Virus record (IMG/VR): IMGVR_UViG_2547132272_000016
Coordinates: 1 to 10,257 of that record
Origin: a virus
Lineage: Duplodnaviria; Heunggongvirae; Uroviricota; Caudoviricetes
Length of the DNA: 10,257 nucleotides
Direction: 5' to 3' (one strand)
In this document: positions 1 to 10,257 of the stretch, piece by piece
Position numbering within the stretch: the first letter of the stretch is position 1
How the letters are laid out: each line of letters starts with the position of its first letter
The notes under the pieces: generated by a model
What the model saw: the letters and a program-made list of their open reading frames with translations, nothing else
What the model was told of the DNA's origin: nothing
Databases searched by the model: none
Position numbers and translations under genes: made by a program

Positions 1-77
1 TAACTGCACGCCTCCCGTTCGCTCTTGACGGCGGCGGGCTTCAGATAGAAACTTATCCGTCTGGTTGGTGTCGTCAT
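1..77 (-). CDS. ParR-like centromere-binding protein, N-terminal fragment (gene runs off the window start)
   Basis: ATG at 77-75 on the - strand, 4 nt after the ParM stop, with an AAGGAG Shine-Dalgarno overlapping that stop. The 25 visible residues (MTTPTRRISFYLKPAAVKSEREACS) resemble the recalled N-terminus of plasmid R1 ParR (..KRRTIAFKLNP..). Gene order parC-parM-parR matches R1. Confidence 0.4.
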   Translation of the reverse strand, partial: MTTPTRRISFYLKPAAVKSEREACS

Positions 78-81
78 TGGT

Positions 82-1041
82 TTACTCCTTGTCCATTGCG
101 TACAGCCCATTAACCAGAGCAAACTGTGGCACCCCGTCCGCGATGAAAGTTGCATTAACTCCGCAGGCTTCGCGGATAGCGGGTGCCACAATCTCCGCTC
201 CTCCACCGACAACCATCACCCGCCCGTAACCCGAAAAACCCGCCAGCGCGCGGATCACGCGTTGTTTCAGTGTTTCTTCCTTTTCACGAATAACTGCCAT
301 CAGGCTGGCGTAATGCGCGTCATTGTGGATGTGCTGGCGCAGCCAGGCTTCATCATGGCGATGTTCGATAATGGTATTGGCGATGTGGTGACTGGTGCGC
401 ATACCGTTAGTGGCCATCACCGACAGTACGGCATCGGCCATCAGAGAAACGCCTACGTGTGGATCGCAAAACACCTGGCTGATACCTGCCAGTTGCCCCT
501 GAACCTTTGCCACATCCAGCGTGGTTCCGCCCAAATCCACAATCAGCAGGGATTCAAACGGACTCATGTCAGCCAGTGCCTTAAAGCCAGCCGGAATGGA
601 TTCAGGCATAACCCGCACGTTACGGATAGTGAATGCCTCGCCGTTCTGGTACTCCACCGGGCGCATAACGTTCGCTTTTTTGCGGCTGATGTTGGCCATG
701 TCCGGCTGTGCGTTTGTATCGAAATACTCGCTCAGTGGCAGGGTGACAACCACATCCACTTCCTGTGGCGTGATGCCTGATTTGACCAGCGCGTGATGAA
801 TGGCAATGACATTCACATCGCTGTACTGGTATTGCGTGTCGGTCGTCTGGATAAAGCGATCGCTGACCGGATCAAAACCATAGCGCACGCCATCAAGCAT
901 GTAGTTCGCGGGCTGCGTGCCACCGAACGGCGCAGACCATTCCGACTTGAAGCTGTTCGGGCTGATGGCGTTGCGGCGTTCGCCGTTCTCAGTCCATGCC
1001 AGCTTGATGTTGGTGGAGCCGTCGTCGATACAAATTTTCAT
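82..1041 (-). CDS. parM: Actin-like plasmid segregation ATPase ParM/StbA
   Basis: 319-aa ORF with ATG start and AAGGA Shine-Dalgarno 8 nt upstream. N-terminus MKICIDDGSTNIKLAW plus the blocks ISPNSFKSEW, YQYSDVNVIAIHHAL, VMPESIPAGF and DLGGTTLD match recalled R1 ParM/StbA motifs (actin-fold phosphate-1 DDGSTN and DxGGGT-type motifs). Confidence 0.88.
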   Translation of the reverse strand: MKICIDDGSTNIKLAWTENGERRNAISPNSFKSEWSAPFGGTQPANYMLDGVRYGFDPVSDRFIQTTDTQYQYSDVNVIAIHHALVKSGITPQEVDVVVTLPLSEYFDTNAQPDMANISRKKANVMRPVEYQNGEAFTIRNVRVMPESIPAGFKALADMSPFESLLIVDLGGTTLDVAKVQGQLAGISQVFCDPHVGVSLMADAVLSVMATNGMRTSHHIANTIIEHRHDEAWLRQHIHNDAHYASLMAVIREKEETLKQRVIRALAGFSGYGRVMVVGGGAEIVAPAIREACGVNATFIADGVPQFALVNGLYAMDKE

Positions 1042-1072
1042 GTCGCTTTTCCTTATGTTGATTAATTAACCG

Positions 1073-1184
1073 TTTACGGGATTTTTAAATCCCGCTTTCG
1101 CCTGTTTTGTGCGCACTTCATGTTTTATGGCGCGTTTTTTGCTCATTTACGGGATTTGTGAATCCCGTTTCTGTCTGTTTTTTG
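1073..1184. repeat. Two ~39-bp direct repeats 73 bp apart, each with an 18-bp palindrome (CGGGATTT-nn-AAATCCCG); candidate parC-like centromere/operator or replication-origin element
   Basis: Repeat 1 (1073-1111, palindrome 1077-1094) lies in the 76-bp gap between the A stop and the parM start, overlapping the likely parM promoter. Repeat 2 (1146-1184, palindrome 1150-1167) lies inside the last codons of gene A. About 80% identity between the copies. Confidence 0.45.
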
Positions 1185-3925
1185 TTTCCACTGGTCAGGC
1201 CACCCCGCAGCAGGTCTGCTTTGCGGTGGGCGCGTTCAGTGGTTTCACTGATTCTTTGTGCATGCTCTGCGTCACGGATGGCGCGCAGCATGTCAGAAAG
1301 CACGGTAACGGGTGTTTTCATGGTGTTCTGGTCTTGCTGAAGTGTGGATGCCAGGCGTGCGGCGGCTTCGGGGTCTGATGCCCCCAGCTGTTCCAGATAG
1401 CTGGCGACCGGGTTATGACGGATCTCCGTGCTGCTTACGCCGTGATTGCGGCTCAGGCGCTGCCAGAGCTGCGTGATTCGGCTGTCCGGGCGGGTATCCG
1501 GTTTGCGTACAATTTCAAATCCCTGCGGTGCAATGATGCTGCCGTCAACGTACAGGCTGCCGCCCCGTAACAGGTGCTGCATCTGCTGTTCACCGATATG
1601 CAGGCCGAGAGATTCGGCAGACTCCCGCCATTCTTTAGCGAGTAATTCGTGGTTATCAGGCAAAGGCCGCTGCTGTTTGCGGCTCTGTGTCCAGCTCTGC
1701 ATTTCATCACTGCTGTTTTTTGCCTGTTTGTCACGCAGCGAACGCATCAGCGCCCGGCGTTCGTGCCGTTTCAGTGAGCGCATCCATTCGTTCACTTCAA
1801 CGCCGTCAGGGAGCTGCGGCCACGGTGCTGGCCGTTCTTCCGGCTGTTCTGTCCCGTTGTTGTCCGTTTCCTGTACACGGGGACAGTTATTGCCACGAGT
1901 CCAAGGGGCGGCAGGGCCGCCCTGAAGGTCAAAACCATTTTCGCGGGCGCTGTCTTCCGCTTCCGGTTTGCGTCTTACCAGCTTCCAGTTATCCGGATGC
2001 GTGCATACGCGGGAAGACTCCCCAATGAGCGGCGACCAGATCCCGTAAATCTGTACGCTCTGTTCACCGTAATCGTTCAGCTCATCTGCGAGGTCGTAGG
2101 CGGTGCGAATCAGGTAGTCCTTGCGTGGAACAAGCACGCCACCCTGTTTTTCAATGTAGGTGGCAAAACACCCGGCATCGGCGGCAGCGAGTACCGCATC
2201 CATTGCATCATCTTTCAGCCGTTGCGGGCCTTCCGGATTGCGTGCCATCTGGCTGGCAAGGCGGCGCAGTTCACGCCACACCTGACGGGAGGGGATACCA
2301 AAGAACTGGAACTGACGGACCCGGTGAAGGCGCGCCCAGCCGATGGCGCGCTCCACGCTCTCGGCCATTGATTTTCCGGTTTCGTGGTCAACGCGTGGCT
2401 TGCCCGTTTTCGGGTCGATGCCATCCACGGCGCGGCTGTCCAGGTTCTTTCCGATGTAGGTAGCGATGTAGCTGGTTGGTGTGCCTTTTGAGCCGTCGAC
2501 ATACTCCGCCTTAAAGCGCGGAGTAATATCATTGCCCAGCTCGTGGCGGTCCTCCTGAATGGCAATATCGCAGACGTGGGACACGATGGTTTCAATCTCG
2601 TCCGGATGTGCAAAGACCATCATATGCCAGTGCACGGTGCCGTCATGGTGAGGCTCCACCGTGCGGATGCCATACCAGCGCAGGCCGTCGCGGTTCAGTT
2701 TTTTGCGGACCGCCGCAAAAAACGTGTTAACCAGGTAATCGCTGGAGTCGCGCATGGTGGCCCCGTTCCATTTGGGGTTCGGATGACCGTTCTCCGTTGT
2801 TGCGTGGTATTTTGACGGGCAGGTGACGGTCAGAAACACCGCTCTGTCGCCACGGGCTTCGGCCAGAAGTTCCAGTCCCTTCATGGTGGCCATCATTTCT
2901 GCCTTACGGTGAACCGGGTTACTTACTCCCGCGTAATACACCGTCTCGAGATCAATCGTGAACCCGTCTTCATTTTCCAGCATGAAACTTTTCAGGAAAT
3001 CGCGTGTTTTCTCGCGCTGTGCGCGAAACTCGCTTAACGCATCCTGGCTCAGATAGGGTGATGTTTTTCTGGAAACCAGACAGGCGGCGCGGAGTTGTTC
3101 TTCTCTCCACTCGCAACGTAACAGCCACAGTTTGCGTTTCCACCAGTCCGCACAGGTCAGGCGGAGGATTGCGCCCGGTAACAGTTCCGTATTCGGATCG
3201 CTCTTGTTCAGGGCTTCGTAATGTGGCGGCATGATGTGCAGGCATAATGCGATACGGGCTAGCATCCGGTAAGCCTTCAACATTACATCCATGGTCAGCT
3301 CGCCATCTCTGGCACCAAAGCCATCGCAGAGTGTTTCAAAGGTGCTGCTGAACATCGCCGCCGTCATGGTGGCCAGCGTCTGTATCTGGTGCTTGTTGAG
3401 CTGCGGCAGGTAAAGCAAATCGTCCAGGCGTTCTCGCCCGGCAAGGGAGCGATAACCCGGTGTCAGCCAGCGTCCGTCAGTGCGATCCAGACGTTCGAAT
3501 ATTTTGCGCAGGGTTCCGCGTGCATAGCGTTCCGCCTGCCAGCTCTTTTTGCCTTTCTGGCGATCGGCTTCCTGTTTTTTGCGCAGGAAGGAGAGGTGGC
3601 GAATAAGCGGATCGCGCAGATAGGATGGCAGCAGGCGCAGCGAGGCCATGGCTTCATCCACCGCGCCGCGTGCCTGTTTTCTGGCTTCTCTGGCCAGTGT
3701 GATGGTTTTGTCCTGTTTTTCCTGTGCGTCCAGGCTTTTATTAATCAGGTTGCCCAGCGGTGTGGCGGAGAACGCCGCATCAGCCATTTCCTGGCGGCGT
3801 TCGTTCTCTGCCCGGTAGGCATCCAGCCAGGAGGAAAGTGCGGATTCAGGTGCGGGGATCTCCGTTCCTTCACGTCCTACTGCGTGGCGCGGTTGTTGCC
3901 AGTCCCTGATGTACTCTGTCGTCAT
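1118..3925 (-). CDS. A: P2 gpA-family rolling-circle replication initiator (HUH endonuclease)
   Basis: 935-aa ORF with an HUH motif (VHWHMMVF) followed by a paired-tyrosine YxxxY motif (TSYIATYIGK), the arrangement recalled for P2 gpA and phiX174 gpA. Sits as the last large gene of the early operon, as in P2. An R/E/Q-rich C-terminal ~300 aa makes it longer than P2 gpA (761 aa). Confidence 0.85.
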   Translation of the reverse strand: MTTEYIRDWQQPRHAVGREGTEIPAPESALSSWLDAYRAENERRQEMADAAFSATPLGNLINKSLDAQEKQDKTITLAREARKQARGAVDEAMASLRLLPSYLRDPLIRHLSFLRKKQEADRQKGKKSWQAERYARGTLRKIFERLDRTDGRWLTPGYRSLAGRERLDDLLYLPQLNKHQIQTLATMTAAMFSSTFETLCDGFGARDGELTMDVMLKAYRMLARIALCLHIMPPHYEALNKSDPNTELLPGAILRLTCADWWKRKLWLLRCEWREEQLRAACLVSRKTSPYLSQDALSEFRAQREKTRDFLKSFMLENEDGFTIDLETVYYAGVSNPVHRKAEMMATMKGLELLAEARGDRAVFLTVTCPSKYHATTENGHPNPKWNGATMRDSSDYLVNTFFAAVRKKLNRDGLRWYGIRTVEPHHDGTVHWHMMVFAHPDEIETIVSHVCDIAIQEDRHELGNDITPRFKAEYVDGSKGTPTSYIATYIGKNLDSRAVDGIDPKTGKPRVDHETGKSMAESVERAIGWARLHRVRQFQFFGIPSRQVWRELRRLASQMARNPEGPQRLKDDAMDAVLAAADAGCFATYIEKQGGVLVPRKDYLIRTAYDLADELNDYGEQSVQIYGIWSPLIGESSRVCTHPDNWKLVRRKPEAEDSARENGFDLQGGPAAPWTRGNNCPRVQETDNNGTEQPEERPAPWPQLPDGVEVNEWMRSLKRHERRALMRSLRDKQAKNSSDEMQSWTQSRKQQRPLPDNHELLAKEWRESAESLGLHIGEQQMQHLLRGGSLYVDGSIIAPQGFEIVRKPDTRPDSRITQLWQRLSRNHGVSSTEIRHNPVASYLEQLGASDPEAAARLASTLQQDQNTMKTPVTVLSDMLRAIRDAEHAQRISETTERAHRKADLLRGGLTSGNKKQTETGFTNPVNEQKTRHKT

Positions 3926-3931
3926 ACTGAT

Positions 3932-4297
3932 TTACTTCGTCATGCCATTCAGAGTGTCACGGCAAACGGCAGCCAGCCGCTGAATCTCCAGCACAGTGTC
4001 TTCTGTGTCGGCATGGTGGTGTGTGATGCGGATACTGTCGGCAATCACATCGACGATCGCAGAGGATGGGCGCTGGTAAATGCCAATAACGGACGGGGTG
4101 CCGCCTTCAATGCGGTAAAGCCTGTAATTTCCCTCGTGGCTGTCAATCATGTAGCGACCATCAATAACAATCTTTCCGTCAGCGAGCTGCGGTACAGGCA
4201 GGGATTTCAGGTACATGTCATAACGGTCACGCACGCGAACGGCAAGATCACGCTCTGTGTTGAGCAGGTATTCAAGAAAGTCGTTGGCGAGAATCAT
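3932..4297 (-). CDS. Hypothetical early-operon protein (121 aa)
   Basis: C-terminal 121 codons of the 326-aa track ORF. Internal ATG at 4297 has an AAGAGGA Shine-Dalgarno 8 nt upstream and protein-like composition from there on; the stop lies 6 nt before the gene A start. The upstream 205 codons are S/T/P-rich and look non-coding. Confidence 0.55.
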   Translation of the reverse strand: MILANDFLEYLLNTERDLAVRVRDRYDMYLKSLPVPQLADGKIVIDGRYMIDSHEGNYRLYRIEGGTPSVIGIYQRPSSAIVDVIADSIRITHHHADTEDTVLEIQRLAAVCRDTLNGMTK

Positions 4298-4370
4298 TGC
4301 GGCAATCCTCTTTACTACAGATGTGCGAAGGCCTCCCGCCGCAAGGTGCAGGAAAGGCCCGGAACAGGAA

Positions 4371-4601
4371 TTAATGGAGTTTGTTTTGCTGCTGGATGAG
4401 ATCCTGAAGAGACAGGAGGTCTTCCGCCAGATAGCTGAATACAGCGGCGCAGTAGTCGGCTGAAATAGTGCTGTTGAGTCTGTGCAATGTGTTGGATTGC
4501 ATGATAAAGGCGATGTGTGCAGCGCGGGTGAGTCTGCGGTCGATTTCAGTCTGGATGTGACGACGCTCTGCGATAGCGCGGTGCTGTTTGCGGTTTGCCA
4601 T
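4371..4601 (-). CDS. Hypothetical small basic protein (76 aa)
   Basis: ATG with AAGAGG Shine-Dalgarno 8 nt upstream; charged N-terminus (MANRKQHRAIAERRH..). No family recognised. Confidence 0.55.
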   Translation of the reverse strand: MANRKQHRAIAERRHIQTEIDRRLTRAAHIAFIMQSNTLHRLNSTISADYCAAVFSYLAEDLLSLQDLIQQQNKLH

Positions 4602-4692
4602 GGTGTGGCCTCTTTGGTTGTAAGTTTTGAAAACTCACCATCCAGAGGTGGAAAACTCGGGGTGGTGAGACGTACAGGGTTTCCACAACCGG

Positions 4693-4716
4693 CAACCAAA
4701 GAACCCGGCCCGACCG
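4693..4716 (-). other. Stable hairpin with a UUCG tetraloop on the transcribed (-) strand, in a 322-bp non-coding gap
   Basis: Minus-strand RNA GGGGCCGAC-UUCG-GUCGGGCCGGG followed by UUCUUUGGUUG. Could be an attenuator, processing site or terminator. Confidence 0.3.
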
Positions 4717-4778
4717 AAGTCGGCCCCATACGCCCCACCATAATTCGTGTGCGAAAAAGACGTGGCGATACGGTACGC

Positions 4779-4801
4779 ACAAAAAAACCGCTGGCGCGGT
4801 T
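4779..4801 (-). terminator. Candidate rho-independent terminator or attenuator on the - strand
   Basis: Minus strand reads ACCGC-GCCA-GCGGT followed by TTTTTTTGTG, about 125 nt downstream of the 99-aa gene stop. The stem is short (4-5 bp), so this is weak. Confidence 0.3.
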
Positions 4802-4923
4802 GTGCGCTTTGGTTGTCAGCGGGGTGGAAATCCCGGCACCCGTTTTATGAGGTGCAGCGGAAATGTAACCTGACTGATTGCGGCATGGCAAGCGGTTTTT
4901 TTGTGTGTGCATGTTCTGGTTTC

Positions 4924-5223
4924 TTACTGGTTCAGAAAAAAATCAAAAACCTTGTCAATGCGTTGCAGCAGCTCTTGCTGTATTGCTTCCGGCGTTTCCG
5001 GTTCGCCTGGCACCTCCAATGTCGCGCAGAAATCAGCGATTTCATGATGGAGCGTCAGGCGAATGGCAGGAGCCGTGGTTCTGGCGTGCTCCAGCTCATC
5101 CAGCAATGCCAGCACAGCAGACGGCGAGAGCATTGCGCGAAATGCCAGTAATTTTTGAGGTGTTGCCATTCGTTGCAGGGCAAATGCCAGTTCGCGTAGC
5201 TTCTGGTGGTTGATGGTGCTCAT
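4924..5223 (-). CDS. Hypothetical protein (99 aa)
   Basis: ATG with GAAGGAAG Shine-Dalgarno; its start overlaps the upstream gene's stop in an ATGA. No family recognised. Confidence 0.6.
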   Translation of the reverse strand: MSTINHQKLRELAFALQRMATPQKLLAFRAMLSPSAVLALLDELEHARTTAPAIRLTLHHEIADFCATLEVPGEPETPEAIQQELLQRIDKVFDFFLNQ

Positions 5224-5486
5224 GTTCTGGCTTCCTTCAGTAGCTGGTTAAACATGTGAGTAAGTGGATTGCTACACCCGAACGGCATCGGGTTTACGTG
5301 GTAAGAAGCCTGGCCTCCAGTTTTGCGAGCGCGACCACCTGTGCTGCGGTTTGTTCTGATGACTAAGCCGCCGCGCCAAAGTTGGCGTAACTCAGCATTA
5401 ATGGCTGTGGTTGGAGTATTCAGTGCTGCGGCGATCTCTCCGCCGCTACACCCCGGATGAGTAGCGATGTAGTCCAGAATGGTCAT
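5220..5486 (-). CDS. Hypothetical small protein, possibly winged-helix DNA-binding (88 aa)
   Basis: ATG with AGGAG Shine-Dalgarno; ATGA overlap with the upstream gene. N-terminal MTILDYIATHPGCSGGEIAAALNTP...LRQLWRGGLVIR has the look of a winged HTH; this is inference only. Confidence 0.55.
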   Translation of the reverse strand: MTILDYIATHPGCSGGEIAAALNTPTTAINAELRQLWRGGLVIRTNRSTGGRARKTGGQASYHVNPMPFGCSNPLTHMFNQLLKEART

Positions 5487-5686
5487 CTGCGTGGCTCCTG
5501 TACTTGTCGGATAAGATTCACCCGCGCCACGTTGGTGGCGCAGAAATAAGTGCCGTCAGTGAGGTAGATGTGGTGCGCATCCTTTTCCGAACGATGTTTG
5601 TCGATAGTGGTAATCAGGCGTTCGTCGACCTCGTATTCACGTCTTCTGGAGGTGAAACGAACGACGGTAAATTGCTTAATTGCCAT
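5483..5686 (-). CDS. Hypothetical small protein (67 aa)
   Basis: ATG with GGGAG-type Shine-Dalgarno; overlaps the upstream gene's stop by 11 nt. Confidence 0.55.
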   Translation of the reverse strand: MAIKQFTVVRFTSRRREYEVDERLITTIDKHRSEKDAHHIYLTDGTYFCATNVARVNLIRQVQEPRR

Positions 5687-6002
5687 TACACTCCCTTGCT
5701 TTATGTCCGTGTTTGAGCTTTTCTATTTCTTCTTTTTGTTCTTTTAATATTCTTATGGCTGTAAAAACATTAAAGCCCATAAAATGTGCTCTGTTCGCTA
5801 GTGGAATGCTGGTACCTTTGTTAGCTATATCATCTTCAATATCAGTGAAATACTGACGTATTTCTTCTAGCGCGGCGCAGAGTTTTGTGAGATCTCGCCC
5901 TACATCATAATACGCAGTCCTTAGTATTTCTTGATTTGTCCTGAGCATGCTAACCTCATGTTTATATATGCGGATACCTCCGCGAGTGCGGATTGTTTTC
6001 AT
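5676..6002 (-). CDS. Hypothetical protein in an AT-rich segment (108 aa)
   Basis: ORF in a visibly lower-GC stretch (about 5700-6060) than the flanking genes; weak Shine-Dalgarno. Looks like an acquired insert within the operon. Confidence 0.45.
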   Translation of the reverse strand: MKTIRTRGGIRIYKHEVSMLRTNQEILRTAYYDVGRDLTKLCAALEEIRQYFTDIEDDIANKGTSIPLANRAHFMGFNVFTAIRILKEQKEEIEKLKHGHKARECNGN

Positions 6003-6037
6003 GTTTTCTTATTTAATCTGGTGTTTTGTTTGTGCAG

Positions 6038-6151
6038 TTATTCGTCAGAGAAAAAACGCTCAATCTTTTTCACTGAATGAATAATTCGCATAATGCCAAT
6101 GGTGCAGACCACCGAAATAATCAGAATAAGCCATGACATAAATATACTCAT
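6038..6151 (-). CDS. 37-aa hydrophobic single-pass membrane peptide, not in the supplied ORF track
   Basis: Minus-strand ATG at 6151 with GGGGAA Shine-Dalgarno 7 nt upstream, overlapping the upstream gene's stop in an ATGA. Translation: MSIFMSWLILIISVVCTIGIMRIIHSVKKIERFFSDE, a ~20-residue hydrophobic core then a basic tail. The track's 6060-6263 ORF is in a different frame. Confidence 0.45.
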   Translation of the reverse strand: MSIFMSWLILIISVVCTIGIMRIIHSVKKIERFFSDE

Positions 6152-6390
6152 GCGATATTCCCCAGTTTATATGGTTCAATGCGAACCCCGTATTCTGTGT
6201 CCCGGACAAGTTCGGAAAGCTCGTTAATCGCATCCAAATCGTCAGCGTAAAAGGCCACGTCATAAAGGCTTCTGATTGCCCTTGCTAATGAATCATAGGC
6301 CGCGTGTTCTGCCTGGACTCCTGATGTGTTTAAGCGAAAATGAAAACGCTCAAGTGCTTTATTGACGAGAGTCTTGTATTCCTGGTCCAT
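6148..6390 (-). CDS. Hypothetical acidic small protein (80 aa)
   Basis: ATG with AAGGG Shine-Dalgarno; tightly spaced with neighbouring genes. Confidence 0.55.
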   Translation of the reverse strand: MDQEYKTLVNKALERFHFRLNTSGVQAEHAAYDSLARAIRSLYDVAFYADDLDAINELSELVRDTEYGVRIEPYKLGNIA

Positions 6391-6401
6391 TGCAACGCCC
6401 T

Positions 6402-6680
6402 TTAATCTGCCTTATGGGTTTCAGCTTCTGAATCCATACAAATAATTTCGATATAGGGTTCATCGCCATTAACCTGACGTGCCTTTTCAGCTTCGCTAAT
6501 GATTTCTCGTACGGTCTGATACGGAAGCTCCACAGTCAGGCGCGTACCGTTCAGATAAACGTAAGTAGCTGCGTTTTTTTCGGATGGAACAACTCCGTCA
6601 ATGGCTGATGCGCGTAATAACAGTTCACCGCGAAAATCAATAAAACGGATAAATACACTTTGTGCATGGTCTTTGGTCAT
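6402..6680 (-). CDS. Hypothetical protein (92 aa)
   Basis: ATG with AGGTGA Shine-Dalgarno; 10-nt gap to the upstream gene. Confidence 0.55.
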   Translation of the reverse strand: MTKDHAQSVFIRFIDFRGELLLRASAIDGVVPSEKNAATYVYLNGTRLTVELPYQTVREIISEAEKARQVNGDEPYIEIICMDSEAETHKAD

Positions 6681-6690
6681 AAATCACCTG

Positions 6691-7041
6691 TTATAAATCA
6701 GCTTGTTTAATGAAATTCTGTCCGCGCAGCAGACGATCAACCGTGCGCAGAGCTTCGTACAACGTGAAATCCTGTCCAAACTGATTGTCGCCGTTGCTCA
6801 GAGCAAAAATGCGGTTTCCGGTAAATGGGTTGCGTTGGCATCTGTGAACCACGATTCCAGCTTTCTCAATTAGCCAGGTGTGTTCACCAATTTGTTTTAC
6901 GGGATGGCCATCAGGTGTGGCGTGTGTTTCGCTCAGGCTGTAGCGAGAGCTGCTGCGTGATGCACTGGTGGCGAAACGGTTAGCGTGGCGTTCCGCCCCG
7001 TTGCGGAAGCGTTGCTGTGAAGAATTTCGTTGTTGCTTCAT
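6691..7041 (-). CDS. Hypothetical protein (116 aa; start uncertain, alternative ATG at 7089)
   Basis: ATG at 7041 is preceded by AGGA; the ORF's first ATG at 7089 has no Shine-Dalgarno. Basic S/R-rich N-terminus then a globular-looking C-terminus. Confidence 0.5.
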   Translation of the reverse strand: MKQQRNSSQQRFRNGAERHANRFATSASRSSSRYSLSETHATPDGHPVKQIGEHTWLIEKAGIVVHRCQRNPFTGNRIFALSNGDNQFGQDFTLYEALRTVDRLLRGQNFIKQADL

Positions 7042-7085
7042 ACAAAAATATCCTGCTGCTGTTGCGAATTTGTGCCGGGTTTTAG

Positions 7086-7117
7086 CCATGCCCGGCGCAT
7101 GGTTTTGTGGTATTTTT
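7086..7117 (+). terminator. Candidate + strand hairpin with U-tract (terminator or attenuator) upstream of the + strand accessory gene
   Basis: CCATGC-CCGGC-GCATGG stem-loop (7086-7102) followed by TTTTGTGGTATTTTT. An overlapping alternative stem GCCGGG-N11-CCCGGC (7074-7096) could compete with it. Confidence 0.25.
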
Positions 7118-7182
7118 CCACCGCCCGCAGTCTTGAAGGGGCTGTAAAGGGCGCGTGTTTAACCAACCACAAAGGAGTTGTT

Positions 7183-7650
7183 ATGGAATTAGATGCTTTT
7201 GTGTGTCTGCGAATTTTTGAAAAACACTGCGAGCGAGTTGCTGAATCCTATCGTGATGTGCTGGATAAAGAAACAGCCAACTCAGCATTTGTTGCTACTC
7301 GAGCATTAATTCTCCTTAAATTGGATTTGCTACTTGTCGAGTATCGAAGAAATATTGATTCCAAGTGTGTAGTCCTCTTCGGAAAAAATGTGCTTTATCA
7401 TTATCTTTTCACCCAAAAGGGTGTTTCATTGTCTGATGCCAAAAATATGTGTCTCCATGACATACTTATTGTTCTCTGGAATGATATTAATGCATATGTA
7501 ATACCAGAGCATGTATCCGAGCGTATCCAGATTCTTTATAAGCACGAGCTCTCATCTCCAATGCCTGATTTAAGTTATGAAGATGAAAGTCTGTTGCACT
7601 TTAAGGATTCTGCTTGGGATTTTTATCCTGCCGATACACGACTGAATTAA
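7183..7650 (+). CDS. Accessory protein of unknown function (155 aa), opposite strand to the early operon, low GC
   Basis: ATG at 7183 with AAGGAG Shine-Dalgarno 6 nt upstream (the track ORF extends upstream only via a TTG). AT-rich codon usage unlike the flanking phage genes. Its 3' end overlaps the convergent 202-aa gene by about 47 nt. Confidence 0.6.
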   Translation: MELDAFVCLRIFEKHCERVAESYRDVLDKETANSAFVATRALILLKLDLLLVEYRRNIDSKCVVLFGKNVLYHYLFTQKGVSLSDAKNMCLHDILIVLWNDINAYVIPEHVSERIQILYKHELSSPMPDLSYEDESLLHFKDSAWDFYPADTRLN

Positions 7651-8209
7651 GAAACTCATTGTTTCTATCTATTTCAGCCTGGTAGGCCTCTAACTCATGC
7701 CGTAATTGTTGTTGTCTTAGTGGTAACCTGTTGCGGCATTTCAATTCTGCTACAACGGTTTCCAAAAAATTTATCAGTTCTTCATCAGTGTATGAGCCAG
7801 CATAAATGTACGGTTTAGTGTTAGCGCATGTACAGTCTGCTGTTTCTTTAATGAGCATTGATTCGTCATCCATAATCTGTCGATAAAGTTCAAATGCTTC
7901 TTCGGCAGGAAACCTGAGCATGACGCCGCATACTGGTTCTAAAACCAATCCGAACGTTCCCTTTGCGTTATCCCGACAAAAATGGCCGTATTCATCGTCG
8001 GGATGCAGGGTGGCATCTTTCAAATCTTCGCCATTCTGAAGCTTTGATTTAAATGCCATCAGGTCAGCGAACGTTCTGTGTAATTCGTGGTAGTCAATGC
8101 TGATTTCAACCTGTGGTTTGCCCGGAAAAACCAGCAAAAGCTTCTGGTGTGGTTTTTCGTTTTTCAGGGTTTCCAGTCGTTCCAGTAGCGCTTTATTTTT
8201 GTGATTCAT
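7601..8209 (-). CDS. Hypothetical protein (202 aa), second gene of the leftward early transcript, low GC
   Basis: ATG with AAGAGG Shine-Dalgarno about 10 nt upstream. No family recognised. Its 3' end overlaps the + strand 155-aa gene. Confidence 0.6.
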   Translation of the reverse strand: MNHKNKALLERLETLKNEKPHQKLLLVFPGKPQVEISIDYHELHRTFADLMAFKSKLQNGEDLKDATLHPDDEYGHFCRDNAKGTFGLVLEPVCGVMLRFPAEEAFELYRQIMDDESMLIKETADCTCANTKPYIYAGSYTDEELINFLETVVAELKCRNRLPLRQQQLRHELEAYQAEIDRNNEFLNSVVYRQDKNPKQNP

Positions 8210-8313
8210 TCTACTGTTACCTCTTTTAACTCATTCAGGCAGTGTGATATAGCCCACTAACTGCCCGTGTTTGAAATAACGGCGACGAAAATAATGTGTT
8301 AACAATAAAGCAA

Positions 8314-8739
8314 TCATGCGGCCCTCGCTTTTTTAGTTCTGCTTCGTTTGCTATGTGTCGGCTTAAATAAAAACAGGCGGTTTTCCCAGTCATGCCATTC
8401 CTGCGGAGCGTTTTCGATCAAGCGATCACATGCTTCATCCCACGCTTTTCTGTTGATGTAGAGTTCAGCGTTTCCTCCTGGCCTAAGAGGGTCTGTCATA
8501 TACACGGCTGGCAATTTCCCTGCTTTAGCCATGCTCACAATGGCGCTAACTGTTTTGCCGATATACAGCGCAAATCCTTCTTTTGACAGGAGATGCGAGG
8601 GATTTTCTGAAAGTCGAATTTCTTCACGTTCACGTGCTTTGCGTTCTGTTTTTTGATGCTCCCCTTCTGGCATTTCTGACAGGCGATCGCATCGTGTTCC
8701 GCAAAGTGACTCAGGCGCGTTTTGAGTGCTTTCTTGCAT
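8314..8739 (-). CDS. cox: Cox/Apl-like HTH regulator (excisionase/early-operon repressor type), unusually long
   Basis: First gene leftward of the switch region, the position of P2 cox and 186 apl. Central HTH-like segment GFALYIGKTVSAIVSMAKAGKLPAVYMTDP resembles what I recall of P2 Cox. Start placed at ATG 8739 (GGAGG Shine-Dalgarno 7 nt upstream) rather than the track's GTG at 8778. At 141 aa versus ~90 for P2 Cox it has a charged N-terminal extension; it could alternatively be a CII-type regulator. Confidence 0.55.
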   Translation of the reverse strand: MQESTQNAPESLCGTRCDRLSEMPEGEHQKTERKAREREEIRLSENPSHLLSKEGFALYIGKTVSAIVSMAKAGKLPAVYMTDPLRPGGNAELYINRKAWDEACDRLIENAPQEWHDWENRLFLFKPTHSKRSRTKKARAA

Positions 8740-8812
8740 CTGATATCCTCCGCCATTGGTGCTCTTTCTAATTGGCACTAGTTGGAACCACTTAGAACAT
8801 TTGTTTGCTGTT

Positions 8813-8840
8813 CATATGTGGTGTTAATCTACACATATGT
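8813..8840. promoter_or_regulatory. Candidate repressor operator: CATATGTG-N11-CACATATG (also two direct CATATGT copies 20 bp apart)
   Basis: The two half-sites flank the proposed -10 of the leftward early promoter, analogous to P2 C operators flanking the Pe -10 and 186 CI operators at pR. Confidence 0.4.
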
Positions 8841-8853
8841 AGGAGTTTGTCAA
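8826..8853 (-). promoter_or_regulatory. Candidate early lytic promoter (Pe-like), transcribing leftward toward cox
   Basis: Perfect -35 TTGACA on the - strand (8853-8848), 16-nt spacer, -10 TAGATT (8831-8826). The -35 abuts the C start codon, so the early transcript would be antisense to the C 5' end. Confidence 0.4.
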
Positions 8854-9147
8854 ATGGACATTCCTCAAAAAATTCGCGTCATGCGCAAATCTGAAGATCT
8901 CACTCAGCGGGAATTCGCTGATATGATTGGAATTTCTTATTCTGCTCTGACCAGTTATGAGTATGGTCGTAACCTTCCTGGCCTCGAGATCACTATCAAG
9001 CTTTTCAAGCACCCGAGATTTTCTAAATACCGCGACTGGTTTCTGTTTGATGAAGTTGAACCCAAGGCCGGGCAGGTTGTACCGGCTCTCGCACACATTG
9101 GGCAAGGCGAAGCGGAATCATCCCGCTCCGGCAAGAAAACTGGTTAA
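8854..9147 (+). CDS. C: P2 C-type immunity repressor
   Basis: Start at internal ATG 8854 with AGGAG Shine-Dalgarno 8 nt upstream. The 97-aa product matches recalled P2 C features: KIRVMRKSEDLTQREFADMIGISYSALTSYEYGR and the C-terminal PALAHIGQ...SGKKTG. Lies immediately upstream of int on the same strand, as in P2. Confidence 0.85.
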   Translation: MDIPQKIRVMRKSEDLTQREFADMIGISYSALTSYEYGRNLPGLEITIKLFKHPRFSKYRDWFLFDEVEPKAGQVVPALAHIGQGEAESSRSGKKTG

Positions 9148-9213
9148 CGGTTCACCAGGCATTTATTTCCCAGAGCTGTGATCAAGATGATGTTTTCATT
9201 GGAGGGCTTCCTT

Positions 9214-10209
9214 ATGTCGATTAAGAAGCTCGCTAATGGCAAATTTTGTGTGGACGTGCGGCCTGCTGGATCAGAAGGAAAGAGATTCAGGCGGCGATTT
9301 GATACTCGTGGTGAGGCTGTTTTGTATGAGCGTCATGTATTGCAGCATTACCACGACAAAGACTGGGTTGATAAGCCAACAGAACGGCGCTCGCTGAGGG
9401 AGTTGCTGGATTGTTGGTGGCTATACCATGGGAAAAACCATCCTTACGGTGCGATGGAGCGAGTGCGTATTTCTGCGGTCATTAGTGATCTTGAAAGTAT
9501 TAATGTTACACGCAGTGACCAACTTACTCGTAAGAACATAATTAATTATCGGTTATTGTTGCTTAACCGCGGAATAAAACAATCCACGGTTAATCGTTAT
9601 TGCGCAATGATGAGTGGTTTCTTCACAAAACTAATTGACGCAGAGGAATATTCTGGGGTTAATCCGTTTCATGATGTGAAAAAACTTAATATCAAACAGC
9701 CTGAAATGGCTTATTTGTATCATGAAGATATTCCACGATTACTGGAGTTGTTATCTGGTGATGAATTAAAAGCCGTCTTGTTGTGTCTGGCAACAGGTGG
9801 AAGATGGAGTGAAGTTGCAAATATCAAGGGGGAGCATGTTATTAGCGGCAAAGTCATTTTTATGGAAACAAAAAATGGGAAGCGTCGCGTTATACCTATA
9901 TCGTCAGAACTGGAGTGCATGATTAAGACTAAGGCTACTGGTCGTTTAATTTATCCGAGTTATGCCGCTGTCAGAACGGCTATCAGAAAAGTGAGGCCCG
10001 ATCTTCCTGAAGGGCAGTCGATACATGTTTTACGGCATACCTTTGCCACTCACTTCATGATTAATGGCGGGAATATCATCACTTTGCAGAGAATACTTGG
10101 GCATAGCACTATTCAGCAGACGATGACTTATGCCCATTTTGCACCGGATTATCTGCAGGATGCTGTGCGCTTTAATCCTGTGGCTGAGTTGTCCAGATAT
10201 TGCCCATAA
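9214..10209 (+). CDS. int: P2-type tyrosine integrase
   Basis: Start at ATG 9214 (MSIKKLANGKF..., compare P2 Int MAIKKL...) with GGAGGG Shine-Dalgarno 7 nt upstream; the track's GTG at 9178 is probably an over-extension. C-terminal catalytic region HVLRHTFATHFMINGGNIITLQRILGHSTIQQTMTYAHFAP carries the conserved R, H-x-x-R and catalytic Y of tyrosine recombinases. Confidence 0.92.
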   Translation: MSIKKLANGKFCVDVRPAGSEGKRFRRRFDTRGEAVLYERHVLQHYHDKDWVDKPTERRSLRELLDCWWLYHGKNHPYGAMERVRISAVISDLESINVTRSDQLTRKNIINYRLLLLNRGIKQSTVNRYCAMMSGFFTKLIDAEEYSGVNPFHDVKKLNIKQPEMAYLYHEDIPRLLELLSGDELKAVLLCLATGGRWSEVANIKGEHVISGKVIFMETKNGKRRVIPISSELECMIKTKATGRLIYPSYAAVRTAIRKVRPDLPEGQSIHVLRHTFATHFMINGGNIITLQRILGHSTIQQTMTYAHFAPDYLQDAVRFNPVAELSRYCP

Positions 10210-10257
10210 AATAGGACTAAATAAGCCTTGAACCGCCCCGGGAATCCTGGAGACTAA

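Follow-up and report, generated by a model that had tools for sequence, protein, structure and literature searches.

In plasmid R1 the C-terminal tail of the adaptor protein ParR is the peptide that binds the actin-like protein ParM, and the ParMR operons of plasmids and of phage D6 are preceded by AT-rich leaders of 250-300 bp with many short iterons. In P2-type phages rolling-circle replication gives monomeric circles, which are the substrate for packaging. The interval between genes A and Q of P2 contains tin and old, as the initial annotation of the DNA considered here had said; both are antisense to gene A and are served by their own promoter. Rousset et al. 2022 (PMC9122126) surveyed this gpA-gpQ interval in E. 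coli P2-like prophages and noted that about a quarter of P2-like phages have a putative partition system, which may allow plasmid persistence. In prophage CGP3 the early-induced proteins AlpC and AlpA bind phage DNA, and without them the phage does not replicate efficiently (PMC4446434).

The genes of P88-like phages are already named in the databases: RefSeq has "plasmid segregation protein ParM" and "plasmid partitioning/stability family protein", and PHROGs files ParM and ParR as partition proteins. In the phiSM paper the gene (ORF35) is only a table entry, as a "fitness" factor (PMC6456863), and a literature search found no functional study of P88-type parMR. In view of the statement of Rousset et al. 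and of these names, neither the observation of such a pair in a P2-like prophage nor the plasmid speculation attached to it is new, contrary to what the initial annotation implied. What is new here is the fixation of the pair in one phage lineage, the purifying selection on it, its occurrence at the same position in four other genera, a pair of dyads upstream of parM and the rarity of episomal copies.

The P88-like element and its ParM/ParR pair

The window, that is the whole analysed stretch of 10,257 nucleotides (IMG/VR record IMGVR_UViG_2547132272_000016, positions 1 to 10,257), is a P2-type early region, its gene content being read from a six-frame ORF listing and Pfam scans. The plus strand carries a tyrosine-type integrase (9178-10209; Int_N 5.9e-18, Phage_integrase 1.3e-17) and, by Pfam scan, an HTH repressor (8782-9147); on the minus strand are Cox (8314-8778, also by Pfam scan), a string of small ORFs, gpA, parM and the start of parR. 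The int-C-cox switch, gpA and an internal ori are all present, which is the layout of the P2 family (Peduoviridae), and relatives run on into portal, terminase and P2 capsid genes. Positions 1-1184, the part first singled out for attention, comprise the parR stub, parM, the intergenic segment and the final 67 nt of gpA, and are 95-98% identical to 14 phage records of the genus Xuanwuvirus, including P88, P884B11, 520873, 503458 and Citrobacter phiSM. The element is thus a P88-like (Xuanwuvirus) temperate prophage of the P2 family. Since its relatives are flanked by chromosomal genes (one E. coli relative, L002, adjoins selD, and a 97%-identical copy of the window's own integrase type adjoins chpSB-ppa in an E. 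coli chromosome), it is a prophage and not a plasmid; the integrase-bearing P2-like prophage initially proposed is confirmed by this placement and by the integrase, repressor, Cox and gpA genes.

parM (82-1041, minus strand) encodes a 319-residue actin-like ATPase of the R1 type. Residues 1-157 match Pfam StbA_N (5.8e-82) and residues 159-316 the ParM C-terminal domain (1.1e-68), so that the HMM search suggested with the initial annotation bears out its ParM call. The protein aligns from end to end with the R1 ParM structure 1mwk (E 1.2e-92), the identity being 46% (146 of 315 aligned residues). The nucleotide-binding motifs DDGSTNIK, MPESIPAG, DLGGTTLD and GGGAE are the same in the two proteins, and the phosphate-1, phosphate-2 and adenosine motifs that mark the actin-fold ATPase of a type II system are all found in the window ParM. 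The NCBIfam ParM and ParR models gave no usable matches: the ParM equivalog NF010498 (PRK13917) scored 19.2 bits on the window ParM against a curated cut-off of 417 and, judged by that score, does not cover this protein, whose R1-type assignment rests on the Pfam and PDB matches. An apparent natural ParM-ParR fusion (P0005) was rejected as a frameshift artefact that does not have the ParR tail.

Only the 5' end of parR lies in the window (1-77, minus strand; ATG at 77-75, then 25 codons, MTTPTRRISFYLKPAAVKSEREACS, to the window edge), and the full-length protein was read from the L002 locus of E. coli, which is 98.5% identical. Against PF10784 the 25 codons of the stub reach 23.1 bits (E 6.5e-5) over 20 of the 72 profile positions, the cut-off being 25 bits, and the complete 104-residue relative (L002:19763-20077) scores 85 bits (E 3e-24), as the ParR-like description of the downstream gene would predict; its match to the pB171 ParR structure 2jd3 is weak (E 0.004). 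In this relative the small adaptor gene of a type II system lies directly downstream of parM. The parR ATG is 4 nt past the parM stop codon, and an AAGGAG 7 nt ahead of that ATG overlaps the stop, an arrangement that suggests translational coupling. The N-terminal sequence RRISFYLKP is unchanged in 42 ParR variants, and this strand together with a C-terminal N-I-x-x-x-F-P tail forms the only constant part of a protein that has a variable linker and falls into at least two divergent allele families; in the looser form N-x-x-x-x-F-P the tail is almost invariant across phage and plasmid ParRs. P88-type ParR is about 25 residues shorter than the ParRs of plasmids, Plesiomonas and Hafnia, so that its higher-order assembly may differ. 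On these sequence grounds the pair is almost certainly a genuine DNA-segregation cassette of type II (ParM/ParR).

The gene upstream of parM encodes a gpA replication endonuclease of the long P88 type (1118-3925, minus strand; 935 aa; PF05840 1.3e-127), 30% identical to P2 A. Its position directly ahead of a co-oriented parM, separated by 76 bp, is as first described, and the orientation of parMR with A sets the pair apart from P2 tin and old and likens it to orf91. Within gpA, at 1883-1912 on the minus strand, a homologue of the P2 ori nick site is recognized by its likeness to P2: GCCGCCCCTTGGACTCGTGGCAATAACTGT in the window against GCCGCGCCTCGGAGTCCTGTCAATAACTGT around the annotated nick at 29892 of P2. 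A scan of the gpA-parM interval detected neither a sigma-70 consensus promoter nor a terminator on the coding strand, although a consensus scan of this kind could miss a weak internal promoter.

Two dyads upstream of parM

No parC of the iteron-array type is present upstream of parM. Instead a 39-nt unit occurs twice, at 1073-1111 and 1146-1184, each copy including the palindrome CGGGATT-N4-AATCCCG, where 0.26 matches would be expected by chance. The proximal dyad, CGGGATTT-AAAA-ATCCCG (1077-1094), has the form GGG-N10-CCC and starts 52 nt upstream of the parM ATG; the distal dyad, CGGGATTC-ACA-AATCCCG (1150-1167), lies inside the last 20 codons of gpA. The spacing of the two is 73 bp, and the gpA stop codon falls between them. 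The P2 origin was considered as their source and rejected, the nick-site homologue being within gpA and some 0.7-0.8 kb upstream of them.

Prophages of Plesiomonas and Hafnia also have two GGG-N10-CCC sites 72-73 bp apart, although the flanking sequences no longer align; measured from the parM ATG, the dyads start 52-59 and 125-131 nt upstream. The three loci were examined over 35.8, 15.4 and 17.0 kb, and each contains a single pair with this 72-73-bp spacing; such a pair arises in no more than 4 of 2000 shuffles. The motif was defined after two lineages had been seen, so that Hafnia is the only independent check on it. The Hafnia gene upstream of the dyads is not gpA, which indicates that the dyads travel with parM and not with gpA. 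In the Serratia/Enterobacter clade an inverted repeat of 14-19 nt takes the place of the dyads. Co-variation of ParR allele type with dyad sequence was sought and rejected, every ParR allele occurring with the same site variants.

The dyads are candidate ParR sites, which would make them a minimal parC and possibly an operator. It is also conceivable, if improbable, that they are RNA hairpins active in processing or attenuation, or the sites of another protein, and that the true parC is elsewhere or absent. Each E. coli dyad could pair as an 8-bp stem closed by a 4-nt loop, one of the two sits in coding sequence, and two copies are few beside the known parC arrays. Against this, stem changes across 80 relatives are uncompensated, neither site is followed by a T-run on the coding strand, and the P88 genome holds no further copy of the dyad. 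In Plesiomonas and Hafnia, moreover, the potential for a stable hairpin is gone, yet the GGG...CCC with its fixed 10-nt gap is kept at the same position and with the same spacing. The uncompensated changes and the lost hairpin are more readily understood if the dyads are DNA sites bound by a protein than if they act as RNA structures.

Distribution, descent and state of the element

Of 5426 complete E. coli genomes, 1303 contain the 1184-bp region; parM and P88-type gpA are found in about 1279 and 1321 genomes of this set respectively. Only 14 P88-like records and D6, out of 50,697 phage records, have an R1-type ParM; P88-type gpA (84-96.5% identity) is found in exactly the same 14 records, and the 282 other gpA phages, whose gpA is at most 43% identical, have no ParM. 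At the DNA level parM is more conserved than gpA in E. coli (95-99% identity in 1286 of 1304 records for parM, 90-95% in 844 of 1444 for gpA). ParM is intact in all 80 IMG/VR relatives at 98-100% amino acid identity, and with a dN/dS of 0.053 among these relatives parM is under strong purifying selection. The variable DNA lies farther on: the distance from parR to the portal gene ranges from 1.0 to 4.2 kb across relatives, this interval holds about 100 clusters of candidate ORFs (of at least 50 aa, many of them probably spurious), and in 3 of 62 loci an IetAS defence system follows parR. Since ParM is constant and the ParR alleles and the parR-portal content vary, the hotspot begins at or after parR.

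The parMR pair is fixed within the replication module of one gpA lineage and is not accessory cargo, and the suggestion that the pair belongs to a cargo hotspot is at odds with its presence in 14 of 14 phages of that lineage and in none of the 282 others. A role as cargo of the gpA-Q hotspot, whether accessory or for lysogenic conversion, such as defence or interference with the partition of an incoming plasmid or phage, would suit the interval, which holds tin and old in P2 and IetAS and other variable genes in relatives, as well as the allelic diversity of parR. This role is very unlikely given that the module is fixed in the lineage with a parM better conserved than gpA and lies on the gpA strand, and that neither ParM nor ParR has a match in PADLOC; with at most 53% identity to plasmid versions and other sites upstream, the pair is also too diverged for obvious cross-talk.

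The linkage of parM to phage replication genes is, from sequence comparison, apparently ancient. Plasmid ParMs in PLSDB are at most 53% identical to the phage ParM, and nothing was found there between 53% and 95%. A search of 5.8 billion proteins yielded ParMs of 54-63% identity, and those looked up are in P2-like prophages of Plesiomonas, Hafnia, Serratia and Enterobacter, where the gene order is gpA-(0-2 ORFs)-parM-parR-cargo-(ogr)-portal. Neighbour-joining places the ParMs of E. coli, Plesiomonas and Hafnia in one clade and those of Serratia and Enterobacter in another, each with 100% bootstrap, the union of the two having 51%. Recent capture from a plasmid was rejected on the empty 53-95% range of PLSDB and on these separate phage clades. 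A simple boundary by which identity of at least 54% would mean phage was softened because an ordinary Rep3/ParA plasmid of Apirhabdus carries a frameshifted ParM that reaches 61% on its best segment; chromosomal ParMs of 49-50% identity in Dickeya and Mangrovibacter belong to elements other than phages, namely an ICE and an integrated plasmid.

The element is clearly integrated as a rule, and episomal copies are very rare. In the complete E. coli genomes the 1184-bp region has 1441 chromosomal and 2 plasmid places, so the element is not normally a separate replicon as a phage-plasmid would be. PLSDB (72,556 records) contains one phage-sized circle, pZ1323PEC0009-2, an entire P88-like genome of 34,461 bp, and the five other close matches in PLSDB are replicons of 228 kb-1.4 Mb. 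The attP-junction query taken from this circle is split in all 442 matching E. coli genomes, and no intact junction occurs in any of the 5,426, a set that does not include the circle's own strain. Circular forms, which the initial annotation had advised looking for in sequencing data, thus amount to one record in PLSDB, with no intact attP in the E. coli genomes, and the dual integrated and episomal lifestyle that it had offered fares poorly against chromosomal copies that number more than 1,400. That one circle may represent phage DNA that was replicating after induction.

Persistence of P88-like phages as low-copy episomes besides integration, with ParMRC stabilizing them, was proposed in Rousset et al. 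2022 (PMC9122126) and agrees with the classical role of R1-type ParMRC in low-copy plasmid stability. It agrees also with the complete circular record and with the fact that D6, the sole other phage with such a ParM, is a P1-like plasmid prophage. The count of chromosomal against plasmid places, the lone phage-sized record in PLSDB and the split attP of the circle's integrase type nevertheless render such a facultative plasmid prophage unlikely. The integrase is retained, the annotated and Pfam-scanned genes include only the gpA rolling-circle nickase and no theta-type replicon, no promoter was detected apart from the repressed early operon, and the circle itself could be DNA excised by spontaneous induction.

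Proposed role and relation to known systems

The role that we favor for parMR, at close to an even chance, is to position extrachromosomal phage circles in the replicative phase. parM and parR would be transcribed by read-through from gpA at the tail of the early operon, which fits the shared strand, the 76-bp gap and the promoter and terminator scan, and their synthesis would then coincide with the replication of the extrachromosomal genome that follows infection or induction. The N-terminal ribbon-helix-helix strand of ParR would bind both GGG-N10-CCC dyads as a minimal centromere and possibly an operator, its conserved C-terminal tail (...N-I-x-x-x-F-P) would capture the ends of ParM filaments, and ATP-driven polymerization of ParM would separate or position the monomeric circles produced by gpA rolling-circle replication. 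The outcome may be better replication or packaging, or the passage of circles to both daughter cells while the phage is episomal; long-term plasmid maintenance would be an occasional by-product at most. AlpAC of CGP3 offers an experimentally supported precedent for such a role. It counts against this role that a multicopy lytic replicon does not obviously need a partition motor. In a fuller form, put forward tentatively as plausible but short of probable, parMR would be a virus-adapted "mini-spindle" with a two-dyad centromere, co-evolved with long gpA across Enterobacterales and needed for efficient replication, packaging or inheritance of monomeric circles during lytic growth or before integration.

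Roughly one complete E. coli genome in four carries the cassette, and an integrating phage thus keeps a plasmid-segregation motor under strong purifying selection. If parMR does organize replicating phage DNA, cytoskeleton-assisted virus replication as known for AlpAC and PhuZ would extend to a simple E. coli system, and an unusually small centromere would be defined; the mini-spindle, if real, would give AlpAC a Gram-negative counterpart that is amenable to genetics and is carried by about one E. coli strain in four. If an episomal state were instead supported, prophage surveys that assume integration would undercount the lifestyle of a very common phage family. The annotation "plasmid segregation" can also mislead plasmid-detection pipelines into calling contigs of chromosomal prophages plasmid-derived.

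Of the described systems, AlpC/AlpA/alpS of Corynebacterium glutamicum CGP3 is alike in being a prophage-encoded actin-like filament protein with a DNA-binding adaptor, in the adaptor site upstream of the operon and in the proposed handling of circular phage DNA when replicating. It differs in that AlpC, a distant actin-like protein, is no ParM of the R1 type, the host and the kind of phage are others, and the function of AlpAC is experimental whereas the role of P88-like parMR is inferred. The ParMRC system of R1/IncFII plasmids (StbA/StbB/parC) is closer in its proteins: ParM has the same length and domain order, with 46% identity and identical motifs, ParR belongs to PF10784 and shares its C-terminal ...N-x-x-x-x-F-P tail with IncFII plasmid ParR, and parM is followed by parR with repeated sites upstream. 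However, the P88-like pair is in an integrating P2-family phage behind the gene of a rolling-circle initiator, and where the plasmids have an AT-rich iteron array of 250-300 bp with a promoter it has a 76-bp gap and two dyads; its ParR is about 25 aa shorter, and the ParMs fall in separate clades at no more than 53% identity.

The StbA/StbB pair of D6 is the only other phage-borne R1-type ParM system in the 50,697 records (47.8% identity), and the GenBank note of D6 cites "phage P88 StbA"; D6 has nevertheless a plasmid lifestyle and a long iteron-bearing leader, and its ParM groups with plasmid ParMs in the tree. The gpA-gpQ hotspot of P2 (orf91, tin, old) occupies the same interval, from gene A to the portal gene, and in relatives of the P88-like element likewise receives cargo such as IetAS. 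Unlike the variable genes of that hotspot, parMR is the constant, A-proximal and co-oriented part of the interval, and the variable part starts within or after parR.

Diversity of ParR and of the genes downstream of it

ParR is far more diverse than its partner ParM: among loci L001-L083, 42 variants of the protein were distinguished, which fall into two allele families, in contrast to the 98-100% identity found for ParM. The window itself includes just the first 25 parR codons. The mosaic boundary of parR lies inside the gene, beyond codon ~17, and the P88-type ParR proteins, at 103-104 residues, are missing ~25 residues that are present in the plasmid, Plesiomonas and Hafnia ParRs.

Beyond the window, the interval that runs from parR to the portal gene ranges from 1.0 to 4.2 kb in loci L003-L082 and holds diverse cargo. 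The IetAS defence system is found in three loci, e.g. L074 (IetA 3.6e-89, IetS 5.6e-41); in the same interval a Serratia prophage carries HicAB and an Enterobacter prophage a KAP NTPase.

A complete P88-like phage genome makes up the whole of L083 (NZ_CP148288.1), a record entered as a circular "plasmid" of 34,461 bp from an E. coli strain isolated from a cat. L096 (NZ_JBQPOM010000071.1), a contig that bears the label Vagococcus sp. (Firmicutes), encodes a ParM 97% identical to that of the E. coli phage, most likely as a result of assembly contamination or mislabelling.

A nick-site homologue in gpA and the octamer upstream of parM

Within gpA, at 1883-1912 on the minus strand, lies a sequence homologous to the nick site of the P2 origin (window, GCCGCCCCTTGGACTCGTGGCAATAACTGT; P2, GCCGCGCCTCGGAGTCCTGTCAATAACTGT). 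It is separated from the candidate ParR sites, two GGG-N10-CCC dyads, by about 0.7-0.8 kb. In the region 1042-1072(-), the octamer TTAATCAA is positioned 13-20 nt 5' of the parM start codon and is kept in the E. coli, Plesiomonas and Hafnia lineages (the window, L086 and L087), whereas the flanking sequence is not. The octamer may act as a weak -10-like element or as a further protein-binding site.

A low-GC insert and an immunity-like region

Between cox and the DUF4761 gene, window positions ~7000-8337 form an insert of low GC content (0.38-0.42 vs about 0.55 elsewhere), which contains an ECs1072-family ORF (7030-7650, plus strand; NF033230, 3.9e-32) and an uncharacterised 202-aa ORF (7601-8209, minus strand). 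The insert, which resembles a second slot for variable cargo, had no DNA match in the 5,426 complete E. coli genomes searched.

Rfam matches identify a C4 antisense RNA (4658-4745, minus strand, 80.5 bits) and an isrK RNA (4781-4855, minus strand, 64.3 bits) just 5' of a 76-aa "derepression protein" ORF (4371-4601, minus strand). A 326-aa ORF (3932-4912) and its Pfam "Ash" match overlie both RNAs; consequently the N-terminal portion of this ORF is probably not a real gene. The arrangement of C4, isrK and the "derepression protein" in the window is similar to that of the RNA-controlled antirepressor of the P1/P7 immI type.

Follow-up and report, generated by a model that had tools for sequence, protein, structure and literature searches.

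A putative two-repeat parC-like site at the gpA–parM junction of P88-like prophages

What is the function of a pair of palindrome-bearing repeats that straddle the junction between a phage replication gene and a plasmid-type partition operon? The question is raised by a 10,257-nt stretch of viral DNA (IMG/VR virus record IMGVR_UViG_2547132272_000016, positions 1 to 10,257; hereafter the window), for which an initial annotation had offered two answers: a parC-like ParR-binding centromere that doubles as an autoregulatory site or, alternatively, origin or iteron elements related to the replication protein gpA. The window derives from a P88-like prophage (Xuanwuvirus, Peduoviridae, P2-like): between positions 900 and 1400 it is 95–96% identical to Escherichia phage P88 and to other Xuanwuvirus.

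A partition cassette adjoining gpA

All relevant genes are carried by the minus strand (Table 1), and their arrangement is the one that the initial annotation had supposed. Downstream of gpA is parM, whose product is 46–52% identical to the ParMs of plasmids, followed by the start of parR. In P88 and in Citrobacter phage Shae_phiSM a 103-aa ‘partition protein’ is encoded 3′ of parM, and the P88 protein is a member of PF10784 (Plasmid_stab_B, E=1.6e-24). A search of the PDB with the single P88 ParR sequence returned no match; a profile of ten ParR sequences, that of P88 included, matches the solved structure of pB171 ParR (2JD3, E=7e-16), and on this basis ParR is taken to be a ribbon-helix-helix protein of the R1/pB171 family. 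Judged by its sequence, the cassette adjoining gpA has the composition of a type II (ParMRC) locus: a ParM, a downstream ParR and a repeated, putative cis site upstream.

The region is present in 1304 of 5426 complete E. coli genomes (about a quarter). Within these complete genomes its location is chromosomal in 1441 of 1443 places, and a single genome may contain up to three P88-like prophages. In agreement with this share, Rousset et al. (2022; PMC9122126) reported that approximately a quarter of E. coli P2-like phages have, in the gpA–gpQ hotspot, a putative system for plasmid partitioning; it is the same cassette as the P88-type parMR. The accessible portion of that article names the genes in passing and describes neither a cis site nor the specificity of ParR, nor an overlap with gpA.

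Table 1. Coordinates of the partition cassette and of the repeat elements within the window.
Feature	Position	Strand	Remarks
gpA, rolling-circle replication endonuclease, 935 aa	1118..3925	-	PF05840 Phage_GPA, E=1.3e-127; non-conserved C-terminal tail spans the distal site
Distal 39-nt direct repeat	1146..1184	-	gpA codons -22 to -9; 82% identity with the proximal repeat
Distal dyad CGGGATTCACAAATCCCG (sense strand), putative ParR site 1	1150..1167		encodes gpA residues 920-926 (TGFTNPV)
Inter-repeat spacer	1112..1145	-	last gpA codons and stop (1118-1120); two alleles; π 0.057
Proximal 39-nt direct repeat	1073..1111	-	gpA-parM intergenic spacer
Proximal dyad CGGGATTTAAAAATCCCG, perfect 8+2+8, putative ParR site 2	1077..1094		53 nt upstream of the parM ATG
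Conserved ATTAATCAA box	1058..1066	-	follows the proximal dyad at 11-14 nt; shared by the window, P88, Hafnia and Plesiomonas despite diverged flanks
parM, actin-like partition ATPase, 319 aa	82..1041	-	PF06406 (StbA_N), E=5.8e-82; PF21523, E=1.1e-68
parR 5′ end, first 25 codons (MTTPTRRISFYLKPAAVKSEREACS)	1..77	-	gene runs past the window edge; full-length P88 homologue is PF10784

Two dyads and the tail of gpA

A search for direct repeats returned exactly the pair that had been annotated: the two 39-mers match at 32 of 39 positions and start 73 bp apart. Such a pair lies far beyond chance: in 500 first-order Markov simulations of the region 800–1500 the best 39-nt direct repeat reached at most 26 matches, and none attained 32. 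Each copy had also been said to hold a palindrome, CGGGATTT-nn-AAATCCCG. This description is accurate for the proximal copy, in which the dyad is perfect (CGGGATTTTTAAATCCCG), and slightly overstated for the distal copy, in which it carries one mismatch (CGGGATTTGTGAATCCCG); the core common to both is CGGGATT-N4-AATCCCG. At up to three mismatches the two dyads are the sole matches in the window, where 0.04 would be expected, and they are the sole matches in the whole 35.8-kb genome of P88.

The proximal dyad is held by the 76-nt spacer between gpA and parM, while the distal 39-mer falls, as first noted, within the final codons of gpA; given the position of the gpA stop codon, the distal dyad is necessarily read as seven residues of the gpA tail (Table 1). 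The interval from −200 to −30 contains only four half-sites, with no further match at one mismatch and no periodic motif, that is, no iteron array. Phasing of A-tracts around the dyads was also considered and was rejected, the spacing of AAAC being irregular.

To place the repeats among close relatives, 84 loci were assembled from viral contigs, genomes and phage records, providing 65 distinct upstream sequences and 78 distinct longer regions. The core, as CGGGAYT-N4-AATCCCG, is usually retained. Two single transitions are common in the arms – CGGGACT in the distal dyad and AATCCTG in the proximal one – and neither is compensated. Among the 78 distinct regions the 28 arm positions have a nucleotide diversity (π) of 0.043, which falls to 0.033 for GGG/CCC and compares with 0.175 in the loops; at fourfold-degenerate sites of gpA and parM it is 0.063–0.069, and the inter-repeat spacer is close to these values. 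Constraint on the arms among close relatives is therefore visible but mild: it is a small effect over 28 sites, not convincing alone and not decisive.

It had further been proposed that the coding sequence is under dual constraint. The site and gpA do overlap physically, yet the constraint acts in one direction only. Between lineages the C-terminal 200 residues of gpA differ greatly, both in length and in sequence, and the final 25 show no conservation; even among close relatives the site contains amino-acid replacements (F to L, F to S, V to A or I), and gpA terminates in one of two alleles, ..TRHKT* and ..TRRDI*. It appears that the DNA site dictates the sequence of the gpA tail and not the reverse, the tail being simply what the par site encodes until a stop codon is reached.

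Equivalent sites in distant P2-like prophages

Homologues of intermediate distance were collected by protein search with ParM. All are P2-like prophages in which parM–parR lies between gpA and the portal gene. Those of Hafnia and Plesiomonas encode ParMs that are, respectively, about 62% and 63% identical to that of the window, and each carries two sites of the form [CT]GGG-N10-CCC[GA] upstream of parM: 73 bp apart in Hafnia (at −129 and −56 from the parM ATG) and 72 bp apart in Plesiomonas (−132 and −60), compared with −126 and −53 in the P88 type. The flanks are otherwise unalignable with those of the P88 type, with the exception of the ATTAATCAA box, which follows the sites in common. By our own estimate an 11-kb locus would contain this degenerate pattern about 0.7 times by chance, and two sites at matching positions in each lineage are therefore very unlikely to have arisen in this way. 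Within a lineage the two copies are alike beyond the GGG/CCC core, while the inner bases differ between lineages; such concerted evolution of both copies would be expected if one lineage-specific protein reads both. The apparent deep conservation concerns three lineages, and in them mainly the GGG/CCC positions and their spacing.

The arrangement of neighbouring genes in these prophages is informative as to which gene the sites belong with. In Plesiomonas the distal site is within the last ten codons of gpA, as in the P88 type. In Hafnia a 167-aa ORF is interposed between gpA and the sites, its TAA stop falling in the loop of the proximal site, so that the sites are at least 420 nt from gpA. 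A Hafnia variant (L112) has, in addition, a 93-aa ORF inserted after the sites; measured from the ATG that now opens the operon, the sites are nonetheless still at −129 and −56, and the ATTAATCAA box is duplicated together with the leader. From the 167-aa ORF and the L112 insertion it follows that the sites travel with the start of the par operon and not with gpA.

A third group, comprising prophages of Serratia and of an Enterobacter ludwigii-type lineage together with a viral metagenome contig, has ParMs that are 54–59% identical. Upstream of parM these loci carry a long inverted repeat, GGGAACnAnATAGAAAAAT ... ATTTTTCTnTTTCGTTCCC, which still begins AAAACGGGAA; in one of them (L095) it is 1.1 kb from gpA. 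The change in the cis element has a counterpart in ParR: the N-terminal beta-strand reads TRR[IV]SFYL in P88, Hafnia and Plesiomonas, the lineages with GGG-N10-CCC sites, versus NRKISFYL in the third group. Nothing useful came of searching viral contigs with the ParM of Hafnia. One partial homologue, with a ParM at 81%, sits at the end of a contig and comes without upstream DNA.

Within the P88 clade ParR is diverse in a particular way. Its allele families are only about 50% identical, with residues 1–17 almost invariant (two single-residue variants among 12 allele groups). Both ParR allele families have the same sites, and no covariation was seen in this clade between site variants and ParR allele family. 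The near-fixed strand in the P88 clade and the altered cis element where the strand is NRKISFYL point, indirectly, to ParR as the probable reader of the sites. ParM is 98–99% identical across hundreds of prophages and the C-terminal NIxxxFPE tail of ParR is retained, which argues for a working ParM–ParR machine.

Readings of the site

The best-supported reading is that the two dyads constitute a parC-like, ParR-binding cis site of a type II ParMRC cassette in a P88-like phage, to which we assign a probability of about 0.65. In favour of this part of the initial annotation are the downstream ParR, a layout conserved together with parMR and the precedent of pB171; the support is comparative in kind. 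We infer ParR binding, centromere activity, autoregulation and stoichiometry from these comparisons. Dimers of the ribbon-helix-helix ParR would read the CGGGA half-sites by means of the N-terminal beta-strand TRRISFYL. With two inverted half-sites ∼12 bp apart, each 18-bp dyad could seat a dimer-of-dimers, and the distance of 73 bp (∼7 helical turns) places both dyads on one face of the helix, so that ParR and DNA might form a small loop or wrap. ParM filaments capped by such a complex would then position or segregate the circular DNA of the excised or infecting phage. Lying immediately before the parM leader, the proximal site is probably a ParR operator as well.

A position upstream of parM is that of parC in type II systems (PMC5016525, PMC9426499), and the nearest likeness is with par1 of pB171, of which our knowledge comes from a published description (PMC9426499) and from our own reading of a pB171-type locus (L105). 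Two 10-bp direct repeats are the reported target of pB171 ParR (PMC9426499); the locus examined has, directly before parM, the internally palindromic repeats CTCAAATTGAGTATT and CTCAGATTGAGTATT at a distance of 41 bp. Both systems combine a ParM with a ribbon-helix-helix ParR of PF10784, and both have directly upstream of parM a cis site made of two internally palindromic direct repeats that are whole helical turns apart (41 bp in pB171, 73 bp in the P88 type). They differ in the half-site (CTCAA/TTGAG in pB171, CGGGAT/ATCCCG in the P88 type), in the length of the dyad (11 bp versus 18 bp) and in the carrier, which is a plasmid in the one case and in the other an integrating P2-like phage with the distal site in the upstream replication gene. 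The P88-type ParM is, moreover, only ∼50% identical to plasmid ParMs, and the P88-type site is putative.

The likeness to R1 is more remote. Its parC comprises ten 11-bp direct iterons, in two tandem sets of five that flank a 39-bp promoter core, and it serves as both operator and centromere when bound by the ribbon-helix-helix ParR (PMC2241845). The P88-type site shares with it the position upstream of parM and the division into two blocks, and P88-type ParM is 46% identical to an IncF R1-type ParM. In place of an iteron array, however, the P88 type has two dyads, with no recognisable promoter between them. Iteron arrays were seen in R1-type, IncL/M, IncFIA, Pantoea and phage D6 loci; with its four half-sites the P88-type region does not conform to the R1/pSK41-type parC, in which at least four 10–20-bp direct iterons stand in tandem. 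No description of the P88-type cis site was found in the literature accessible to our search. On comparative grounds, then, it is a putative, hitherto undescribed type II centromere/operator in the two-repeat style of pB171. It would join pB171 as a second type II centromere that consists of two repeats, each with a dyad, in place of an iteron array, and it would show that a centromere can be accommodated in a dispensable tail of the gene upstream.

Might the dyads be an operator and nothing else, with ParR or another regulator controlling parMR from them while the cassette has some other role, such as a positioning of phage DNA in which the dyads take no part, or is decaying? In all lineages the proximal site stays at −53 to −60 relative to the ATG that opens the operon, an inserted gene notwithstanding; the P88-type region has only four half-sites, and nearly all copies of the element are integrated in the chromosome. 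All of this would suit an operator. What such an operator would control is, however, hard to find. The initial annotation had one repeat overlapping the likely parM promoter, a claim that could not be confirmed: a promoter scan found no sigma-70 consensus promoter in positions 900–1400 of the window, in Hafnia or in Plesiomonas, and what is conserved in the three lineages is the ATTAATCAA box, possibly a weak −10 or a leader element. The best promoter that could be picked by hand consists of TTTAAA (1089–1084) and ATTAAT (1066–1061) separated by 17 nt, with four of six matches in each hexamer. Its TTTAAA is the centre of the proximal dyad, and transcripts from it would have a very short leader. 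A hand search of the plus strand for an antisense promoter returned nothing convincing. The genes may be transcribed from a weak ParR-controlled promoter of their own or by read-through from the early operon, and since no consensus promoter is present in the three lineages the operator role itself has a weak basis. In characterised type II systems, furthermore, the ParR operator is the centromere DNA (PMC2241845, PMC5016525), and the conservation of ParM and of the ParR tail described above likewise tells against a cassette that has lost its function. We consider an operator-only site unlikely.

The second alternative keeps a protein-binding site and replaces the protein: a host factor or an early phage protein, for example the winged-helix protein encoded at 5220–5486, would occupy the dyads. 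The form of the dyads is equally suited to a helix-turn-helix dimer, and a nearby conserved WATCAA-like box resembles, to our eye, half of an IHF core. Nevertheless, phages that differ in their other early genes have the dyad sites and parMR together, the sites occupy the place that parC has in the ParMRC family, and a different ParR beta-strand comes with a different type of cis element. A reader other than ParR is thus improbable.

Palindromes in a transcribed region might alternatively act as RNA, as hairpins in the gpA–parM transcript that affect processing, stability or translation, or as antisense terminators on the plus strand. The hairpins of the window are indeed stable on the sense strand (−11.0 and −11.6 kcal/mol, z −3.9 and −3.2), and on the plus strand positions 1149–1168 are followed by a T-rich run and were called terminator-like. 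Stability is not, however, what has been conserved: the equivalents in Hafnia and Plesiomonas form weak folds (−4.6 to −6.5 kcal/mol, z −0.4 to −2.2) and only the GGG/CCC and the 10-nt gap are kept. Retention of GGG, a 10-bp gap and CCC without stable folding is the signature of a double-stranded protein-binding site and not of a hairpin. The common polymorphisms in the arms being uncompensated is a further objection, as is the outcome of an Rfam search of the window, which returned only C4 and isrK near 4.7 kb and no family at the repeats; a search for tRNAs found none in the window. An intrinsic (Rho-independent) terminator was rejected on two counts: the sense strand has no U-tract, the hairpins being followed by UAAAUG and UAAACG, and no terminator-like sites are called in Hafnia or Plesiomonas. 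A function as RNA is, in our judgement, highly improbable.

There remains the other half of the initial annotation, by which the repeats are a gpA-related origin, or iterons, for rolling-circle replication. The idea is natural in that the origin of P2 is inside gene A (AF063097 annotation) and the distal repeat is inside gpA. The nick site of P2, however, is annotated at position 29892 of AF063097, 427 nt before the A stop, and in an alignment of P2 gpA with that of the window it corresponds to window gpA residues ∼669–681: its sequence, GCCGCGCCTC|GGAGTCCTGTCAATAACTGT, is homologous to GCCGCCCCTTGGACTCGTGGCAATAACTGT in the window (within 1862–1933, at about 1880–1912). The end of A in P2, read by eye (locus L099), contains no such dyads. 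With the nick-site homologue ∼770 nt upstream of the gpA stop, well away from 1073–1184, and with the sites detached from gpA in Hafnia, where one ORF separates the two and an extra gene follows the sites in L112, the origin/iteron reading is rejected and can be given next to no credence.

If the dyads are a parC-like site read by ParR, the question becomes what a normally integrated phage would gain from one. As the element is chromosomal at almost all of its places in E. coli, a centromere would matter only in the excised or infecting state. Actin-like partition cassettes are known from other elements that are normally integrated, namely srpMRC of the SXT/R391 integrative conjugative elements (PMC4489591) and AlpAC/alpS of the Corynebacterium prophage CGP3 (PMC4446434), and these act on the excised circular form. 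Their adaptors are unrelated or distantly related to that of the P88 type and their repeat sequences differ; they also rest on EMSA and genetics, whereas the P88-type site is known from sequence. A broader proposal, in which a minimal two-dyad centromere and ParMR position or segregate excised or infecting P88-like genomes, and in which the diversity of ParR serves to avoid mixed segrosomes, is speculative and on balance doubtful. Were it true, the phage could enter a plasmid or carrier state facultatively or replicate more efficiently in the lytic cycle, as AlpAC allows CGP3 to do, and partition incompatibility between co-resident P88-like prophages could explain why ParR has diversified so extremely everywhere but in the strand that reads DNA and the tail that binds ParM.

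Two defined 18-bp dyads offer precise targets for assays of binding and of stability or incompatibility, for DNA tracking and for point mutants that spare gpA. The cassette is carried by about a quarter of complete E. coli genomes within an integrating P2-like prophage, a carrier that is biologically under-explored. Among the plasmid matches no plasmid-borne ParR with the TRRISFYL strand was found without a nearby gpA: the plasmid matches for this ParR are P88-like prophages inserted in plasmids, or whole-phage records labelled ‘plasmid’.

Variation at the paired sites and in ParR

In a handful of genomes among the close relatives, the two dyad sites (1077-1094 and 1150-1167) share an identical rare substitution. 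One paired variant has CAGGATT in the proximal and distal sites alike; in the other the matching arm position is altered in both, giving AAAACCCG and AAACCCCG. These paired substitutions suggest that gene conversion has acted between the two repeats, or that they are under co-selection. The inter-repeat spacer (1112-1145) also varies: the window has a minor allele (..CGCGCCATAAAACATGAAG.., gpA ending in TRHKT*), and the major allele, found in most relatives, reads ..CGCGCCGCGATATATGAAG.. and ends gpA in TRRDI*. When a 201-nt query covering both repeats and the spacer (1030-1230) was used, identity to the window of at least 99% was found in only two complete E. coli genomes.

Comparison of parR in the window (1-77, minus strand) with loci L001, L007-L089, L097, L101 and L107 shows hypervariability of ParR among P88-like phages. 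Its alleles fall into two or more families with a mutual identity of only about 50%, and clusters at 90% identity number in the dozens; in contrast, the neighbouring ParM is 98-99% identical. The near-invariant part of ParR is residues 1-17, a putative DNA-reading beta-strand, and a NIxxxFP[EK] motif is retained at the C-terminal end. Across the P88-like loci compared, variants of the dyad sites did not track ParR allele family. One possible reason for the hypervariability of ParR is that prophages resident in one host thereby avoid forming mixed ParR complexes.

Other arrangements upstream of parM, and spread of the region

A presumptive parC of a different type lies upstream of parM in four loci (L094, L095, L098 and L104), drawn from prophages of Serratia and the Enterobacter ludwigii-type lineage and from one viral metagenome contig. 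This element takes the form of an inverted repeat of 19 nt (GGGAACnAnATAGAAAAAT / ATTTTTCTnTTTCGTTCCC), with a gap of ~26 bp between the arms that holds a small GC palindrome. In the Serratia version, other sequence takes the place of the outer right arm, and ATTTCATGACC is twice repeated.

Two Hafnia prophages carry ORFs near the sites (see table). The insertion in L112 is accompanied by a duplicated ATATTAATCAA..AGGA..ATG leader, and the positions of the sites, counted from the ATG that opens the enlarged operon, are still -129/-56. The predicted ORF of L090, to which no Pfam match was found, overlaps both putative ParR sites and ends at the TAA stop codon that lies in the proximal site's loop.

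The region is present in 1304 of 5426 complete E. coli genomes, in up to three copies per genome, and its places are overwhelmingly chromosomal (1441, versus 2 on plasmids). Copies of plasmid type (NZ_CP148288.1, L103; NZ_MK439959.1, L101) comprise a whole P88-like phage genome, forming one 34,461-bp circular 'plasmid' record, and another copy held by an IncC plasmid.

Origin homologue and candidate RNAs

The nick site (origin) of P2 gpA has a homologue inside the window's gpA, within 1862-1933 on the minus strand (P2 GCCGCGCCTC|GGAGTCCTGTCAATAACTGT versus window GCCGCCCCTTGGACTCGTGGCAATAACTGT). This homologue encodes the conserved motif AAPW..GNNC, and the dual constraint there, on DNA and on protein, is therefore genuine.

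Adjoining Rfam matches to two RNAs both fall within a mechanical 326-aa ORF (3932-4912, minus strand), the N-terminal two-thirds of which is for this reason probably noncoding. The pair resembles a c4/isrK immunity-antirepressor module of P1/P7 type, adjoining the P88 'derepression protein' region.

Coordinates of ORFs near the sites in Hafnia prophages and of RNA matches in the window
Feature	Source	Coordinates	Strand	Remark
Stretch with the 93-aa ORF insertion between the two sites and parM	L112, Hafnia prophage variant	2560-3044		
167-aa predicted ORF between gpA and parM	L090, Hafnia prophage	4453-4956		
C4 antisense RNA	window	4658-4745	-	Rfam gathering-level match, 80.5 bits
isrK Hfq-binding RNA	window	4781-4855	-	Rfam gathering-level match, 64.3 bits

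Follow-up and report, generated by a model that had tools for sequence, protein, structure and literature searches.

The replication initiator gene of this prophage raises the question of whether its long C-terminal part is a domain added to the protein or a regular part of it. The window, i.e., the whole stretch of viral DNA analyzed here (10,257 nt), carries on the minus strand an open reading frame of 935 aa plus stop (1118–3925), gene A, which encodes a gpA-type HUH rolling-circle replication initiator. The product is longer than P2 gpA (761 aa) by 174 aa. In a reading of the sequence alone, the C-terminal ~300 residues were described as rich in R, E, and Q, of low complexity, and helical-looking, and they were taken as a possible regulatory or partner-interaction domain added to gpA. 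Our analysis points to a different explanation: very probably, gene A is a P88-type gene in which the apparent extension is the coding sequence lying 3' of the origin of replication (ori), swapped modularly with the cargo that follows.

Identity and genomic context of gene A

The open reading frame is a genuine gpA-type HUH initiator, as the sequence-only reading had proposed. Its product matched Pfam PF05840 (Phage_GPA) over profile positions 1–321 of 321 (E = 1.3e-127, 425.8 bits against a cut-off of 31.4) and phrog_91 ("nicking at origin of replication") with E = 2e-274. The HUH and YxxxY catalytic core was likewise recognized correctly and comprises H432-W-H434 and Y486/Y490 (Table 1). No match to the product was obtained in NCBIfam, and comparison of the complete protein with PDB chain sequences returned nothing relevant (best E = 0.69). 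In a Foldseek search with the full-length model, the weak top matches were HUH domains, namely the AAV2 Rep68 origin-binding domain and Helitron transposase (E ~0.02). The HUH and paired-tyrosine chemistry is held in common with phiX174 gpA, the AAV Rep68 origin-binding domain, and Helitron transposase; however, the gene A product is much larger than these HUH initiators, its N- and C-terminal regions are without counterpart in them, and no sequence-level relation to solved structures was detected.

Gene A is an ordinary, already annotated, and very common prophage gene, and a near-identical copy of the one in phage P88. It was present in 1320 of 5426 complete E. coli genomes (at least 80% coverage), in all of which it is annotated as replication endonuclease. 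The P88 counterpart, gp16 "replication endonuclease" (NC_026014; YP_009113059, 940 aa; Xuanwuvirus), and the E. coli prophage copies are identical over the full length at 95.6% of nucleotides and 97% of amino acids. The tail, the ori motif, the adjoining downstream parM-parR genes, and the palindromes at −127 and −54 are all found in P88 as here. The two proteins differ by 5 aa in length and in their last residues (…KTRHKT in P88 against …KTRSDI), which lie in the unconstrained junction segment. E. coli prophages carrying the same genes matched 84% of the 10.2-kb window at 92–93.5% identity, and the early-operon order int-C-cox-...-A-parM was confirmed. Judged by nucleotide identity and synteny with P88, the source is a P88-like prophage (Xuanwuvirus, Peduoviridae) of the P2 family. 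In P88 and its relatives, ParM is annotated and followed by a ParR-type partition protein, and in P88 the portal gene comes after the cargo.

Table 1. Features of gene A and its surroundings, in window coordinates.
Feature	Position	Strand	Basis or remark
int	9178–10209		P2-like early operon
C-type HTH	8782–9147		P2-like early operon
Cox	8314–8778		P2-like early operon
N-terminal module, aa 1–101, exchangeable, with 55-aa insert relative to P2	3623–3925	−	Identity drop and recurrent end-point
Phage_GPA catalytic domain, aa 179–498	2432–3391	−	Pfam full-profile match
HUH motif, H432-W-H434	2624–2632	−	Invariant vs P2 and 186 gpA
Active-site tyrosine pair, Y486-x3-Y490	2456–2470	−	Invariant vs P2 and 186 gpA
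Predicted ori core, CTTGGACTCGTGGCAATAACTGT	1883–1905	−	Motif common to annotated P2 and 186 nick/ori sites
Acidic Pro-rich linker, aa 682–710, predicted disordered (disorder from aa 655)	1796–1882	−	pLDDT 27–33 over aa 661–700
Basic helix, aa 711–747 (EWMRSLKRHERRALMRSLRDKQ...)	1685–1795	−	Common to P2 and 186 by alignment; helix in both models
Conserved gpA C-terminal domain, aa 759–865	1331–1651	−	Two helices, three-stranded sheet, then helices
Clade-specific helix, aa 872–898 (LSDMLRAIRDAEHAQRISETTERA)	1232–1312	−	P88-like and Hafnia forms only; other tail types without it
Junction codons, aa 899–935	1121–1231	−	blastn end-points
39-nt direct repeat, upstream copy, with palindrome ACGGGATTTGTGAATCCCGT (1149–1168)	1146–1184	.	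Within last 22 codons of A
39-nt direct repeat, downstream copy, with palindrome (1076–1095)	1073–1111	.	A/parM spacer; candidate ParR operator or parC
parM	82–1041	−	First cargo gene of gpA-gpQ variable region; Pfam StbA_N E = 6e-82, ParM_N E = 1e-68

Location of the additional residues and composition of the tail

The difference of about 170 aa from P2 gpA reported in the sequence-only reading is correct as a total, but it is not confined to the C-terminus. The net excess was +46 aa in residues 1–178, −10 aa in the catalytic core, +19 aa in residues 499–681, and +119 aa in residues 682–935. At the N-terminal end, an insert of 55 aa relative to P2 gpA is located at aa 21–75. This end of the protein is exchangeable: four homologues (P0019, P0022, P0051, and P0080) were just 24–29% identical over aa 1–101 and 86–100% identical over the remainder, and gene nt 304 is a homology end-point recurring in many E. 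coli genomes.

The description of the tail as charge-rich and of low complexity did not hold. The proportion of R, K, D, and E in the C-terminal 254–300 residues was 28.7% vs 28.3% in the rest of the protein (p = 0.9), and the sole enriched residue was Q, which was raised about 2-fold (8.3% vs 3.7%, p = 0.006). The SEG trigger of 2.2 bits was reached by no 12-residue window of the tail, such windows being found only at aa 572–574, and the Shannon entropy was 4.03 bits for the tail vs 4.15 bits for the whole protein. The helical appearance was borne out in part. In AlphaFold models of moderate confidence (mean pLDDT 60–63, alignments of 12 and 25 sequences, and hence approximate domain borders), helices were predicted at aa 711–747, 759–786, 815–865, and 872–908, together with a three-stranded sheet at aa 791–809 and disorder at aa 655–702 and 909–935.

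The origin of replication inside gene A

The 23-nt ori core motif occurred once in the window and in none of 200 shuffles. It was also found once in each of 15 loci, always within gene A, and in P2 and 186 it spans the annotated nick or ori positions. The predicted nick is at about 1902/1901, and the HUH/Y-x3-Y core should nick the phage's own ori inside gene A, as in P2 and 186. In gene A, the ori core encodes P-W-T-R-G-N-N-C (aa 674–681), and the AAP..NNC motif of gpA proteins is probably conserved for encoding the ori and not for protein reasons. A scan of synonymous change, run to seek extra cis-elements downstream of the ori, showed a dip at the ori (0.03 vs a typical 0.1–0.25), where the trough covers aa 651–700 and similar troughs occur elsewhere in the gene.

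By comparing the gpA proteins from this point on, the length of the tail after the ori is about 75 aa in 186, about 135 aa in P2, and 254 aa in gene A. P2 gpA (NP_046795) is 34% identical in amino acids to the gene A product and likewise has the Phage_GPA domain, the HUH and Y-x3-Y residues, an in-gene ori at the AAP...NNC codons, the basic helix after it, and the first half of the C-terminal domain, and it lies at the left edge of the gpA-gpQ hotspot. On the other hand, the N-terminal insert of 55 aa, the remaining half of the C-terminal domain, and the terminal helix are missing from P2 gpA, which has 119 fewer residues after the ori and is followed by orf91, tin, and old instead of parMR. 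The 186 gpA (NP_052289, 694 aa; 35% identity) has the same catalytic domain, ori motif, and basic helix after the ori, whereas the C-terminal domain is wholly absent.

Conservation and selection along the tail

The C-terminal region aligned essentially throughout with gpA homologues of similar length. The phrog_91 profile (852 columns) aligned to aa 3–933 and phrog_6857 to aa 247–933, clusters of 910–946-aa "replication endonuclease" proteins contained 16881, 3025, and 707 members, and the alignment with a Hafnia homologue of 913 aa (62% identity) reached aa 917. The core of the tail (aa ~768–858) was found at the C-terminus of distant gpA proteins, e.g., P0131 (841 aa, 34% identity), and its first half aligned to the C-terminus of P2 gpA. 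The linker at aa 682–710 is poorly conserved across tail types. When the tail domain was searched against 1.84 billion representatives, just 26 proteins were returned at E ≤ 0.001; the sequences of eleven of these were read and all were gpA proteins or gpA fragments, two weaker multi-stretch matches (P0135, 2998 aa, and P0145, 673 aa) lying outside the eleven. In a profile search with the same domain, every source-named match at E < 1e-4 was called a replication endonuclease or replication protein, while three unnamed matches carry a Phage_Cox Pfam domain. This search returned mostly contig-end fragments of gene A and added little diversity. According to these alignments, the ~100-aa C-terminal domain is nothing unusual and belongs to a broad subset of gpA proteins.

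Searches for a function of this part gave no further match. With the tail alone, Pfam at E ≤ 10 yielded only sub-threshold noise (Death, 0.038; CCDC24, 0.57), the PDB sequence search and fold comparison found no match for the tail, the best Foldseek match in BFVD had E = 0.13, and a search of the available literature for the function of the gpA C-terminus found nothing. The conserved domain may have a role after nicking, the favoured candidates being binding of ori-flank DNA and recruitment of a host helicase.

Residues 673–917 are under purifying selection, and the tail is translated and constrained. The dN/dS ratio over aa 673–858 was 0.00–0.20 in close pairs; over aa 859–917 it was 0.10–0.15 in four close pairs, 0.39 against a Salmonella locus (L013), and 0.42 against Hafnia, and in the comparison with Hafnia all three tail segments fell at 0.32–0.42. 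In the last 18 codons there is no protein-level constraint (dN/dS 1.0–3.2 over aa 918–935, from these 18 codons only), and pLDDT was below 50 from aa 907 onward. It could be argued from these codons, which have dN/dS of at least 1 and stem from the parMR cassette flank, and from database records in which the gene is split into pieces (L005, L006), that the 3' third of the frame is not truly protein but results from faulty annotation or read-through, or is a distinct gene that overlaps A. This is extremely improbable, however, since dN/dS in the annotated frame was well below 1 through aa 917 in every comparison that keeps aligned codons there (five loci at about 4–25% nucleotide divergence, and the L009 tail), the frame is open in all intact 910–946-aa relatives, and the split records go back to frameshifts in assemblies of this one frame.

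The same data bear on the proposal of the sequence-only reading that the C-terminal ~300 residues are a lineage-specific addition with a regulatory or partner-binding function. A helix confined to the clade does exist at aa ~872–898, purifying selection extends over aa 859–917, and a predicted disordered linker of ~50 aa joins the region to the core, as expected for an independently acting module. Nevertheless, most of the region aligns to ordinary gpA, including P2 and the distant 841-aa forms, just ~30–60 aa are clade specific, and the region is neither unusually charged nor of low complexity. The only residues both constrained and clade specific are aa ~866–898, i.e., one predicted helix, for which a partner-binding role is possible. 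A link between this helix and parMR was rejected, since the helix persists next to unrelated cargo in the 910- and 916-aa forms; it is retained with any cargo, whether parMR, an AAA+S8 protease, or others. The addition of a whole domain is quite unlikely. An origin of the tail by fusion with the small open reading frames after shorter gpA forms was also rejected, as no similarity was found (E > 1) with those of 142–151 aa in L010 and L011, that of 143 aa in L012, and P2 orf91.

It may also be considered that the tail serves mainly as a spacer. As the ori lies ~255 codons before the stop, the folded nuclease would still be tethered via the ribosome and RNA polymerase to its own template at the time the ori is made accessible, which would give the cis-preference known for P2 gpA. 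In P2 and 186 as in gene A, a long coding stretch follows the ori, and the length and sequence of the tail vary greatly between lineages. Moreover, in cell-free systems, P2 gpA becomes covalently bound to the template DNA from which it is expressed, which is the basis of covalent antibody display (PMC11719329). However, strong purifying selection (dN/dS 0.0–0.2) and a conserved folded domain would not be expected for a mere spacer, and 186 copes with a tail of about 75 aa, so this role is regarded as improbable.

The parMR cassette at the 3' end of gene A

The extreme 3' end of the gene encodes one of the palindromic repeats, as the sequence-only reading had stated; the two copies of the 20-nt palindrome had no match in 200 shuffles. 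The upstream copy was found at −127 from the parM ATG in eight of nine sequences, with any upstream gene (it was not found there in Hafnia, L008), and the downstream copy at −54 in all nine (−53 in Hafnia). Because their position relative to parM is fixed whatever gene lies upstream, the palindromes are assigned to parMR, travel with the cassette, and are candidates for its parC or ParR operator. Homology of the parMR cassette begins 5 nt before the first palindrome, and the 37 junction codons of gene A read into the upstream palindromes of the cassette. The small open reading frames after shorter gpA forms end in the same parMR-flank sequence. The palindromes were also considered as terminators of gene A and rejected, as no U-run follows them on the coding strand and only a weak match on the opposite strand was flagged.

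The parMRC system of plasmid R1 (type II) resembles this arrangement in having ParM (StbA), a Plasmid_stab_B (ParR-type) gene, and repeated sites just upstream of parM. The parC site of R1 consists of ten 11-bp iterons, whereas two 20-nt palindromes 73 bp apart are present here, in an integrating phage.

Recombination junctions and modular exchange

The breakpoint survey comprised about 15 loci and a 60-row sample of 1445 genome matches. One mosaic locus (L009) has a 186-like early region; in it, the catalytic core was ~50% identical to the window in amino acids and 67–73% in nucleotides, while the stretch from aa 673 through parM was 97.7% identical in nucleotides. Its left junction lies within ~10 nt of the predicted nick. 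Homology was lost at gene nt 2047–2050, the right edge of the ori core, in L012 and in genome matches H95 and H98–H100, and it ended at nt 2047–2063 in the Klebsiella phages among the matches listed. Further junctions were located at aa ~741 in L011, at aa ~898 in L014 and L015, and at aa 918 in L010. L014 and L015 carry other cargo, and gpA genes of this kind cease to match at aa ~898. From aa 918 onward, gene A matches the parMR cassette of a phage in which another gene lies upstream.

From the ori on, the tail consists of a disordered linker, a basic helix, the ~100-aa domain, the clade helix, and an unconstrained read-through into the parMR control region, and we propose that the length difference from P2 arose by modular exchange. 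The effective left boundary of the variable region would then be the conserved ori core inside gene A, not the stop codon, so that tail and cargo would be exchanged together and the frame would end wherever the incoming DNA provides a stop. The region between gpA and gpQ, with gpA at its left edge, is known to be highly variable, with 1650 gene arrangements in 18,150 loci (Rousset et al., 2022, PMC9122126) and intense recombination in this hotspot (PMC13586616).

As a further step, the ori and tail could form a co-adapted specificity unit, in which the domain binds its own ori flank or loads the helicase, and which spreads between phages in mixed infections, when gpA links two nicked origins through HUH strand transfer. 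An analogy is offered by the Rep proteins of geminiviruses and RCR plasmids, whose nick sites are hotspots of recombination, and by Rep of the pT181 family, which has a C-terminal determinant of origin specificity with the ori inside rep. The mosaic locus (L009) is 97.7% identical to the window over the ori core, the entire tail, and parMR but only ~50% identical in the catalytic core, with its left junction next to the predicted nick, and homology ends at the right edge of the ori core in several independent lineages. On the other hand, the other junctions lie away from the ori, the conserved island of 30 bp would in any case draw homologous recombination by RecA or phage functions, no DNA-binding fold was recognized in the tail, and 186 gpA is wholly without the domain. 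Such a unit is rather doubtful. It also appears unlikely that the nick site in gene A is an active recombination junction at which gpA joins the nicked origins of co-replicating P2-like phages.

Junctions at the ori could result from plain homologous recombination in the sole strongly conserved 30 bp, and the ori may be a passive boundary.

Implications for P2-family phages

The apparent extension carries little weight as a discovery, being normal for its gpA subfamily. For annotators and for those who map the gpA-gpQ defence hotspot, the variable region effectively starts at the ori within gene A, and cargo swaps rewrite the gpA C-terminus, even its last codons. For work on P2-family replication, the conserved C-terminal domain of ~100 aa would make a reasonable small target. 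If the nick site did act as a recombination junction, the DNA from the ori through the gpA-gpQ cargo (defence systems, parMR), gpA tail included, would move between phages in a single piece. The hotspot would then have a left boundary with a mechanism behind it, and there would be a reason for the variable C-terminus of the initiator.

Identity of gene A and its surroundings

The product of gene A, gpA, matched Phage_GPA (PF05840) across the entire profile (aa 179–498, E = 1.3e-127, 425.8 bits; curated cut-off 31.4 bits), and PHROG matches to phrog_91 (nicking at origin of replication) and phrog_6857 span aa 3–933 and 247–933, respectively. The protein carries its HUH motif as H432-W-H434 and its tyrosine pair as Y486/Y490; both histidines and both tyrosines are invariant in the alignment with P2 and 186 gpA. 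The top Foldseek matches of the full-length AlphaFold model were also HUH domains, weak but coherent (AAV2 Rep68 origin-binding domain and Helitron transposase, E about 0.02). Gene A shares 95.6% DNA identity with gp16 of phage P88 (Xuanwuvirus, Peduoviridae), a replication endonuclease of 940 aa. Of 5426 complete E. coli genomes, 1320 carry it at ≥80% coverage, annotated each time as replication endonuclease, and the clusters of 940–946 aa proteins have 707, 3025, and 16881 members. Gene A is an ordinary, extremely common, and previously annotated gene, and its neighbourhood is a P2-like early region with the same gene order as in P88 and its relatives.

Several features of this region and its records were observed in passing. 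The mechanical 326-aa ORF at 3932–4912 (minus strand) is over-extended: P88 annotates just its last 121 codons (3932–4297), and the upstream part overlaps the Derepression-family gene in a different frame. Between cox and gene A lies a low-GC block (about 5500–8300; 38–44% vs 55–59% in gene A) whose ORFs have no Pfam match, e.g., 7601–8209 (minus, 202 aa) and the convergent 7030–7650 (plus, 206 aa); this block possibly represents accessory or defence genes carried in the minor int–gpA hotspot known in P2-like phages. In the RefSeq records of phages 520873 and 503458, gene A is split into three to four CDS named "DNA replication domain protein," "nicking at origin of replication," and "replication endonuclease," apparently by frameshifts or assembly errors, the gene being otherwise collinear.

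Features of gene A, its product, and the surrounding early region (nt, window; aa, gpA)
Feature	Position	Strand	Remarks
Integrase	nt 9178–10209
C-type HTH repressor	nt 8782–9147
Cox	nt 8314–8778
Derepression-family protein	nt 4371–4601		PF25738, E = 1e-4; among small early genes before A
Gene A	nt 1118–3925	minus	935 codons, single long ORF
ParM	nt 82–1041	minus	next after A
Net excess over P2 gpA	aa 1–178		+46, with 55-aa insert at 21–75
Net excess over P2 gpA	aa 179–498		−10; catalytic core
Net excess over P2 gpA	aa 499–681		+19
Net excess over P2 gpA	aa 682–935		+119
Linker	aa 682–710		acidic, Pro-rich, disordered
Basic helix	aa 711–747		…KRHERRALMRSLR…; recognisable in P2 and 186 too
Small domain	aa 759–865		two helices, three-stranded sheet (791–809), further helices
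Long helix	aa 872–898(908)
C-terminal end	aa 909–935		disordered
dN/dS	aa 673–767		0.00–0.20 close pairs; 0.37 vs Hafnia
dN/dS	aa 768–858		0.00–0.11 close pairs; 0.32 vs Hafnia
dN/dS	aa 859–917		0.10–0.15 four close pairs; 0.39 vs Salmonella locus L013; 0.42 vs Hafnia
dN/dS	aa 918–935		1.0–3.2 close pairs; 18 codons, small sample

Predicted replication origin within gene A

The 23-nt ori motif CTNGGANTNNTGNCAATAACTGT occurs once in the window (1883–1905, minus strand), was never matched in 200 shuffles, and is single-copy and within gene A in all 15 loci fetched. In P2 and 186, it spans the annotated nick/ori positions, and the P2 nick site (29892) falls in the AAPRSPVNNC codons. Alignment puts the predicted gene A nick at about 1902/1901. 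The protein motif AAP..NNC (window 1883–1921, aa 669–681), which the ori core encodes, is kept from P2 to 186 to P88. The ori-encoded peptide PWTRGNNC (aa 674–681) is located in a stretch disordered in the AlphaFold model (aa 655–702; pLDDT 27–33 across aa 661–700), and therefore its conservation in the three phages is probably a by-product of constraint on the DNA and not imposed by the protein.

Mosaic structure of gene A

Segment-wise identity of 60 homologues and blastn between loci divided gene A into three modules: aa 1–101, the conserved core aa 102–672, and the part from ori onward. The first (window 3623–3925) exists in two or more types with 24–29% identity on proteins 86–100% identical downstream, and in many E. 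coli genomes homology breaks off at gene nt 304; the N-terminal ~100 aa are a second exchangeable module. The decisive case for exchange from ori onward is locus L009, whose early region is 186-like (CI, CII, Fil). Its gpA core has about 50% amino acid and 67–73% nucleotide identity to the window, yet DNA identity reaches 97.7% over the whole stretch running from aa 673 to parM inclusive, and the left junction lies at most about 10 nt from the predicted nick. In L012 (830-aa gpA) and three genome matches (H95, H98, H99), homology stops at gene nt 2047–2050, where the ori core has its right edge; a further match, H100, is confined to the ori core, and in Klebsiella phages among the matches listed homology ends at nt 2047–2063. 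The one idea here with some novelty, that the nick site itself drives the exchange of "ori + tail + cargo" units, fits the data but is in our view improbable; ordinary homologous recombination acting within the conserved 30-bp island fits them too.

Other junctions lie further downstream, at aa ~741 (L011), ~898 (L014 and L015, gpA of 910 and 916 aa with unrelated cargo next), and 918 (L010). L014 (5779–8306) and L015 (5932–8751) keep the tail to aa ~898 with no parMR after it; the cargo there, three reverse-strand genes without Pfam match or an AAA+ ATPase with an S8 peptidase, probably represents defence systems in the gpA–gpQ hotspot. In L010 (5616–6044), L011 (5637–6092), and L012 (5490–5921), a shorter gpA (830–879 aa) is followed by an ORF of 142–151 aa overlapping the gpA stop. 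Two of these three ORFs have a Cys-rich, zinc-ribbon-like N-terminus (CRQCG…CCRC); none matched Pfam or resembled either the long gpA tail or P2 orf91.

The C-terminal tail and its constraint

The sequence-only reading had described gpA as about 170 aa longer than P2 gpA, with a charged, low-complexity C-terminal extension, possibly an added regulatory or partner-interaction domain. The count is +174 (P2 gpA has 761 aa and 186 gpA 694 aa), of which 119 lie in the tail and the remainder elsewhere in the protein; the "extension" is the gene portion past ori. Charge does not distinguish the tail (R+K+D+E 28.7% vs 28.3% in the rest), glutamine being the sole enriched residue (8.3% vs 3.7%, p = 0.006), and none of its 12-residue windows reached the SEG trigger. 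Tail borders were drawn from alignments and two structure predictions and are approximate because mean pLDDT was only 60.5 (tail alone) and 63.3 (full length); the best-predicted part is aa 752–811 (pLDDT 67–87).

Searched exhaustively with HMMER against 1.84 billion representative proteins, the tail gave only 26 matches at E ≤ 0.001, and a profile search returned mostly "replication endonuclease" fragments. Same-gene fragments aside, the sole region detected in more distant proteins was aa ~768–858, which always forms the very C-terminus of a gpA protein or gpA fragment; a distant 841-aa homologue (P0131) carries it at residues 744–832. The C-terminus of P2 gpA aligns with the first half of this domain; 186 gpA does not have the domain. 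For most of its length the tail therefore has counterparts in ordinary gpA homologues of comparable size, the outcome named beforehand as counting against an added domain; only one helix (aa ~872–898) is both clade-specific and constrained. The earlier facts were partly correct, the interpretation largely incorrect.

Low Nei–Gojobori dN/dS against six relatives with the same tail type indicates a genuine protein under selection as far as about aa 917, whereas the last 18 codons, a small sample, are without constraint. Misannotation of the tail is excluded up to aa ~917.

Palindromes and the parMR cassette

The palindromic repeat reported at the 3' end of gene A is present: ACGGGATTTGTGAATCCCGT lies at 1149–1168 with a second copy at 1076–1095 (none expected by chance), each 20-nt palindrome (ACGGGATTTnnAAATCCCGT) inside a 39-nt direct repeat (1073–1111 and 1146–1184, 73 bp apart). 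The downstream copy is at −54 from the parM ATG in 9/9 sequences examined (−53 in Hafnia L008) while the upstream copy occupies −127 in eight, none having been found there in L008. These positions hold whatever the upstream gene, be it a long gpA whose end lies 50 nt or 21 nt past the first palindrome or the unrelated 142-aa ORF of L010. Homology between the parMR cassettes of the window and L010 starts at A codon 918, 5 nt ahead of the first palindrome, and the L010 ORF end (…HNEQKRDS) resembles the gpA end here (…NEQKTRHKT); thus, the end of gene A is a read-through into the upstream control region of the cassette. By their position, the palindromes belong to parMR and not to gpA, and the repeats are likely candidates for a ParR operator or parC-like site of this phage-borne cassette. 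Terminators of A are unlikely because no U-run follows on the coding strand.

Proposed role of the tail and the border of the hotspot

We favour a role of the conserved C-terminal domain after or beside nicking, because of the long flexible tether, the selection, and the fact that at least one recombination event carried it along with ori; the domain could bind DNA flanking ori or recruit a host helicase. That the tail is a pure spacer for cis-action would fit the ori position and the attachment of P2 gpA to its own template (PMC11719329), but is at odds with the constraint on tail sequence and is improbable. In P2-like phages, the gpA gene adjoins the main hypervariable hotspot, which ends at the portal gene gpQ and showed 1650 gene arrangements in 18,150 E. 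coli loci (Rousset et al., 2022; PMC9122126), and very rapid swapping in this interval is documented (PMC13586616). Our sequence comparisons place the effective left border of the variable region at the ori core within gene A. Exchange of modules, with a stop wherever the incoming DNA supplies one, accounts for the differences in gpA length (694–946 aa).

Follow-up and report, generated by a model that had tools for sequence, protein, structure and literature searches.

The stretch of DNA analysed here in full, hereafter referred to as the window, comprises 10,257 nucleotides of a Caudoviricetes virus record. In its early operon, positions 4602-4923 form the space between an ORF of 99 amino acids (aa) and an ORF of 76 aa, and the ORF listing agrees with these borders. 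A first-pass annotation had described this space as non-coding and as the only long gap of the operon, with a terminator-like hairpin, a G+C-rich UUCG hairpin and the Shine-Dalgarno sequence of the next gene following each other in the direction of transcription. All three elements are present on the minus strand, and in that order. The terminator-like hairpin, AACCGCGCCAGCGGUU (4801-4786), runs into a U7 tract (4787-4781), the UUCG hairpin is CCGAC-UUCG-GUCGG (4723-4710), and the Shine-Dalgarno sequence AAGAGG (4614-4609) is located 7 nt before the ATG at 4601. Two parts of the description need correction. The gap is not the only long one, as 7090-7600 has no minus-strand ORF of at least 60 aa and a further spacer of 73 nt is found at 4370-4298. 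Furthermore, the term non-coding is probably wrong because the gap is spanned in its entirety by an ORF of the eta/Ash type, which has 326 aa (ATG 4912 to 3932, minus strand), reaches the cut-off of the Pfam family Phage_ASH and has a frame that is free of stops across the module in 23 of 27 related loci. The conserved 73-nt spacer folds no better than shuffled sequence (z = -0.7), and ARAGORN found no tRNA or tmRNA in the window. The genes and transcribed features of the region are as follows.

5223..4924, minus strand: 99-aa ORF, the gene upstream of the gap
3932..4912, minus strand: eta-like ORF of 326 aa in frame f0, whose ATG (4912) follows the stop of the 99-aa gene (4924) at a distance of 11 nt
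4862..4891, minus strand: predicted internal promoter of the sigma-70 type for IsrK (TTGCCA, 18-nt spacer, TACATT; predicted start G4855)
4781..4855, minus strand: IsrK RNA (Rfam RF01394), homologue of the P4 seqA RNA and of the P1 a1-b1 leader
4658..4745, minus strand: C4 antisense RNA (Rfam RF01695), homologue of the P4 CI RNA
4601..4371, minus strand: 76-aa ORF, the gene downstream of the gap, with its ATG at 4601
4441..4570, minus strand: C-rich, G-poor stretch inside the 76-aa gene, a candidate Rho-utilisation region by its composition

IsrK and C4 RNAs

The small RNA that the first-pass annotation had offered as one option corresponds to two small-RNA genes, IsrK and C4, both in Rfam; that these are catalogued families and parts of an antisense module had been missed. 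The isrK model RF01394 (gathering score 50 bits) matches 4855..4781 on the minus strand over model positions 1-77 of 77, with 64.3 bits (E = 3e-12). The C4 model RF01695 (gathering score 45 bits) matches 4745..4658 on the same strand over model positions 1-87 of 87, with 80.5 bits (E = 5.7e-15). IsrK lies immediately 5' of C4 in 16 of 20 loci. IsrK can be described as three hairpins, the last of which is a Rho-independent terminator (stem 4801-4786, U7 4787-4781), and its fold has a z-score of -2.4. C4 has a closing stem of 17 bp around hairpin 1 (4723-4710), which carries the UUCG loop, and hairpin 2 (4709-4688). Its minimum free energy (MFE) fold is the Rfam consensus fold (z = -3.4). The UUCG hairpin noticed earlier is real, but it is only one inner hairpin of this tRNA-like RNA of about 79 nt. 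Alignment to the annotated ends of P1 C4 predicts that mature C4 spans about 4739-4661 (79 nt). Its closing stem is acceptor-like and ends in CCACC, and is a candidate for processing by RNase P.

Covariance analysis, which had been proposed as a check on these structures, gave compensatory pair changes in both C4 and IsrK across related loci. Among 26 C4 sequences, the 27 pairs are 95.9% standard and 14 of them show compensatory double changes; none of 500 shuffles reaches this score and slid controls give 32-50%, helix 3 being uninformative in the pair count because it was preset by the search pattern. In the IsrK sequences of related loci, 89% of cells are paired and 8 pairs have double changes, with 0 of 500 shuffles as high. 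The hairpins in the gap are real, far beyond chance. For the viral contigs, about 70% of the matches to the pattern CTTCGGNNNNGCCGGNTTC were chance matches in G+C-rich coding DNA, and these were removed by demanding the closing stem.

A simple scan found a sole promoter-like site within 4300-5300, at 4891-4862, with 9 of 12 matches. TTGxxx and TAxxxT boxes stand at a constant distance from the IsrK 5' end in 19 loci, P4 included. The internal promoter suggested in the first-pass annotation is borne out to this extent, 6-7 nt upstream of the IsrK 5' end and kept in 19 of 19 loci, but it is one piece of a larger system. IsrK is thereby predicted to have a promoter of its own (4891-4862) and a Rho-independent terminator (4801-4786 plus U7) that bound a short transcript. 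This predicted promoter is the equivalent of PLE of P4 and of P1c4/P51b of P1, and in the P1 record the -10 box of P1c4 is located 7 nt ahead of the start of the isrK model. The IsrK sequence also has a trait related to Hfq, a terminator hairpin with a U7 tail; the family is named as Hfq-binding (RF01394), and binding is putative here.

Antisense segments and their targets

C4 carries two antisense segments, a' and b', and complements to both are found on either side of it.

4680..4686, minus strand: a' (GUGGAAA), antisense segment in the single-stranded junction from hairpin 2 to the closing stem of C4
4693..4702, minus strand: b' (UCUUUGGUUG), antisense segment in the 12-nt loop of C4 hairpin 2
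4824..4830, minus strand: a1 target (UUUCCAC), in the loop of IsrK hairpin 2, complementary to C4 a'
4807..4815, minus strand: b1 target (CAACCAAAG), in the IsrK linker, complementary to C4 b'
4648..4654, minus strand: a2 target (UUUCCAC), 7 nt past the predicted C4 3' end, complementary to a'
4609..4620, minus strand: b2 target (CAACCAAAGA, 4620-4611), overlapping the Shine-Dalgarno sequence AAGAGG (4614-4609) of the 76-aa gene

The Shine-Dalgarno sequence had been recognised in the first-pass annotation, but its role as an antisense target had been missed. Substitution of CAACCAAAGA by CAAGGAAAGA is proposed as an example of a mutation of b2. Three copies of the 9-mer CAACCAAAG or its complement are present in the 10-kb window, with 0.14 expected, and all three lie within the gap. 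The a1 and b1 sites were also recovered as inverted repeats with a' and b' (I4 and I5). In 27 distinct C4 loci, exact complements of a' (7-8 nt) and b' (8-11 nt) are found at fixed offsets, a2 at +33 to +37 and b2 at +60 to +69, with a1 and b1 in the upstream RNA. Across these loci a' and b' co-vary with their targets and comprise more than 15 different sequence specificities; in a cross-locus control, 0.6-5.5% of pairings reach the median length of own-locus pairings. At almost every locus b2 abuts the Shine-Dalgarno sequence, with its end 7-11 nt short of the start codon of the first ORF downstream.

These results bear on a simpler description of the gap as a plain operon boundary, with an intrinsic terminator at the end of an upstream transcription unit, a promoter for the replication genes and an incidental stable hairpin, and without antisense regulation. 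Simple scans do yield terminator-like and promoter-like sites, as this description would have it. However, the promoter lies upstream of the terminator and not after it, both RNAs match curated covariance models, and the triple occurrence of the 9-mer or its complement, together with the covariation of loops and targets over 27 loci, is incompatible with it. We regard a plain boundary as extremely improbable.

The variety of a' and b' can be read in two ways. We propose, as part of the overall best explanation, that differing a'/b' segments on otherwise similar phages represent heteroimmune types. Alternatively, the module could serve mainly in conflicts between mobile elements, in which C4 of the prophage acts in trans against incoming P88-type phages or P4-like satellites that share its a/b specificity, as superinfection immunity or as a defence against satellites, while the product of the 76-aa gene, which resembles the epsilon protein of P4, derepresses other resident P2-like prophages instead of acting on the repressor of this phage itself. 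Such a role would fit the many a'/b' types on near-identical backbones, comparable to the heteroimmune P1 and P7, and the occurrence of the same RNA families in P4-like satellites, lambdoid phages and P2-like phages. In some loci two modules of different specificity stand in tandem, the P4 annotation has epsilon acting on the repressor of the helper, and a speculation of this kind was raised by Barquist et al. (PMC3632133). However, the targets are in cis within the phage's own operon, directly before its own replication gene, and therefore self-regulation requires no extra assumption. A primary role in conflict is unlikely on this comparison.

The eta-like frame

The ATG at 4912 lies upstream of the -35 box at 4891, and hence of the internal promoter, and has no obvious Shine-Dalgarno sequence. 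From there, frame f0 runs through IsrK, C4 and every target site and then over the 76-aa gene, out of frame with it. The ORF of the 76-aa protein is in the -1 frame relative to f0, which starts at the second base of each of its codons. Over the 76-aa gene, f0 is without a stop in 9 of 9 variants, with a synonymous-shuffle probability of 0.01-0.30 for each. The fusion of f0 with the phrog_3237 gene (residues 206-326) is found in this window only and is caused by an insertion of 1 nt. The 121-aa phrog_3237 protein has no similarity to ORF151 of P4 (E = 0.16), and searches of NCBIfam with the 76-aa protein, the 326-aa ORF and the neighbouring genes gave no match.

It could be argued that the functional product of the gap is a regulator protein of the Ash/Eta family, made from ATG 4912, and that the RNA-family matches are secondary to conserved coding. 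The frame is open, here and in the 23 of 27 loci mentioned above, and residues 16-108 of the 326-aa ORF reach 28.0 bits with Phage_ASH (PF10554), a marginal value next to the gathering score of 26. PHROG families of the type 'transcriptional regulator' cover f0 residues 12-119, and a regulator of 205 aa is annotated in some records. However, conservation follows the rules of RNA, with compensatory changes in the stems and loops that co-vary with distant targets. The similarity of the gap translation to P4 Eta is insignificant (E = 0.07), against 61-80 bits for both RNAs. In four loci (L030, L036, L064 and L087) the frame is closed within the gap, with single-base indels inside C4, and yet C4 is retained. 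The P1 RNA module has no such ORF, the immunity factor of P4 is an RNA (PMC3632133, PMC10111431), and RefSeq marks the ORF as a partial pseudogene. A protein as the functional product is accordingly very unlikely. The conserved signal is RNA structure and target complementarity, and therefore the 'Ash' name denotes a frame that is translated across RNA genes, any protein activity of its own being putative.

The idea that Phage_ASH is a spurious family made from translated RNA genes was also considered and had to be softened, since the frame is open in most of the loci and P4 eta is reportedly translated (PMC10111431), although amino-acid conservation is weak.

The 76-aa gene and the downstream region

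The first gene under the putative control of C4 encodes the 76-aa protein (4371..4601, minus strand), which appears to be a remote homologue of P4 epsilon, a helper-derepression or antirepressor protein; its function is putative. BLASTP aligned it to P4 epsilon with 29% identity over 66 aa (E = 2e-8), and hhalign gave a probability of 93.8%. The Pfam family Derepression scores 22.1 bits, under its cut-off of 27, while phrog_3688 matches over the full length. The counterpart of the gene in phage P88 is annotated as 'derepression protein'. A sequence search of the PDB with the 76-aa family gave nothing meaningful (best E = 0.65). The replication gene downstream is of the gpA type (425.8 bits).

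Inside the 76-aa gene, the transcript of 4570-4441 has 35-38% C and 14-18% G, with a C/G ratio of up to 2.7. In P4 the Rho-dependent terminator timm is located at X51522 8365-8209, downstream of CI (8507-8420), and 4570-4441 is in an equivalent position.

A candidate antiterminator arm

Upstream of IsrK, a further segment is complementary to the terminator.

4888..4908, minus strand: upstream arm ACACACAAAAAAACCGCUUGC, with complementarity to the U tract and the 3' half of the IsrK terminator
4775..4795, minus strand: downstream partner, made of the 3' arm of the IsrK terminator, the U tract and GUGCGU (inverted repeat I2)

The two arms, 4908-4888 and 4795-4775, form inverted repeat I2 over 21 nt with 90% complementarity, and a transcript contains the upstream arm only if it begins upstream of the IsrK promoter. 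The MFE structure of 4930..4772 uses this helix (z = -4.8). In an equilibrium prediction, the pair probability of the terminator is about 0 in the long transcript and 1.0 in a transcript from 4855, a difference of 10.6 kcal/mol. The arm is present in all P88-type loci and missing from loci of the P4 type and of the Rha/Ant type. Both arms are invariant among all P88-type loci, leaving no covariation to assess. These predictions suggest that in P88-type phages the 21-nt arm can sequester the IsrK terminator solely in transcripts from the early promoter, and the arm is a candidate antiterminator. Ribosomes that translate f0 across the upstream arm could disturb the antiterminator helix.

Comparison with P4, P1 and Gifsy-1

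Antisense immunity by C4 or CI, and IsrK, were described decades ago and are represented in Rfam. In the literature, IsrK has been equated with seqA and C4 with CI, and the name 'IsrK-C4 immunity system' has been given to the pair (PMC3632133). In P4, CI and seqA cause early termination, which is prevented by translation of eta from a start that precedes the internal promoter (PMC10111431). Our statements on the P4 mechanism are based on secondary descriptions and on the GenBank annotations of P4 and P1. Our literature search found no paper that ties P2-like phages or Peduoviridae to IsrK or C4.

The immunity region of P4 has both Rfam models in identical order, isrK in the seqA region (60.8 bits, compared with 64.3 in the window) and C4 in CI (74.9 and 80.5 bits). 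Like the window, P4 has an internal promoter of the constitutive type directly ahead of IsrK/seqA and complements to a' and b' both upstream and downstream. It also has an ORF that starts upstream of the internal promoter, beside the preceding stop, and is open through the RNAs, eta in P4 being reconstructed at 8761..8168. An epsilon-family gene and then a replication gene lie downstream in both. With PF10554, the historical 'cI protein' CDS of P4, corresponding to the eta frame where it crosses the CI RNA, scores 59.7 bits and the gap translation 28.0; RefSeq calls the homologues of the window 'ash family protein', and amino-acid similarity is weak. However, the window belongs to a complete P2-type phage, which has rolling-circle replication of the gpA type, Cox, a C repressor (121 aa, 8782-9147) and an integrase, while P4 is a satellite with the alpha primase. 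The first ORF controlled by C4 is epsilon-like here and is kil in P4. P4 kil is nested in frame within eta, whereas the 76-aa ORF of the window is out of frame with f0. The 21-nt arm complementary to the terminator is exclusive to the P88 type.

The P1 immI record gives the order promoter, a1, b1, C4 of 77 nt, a2, b2, first ORF (icd) and then ant, and the order in the window is identical. P1 C4 belongs to the same RNA family (68.8 bits). In P1 and P7, as in the window, b2 adjoins the ribosome-binding site, the operon serves a function of the antirepressor type, a putative one in the window, and heteroimmune variants differ in a'/b'. The P1 leader matches c4-a1b1 with 51 bits and isrK weakly with 35 bits, below 50, whereas the leader of the window matches isrK fully. 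P1 is without an eta-like ORF across the module, its promoter region has a C1 operator, unlike that of the window, and its downstream genes icd and ant1/2 are unrelated to the 76-aa protein. Compared by sequence, the layout of the window resembles the P4 immunity region (seqA-CI-seqC) more closely than P1 immI (a1-b1-c4-a2-b2-icd-ant).

The isrK - orf45 (STnc1160) - anrP region of Gifsy-1 also has features in common with those predicted for the window, namely an IsrK promoter, a leaky terminator, a processed C4-like RNA downstream and an antirepressor gene next to it. The cis pairing of the middle of IsrK with the downstream RNA is common to both, by prediction in the window. Gifsy-1 IsrK is made as a short RNA and as a read-through mRNA with a processed downstream RNA (PMC4825925), and Gifsy-1 lysogens express both IsrK and STnc1160 at high levels, with the lytic genes silent (PMC7067206). 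However, Gifsy-1 is a lambdoid prophage, its target is an antirepressor of the Rha/Ant type, the published mechanism stresses activation by IsrK in trans, and nothing in this window corresponds to its tie to the antiterminator AntQ.

Gifsy-1 raises the question of which RNA is decisive. In a positive control of the Gifsy-1 type, the short IsrK acting in trans would turn on the 76-aa gene, either by pairing of a1/b1 with a'/b' of the read-through transcript or by titration of C4. The level of IsrK would then trigger induction, rather than C4 keeping immunity; this reading overlaps the best explanation and differs from it in the decisive RNA. In trans, IsrK remodels the isrK-orf45 leader and thereby lifts translation of anrP more than 100-fold, and deletion of the IsrK promoter abolishes Gifsy-1 induction (PMC4825925). 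In the window, the leader of 266 nt has a fold z-score of -3.6, and its MFE structure contains the cis pairings a1/a' and b1/b', resembling the inactive 'structure A' of PMC4825925. The IsrK terminator with its U tail is typical of Hfq-binding sRNAs. However, covariation with a'/b' is equally strict for a2/b2 and for a1/b1, and b2 is on the ribosome-binding site, which argues for direct repression by C4, as in P1 and P4. The downstream gene order is also P4-like and not Gifsy-like. We consider IsrK as the decisive RNA somewhat unlikely. In Gifsy-1, over-expressed IsrK activates the downstream genes and constitutive STnc1160 did not counteract this (PMC4825925), so the simple picture in which C4 represses may be incomplete.

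Proposed mechanism

Taken together, the gap most probably is an antisense-RNA immunity module of the P4/P1 type, carried by a P88-like (P2-type, Xuanwuvirus) prophage within its early operon. The three options of the first-pass annotation can be interpreted, with partial support, as separate pieces of this single known system. By homology with P4 and P1, the attenuator or anti-termination point that it had suggested would be a site before the replication genes at which termination is controlled and translation blocked, but this is one piece only. All steps of the mechanism beyond sequence complementarity rest on homology with P4, P1 and Gifsy-1.

In a lysogen, the internal promoter would be constitutively active, and most of its transcripts would end at the IsrK terminator, giving IsrK of 75 nt. 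Read-through transcripts would be processed to C4 of about 79 nt, with a cut by RNase P expected at the 5' end of the tRNA-like closing stem. C4 would then pair with a2/b2 and a1/b1 on new transcripts and block translation of the epsilon-like gene, and the untranslated RNA would be ended early, probably by Rho in the C-rich region 4570-4441, as its composition suggests. With translation blocked and transcription terminated prematurely, the antirepressor-like protein, the next gene and the replication gene A would therefore stay off.

When the early promoter is derepressed, ribosomes leaving the 99-aa gene may reinitiate at ATG 4912 and read across IsrK, C4 and the target sites in the eta-like frame, in the manner of P4 eta. 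In the same transcripts, the P88-type arm 4908-4888 is predicted to pair with the 3' half of the IsrK terminator, so that termination would not occur. It is possible, rather than probable, that P88-type phages have in this way reworked the P4 cassette to sort transcripts by their start. Internal transcripts, which lack the arm, would end as IsrK or come under C4 control, while in early transcripts the arm would sequester the terminator and translation of the eta-like frame would act as a pure anti-termination device that overlaps a real gene. In this reading, the eta-like frame is kept open, out of frame, over the whole epsilon-like gene to the start of the next gene.

Significance and distribution

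The module adds no new principle; switches of this kind are known, and this one had escaped annotation in a P2-like prophage. Its recognition accounts for the apparent hole in the P88-like early operon and marks the 76-aa 'hypothetical protein' as a gated, epsilon-like product. It also leads to two testable ideas, that the RNA immunity logic of P4 satellites is common to their P2-type helper phages, and that the P88 type adds a start-dependent arm that sequesters the terminator, together with an out-of-frame read-through ORF. If the sorting of transcripts by their start is true, helper P2-like phages, beyond the satellites, run a second, RNA-based layer of immunity that gates an antirepressor and a replication gene. 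In existing phage and RefSeq records the region has no label or is labelled as an 'ash family' pseudogene, a 'transcriptional regulator' or a hypothetical protein on the opposite strand, and never as RNA genes. Among 5426 complete E. coli genomes, 1169 contain the region.

Results

The early operon lies on the minus strand, and the gap at 4602-4923 separates a 99-aa ORF ending at 4924 from a 76-aa ORF starting at 4601. The first-pass annotation had placed there a terminator-like stem with a U7 tract, a UUCG-capped hairpin and a Shine-Dalgarno sequence. This observation is real: all three are present, in that order when the minus strand is read. Its interpretation as an attenuator, internal promoter or small RNA was right in part. 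The element belongs to known RNA families. A search of the entire window against all Rfam models gave only two matches, isrK and C4 antisense RNA, both in the gap, full length and above their curated thresholds.

Features of the isrK-C4 module, all on the minus strand
4855..4781, isrK (RF01394), 64.3 bits, threshold 50
4830-4824, a1, within IsrK, complement of a'
4815-4807, b1, within IsrK, complement of b'
4801-4781, terminator-like hairpin AACCGCGCCAGCGGUU leading to U7, the 3' hairpin of IsrK
4745..4658, C4 antisense RNA (RF01695), 80.5 bits, threshold 45
4723-4710, G+C-rich hairpin CCGAC-UUCG-GUCGG, the first of two C4 inner hairpins
4702-4693, b' UCUUUGGUUG, unpaired, loop of C4 hairpin 2
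4686-4680, a' GUGGAAA, unpaired, between C4 hairpin 2 and the closing stem
4654-4648, a2, 3' of C4, complement of a'
4620-4611, b2, 3' of C4, complement of b', overlapping the Shine-Dalgarno of the 76-aa gene
7 nt upstream of ATG 4601, Shine-Dalgarno AAGAGG

The minimum-energy fold of the C4 segment is the family consensus (z = -3.4). Alignment to the annotated ends of P1 C4 predicts a mature RNA of about 79 nt (4739-4661) with a 3' CCACC. The sole promoter-like site in 4300-5300, at 4891-4862, implies that transcription starts at the first base of IsrK or close to it. The unpaired C4 segments a' and b' have exact complements twice on the same strand, in IsrK and 3' of C4, and a repeat finder independently recovered these pairs. 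The 10-kb window has three copies of the 9-mer CAACCAAAG or its complement, against 0.14 expected, and all three are in the gap; TTTCCAC is likewise enriched.

Comparison with P4, P1 and other C4 loci

The immunity region of P4 has the same two Rfam matches in identical order: the isrK match is the seqA region (8692..8615, 60.8 bits) and the C4 match is CI RNA (8507..8420, 74.9 bits). IsrK is a structural homologue of seqA, and STnc1160 is a processed RNA from downstream (PMC4825925). In P4 the region is followed by epsilon ('helper derepression protein'), two small ORFs and the replication gene; in the window, the replication endonuclease gpA lies two genes beyond the 76-aa gene. The 76-aa protein is a remote homologue of P4 epsilon (BLASTP E = 2e-8; hhalign 93.8%) and scores 22 bits on Pfam Derepression, under the cut-off of 27. 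The annotation of P1 also follows the order of the window: promoter P1c4, a1, b1, a 77-nt C4, a2, b2, icd and ant. Heteroimmunity between P1 and P7 is set by c4, which blocks the ant ribosome-binding site (PMC12197685).

The window is from a P88-like P2-type phage (Xuanwuvirus). A 401-bp region shows 90-97% identity to phage P88 and P88 relatives; of 5426 complete E. coli genomes, 1169 contain it. C4-like loci were drawn from viral contigs by a degenerate core pattern and then filtered for the closing stem, giving 27 distinct C4 variants, among them the window, P88 and P4. Pairing in the C4 structure reaches 95.9%, compared with 32-50% in partner-slid controls, and 14 pairs have changes in both partners; helix 3 is fixed by the search pattern and thus uninformative here. 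IsrK shows covariation in hairpin 1 and conservation of the terminator, and isrK lies immediately 5' of C4 in 16 of the 20 loci scanned. Each locus carries exact complements of its own a' and b' at fixed offsets (a2 at +33 to +37, b2 at +60 to +69, a1 and b1 in the upstream RNA), across more than 15 different a'/b' sequences. In the cross-locus control, only 0.6-5.5% of pairings were as long as the own-locus median. This loop-target covariation is the decisive result. In nearly all loci, 7-11 nt separate the end of b2 from the start codon of the first ORF, which is of three classes: 76-aa MANRKQ, as in the window, 64-65-aa P4 Kil, and 120-214-aa Rha/Ant.

Two viral contigs have tandem complete isrK-C4 modules about 660 nt apart (L027, 4574-4762 and 5233-5421; L029, 3562-3750 and 4218-4406), whose a'/b' specificities differ and each of which is followed by its own Rha/Ant-type ORF. 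Other Rfam elements lie near C4 modules of related contigs: an ALIL pseudoknot (119 bits, L089 9494-9610), TwoAYGGAY (58.9 bits, L064 2832-2951) and int-alpA (47.6 bits, L061 7978-8039).

A predicted antiterminator arm in P88-type loci

The 21-nt segment 4908-4888 has 90% complementarity to the 3' arm and U tract of the IsrK terminator (4795-4775); it overlaps the -35 box and is 5' of the IsrK start. Together the two form an inverted repeat that brackets isrK and its promoter. Transcript 4930..4772 folds with the long-range arm helix (z = -4.8), 10.6 kcal/mol better than the best terminator-keeping structure, and its terminator pair probability is about 0. In a transcript from 4855, the terminator is formed with probability 1.0. 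Thermodynamics thus predicts that upstream transcripts sequester the IsrK terminator and internal-promoter transcripts form it. Every P88-type locus has the arm (duplex about -27 kcal/mol), and P4-type and Rha/Ant-type loci lack it. The arms are invariant across P88-type loci and so show no covariation.

An open reading frame through the module

The gap had also been called non-coding. It is covered by a 326-aa ORF from ATG 4912 (4912..3932), residues 16-108 of which reach the Pfam Phage_ASH cut-off, and is probably also translated. In 23 of the 27 loci this frame, f0, runs without a stop across IsrK, C4 and the target sites, and the other two frames are short; the f0 start codon is always 5' of the conserved internal promoter. 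In P4 the counterpart is the 197-codon eta (8761..8168), overlapping the stop of the gene before it. In P4, CI/seqA interactions end the internal-promoter transcript early, full-length Eta is made only from the upstream late promoter, and its translation prevents termination (PMC10111431). Because similarity between the window translation and P4 Eta is negligible at the protein level, and all four loci with a closed frame keep C4, the conserved information is in the RNA; the selected property of f0 seems to be staying open.

f0 lies in a different frame from the 76-aa gene and crosses it (4371-4601) without a stop in nine of nine variants. Under synonymous shuffling, each variant has a probability of 0.01-0.30 of a stop-free f0 there; 1-4 stops occur in the other alternative frame. 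These results suggest that read-through translation over a real gene is under selection. At its 3' end, f0 overlaps the next gene by ATGA in most P88-type loci. In the window, alone among five loci compared, a 1-nt insertion in spacer 4298-4370 fuses f0 to the phrog_3237 gene. Over about 60 nt, this 73-nt spacer between the epsilon-like and next genes is about 100% identical among five P88-type loci, including those with diverged flanking genes. It contains a GGCCU...AGGCC hairpin, but its fold is no better than that of shuffles (z = -0.7).

The RefSeq P4 record (NC_001609) has no RNA feature at CI; over CI RNA it places a 137-aa 'cI gene product, transcriptional repressor' CDS (8168-8584). 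This CDS scores 59.7 bits on Phage_ASH, so that the frame anchoring the Pfam family overlaps RNA genes.

Discussion

Beyond the observed module sequences and their covariation, we infer the dynamics from P4, P1 and Gifsy-1. In Gifsy-1 lysogens, IsrK and STnc1160 are strongly expressed and lytic genes are silent (PMC7067206). In a lysogen of the present phage, IsrK would be made from the internal promoter, and C4 from read-through transcripts via RNase P processing. C4 would pair with a2/b2 and with a1/b1, blocking the ribosome-binding site of the epsilon-like gene and exposing the C-rich RNA 4570-4441, equivalent in position to timm of P4, to premature, probably Rho-dependent, termination. We propose that the antirepressor-like protein and replication gene A would therefore stay off. 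Once the early promoter is derepressed, transcripts would bypass the block through translation of the eta-like frame and the antiterminator arm. IsrK may also act positively in trans, as work on Gifsy-1 indicates; consistent with such a role, the full-leader fold of the window pairs a1/b1 with a'/b' in cis.

The isrK-C4 element belongs to known families, here in a setting for which public records annotate no RNA: some have no feature at the module, and others show an 'ash family' pseudogene, a 'transcriptional regulator' or a hypothetical protein on the opposite strand. In RefSeq E. coli genomes the homologue of the window is a partial 'ash family protein' pseudogene. Our literature search found no paper linking P2-like phages with IsrK or C4. 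Only the P88-specific arm and the out-of-frame read-through ORF might interest specialists.

Elsewhere in the window, 7030-8300 breaks the tight minus-strand packing and may represent inserted cargo (a moron region). Minus-strand ORFs of at least 60 aa are absent from 7090-7600, a plus-strand 206-aa ORF (7030..7650) matches PHROG only weakly, and a minus-strand 202-aa ORF (8209..7601) has no match in Pfam, PHROG or NCBIfam. A ParM-type actin-like partition gene (82-1041, minus strand; StbA_N 274 bits, ParM_N 231 bits) lies directly 3' of gene A. The phage also has an integrase, and the two together may hint at a plasmid-like maintenance option.

Follow-up and report, generated by a model that had tools for sequence, protein, structure and literature searches.

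In coliphage 186, the small accessory genes fil and dhr follow apl and cII in the first part of a P2-family early lytic operon, with a regulatory RNA/terminator element and gene A farther downstream, and overexpression of Fil blocks cell division. Lambda Kil, Rac KilR, Qin DicB, T7 Gp0.4, SPO1 gp56 and Caulobacter SidA are likewise very small proteins, each of which binds a host protein, and such modulators of division or of the envelope are often expressed early or during the SOS response. Of these, SPO1 gp56 and SidA cross the membrane once, whereas lambda Kil, DicB and Gp0.4 are not transmembrane (TM) proteins. The chromosome of Escherichia coli itself encodes inner-membrane regulators of about 30–50 aa with known partners (MgrB, AcrZ, MgtS, SgrT and CydX), which are independently regulated and work by packing their helix against a larger membrane protein. 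In the type I toxins Fst, Ldr, TisB and Hok, a charged tail follows a short hydrophobic helix. T4 Imm and Sp and HK97 gp15 block the entry of DNA from other phages, and most exclusion genes of this sort are expressed from the prophage.

The window analyzed here, a stretch of 10,257 nt, comes from a P88-like (Xuanwuvirus, Peduoviridae) P2-family Escherichia prophage. An ENA metagenome contig (L011) matches it at 100% identity. A segment of 2.3 kb containing the gene of interest, a 37-codon open reading frame (ORF), shares 99% identity with Escherichia albertii NBRC 107761, and identity of the window to phage P88 and numerous E. coli prophages is 84–88%. The plus strand carries an integrase gene and a gene for an HTH C-type repressor, both divergent from cox/apl. 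On the minus strand, a cox-like gene is followed by a 202-aa gene, a DUF4761 gene, a 92-aa gene, a DUF4754 gene and the 37-aa ORF (Table 1), and beyond these lie a 90/108-aa gene, a 67-aa gene, a gene for a MarR-type wHTH protein, an Ead/Ea22-like gene, an Ash-like gene, the gene for the GpA replication endonuclease and a ParM-like gene. The last of these, at 82–1041 on the minus strand and directly after the gpA replication gene, encodes a ParM/StbA-like partition ATPase (phrog_691, 1.2e-89). In contig L011 a Plasmid_stab_B-like gene comes next, and plasmid-type segregation functions are thus found in an integrated P2-like prophage.

Table 1. Features of the 37-aa ORF and its surroundings, in window coordinates.
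Feature	Position	Strand	Remarks
Pe-like early promoter, TTGACA-16-TAGATT	8826..8853	minus	5′ of cox-like gene, facing C-repressor gene; consensus match only
DUF4754 gene, upstream partner, 80 aa	6148..6390	minus	predicted three-helix bundle; peptide gene always next
Spurious 67-aa ORF (track ORF, other frame)	6060..6263	minus	stops in relatives
Shine-Dalgarno-like GGGGA within last codons of DUF4754 gene	6159..6163	minus	8 nt 5′ of ATG
ATGA start/stop overlap with DUF4754 gene	6148..6151	minus	present in every related locus, divergent subtypes too
Putative small membrane protein gene, 37 aa (P88 gp07 family)	6038..6151	minus	stop codon 6040–6038 included
Predicted transmembrane helix, codons 3–21	6089..6145	minus	W7, G19 invariant; small residues 13 (S/A), 17 (A/T) conserved
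Amphipathic mixed-charge tail, codons 22–37	6041..6088	minus	predicted cytoplasmic; last 4 residues vary
T6 run, codons 32–34	6051..6056	minus	1-nt deletions in or beside run give 45-aa alleles
Conserved hairpin/palindrome ATCCGC-N4-GCGGAGG, 5 bp	5977..5993	minus	about 40 nt past peptide stop, at junction with variable genes

The original prediction, which was made from the window alone, had placed the ORF within an early operon, and this description agrees with its position in a P2-like layout, where a Pe-like promoter and a cox-like gene precede it. Early operon is a fair label for the setting, because the block DUF4761–92 aa–DUF4754–peptide lies directly 3′ of a cox- or apl-like switch gene in P88 and in the UTI89 and O157:H7 prophages. 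In the window, a 155-aa ORF on the plus strand (7183–7650) opposes the early operon, residing between the 202-aa gene, whose 3′ end it overlaps, and the DUF4761 gene. It has a weak PHROG match (phrog_5286, 1.2e-5), is called as a gene in relatives and may be a moron. Since this opposing ORF separates the promoter-proximal genes from the block, read-through from Pe is an assumption in the window. Promoter-like matches around the 37-aa ORF are no commoner than in shuffled sequence.

Read from 6151 to 6038, the ORF begins with ATG, has a GC content of 34% and specifies the 37-aa product MSIFMSWLILIISVVCTIGIMRIIHSVKKIERFFSDE; its predicted extent is confirmed and its strand is minus. Its start codon (6151–6149) shares bases with the TGA (6150–6148) of the upstream gene, forming the ATGA overlap that had been proposed, and the partner is an 80-aa protein that matches Pfam DUF4754 over its full length (E = 4.7e-41). 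The model of this partner has a pLDDT of 89, and its fold matches are generic only. The claim of a good Shine-Dalgarno (SD) sequence survives in part: GGGG(A) is present at a suitable spacing, but its duplex with the 3′ end of 16S rRNA (−5.5 kcal/mol) is of moderate strength, adequate rather than strong, falling in the top 13% of all same-strand ATGs where the neighboring genes range from −3.8 to −7.9 kcal/mol. Divergent subtypes of the gene keep a purine-rich equivalent (GAGG, AGGAG or GAGGAG), though the C-terminal residues of their DUF4754 proteins differ.

All 114 related loci examined have the ORF and keep its start and its ATGA overlap: 103 of them carry DUF4754 (103/103 positive), and 11 more were fetched with the divergent DUF4754 proteins of L098 and L094. 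This constancy bears out the proposed translational coupling and also answers the suggestion that the reading frame be followed in related prophages, where it is kept throughout. The larger 67-aa ORF that an ORF track lists at this position is another matter: its frame contains stops in 70 of the 92 close loci and has no coding signature. The original prediction had considered the track ORF to be in the wrong frame, and the comparison indicates with high confidence that the 37-aa ORF is the coding frame and the 67-aa ORF spurious.

Substitution patterns point in the same direction. Pooled over 37 unique 37-codon alleles, the Nei-Gojobori dN/dS ratio is 0.24 in the ORF frame, whereas both alternative sense frames give 1.1–1.4; the value is 0.32 in a single antisense frame, the one with the same wobble positions, although no ORF spans it. 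Parsimony changes, counted on a neighbor-joining tree of 72 unique DUF4754-plus-peptide sequences, number 62/26/123 at the first, second and third codon positions of the peptide gene (chi-square p = 1.4e-15), parallel to the 124/110/310 of the DUF4754 gene. Within the peptide, Gly19 has undergone 8 synonymous and 0 non-synonymous changes, and Trp7 and Ile23 are invariant. An exhaustive profile search recovered three divergent 41-aa subtypes (P0104, P0105 and P0106), each of which follows a DUF4754 gene whose product is just 28–39% identical to that of the window and each of which has the ATGA overlap. Between subtypes, synonymous differences are near saturation (pS 0.45–0.81), while pN is 0.20–0.30, and dN/dS is 0.13–0.37 compared with 0.34–4.9 in control frames, where values are mostly near or above 1. 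Given the conserved frame and overlap, the codon-position pattern and the low dN/dS, the comparative evidence identifies the 37-codon ORF as a real, selectively conserved protein-coding gene.

Among the close loci, length variation arises from 1-nt indels near the 3′ end of the gene. In these 92 loci, the product is 37 aa in 86, 45 aa in 5 and 30 aa in 1, the single short allele arising from a +1 change in the upstream A-run (6065–6069) and the long ones from deletions in the T6 run or beside it. Such homopolymer indels occur at L018, L021, L050, L086 and L087, in several allele backgrounds. The frameshifts affect about 5% of alleles and replace the last 4–8 residues. The 45-aa alleles P0047 and P0049 are real variants, since they occur on dozens of contigs. 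Frameshifted alleles may mean either that the extreme C-terminus is dispensable or that some copies of the gene are decaying.

The predicted product has an N-terminal hydrophobic segment, residues 3–21, with a Kyte-Doolittle 19-residue mean of 2.55; among the 80 window ORFs that start with ATG and have 30 aa or more, just 2 reach a mean of 2.5, the 37-aa ORF being one of them. AlphaFold2 (AF2) models residues 2–35 as a single continuous helix (pLDDT 88), and the original description of one hydrophobic helix is consistent with both results. The tail, RIIHSVKKIERFFSDE, had been called basic, and it does contain four K/R and one H; it also contains three D/E, so that its net charge is only +1 and mixed charge is the better description. 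Its hydrophobic residues are spaced 3–4 apart, which makes it amphipathic. Across subtypes, the conserved positions of the TM segment are S6-W7, S/A13, A/T17 and G19, and those of the tail are R/K22 (replaced by Q in a few alleles), I23, I24, K28, I30, E/D31 and F34. The window peptide matches the resulting family motif, SW...G...(R/K)II..K.IE..F with an N-terminal TM helix.

From the positive-inside rule, for which a net charge of +1 is a weak signal, the N-terminus would be periplasmic and the C-terminus cytoplasmic. The face of small residues on the TM segment, together with its invariant glycine, suggests a helix-packing interface. A lipoprotein or a cleaved signal peptide was considered and rejected: residues 1–21 contain no K/R, and Cys16 is not conserved, subtypes P0104 and P0106 having F or M in its place.

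The gene was thought at first to be unannotated, which does not hold. The exact peptide exists at NCBI as “MULTISPECIES: hypothetical protein [Escherichia]”, its counterpart in phage P88, gp07 (YP_009113050.1), is annotated as “membrane protein”, and a close relative in UniRef is called “Prophage membrane protein”. PGAP annotates the gene in E. coli chromosomes, including those of O157:H7 (WP_000021655.1) and UTI89 (WP_000021656.1), and a further RefSeq hypothetical protein of 37 aa, WP_001363442.1, belongs to P88-like prophages. Gene callers and curators have arrived at the gene independently of each other. Compared with P88 gp07 and these RefSeq relatives, the window peptide is 81–84% identical over its full length (tblastn E about 1e-12), with the same length, the same place after DUF4754, the same ATGA overlap and no substantive difference. 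Profile searches connect it to the family clusters, 41-aa subtypes included, at E = 1.5e-20 to 2e-9. By these comparisons, the window peptide is classed as an allele of the family of 37–41 aa that comprises P88 gp07 and the “prophage membrane protein”.

Of 5426 complete E. coli genomes, 1362 (about 25%) carry the gene, O157:H7 and UTI89 among them, and among deposited phages it is carried only by P88-like phages and by Citrobacter phage phiSM. A protein homologue search, queried with the natural 41-aa allele P0020, and an exhaustive profile search over 1.84 billion representatives were carried out; the latter returned the family alone, in 18 clusters at 50% identity, and no distant relatives beyond it. 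All members found come from Escherichia and close enterobacterial relatives. A scan of species-representative genomes gave only E. albertii and one “Vagococcus” contig (L104; NZ_JBQPOM010000071.1, Vagococcus sp. WN89Y). The early region on this Firmicute-titled contig is of the usual Escherichia P88-like kind and includes the 37-aa gene, which probably reflects contamination or mis-binning.

Searches of Pfam, PHROG, NCBIfam, PADLOC and the PDB gave no meaningful match for the peptide, even at permissive E-values. The Pfam scan at E ≤ 10 yielded just DUF2975 (0.066) and PET117 (0.13), both far below cut-offs, and PADLOC at E ≤ 1 matched neither the peptide nor its neighbors. Literature searches turned up no paper that names the peptide sequence, its accessions or DUF4754, and no functional data under Xuanwuvirus, P88 or CP-933T; the P88 paper concerns tail fibers.

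Like 186 Fil and Dhr, the window peptide is encoded by a small accessory gene in the first part of a P2-family early lytic operon, but Fil is 75 aa, twice as long, is hydrophilic over its N-terminal two-thirds and has no N-terminal TM helix. A local similarity of IMRIIHSV to IIRIVHFV hinted at homology to Fil, which was rejected at an hhalign probability of 1.5% over 8 aligned columns; P2 Orf78 and 186 Dhr were also dismissed as counterparts, neither being hydrophobic. The peptide shares its predicted single-pass character with SPO1 gp56 and SidA and not with lambda Kil, DicB or Gp0.4, and sequence, profile and Pfam searches gave no relationship to Kil-like, division-inhibitor or holin families. 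A holin-modulating role does not fit the location of the gene, which lies between cox and gpA rather than in a lysis cassette beside endolysin/spanin genes, and the product has no Pfam or PHROG holin match. In size, single TM helix and short cytoplasmic tail, the predicted product resembles the MgrB/AcrZ class, from which it differs in being phage-borne and operon-coupled.

Downstream of the peptide gene, the hairpin is directly preceded by AAAAC and is kept in most lineages despite different downstream genes. Its pairing is maintained at 98%: two pairs have changed from CG to UA in a compensatory manner, and two others are G-U when read on the sense strand. Its folding-energy z-score is only −1.3. 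The hairpin was rejected as an intrinsic terminator of the operon, the sense strand having no T-run; it is terminator-like on the opposite strand only, and such matches are not enriched. It has no Rfam match and may be either an RNA element or a DNA operator. In one lineage (L107–L114) the hairpin is missing, and a second small hydrophobic ORF, MKNVKAIHTIATVWVIFQVSALIWLALKIWE, resides about 15–110 nt after the 41-aa peptide gene.

The peptide gene and the hairpin form the end of a conserved block, and the hairpin marks a break in similarity. The closest prophages (L004–L010) are 99.8% identical to the window on the right of position 5974 and about 94% identical on the left of 5697, which delimits a mosaic junction at approximately 5698–5974; between its edges, these prophages have genes of 137 aa and 109 aa where the window has the 90/108-aa gene. 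This 108-aa ORF (5676–6002, minus strand) probably starts at the ATG at 5948, giving 90 aa. An SD sequence, GAGG, is found at that position (−6.3 kcal/mol, compared with −1.5 at ATG 6002), and the 54 nt upstream of it contain the conserved hairpin and are non-coding in relatives. The identical contig L011 calls the gene as 90 aa, whereas PGAP takes the long start in L001.

Several explanations of the locus other than a membrane protein that modulates the host can be weighed against these observations. That the ORF is a chance product of an AT-rich spacer, kept by linkage or by constraint on the DNA or RNA, is strongly disfavored and the least probable of them. An ORF of this size is indeed not beyond chance by itself, as 124 ORFs in these 10 kb are 30 aa or longer, and some alleles are frameshifted; it is the comparative evidence, not ORF size, that marks the ORF as more than chance. 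The third-position excess and second-position deficit of changes fall in exactly the 37-aa frame, dN/dS is well below 1 only there and in the wobble-sharing antisense frame, the frame outlasts the saturation of synonymous sites, and start, overlap and SD are kept in 114/114 loci. Very improbable, too, is a regulatory small ORF whose translation is what matters, ribosomes moving up to the hairpin so as to prevent Rho polarity or tune how the variable downstream genes are processed or translated, in its extreme form a MifM/SecM-like arrest peptide that senses membrane insertion. The compensated hairpin about 40 nt past the stop in most lineages, and the position of the ORF at the end of the conserved block just before the mosaic junction, would suit such a role. 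Yet the amino-acid sequence is under purifying selection, TM-specific features included; the distance from stop to hairpin varies (41 nt in 37-aa types, 27–28 nt in 41-aa types, 16 nt in frameshift alleles); the L107–L114 lineage keeps the peptide while lacking the hairpin; the SD of the next gene lies outside the hairpin and is not sequestered; and the folding energy is ordinary. The fixed geometry and SD-masking structure of an arrest or leader peptide are accordingly not found at the locus.

Two further explanations accept the membrane protein and assign it a different task. A membrane-damaging toxin would oligomerize in the inner membrane and depolarize or permeabilize it, thereby shutting off the host or aborting competing infections. 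Its gross architecture would be that of the Fst/Ldr/TisB class, and the conserved small-xxx-small face with its invariant glycine fits self-association, as the AT-rich composition of the ORF also fits a toxin gene. Type I toxin genes, however, differ from this one, which is coupled to its upstream neighbor inside a long operon and has no promoter, long 5′ UTR or antisense RNA of its own; Pfam at E ≤ 10 gave no match to Hok, Ldr, Fst or holin families, Rfam gave none in the region, and early depolarization would hurt the replication of the phage itself unless tightly limited. A toxin is therefore considered unlikely. A slightly smaller chance is given to superinfection exclusion, in which an early small inner-membrane protein would stop the DNA of other phages from entering. 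The predicted small inner-membrane product of a temperate phage, the prevalence of the gene in E. coli and its place at the edge of the mosaic junction, beside variable cargo genes, are in keeping with that function, but the gene belongs to a lytic early operon that is expected to be silenced in lysogens by the C/CI repressor, has no PADLOC match and is part of the conserved core rather than of the variable cargo. Computation cannot separate a membrane toxin or superinfection exclusion from division inhibition in the style of 186 Fil, lambda Kil or SPO1 gp56.

The reading that probably accounts best for the locus is that of a P88 gp07-family gene, coupled to DUF4754, whose product is an early inner-membrane protein that packs against a host protein or against itself. 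The gene is the last cistron of the conserved block DUF4761–(92 aa)–DUF4754–peptide after the cox/apl switch gene, and ribosomes ending translation of DUF4754 would reinitiate at the overlapping ATG, aided by the SD embedded in the last DUF4754 codons. The peptide would thus be made together with DUF4754 when the early operon is derepressed, upon infection or induction. It is predicted to be a 37-aa single-pass inner-membrane protein (TM residues 3–21) with an interfacial Trp7 and a small-residue face at S/A13, A/T17 and G19, its 16-residue amphipathic tail lying at the cytoplasmic membrane surface. The favored mechanism is that the TM helix would pack against a host inner-membrane protein, or against another copy of itself, and in this way modulate an envelope process during early lytic development, for which cell division, transport and the entry of other phages are candidates. 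The peptide may also act with, or tether, the three-helix DUF4754 protein. Its role is probably non-essential, that of an accessory or host-takeover factor.

That the adjacency of DUF4754 and the peptide is kept down to 28% DUF4754 identity counts for this reading of a coupled, helix-packing membrane protein. At one locus, L100, the DUF4754 is of the window type but the peptide is of the P0104 type, and this mixed pairing speaks against a tight mutual adaptation of the pair. In L100 (GCA_900536625.1, 1–2795), the block is flanked upstream by MuA-/MuB-like transposase genes, rather than by int, C and cox, and appears to be either a hybrid element or a prophage with a Mu-like insertion. A more specific proposal, speculative and with only a modest chance of being right, is that DUF4754 and the peptide of 37–41 aa constitute a two-part host-takeover module, in which the peptide would sit in the membrane as effector or anchor and target one particular machine of the E. 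coli inner membrane, for instance the divisome or a transporter that competing phages exploit.

The finding amounts to a well-supported gene call for a putative membrane peptide and will not surprise a specialist. Annotation systematically overlooks small membrane proteins or leaves them “hypothetical”, and this one is under selection while belonging to no curated family; its prevalence and clear selection give it moderate appeal as an experimental target. If the two-part module were real, the peptide would represent a new family of small membrane inhibitors encoded by phages, one that about one-quarter of E. coli genomes carry, O157:H7 and uropathogenic strains among them. If the peptide does modulate a host membrane machine, it could serve as a tool or reveal a target of the Kil/SidA/MgrB type, and this would provide the first function for the conserved DUF4761–DUF4754 early block of P88-like phages.

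Follow-up and report, generated by a model that had tools for sequence, protein, structure and literature searches.

The window, that is the whole stretch of 10,257 nucleotides that was analysed, covers the immunity region of a P2-like prophage of the P88 type (Xuanwuvirus), together with its early end. The following features were located, in order of coordinate.

1118-3925, minus strand: gpA (PF05840)
6691-7041, minus strand: DUF4761 gene (PF15958, E = 2e-68), flanking the insert downstream in the early operon
7051-8333, no strand: whole low-GC insert relative to phage P88, 1.28 kb (blastn breakpoints and P88 annotation)
7073-7119, plus strand: conserved hairpin and T-run element of about 47 nt, TGCCGGG-TTTTAGCCATG-CCCGGCGCATGGTTTTGTGGTATTTTT
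7172-7177, plus strand: Shine-Dalgarno sequence AAGGAG (read from the sequence), with a 5-nt spacer to the ATG of the ECs1072 gene
7177-7873, no strand: exchangeable cassette, ECs1072 ORF plus partner C-terminal domain (blastn breakpoints against L004, L062 and L003)
7183-7650, plus strand: ECs1072-family gene, 155 aa (match to NF033230), antisense to the early lytic operon
7601-7650, both strands: convergent 3' overlap of 50 nt, encoding the ECs1072 C-terminus (FKDSAWDFYPADTRLN) and the partner tail (NSVVYRQDKNPKQNP)
7601-8209, minus strand: partner gene, 202 aa (ORF), second gene of the early operon, after cox
7601-7843, minus strand: partner C-terminal domain (residues about 123-202), PYIYAGSYTDEELINFLE...NEFLNSVVYRQ..NP, which travels with ECs1072
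7844-8209, minus strand: partner N-terminal domain (residues 1 to about 120), about 80% identical to a 135-aa family
8314-8778, minus strand: cox (Phage_Cox, PF10743, E = 5e-28), flanking the insert upstream in the early operon
8853-8826, minus strand: Pe-like early promoter TTGACA-16-TAGATT (consensus scan), which probably drives cox, the partner and the downstream genes
about 8854-9147, plus strand: C-type HTH repressor
9178-10209, plus strand: int

The minus strand carries the early lytic operon (Pe, cox, the 202-aa gene, the DUF4761 gene and gpA), together with several small early ORFs and a ParM homolog. The DUF4761 gene is annotated as 351 nt in relatives, and the arrangement of the Pe-like promoter agrees with the annotated face-to-face Pe/Pc switch of P2. 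Since cox, DUF4761, gpA and the promoter all lie on the minus strand, the 202-aa gene reads in the same direction as the operon, and the sole gene opposing it is the 155-aa plus-strand gene, which is co-directional with C and int. The preliminary description had by implication taken the minus-strand gene as the odd one out; the roles are thus reversed. The overlapping convergent pair itself is real, both ORFs being as described, and the overlap, estimated at about 47 nt, measures 50 nt counting both stop codons. Its placement within the early operon was also correct: homology to P88 stops at 7050 and starts again at 8334 (blastn), and in P88 just 37 nt separate cox and DUF4761. The low GC content attributed to the pair was confirmed. 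The plus-strand gene (37.8%) and the pair (40.4%) are lower than the window (50.1%), cox (48%) and DUF4761 (50.7%), but the small early ORFs nearby (5676-6680) are likewise AT-rich with 41% GC, so that low GC is not peculiar to the pair.

The plus-strand ORF spans 7030-7650 and an internal ATG at 7183 gives the 155-aa product; ACCACAAGGA ahead of the start codon is kept across the cargo loci. No family had initially been recognised for either protein. This held for the 202-aa protein, which found no match in Pfam, PHROGs, NCBIfam or PADLOC scans, but not for the 155-aa protein, which matched NCBIfam NF033230 ("ECs1072 family phage-associated protein") with 112.6 bits (E = 1.5e-32; curated cut-off 70 bits), residues 8-154 aligning to positions 3-141 of the 142-position model. 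Judged by this match, the plus-strand gene belongs to a family that has a name but is uncharacterised. When 1.84 billion representatives were searched exhaustively by HMM, only 36 clusters of the family at 50% identity were obtained, with nearly all proteins of about 140-165 aa; at 155 aa the protein also fits the size given for family members (about 145-160 aa). The motifs RA..FKLD.LL..YR, GK.AL.HYL and the C-terminal D.EWDP are common to the family and present in the 155-aa protein; in an alignment of 32 representatives W145 is invariant and G67 nearly invariant. The namesake gene of Sakai gives no BLASTP alignment with the 155-aa protein and shows about 18% identity to it in a profile alignment, the two being related by hhalign with a probability of 98.3%. 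A protein 100% identical to that of the window is encoded in a 12.5-kb stretch of Escherichia albertii NBRC 107761, and E. coli E300010 has the pair as well.

The 155-aa protein is acidic (pI 5.3) and predicted to be all-helical; its AF2 model (pLDDT 81) matched no fold, and no DNA-binding fold is shown. With dN/dS values of 0.13-0.5 (Nei-Gojobori), its gene is under purifying selection. These values, together with the match to the family and the motif conserved at the C-terminus, led to the rejection of a chance antisense ORF. A weak match to phrog_5286 was obtained in the PHROGs scan, and the only PADLOC match (PADLOC-DB v2) was Cas7f at chance level (E = 0.008).

The 202-aa partner consists of two domains. 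The 135-aa family to which its N-terminal domain is related follows cox, beside other cargo genes, in other prophages of E. coli, Salmonella and Yersinia. The conserved C-terminal domain is helical, about 70 aa in length, with the consensus P.I[FY]AGS.[ST]DEEL..FLE.V...L..R..L...NEF[IL]NS[VI]VYRQ..NP, and is shared by 25 protein clusters of 72-203 aa (profile search). Forms of 79 aa (L013/L014), 129 aa (L015), 153 aa (L006/L009) and 202 aa (window) were found, and in some loci the C-terminal domain is a stand-alone gene of 79-91 aa; in L003 it is an unannotated 91-aa gene whose ATG overlaps the cox stop codon as ATGA. The 202-aa form recurs as an ORF in L002, L011, L019 and L025 and as a 97%-identical protein cluster (P0001) from several genomes. 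Outside the overlap, dN/dS of the C-terminal domain is 0.14-0.44 (Nei-Gojobori); it too is under purifying selection. Homology between the N-terminal regions of the different partner types, in which a motif F[CR].R...G...G had been seen by eye, was unsupported (hhalign probabilities 1.5-17%). Partner-like proteins also occur in the ECs1072-free loci L017/L018, and in L017 the C-terminal domain is paired with a different, 63-aa convergent gene.

Profile and structure searches, which the preliminary description had proposed, gave no Pfam, PDB or fold match for either protein; profiles of both families returned just coiled-coil noise (NEMO, E about 0.004) from Pfam and PDB sequences. By tblastn against 50,697 phage records, P2 included, both proteins found nothing at E <= 1e-3, and the Sakai homolog likewise had no match. 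As had been anticipated, neither protein is detectably homologous to P2/186 core early genes (B, orf78, cII, fil, etc.; tblastn and Pfam). Neither matches a toxin-antitoxin family in Pfam, NCBIfam or PADLOC, no component of described anti-phage systems was matched beyond chance level by the PADLOC-DB v2 HMMs, and membrane or nuclease features are present in neither protein. In the searched literature the ECs1072 family is mentioned only in one microarray table. In uninduced O157 Sakai the ECs1072 probe signal fell more than four-fold on entering stationary phase (PMC2241611), a signal which is that of the distant namesake gene, not of the window protein, and which may not be strand-specific.

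In all intact ECs1072-family loci examined by HMM searches, the gene converges on the partner C-terminal domain with an overlap of 50-316 nt (50 nt in P2-type loci, 53 nt in L015 and 77 nt in L029). The sole exception among the loci examined is a Brenneria prophage, in which the partner is split by IS21 and the ECs1072 C-terminus differs too. In the remote locus L047, where the ECs1072 protein is about 19% identical to that of the window (family alignment), a convergent ORF of 188 aa overlaps it by 143 nt. The namesake, now ECs_5703, has the cII-like ydaT on one side and replication gene O on the other in prophage Sp4 of O157:H7 Sakai. It opposes the PR operon, and an ORF which lacks annotation in O157 genomes converges on it with a 316-nt overlap. 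A partner HMM built from P2-type sequences only was run against 802 six-frame ORFs from L047 and Sakai Sp4 (distant loci labelled L047 and L030 in the search): the two convergent neighbours were the top two hits (E = 0.002 and 0.004), and the third-best ORF had E = 2.7. The partner thus accompanies ECs1072 over about 18-100% ECs1072 identity, at several insertion positions and in two phage lineages, and the two genes form a conserved convergent module, a cassette that belongs together.

The cassette lies after cox in the window, L002, L003 and L015, between C and cox in L005-L010, L013/L014 and L021-L028, and further downstream, past DUF4761, in L047. Its orientation is constant in every case, the partner reading with the lytic operon and ECs1072 with C and int. 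Of 5426 complete E. coli genomes, 1-2 carry the ECs1072-partner pair and 464 a Sakai-type ECs1072 locus, mostly O157:H7 among the matches listed. The cassette is rare and mobile, and lies beside the lysis/lysogeny switch of P2-like prophages and one lambda-like prophage.

The unit of exchange could be delimited by comparison with near-identical prophages. In L004 and L062, which carry a 60-aa cargo and the 135-aa gene, homology to the window breaks at 7176 and is back at 7874; against L003 it continues through to 7849 (blastn). Based on these breakpoints the exchange unit is the ECs1072 ORF plus the partner C-terminal domain, standing in for the 60-aa cargo and a short tail of otherwise near-identical prophages. 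At the position between C and cox, the lytic-direction ORF takes no more than its initial 9 codons (MVMKHEGR) from the backbone and the remainder is cassette-specific. That near-identical prophages carry unrelated cargo bears out the suggestion that the interval varies between relatives. The window and L020 differ by a dS of 0.06 in ECs1072, against 0.59 in the partner; the two alleles recombine independently among close relatives, which argues against tight protein-protein co-adaptation.

The hairpin and T-run element upstream of the ECs1072 gene is nearly invariant, with 39 sequence variants from 50 distinct P2-like regions holding at least 8 different cargo ORFs, and in most regions the plus-strand cargo has its start codon about 91 nt beyond it. 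The cargo behind it is either an ECs1072-family gene or one of several unrelated genes of 39, 60, 71, 78, 155 or 159 aa, and these other cargos are likewise accompanied by a lytic-direction ORF. The GCCGGG/CCCGGC stem is invariant, with a loop that varies from 10 to 14 nt. One compensatory change is seen in an alternative stem, CCATGC/GCATGG, and the element has no Rfam match. It was located at three sites (between DUF4761 and cox, between cox and C, and downstream of DUF4761), is missing from P2 and P88, and is present in the sequenced phages SEN4 and SEN5. The element marks a variable cargo slot of P2-like prophages. It may be a plus-strand terminator followed by an extended -10 promoter (TGGTATTTT; TGGTAWTTT); no promoter in 7051-7182 passed the consensus scan. 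The insertion between genes adjacent in P88 and the lower GC content are as expected of a moron, an autonomous promoter-gene-terminator insert of atypical composition; the hairpin and T-run and the candidate extended -10 sequence lie upstream, and the scans gave neither a consensus promoter nor a conserved terminator.

The preliminary description had read mutual antisense regulation from the overlap. This is a matter of geometry alone: the loci compared show neither a hairpin nor a terminator that is conserved behind the stop codon of ECs1072. Read in the ECs1072 frame, the overlap has a dN/dS of 0-0.5 and mostly synonymous substitutions; read in the partner frame, it has a dN/dS of 0.6-4 and mostly non-synonymous ones, so that the conserved ECs1072 C-terminus accounts for the sequence of the overlap. 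The last 16 or so residues of the partner are a passenger lacking selection of their own. Nucleotide identity in the overlap (0.67-0.72) is the same as in the ECs1072 core, and conservation of the overlap was accordingly rejected as an independent sign of RNA function. What is conserved is the convergent overlapping geometry, rather than an RNA motif.

The reading preferred here, to which a probability of roughly 0.4 is given, is that the plus-strand gene encodes a lysogen-expressed accessory protein that is switched off by Pe-driven expression of the partner and by convergent transcription. In the lysogen, C would repress Pe, so that the partner is not made, and transcription of the ECs1072 gene would start at a separate promoter on the far side of the hairpin. 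The protein, acidic and helical, would act as a lysogen accessory factor, most likely excluding or aborting other phages. When Pe fires, upon induction or infection, polymerases would cross the cassette head-on to the ECs1072 promoter, with transcriptional interference and a 50-nt sense/antisense duplex as the expected result; the partner would also be made, and its cassette-specific C-terminal domain would neutralise leftover ECs1072 protein. The net effect would be that the prophage's own lytic cycle is spared, i.e. a defence with self-immunity. Precedents are the convergent-promoter interference at 186 pR/pL, the lambda oop RNA antisense to the 3' end of cII, and two prophage defences that carry their own immunity, BstA/aba and SieB/Esc.

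This proposal is favoured by the reality of the gene (112.6 bits, 36 clusters, purifying selection on it and on the partner), its convergent linkage to the partner and the mobility of the two as a unit. It is also favoured by the regulated probe signal, that of the namesake, in uninduced O157 Sakai (PMC2241611), and by the interval between int and gpA, which is reported to hold about 8% of recognisable P2 defence systems (PMC13586616). It is disfavoured by the lack of any PADLOC, Pfam, PDB or fold match, of a consensus promoter in 7051-7182 and of a conserved terminator after ECs1072, by the partner-like proteins of L017/L018, and by the unselected last 16 residues of the partner. The reassorting alleles and the ECs1072-free partner-like proteins keep the reading tentative.

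The cassette could instead tune the lysis/lysogeny decision of its own phage, as a regulator and anti-regulator of establishment or induction rather than a defence. ECs1072 transcription would then oppose read-through from Pe into DUF4761 and gpA, and might reach back to C and int in the manner of lambda oop/pRE or 186 pE, no terminator being evident between ECs1072 and C. This would fit a cassette that always lies near the switch (a few early genes farther down in L047, otherwise behind cox or in the C-cox interval), that keeps a constant orientation relative to the repressor, that in Sp4 sits between cII (YdaT) and O, where lambda has oop, and whose 3' overlap with a lytic-operon gene resembles the oop/cII geometry. 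The explanation is nevertheless somewhat unlikely, given that prophages can do without the cassette, that it is rare (in 1-2 of the 5426 complete E. coli genomes), that P88 is without the slot altogether, that near-identical prophages hold unrelated cargos, and that the ECs1072 protein is acidic with no DNA-binding fold shown.

It is quite unlikely that the two genes have no functional pairing, ECs1072 being a solitary moron and the partner a mosaic early gene, the 3' end of which was dragged along by the breakpoints, with the overlap as an accident of compaction. The reassorting alleles and the overlapping tail of the partner, without selection of its own, would agree with such a history, as would the unrelated N-termini of the partner types, the 63-aa convergent gene beside the C-terminal domain in L017, and the lytic-direction ORFs that come with the other cargos of the slot. 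An accident, however, would not account for a C-terminal domain with dN/dS of 0.14-0.44 outside the overlap, kept beside ECs1072 over about 18-100% identity, several positions and two phage lineages, and existing as a stand-alone gene of 79-91 aa with ATGA coupling to cox in L003.

Convergent 3' overlaps are used by some antisense-controlled toxin-antitoxin loci, e.g. par of pAD1. By analogy with par, and as a mobile low-GC two-gene cassette of small proteins without other recognisable function, the pair might be an addiction module stabilising the prophage, with a toxic protein kept in check by its companion or by the antisense overlap; this is very unlikely, as neither protein matches a toxin-antitoxin family (Pfam, NCBIfam, PADLOC) or has membrane or nuclease features, the genes are not a co-directional bicistron but convergent under different promoters and opposite regimes (Pe versus the lysogenic direction), such that a lysogen would express just one of them, and the Brenneria prophage tolerates an IS21-disrupted partner, though its ECs1072 C-terminus differs too.

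Returning to the lysogen-expressed accessory protein switched off by its partner, the cassette can be compared with systems already described. As in lambda oop/cII, 186 pR/pL and P2 Pe/Pc, a unit in the lysogenic direction lies inside a lytic operon. A further likeness to oop/cII is that the 3' ends of the ECs1072 unit and of a lytic gene overlap by some tens of nucleotides, and in Sp4 the cassette fills the cII-O interval, as oop does in lambda. What sets the cassette apart from oop/cII is that its antisense unit codes for a conserved protein of 155 aa, that the gene it overlaps carries a domain specific to the cassette, and that the loci show no conserved terminator behind ECs1072. The window gene resembles its Sakai Sp4 namesake (NF033230) in length, motifs and antisense position in an early operon by the immunity region, but belongs to a subfamily of P2-like prophages with no BLASTP alignment to it.

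Like BstA/aba (PMC8585504) and SieB-Esc of P22 and lambda, the ECs1072 gene is an accessory gene near the immunity region for which expression in the lysogen and sparing of its own lytic cycle are proposed. It has no similarity to these in sequence or fold, and the proposed self-immunity would lie in a lytic-operon protein and convergent transcription, not in a DNA element or an internal start. With P2 old/tin (the gpA-gpQ hotspot) and Z/fun the cassette shares its low GC content, variability and non-essential nature in a P2-like prophage; it differs in being inside the early operon, adjacent to cox or C, and in holding cargo unrecognised by PADLOC. The published P2 hotspots are gpA-gpQ, int-att and a locus among the tail genes, and a small part of the defence systems lies somewhere between int and gpA (PMC13586616). 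The accessible text of the reports on P2/P4 defence hotspots (PMC9122126, PMC13586616) makes no mention of a hairpin marking a slot.

The family of the plus-strand gene (NF033230) is thus already catalogued, as uncharacterised; apparently undescribed in the searched literature are the partner that obligately converges on it, an orientation to the switch that stays the same in two phage lineages, and the hairpin-marked slot. If the proposed logic is right, this would be a compact accessory or defence function of a prophage that is disarmed automatically by the prophage's own lytic promoter, through a cognate protein and head-on transcription. It is unlikely that the pair founds a wider class of switch-embedded cassettes, each with a lysogen-direction effector, a cognate neutraliser in the lytic operon, convergent overlapping transcription and delivery to the hairpin slot or the cII-O interval. 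Were such a class to exist, the 60-, 71-, 78-, 155- and 159-aa cargos of the slot would be further undescribed systems of like design, and together they would make up an overlooked reservoir of functions, for defence or conversion, by which prophages spare themselves through built-in immunity. For P2-like phages the comparison indicates an early-operon cargo slot distinct from the gpA-gpQ and tail-gene hotspots, flagged by a hairpin and holding many small genes that escape the defence-finding tools now in use. For NCBIfam family ECs1072 it supplies a first testable hypothesis and names a partner gene that is unannotated in Sakai-type loci.

The slot that holds the ECs1072 gene is marked by a hairpin and T-run element, for which no family was found in Rfam. 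In 50 distinct P2-like prophage regions a variable ORF in the lysogenic direction (the cargo) begins, in most cases, approximately 91 nt downstream of this element, and at least eight unrelated types of cargo were recognized. The element occupies three positions in these prophages: between DUF4761 and cox, between cox and C, and downstream of DUF4761. Several cargo types are accompanied by a convergent lytic-direction ORF of their own. The loci concerned, including related ones outside this slot, are as follows:

Window 7073-7119, + strand: conserved hairpin and T-run element of ~47 nt, also found among the loci L002-L072.
Window 7844-8209; L004 4095-4685; also L033, L041 and L045: 135-aa post-cox family.
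L003 4515-4790, - strand: 91-aa partner ORF, unannotated, E. coli CFIAFB20180511.
L030 29168-29677, + strand: 169-aa partner ORF, unannotated, prophage Sp4 of O157:H7 Sakai, converging on the ECs1072 gene.
L012 6459-8786: IS21 (istA/istB) insertion in the partner gene, Brenneria rubrifaciens.
L017 4001-4640; also L018: partner-like 174-aa protein with an additional C-terminal extension.

In the 135-aa post-cox family the N-terminal domain is constant, while the C-terminal tail differs between members facing a 60-aa cargo, a 78-aa cargo and ECs1072. Because the tail tracks the convergent cargo gene, cargo and tail are exchanged together.

The partner genes at L003 and L030 are missing from the RefSeq annotation. 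The former is coupled to the cox stop codon through an ATGA; among 5426 complete E. coli genomes, 464 contain the Sakai-type locus, to which the latter belongs. In Brenneria rubrifaciens an N-terminal remnant of the partner is stranded on the far side of IS21, and the C-terminus of the ECs1072 homolog is altered too. At L017 and L018 the convergent gene is an unrelated one of 63 aa rather than ECs1072, and this arrangement stands behind the same hairpin element as in the window.

Three further features lie on the - strand of the window:

4658-4745: C4 antisense RNA (RF01695, 80.5 bits).
4781-4855: isrK Hfq-binding sRNA (RF01394, 64.3 bits).
82-1041: ParM/StbA actin-like segregation protein (PF06406 and PF21523).

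Both RNA matches are located between the early ORFs and gpA, at a site that a "derepression protein" gene adjoins in relatives, and they point to an RNA immunity layer of the P1/P4 type in a P2-like phage. A 326-aa ORF (3932-4912) spans both matches, and its 5' part is probably spurious. In this integrating P2-like prophage the ParM/StbA gene lies downstream of gpA. The gpA protein is 935 aa long, whereas the A gene of P2 specifies a product of roughly 760 aa.

Follow-up and report, generated by a model that had tools for sequence, protein, structure and literature searches.

The minus-strand gene at positions 8314-8739 of the window, by which we mean the whole 10,257-nucleotide stretch analysed here, is an ordinary, correctly annotated cox gene of a known subgroup in a known phage genus, and in that respect it is already known. 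Its product is best explained as a P88-like Cox switch and excision protein of the long subgroup that is made from ATG 8739, a reading to which we give a probability of about 0.85. The coding sequence consists of 141 codons and a TGA stop (8314-8316). Its start codon is settled although some database entries use a 119-aa call, and a candidate operator for the long-Cox subgroup is now defined.

By its sequence, the window represents the early part of a P2-family prophage of the P88-like type. The Escherichia phage P88 (Peduoviridae, Xuanwuvirus) matches the whole window with 92% identity over 84% of the window length, and the gene order int, C, cox, DUF4761 ... replication endonuclease, ParM is common to the window, P88 and E. 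coli prophages. Related prophages adjoin ppa/ytfQ in E. coli UPEC132 and UMNF18. The plus strand encodes a C-type immunity repressor of 97 aa (8854..9147; Pfam HTH_3, E=3e-9; phrog_147, E=6.5e-32; 'C protein' in P88) and, 3' of the repressor gene, a P2-type tyrosine integrase (9214..10209), annotated as a 996-nt 'phage integrase' in UPEC132, UMNF18 and P88. On the minus strand, family scans identified small early genes (DUF4761, phrog_3800, DUF4754, a MarR-type winged helix-turn-helix and an Ead/Ea22-like protein) as well as ParM (82-1041). The minus-strand 935-aa ORF at 1118-3925 has relatives annotated as replication endonuclease in P88 and RefSeq; its equivalence to P2 gpA is our own analogy and should be taken as putative. 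We considered a satellite or defective element, given int, C, cox, gpA and ParM and no structural genes in the window, and rejected it because the window corresponds to the early part of P88, which is a complete phage; the structural genes are missing because they sit beyond the window edge.

The first-pass annotation had described an open reading frame at 8314-8778 on the minus strand that encodes a Cox-like regulator about 50 residues longer than the canonical form, with a helix-turn-helix-like core in the middle of the protein. The frame is present in the ORF listing, and the rest of this description holds: the protein has 141 residues against 91 in P2 Cox, and Pfam Phage_Cox (PF10743) matches residues 53-133 of the 154-aa GTG-initiated ORF over profile positions 1-86 of 87 with 97.1 bits (cutoff 27.5; E=5.2e-28). 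PHROGs, which sets the 121-position phrog_1831 apart from the 90-position classic Cox family, returned this 'long Cox' profile with E=4e-53 and the classic phrog_272 ('Cox-like excisionase and repressor') with 3e-9. Scans of NCBIfam and of PADLOC (defence systems) gave no meaningful match for the Cox protein. A 141-aa RefSeq homolog, WP_001158283.1, is annotated 'Cox family DNA-binding protein'. The suggestion of a CII-type protein is not supported, since no CII family appeared in Pfam at E<=0.1 and no CII-like structure occurred among the fold matches, with P2 Cox the sole close fold.

Structure prediction, which had been proposed as a check, points to the same family. In a sequence search of the PDB, P2 Cox (4LHF) was the only significant match (E=1e-6). 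An AlphaFold2 (AF2) model of Cox built on 37 homologs retrieved, with Foldseek, 4LHF as the only match below E=1e-3 (probability 1.00; TM 0.69 on the target). The modelled core and C-terminal helices span residues 41-124 (8368..8619, minus strand), mostly at pLDDT >90, and contain strands at 50-52, 78-82 and 91-96 and helices at 53-60, 64-72, 97-110, 113-116 and 118-124. This beta-alpha-alpha-beta-loop-beta-alpha-alpha topology reproduces the order of P2 Cox, described as beta1-alpha1-T-alpha2-beta2-L-beta3-alpha3-alpha4 (PMC3936717). M70, P77 and W118 do not vary and correspond in the alignment to P2 M31, P38 and W81, which have been assigned to oligomerisation (PMC3936717). The model portrays the window protein as a winged helix-turn-helix protein with a long wing loop and two C-terminal helices, which mediate oligomerisation in P2 Cox.

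Translation of this protein initiates at ATG 8739. A Shine-Dalgarno sequence, GGAGG, can be read 7 nt 5' of this codon (8747..8751, minus strand), and the resulting protein starts MQESTQNAPESL.... The initiation region, G(G)AG[GA]ATA[GT]CA[AG](A)-ATG, is kept at the DNA level in 17/17 related loci, drawn from Escherichia, Yersinia, Serratia, Pectobacterium, Erwinia, Rahnella, Scandinavium and Pseudescherichia. In these loci an in-frame stop usually precedes the conserved ATG by one or two codons, and in five of them (L006, L007, L009, L011 and L016) this ATG is the sole start codon available. The spacer between C and cox further supports ATG 8739, because its 114 nt fall inside the range of 88-125 nt given for the cI-apl/cox spacers of 186-type regions by Nilsson et al. 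(PMC3448106); the other two starts would leave 75 or 177 nt.

Both competing starts were rejected. GTG 8778 has no Shine-Dalgarno sequence and falls within the repeat array described below, and P88 and UMNF18 carry a 1-bp indel and an in-frame TAG between GTG and ATG and nevertheless encode the same protein. ATG 8676, the equivalent of which is used for the 119-aa calls in some database entries (P0008, P0010), likewise lacks a Shine-Dalgarno sequence, and its Met is missing in P0009, P0011 and every other genus; it is not kept even by homologs as close as 76-79% identity. We also discarded an overlapping alternative-frame ORF at 8535-8756, whose ATG reads ATA in P88. The first-pass annotation had listed the three start candidates and their Shine-Dalgarno status accurately; what did not stand is the ambiguity itself, which resolves to a coding sequence of 8314-8739 instead of 8314-8778, and the shorter internal start that it had named as a possible refutation is contradicted by the loci compared here.

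Compared with P2 Cox (91 aa), the 141-aa protein is longer by about 37 residues at its N-terminal end and by about 13 at its C-terminal end. The N-terminal extension (residues 1-40; 8620..8739, minus strand) is predicted to be disordered: AF2 gives residues 1-35 a pLDDT <50 and no secondary structure. Its distal part is acidic and its core-proximal part basic, with a net charge of -4 over residues 1-28, and five K/R and four D/E in residues 29-40. Across 124 homologs this arrangement recurs, with median net charges of -4.5 for the distal part and +3 for the ten core-proximal residues, while the stretch ahead of the conserved SKEGFA motif is 11 to 85 residues long. Between related loci, the ratios of substitutions at codon positions 1:2:3 show no bias in the extension (9:8:10, 13:8:11, 10:10:10, 11:11:11), and those in the core (for example 4:3:30 and 6:1:44) indicate that it is under strong purifying selection. 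The window is near-identical to E. coli prophages in the extension; a DNA-level constraint is not supported as the cause because more distant pairs diverge freely, and this near-identity is best read as a mosaic recombination boundary.

Taken by itself, the neutral-looking substitution pattern of the extension would also fit non-coding DNA, and together with the 119-aa database calls it would favour a protein that begins near the conserved domain, the upstream sequence being a 5' leader with regulatory DNA. We regard such an untranslated leader as very unlikely, given that the Shine-Dalgarno sequence and ATG persist in every locus, including the five with no other start, and that the Met of ATG 8676 is so poorly conserved. 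The extension frame is moreover open in 13/13 sequence-distinct lineages (product of the per-lineage shuffle probabilities, 3e-10), Salmonella variants contain in-frame insertions of about 30-40 residues, and the acidic-then-basic composition is kept, which together argue that the extension is translated. Still less probable is a fusion, in which a second functional domain at the N-terminus (a metal-binding or redox module built on Cys, or else a lysogeny activator of the CII type) would be joined to Cox. Its attraction lies in C13 and C17, a CxxxC pair that the window protein shares with the E. coli relatives nearest to it; however, at least two Cys occur in the extension of only 9/124 homologs, so that we rejected a zinc or redox CxxxC motif, and the unconstrained sequence and the low-confidence, structureless AF2 prediction speak against a folded domain. 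The extension residues moreover found no family match in Pfam, PHROGs, NCBIfam or PADLOC, and the CII-like version in particular has no CII family match. Where the first-pass annotation proposed a charged, Cys-containing extension and a 'fused or extended' regulator, the charge, both cysteines and the extended form are thus borne out, but the Cys pair is not conserved and the fusion finds no backing. The extension is an intrinsically disordered region that is selected for its bulk properties, not for its sequence, and most likely both tails tune the protein rather than bring a new activity. A likeness of the Yersinia and Serratia forms (MxDEAKTI) to a ClpX 'N-motif', as in lambda O (TNTAKI), was dismissed as too loose and is absent from the window protein.

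The switch region between the repressor and cox genes contains one predicted early lytic promoter (the Pe equivalent; TTGACA, 16 nt, TAGATT; 8826..8853, minus strand). In a consensus scan it is the sole sigma-70-like site in 8200-9200 and matches at 10/12 positions, and its -35 hexamer directly adjoins the start codon of the divergently oriented repressor gene. A repeat search revealed two copies of CATATGT(G) around the Pe -10, 21 bp apart, which also form an 8-bp inverted repeat (8813..8840). These may be the operator of the C-type repressor; in P2, the operators of the immunity repressor overlie the lytic promoter (PMC7498355).

Between the predicted Pe and the Shine-Dalgarno sequence and start of cox lie three abutting 10-bp direct repeats, TTCTAAGTGG / TTCCAACTAG / TGCCAATTAG, with the consensus YKCTAANTRG (8768..8797, minus strand). 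Two or three such repeats were found by inspection at the same place in the switch regions of 13 lineages, so that the array is conserved across genera. We then scanned each 6-12 kb locus on both strands for tandem sites with a leave-one-out position matrix, including two loci that were never in the training set; the best tandem site lay 45-59 nt 5' of the cox ATG in 10/14 loci, and the site ranked 2-6 in the others. Known Cox/Apl operators have the same architecture, in which direct repeats spaced by one helical turn lie between two promoters that face each other (PMC7498355). All these loci conserve the Cox core together with its predicted recognition helix, whereas the repressor genes and upstream switch sequence differ between the window and P88, and the repeats are therefore best read as candidate cox boxes of the long subgroup, placed over the expected lysogenic promoter Pc. 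The consensus scan of 8200-9200 did not pick up Pc, and by eye we could discern only weak hexamers (TTGGCA, 15 nt, TAGAAC).

These elements suggest a scheme modelled on P2. The cox gene would open the early lytic operon, driven by a strong promoter whose -35 hexamer adjoins the start codon of the divergent C-repressor/integrase operon. Like its homolog P2 Cox, the protein would polymerise head-to-tail on direct repeats one helical turn apart, with the three 10-bp boxes as its likely targets, and Cox bound there would shut off the opposing lysogenic promoter, leaving the phage committed to lytic growth. Together with integrase and IHF, Cox would also act as an excision directionality factor. 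The acidic tail might reduce the spread of filaments or non-specific binding to DNA, and the Ala-Ala at the C-terminus might make Cox short-lived; the last of these points is speculation.

The excision role is the part of this scheme for which a different reading has to be weighed, namely that Cox is a Cro-like switch repressor only, and excision needs another protein or none. A shared 8-mer search and a tandem scan with the position matrix over the P88 attP and the UPEC132 att regions gave weak matches only, and no clear box array lies beside int/attP in P88, UPEC132 or the window, the last of which ends 48 nt past int. Against this stands a weak, three-unit periodic resemblance, TCTTAAGTGG GCTTATTTAG TCCTATTTTA, just 3' of int in P88, as well as the result that no other RDF-like family was found among the early genes scanned. 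The characterised Cox/Apl proteins of P2, WPhi and 186 all carry both roles (PMC3936717, PMC7498355, PMC3448106). We consider a repressor-only Cox unlikely, although clearly less so than either alternative for the extension, and we retain the dual switch and excision protein, with the excisionase role of long Cox drawn from homology.

The C-terminal tail (residues 125-141; 8317..8367, minus strand) is basic, with a net charge of +7, and ends in Ala-Ala-COOH. This end occurs in 98/117 long-Cox homologs, over 62 distinct tails that differ in length and sequence; the homologs without it mostly end in SA, VA, TA or AT. In the loci compared (L001-L017), the terminal alanines (8317-8322 in the window) are specified by varied Ala codons, the stop codons after them differ and the DNA further 3' is unrelated, which argues for selection on the protein. 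As far as could be found, the conserved Ala-Ala end has not been noted earlier. The ssrA-type ClpX degron has a C-terminal Ala-Ala carboxylate at its core, and the conserved end of long Cox suggests an ssrA-like degron. Lambda Xis is held unstable by host proteases.

We tentatively extend this to both tails, which could form a regulatory module of long Cox: an ssrA-like degron read by ClpXP or another AAA+ protease, and a fast-evolving acidic N-terminal tail that serves as an intramolecular DNA mimic and limits non-specific spreading of the Cox filament. A phage ClpX-zinc-finger protein could modulate the proteolysis, and Cox dosage would be set post-translationally. This proposal is doubtful, if somewhat less so than a repressor-only Cox. 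If true, tails that control stability or filament growth would give the P2-type genetic switch a further, post-translational level of control, and the dosage of Cox set in this way would in turn set the decisions between lysis and lysogeny and on excision. To our knowledge, structural and biochemical work on Cox/Apl proteins has all been done on short forms (P2, WPhi, 186). Our literature search found no experimental work on any long Cox form, and the P88 paper is silent on cox.

Several neighbouring features of the window deserve a separate description. Directly 3' of cox lies an AT-rich (37-40% GC), convergent two-gene cassette (7180-7650, plus strand; 7601-8209, minus strand), which is absent in P88, UPEC132 and UMNF18. 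One of its genes encodes an ECs1072-family phage-associated protein (NF033230, 1.6e-32); for its 202-aa protein no match was obtained in Pfam, PHROGs, NCBIfam or PADLOC. In E. coli E300010 this cassette sits in the same slot beside a different, 175-aa Cox-family gene, and it therefore moves as a moron; it may be defence or exclusion cargo.

Further along the early region, Rfam detected a C4 antisense RNA (RF01695, 80.5 bits; 4658-4745) and, in tandem with it, the Hfq-binding RNA isrK (RF01394, 64.3 bits; 4781-4855), both on the minus strand. They lie just 5' of a 76-aa gene (4371-4601; phrog_3688), the P88 counterpart of which carries the annotation 'derepression protein', and the arrangement looks like a P1/P7-style antisense-RNA-controlled antirepressor module in a P2-family phage. 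P2 itself is classically non-inducible. P88 was isolated through mitomycin C induction (P88 paper). A 326-aa ORF at 3932-4912 (minus strand) was rejected as an artefact, its N-terminal two thirds crossing the C4 and isrK RNA genes; the true gene is its C-terminal part (121 aa; 3932-4297, minus strand; phrog_3237, E=2e-54), the P88 and UPEC132 counterparts of which are annotated with 366 nt.

At the left end, a ParM/ParR-type plasmid segregation pair comes after the replication endonuclease, within an integrating P2-family phage, and the genus therefore has both integration functions and a partition system of the actin-like kind. UPEC132 retains parM as no more than a 165-nt remnant beside a Phd/Doc toxin-antitoxin pair. 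P88-like phages also have a 'ClpX C4-type zinc finger protein' annotated just past parM/parR, beyond the window edge (1319-1651 in locus L002; 10195-10527 in P88, locus L003). A free ClpX N-domain-like protein might disturb ClpX adaptor or substrate recognition. At the right end, the match to P88 and UPEC132 runs about 20 nt past the int stop (through ...AAATAGGACTAAATAAGCC) and then diverges fully (TTGAACCGCCCCGGGAATCCTGGAGACTAA, 10229-10257), and in UPEC132 the phage-like sequence goes on for about 130 nt. The divergence represents either a different att arm or integration site, or a rearrangement; a search for a tRNA as integration target at this end found none.

The long form of Cox recurs among sequenced Peduoviridae, including P88, pro147, pro483, P24A7b, D8, 11W and several Yersinia phages. 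It is mislabelled 'ribosomal protein S15P/S13E' (COG0184) in KR073660/KR073661 (pro147, pro483), LR595885 and LR595887. More distant Cox-family clusters have even longer acidic N-terminal tails, in proteins of 161-180 aa and, in E. coli E300010, of 175 aa. With 25 clusters at E<=1e-3 in a library of 1.84 billion cluster representatives, this is a small family. In Nilsson et al. 2011 (PMC3448106), Cox/Apl proteins are divided into four groups, group 2 being larger than the P2-like group 1 and predicted to have a winged helix-turn-helix, and the phage table includes PhiECA29 of Pectobacterium atrosepticum SCRI1043. Our homolog P0089 comes from strain SCRI1043, a correspondence known at the strain level; from this, from the presence of PhiECA29 in that table and from protein size, we infer that the window Cox belongs to group 2.

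Comparison with known systems places the window protein closest to P88 gp03, with which it shares 89% identity over all 141 residues, the same start context, the extension and the neighbours, the handful of substitutions falling mostly in the C-terminal tail. The window prophage differs from P88 in having a different C repressor and operator set and the extra AT-rich two-gene cassette 3' of cox. P2 Cox (91 aa, 4LHF) shares the PF10743 domain, with its winged helix and two C-terminal helices, the leading position in the early operon, in divergent orientation to C and int, and a direct-repeat array between the lytic promoter and the gene start. However, identity in the structural alignment is only about 29%, the window protein does not keep P2 R51 (wing loop) or W84 at the aligned positions, the P2 cox box TTAAAG/CNCA differs from the candidate consensus of the window, and P2 Cox lacks the Ala-Ala end. 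Apl of phage 186 (87 aa) has the same combined logic of switch regulator and RDF, the same position between face-to-face promoters and repeats 10-11 bp apart, but it belongs to another sequence subgroup (186 type), works with a CI/CII partner system and has no long terminal tails; no cII-like gene comes after cox in the window, where the next conserved gene is DUF4761. Lambda Xis resembles the window protein as a winged-helix RDF with head-to-tail filaments on direct repeats and an unstructured tail, yet it is not a switch repressor, shows no detectable sequence similarity and has its disordered tail at the C-terminus, where it binds Int.

Follow-up and report, generated by a model that had tools for sequence, protein, structure and literature searches.

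In the well-studied lysis-lysogeny switch of phage P2, the repressor C binds two 8-bp direct repeats whose centers lie 22 bp apart (PMC1904268). The P2 record (AF063097, Peduovirus P2) has a 114-bp spacer between cox and C. The -35 element of the early promoter Pe, TTGACA, overlaps the start codon of C, the -10 element is TAGTAT, and two 8-bp operators are set 22 bp apart, O1 within the -35/-10 spacer and O2 immediately past the -10. Transcripts from Pe and from the C promoter Pc overlap by about 35 nt (PMC1904263), and the P2 cox-boxes, which are spaced by 10 to 11 bp, overlap Pc (PMC3936717). P2 C forms a symmetric dimer whose recognition helices lie close together, and a proposed model has each half-site occupied by one dimer (PMC2995052). 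The repeats bound by C vary in sequence, length and spacing among immunity classes (PMC1904268).

In phage 186 (CI/Apl, pR-pL), a strong lytic promoter faces a weaker lysogenic one, the repressor binds over the lytic promoter, and the switch contains phased direct repeats to which an excisionase-type protein binds. The 186 repressor CI, roughly twice as large as C and built of two domains, the C-terminal one for oligomerization, recognizes inverted repeats as well as distal sites, and 186 also has cII and an SOS-controlled antirepressor. Helically phased direct repeats are the usual pattern for Cox/Apl-type directionality factors (PMC7498355). The sequenced phage closest to the locus described here is Escherichia phage P88 (Xuanwuvirus; KP063541), with 83% identity over positions 8335-9200; the paper on P88 does not treat the switch.

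Genes of the locus

We analyzed a stretch of 10,257 bp ("the window") in which two divergent genes, cox and C, are separated by a 114-bp spacer (positions 8740-8853), equal in length to that of P2. The genes and their ribosome binding sequences, the latter read from the sequence, are as follows.

8314 to 8739, minus strand: cox (ATG at 8739), 426 nt, 141 aa, a Cox-family winged-HTH regulator/excisionase and first gene of the early operon
8746 to 8751, minus strand: cox Shine-Dalgarno sequence GGAGGA, 6 nt ahead of the ATG at 8739, invariant in all relatives
8841 to 8845, plus strand: C Shine-Dalgarno sequence AGGAG, 8 nt ahead of the C ATG
8854 to 9147, plus strand: C immunity repressor gene (ATG at 8854-8856), 97 aa, HTH_3 (Pfam)
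9214 to 10209, plus strand: integrase gene int, 996 nt as annotated in UPEC132, Int_N and Phage_integrase (Pfam), downstream of C in the lysogenic operon

The C protein was 44% identical to P2 C over 95 aa, without gaps and over the full length (E = 5e-35), and a search of the PDB returned the P2 "C protein" (2xcj/2l49) as the sole strong match, again over the full length (E = 3e-25). The cox product matched Pfam Phage_Cox at residues 40-120 (E = 4e-28) and was 38% identical to P2 Cox across 74 aa; its 426-nt counterpart in E. coli relatives is called "Cox family DNA-binding protein" by PGAP. At 141 aa, compared to 91 aa in P2, this Cox has an N-terminal extension of about 39 aa. The extension varies among relatives.

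The remainder of the window is a P2-like early region with a DUF4761 gene, replication gene A and a ParM-like gene. Several side features were noted: a rare insert of about 1.2 kb sets cox apart from the next conserved gene, Rfam placed isrK and C4 antisense RNAs within the 5' part of the early-operon ORF at 3932-4912, and at its end the window runs into an IS3-family element, whose insertion point is 19-20 nt past int. An Rfam search of the switch region proper gave no match.

We consider the locus very likely to be the C/Cox lysis-lysogeny switch of a P88-like (Xuanwuvirus-type) prophage of the P2 family. At the level of sequence, the switch is of the P2 type and not of the 186 type, because its repressor is a single-domain, 97-aa homologue of P2 C and not a two-domain CI. 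The locus shares with P2 the gene order (cox leftward, C and int rightward), a full-length homologue of C and a homologue of Cox. The initial annotation had likened the switch to both P2 and 186. The P2 layout does match, whereas the resemblance to 186, which would extend to the facing promoters, the repressor site over the lytic promoter and the phased repeats, is a functional analogy only. A search for distal operator copies in the style of 186 CI looping found just single 1-mismatch matches in the window, at 4315 and 7493, which is the chance level. A LexA box search of the 10-kb window gave nothing above chance in a promoter context.

A predicted early promoter at the start of C

As anticipated in the initial annotation, a perfect TTGACA is present on the minus strand just upstream of the C ATG, with a -10 element 16 nt away. 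The predicted promoter, Pe, consists of the following.

8853 to 8848, minus strand: Pe -35 element TTGACA (perfect consensus), abutting the C ATG at 8854 and lying between the C Shine-Dalgarno sequence and the ATG
8831 to 8826, minus strand: Pe -10 element TAGATT, separated from the -35 by a 16-nt spacer
8819, minus strand: predicted Pe start, an A 7 nt downstream of the -10, placed from promoter geometry alone

On its own strand Pe reads TTGACA-aactc-CTACATATG-tg-TAGATT-aaca-CCACATATG. It scored 14.2 bits with a sigma-70 weight matrix and was the sole site of 14 bits or more on both strands of the 10,257-bp window; by chance, 0.31 such sites are expected per shuffled window and about 0.003 per 114-bp spacer. 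As in P2, and also in P88, the -35 is a TTGACA at the C start codon. Here it abuts the ATG, whereas that of P2 overlaps it, and the promoter spacer is 16 nt compared to 17 nt in P2.

We aligned 14 distinct switch sequences whose C proteins are 82-100% identical to that of the window. Their sources are E. coli, Salmonella, Yersinia and metagenomic viral contigs; we gathered the relatives by way of viral contigs, the protein database and the contigs that encode the proteins. The near-invariant blocks of the alignment were the cox start with its Shine-Dalgarno sequence, ATATGTG, TAATCTA, ACATATGT and GTTTGTCAAATGGA, and the stretches at 8799-8812 and 8823-8824 varied freely. TAATCTA, the plus-strand complement of the -10, was invariant in all same-class relatives, as was GTTTGTCAAATGGA, which contains the -35 and the ATG; GTTTGTCAAATG was invariant or nearly so across the 14 sequences. 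Identity to Salmonella, Yersinia and the relative L012 was 83-93% in 8810-8869, compared to roughly 60-80% in most of the adjacent coding DNA. At the sequence level, then, Pe is a strong early promoter that is predicted to read into cox, with its -35 at the start of C.

Repeats around the Pe -10 element

The half-sites that the initial annotation had placed on either side of the Pe -10 are both present. They can be read as an inverted repeat, CATATGTG (8813-8820) and CACATATG (8832-8839), which is complementary at 8/8 positions and whose arms are 11 nt apart. These bases can equally be read as a direct repeat, CATATGT at 8813-8819 and 8834-8840, with starts 21 bp apart, and this extends to two 9-mers with the consensus CATATGT(R)G.

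8813 to 8821, either strand: left (promoter-distal) putative repressor half-site CATATGTGG, equivalent by position to P2 O2, at about -2 to +7 of the predicted Pe start
8834 to 8842, either strand: right (promoter-proximal) putative repressor half-site CATATGTAG, equivalent to P2 O1, inside the -35/-10 spacer

When the spacer was shuffled with dinucleotides preserved, 3.6% of the shuffles contained inverted repeats of 8 bp or longer, and 14% contained direct repeats of 7 bp or longer. Taken alone, the repeat is only mildly unusual by chance, and its weight derives from conservation. The left core, ATATGTG, was invariant in the 14 distinct relatives, and the right core, ACATATGT, was invariant except in one natural variant, L009, which has a mutated right half-site.

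The layout resembles that of P2, in which two half-sites about two helical turns apart also flank the -10 (22 bp in P2, 21 bp here), and the place of the left half-site relative to the -10 matches that of P2 O2. The half-sites themselves differ: CATATGT(R)G has a palindromic core, compared to GTTTAGAT in P2. The right half-site lies within a quasi-palindrome, CTACACATATGTAG (8829-8842), and shares 2 nt with the C Shine-Dalgarno sequence. We propose that the two repeated half-sites flanking the -10 are likely the C operator, their orientation being ambiguous given the palindromic core. The earlier suggestion that the repressor binds over the early promoter -10, from inverted half-sites, thus gains from the P2-like layout, from conservation and from the exchange described below, although the inverted form is not favored over the direct repeat.

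Direct or inverted half-sites

The sequence cannot separate the direct from the inverted reading because the shared core, CATATG, is itself palindromic. One possibility is that both arms form a single classical palindromic operator, CATATGTG-N11-CACATATG, symmetric like the sites of lambda, 434 or 186 CI. The inverted repeat is perfect and, in the shuffles above, rarer by chance than the direct one; inverted repeats are the usual target of HTH_3 proteins, and the symmetric P2 C dimer resembles binders of palindromes (PMC2995052). Sister classes also have palindromic features, namely the right site AGTGAGTTAACTTACT in P88 and AATTTACA-N5-TGTAAATT over the -10 in L029. We nevertheless regard a single palindrome as improbable. 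Its arm centers are 19-20 bp apart, too far for one compact C dimer, given that the recognition helices of P2 C are about 26 A apart, and the mapped C operators (P2, P2 Hy dis and WPhi) are all direct repeats.

Variation among the relatives points the same way. The innermost, eighth inverted pair, G8820:C8832, is present in the E. coli and Yersinia lineages, but becomes G:T in Salmonella, L012, L032 and L035 without compensation and with the DNA-binding domain essentially unchanged. L012 and L032 instead carry CATATGTGG twice, a perfect 9/9 direct repeat.

The arrangement that we favor is probably two P2-style half-sites bound by one C dimer each, because of the precedent in the family, the 21-bp spacing (two helical turns) and an arm distance of 19-20 bp that is too long for one compact dimer. 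A variant in which each half-site is itself a palindrome for one dimer was considered and rejected: the right copy lies in a quasi-palindrome of 14-16 bp, but the left copy is palindromic over 6 bp only.

Tentatively, this C class and its P88-like sister classes may recognize half-sites whose core is a palindrome (CATATG here and GTTAAC in P88, or the inverted AATTTACA-N5-TGTAAATT in a Salmonella class), although we think this somewhat unlikely.

Exchange of the putative operator together with the DNA-binding domain

The comparison with P88 bears directly on the function of the repeats. The two are near-identical or identical in the 5' end of cox, in int and in the C-terminal half of C, and P88 has the same long Cox. 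Between these parts, a block of about 240 bp is replaced.

8780 to 9020, no strand: putative immunity cassette of about 240 bp that contains the putative operator, Pe and the DNA-binding N-terminal half of C and is replaced as a unit in P88

In 30-bp bins, identity to P88 was 97-100% over 8570-8749, 53-77% over 8780-9019 and 100% over 9050-9259. In the P88 class, the C-terminal half of C (40 aa) is identical to that of the window whereas the HTH differs (LTLAALRQYEQ), and another repeat, (A/G)TTAAC, occurs at the same place, twice, 25 bp apart, flanking TTGACA-17-TAGTTT. On the other hand, in relatives that have the operator of the window, the N-terminal domain of C is almost invariant (helix 3 SYSALTSYEY) and the C-terminal tails are divergent, as in L035.

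These data suggest that the promoter and the repeats are specificity determinants, because they are replaced in P88 together with the DNA-binding domain of C. Co-exchange of operator and HTH is what would be expected if the repeat is the C operator, and we consider it the strongest argument for that assignment.

It could be argued that an AT-rich spacer has produced the promoter-like site and the repeats by chance and that cox is expressed from elsewhere, since repeats this short are individually not rare. We find this highly improbable: the number of sites of Pe quality expected per spacer is about 0.003, the elements are invariant across genera, their positions agree with the experimentally mapped P2 switch, and they are exchanged together with the HTH domain.

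The switch region occurred at 90% identity or more in 13 of 5,426 complete E. coli genomes, and the exact C protein is recorded on 409 contigs. The DNA-binding domain of C was at most 54% identical to anything encoded in 50,697 phage genomes. When genome contigs were scanned with the C protein, the sole match was a partial one of 42% in a Rikenellaceae MAG, which is irrelevant here, and none of the papers searched contained the C protein or the operator strings. The switch thus appears to represent an immunity class that is new among the sequenced phages compared. In some Salmonella prophages two C genes follow each other in tandem, with different predicted specificities, so that double immunity could result.

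Phased boxes on the cox side of the spacer

Like P2, the locus has helically phased repeats on the cox side of the spacer.

8772 to 8798, plus strand: three direct 7-bp boxes, TTGGCAC (8772-8778), TTGGAAC (8782-8788) and TTAGAAC (8792-8798), proposed as Cox boxes that may overlap the C promoter; consensus YTRGMAC

The initial annotation had described the first two as a direct repeat that could be Cox-type sites or the Pc -35. Both copies are there, but a third follows, and the starts of the three are exactly 10 bp apart. A phased triple of 7-mers with neighbors at least 6/7 identical arose in 0.08% of shuffles, in a test devised after the pattern had been seen. A YTRGMRC search found the motif clustered nowhere else in the window or in the P88 and UPEC132 loci. 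In all lineages that share this Cox winged-HTH segment, the boxes hold their position and the YTRGMAC consensus; these include the P88 class, which is predicted to be heteroimmune and has the same three-box array in the same position.

Binding by Cox is most likely the best explanation of the boxes, because Cox/Apl-type factors usually target direct repeats phased at one helical turn. Alternatively, the boxes might be Pc itself (box 1 as a -35, TTGGCA, and the region of box 3 as a -10), sites for some other factor (a host nucleoid protein, for example) or part of the leader of the cox mRNA. Read as a plus-strand promoter, TTGGCA-17-GAACAT (8772-8800) scored 8.7 bits. The consensus YTRGMAC is also unlike the P2 cox-box TTAAA(G/C)NC(A/C), and there are three clear boxes here compared to at least six in P2. 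Finally, we searched the P88 att region (345 bp), another place where an excisionase would be expected to bind, for phased triples with a weight matrix derived from 24 boxes. The outcome was negative, as 415 of 500 shuffles reached the same score or a higher one. However, the promoter-like reading is lost in Salmonella, Yersinia, L012 and the P88 class whereas the boxes and their 10-bp phasing are kept, and the Cox winged HTH is conserved wherever the boxes occur. The two readings are moreover compatible, as the P2 cox-boxes overlap Pc. We therefore rate functions other than Cox binding as possible but unlikely.

The predicted promoter of C and its probable orientation toward Pe

The C promoter must lie to the left of the C Shine-Dalgarno sequence (8841) and would fire rightward through Pe, because the Pe -35 sits between that Shine-Dalgarno sequence and the ATG. 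A scan of seven lineages with the sigma-70 weight matrix found no conserved and convincing Pc; the same scan recovered the known P2 Pc, which is of a TATAAT type not seen here. Two plus-strand candidates were noted. TTGAGT-16-TATCCT (8722-8749; 10.2 bits) is conserved, but it falls within the cox start and Shine-Dalgarno sequence, and its -35 is weakened in Salmonella by a synonymous change. The second is the 8.7-bit site at 8772-8800 mentioned above, which, like Pc of P2, overlaps the boxes, although other lineages do not conserve it. A back-to-back promoter over the Pe -10 (TTGTTT-18-TAATCT) was judged unlikely, as it is weak (6.5 bits), not conserved and would leave just 3-4 nt ahead of the Shine-Dalgarno sequence.

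Face-to-face transcription from Pe and the C promoter, as claimed in the initial annotation, has geometry and homology to P2 in its favor, although no convincing or conserved Pc was located. On these grounds we hold convergent transcription to be quite probable.

Discussion

Together with the start sites of both transcripts, we infer C binding, Cox binding and the position of Pc from sequence. In the mechanism that we propose, Pe would fire leftward from near A8819 into cox and the early/replication operon, and a rightward transcript shared with int would serve for translation of C. The repressor would silence the prophage by binding CATATGT(R)G both at 8813-8821, over the start site, and at 8834-8842, in the -35/-10 spacer; the two copies start two helical turns (21 bp) apart. 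Bound C, probably one dimer per copy, would exclude RNA polymerase from Pe, as at O1 and O2 in P2. Cox, the first product of Pe, most likely binds the phased boxes at 8772-8798 and would thereby shut off C synthesis. Transcription from the C promoter is probably convergent with Pe, so that the two would interfere.

In its basic mechanism the switch follows the well-studied one of P2, and specialists would find nothing surprising in it. What the region supplies is a testable map of operator and promoter for an uncharacterized immunity class of the P2 family, with related classes in Salmonella and Yersinia. Heteroimmunity with P88 is predicted despite nearly identical flanking DNA, and immunity specificity would appear to move as a small cassette made up of the operator and the HTH half of the C gene. 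The map may be of value for annotation and phage typing, and it offers a comparison case for how symmetric C dimers bind repeated sites. If half-sites with palindromic cores are indeed recognized in this clade, the rule that C repressors of the P2 family read non-palindromic direct repeats would not be general, and the clade would offer natural intermediates that bear on how a symmetric C dimer reads DNA.

Replication gene A and a ParM-like gene

The replication gene A of the window is unusually long, and within its 935-aa product the Phage_GPA domain is confined to residues 179-498. Downstream of it is a complete gene for a segregation ATPase.

1118-3925, minus strand: replication gene A
82-1041, minus strand: ParM-like actin-type segregation ATPase gene

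A candidate antisense RNA module in the early operon

Two Rfam families were matched at gathering level within the 5′ third of a 326-aa ORF (3932-4912).

4658-4745 and 4781-4855, both minus strand: C4 antisense RNA (80.5 bits) and isrK Hfq-binding sRNA (64.3 bits)

A weak Pfam match of the ORF to “Ash” spans this same stretch, and the ORF may have been called with a spurious 5′ end. The stretch looks like an antisense-controlled module of the P1-immI/isrK type within the early operon. Lysis-lysogeny or anti-repressor control could gain a second layer from such a module.

Cox and the neighboring insert

The Cox protein of the window comprises 141 aa compared to 91 aa in P2, and it carries an N-terminal extension.

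8623-8739, minus strand: Cox residues 1-39, N-terminal extension

The order is a conserved MQE.TQN N-terminus, an acidic segment of variable length, a conserved basic patch and then the winged HTH. Among relatives Cox ranges from 135 to 167 aa, with an insert of ~30 aa in Salmonella.

In the E. coli UPEC132 prophage and phage P88 the DUF4761 gene directly follows cox, whereas in the window the two are separated by an insert of ~1.2 kb (7090-8313). Two ORFs were called in this insert, neither of which matched in Pfam or PADLOC.

7601-8209, minus strand: 202-aa ORF
8235-8393, minus strand: 52-aa ORF

Among 5,426 complete E. coli genomes, just one carries most of the 7090-8313 stretch. The insert could represent a moron or accessory cargo.

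An insertion sequence next to int

The last stretch of the window (10229-10257) is one end of an IS3-family insertion sequence that resembles IS629/IS1203. The 32-nt IS end was matched by 2,134 plasmid records, in one of which it is followed by a transposase starting MTKNTRFSPEVRQRA. The IS end lies 19-20 nt past the int stop, a position occupied in P88 and the UPEC132 prophage by att-region DNA; the att arm adjoining int is therefore interrupted. The prophage may not be able to excise.

Predicted operators and tandem C genes

In one relative (L009, IMGVR_UViG_2671180460_000011), whose C protein is 98% identical, the right half-site reads CATGTGT rather than CATATGT, the change falling at the equivalent of window position 8837. 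This variant may represent an operator-weakening mutation or the decay of a defective prophage. In sister immunity classes, palindromic operator candidates occupy the same place as the window's predicted operator, at the predicted early promoter Pe.

L013 (P88 class), 1473-1488: AGTGAGTTAACTTACT, inside the Pe -35/-10 spacer
L029, 357-377: AATTTACA-N5-TGTAAATT, across the Pe -10

The L029 candidate has a 7/8 counterpart in L030. Both are Salmonella prophages and, together with a third (L035), they have a tandem pair of C repressor genes lying upstream of int.

L029, 390-997: tandem C genes
L030, 392-997: tandem C genes
L035, 701-1302: tandem C genes

For L029 and L030, the leading C falls in a third class (helix 3 PYGTFFQYEH) and is followed by a C with the window-class HTH. 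L035 places a C with the window-class HTH and operator ahead of one bearing the P88-class HTH. Such tandem pairs could confer simultaneous immunity to two phage classes.
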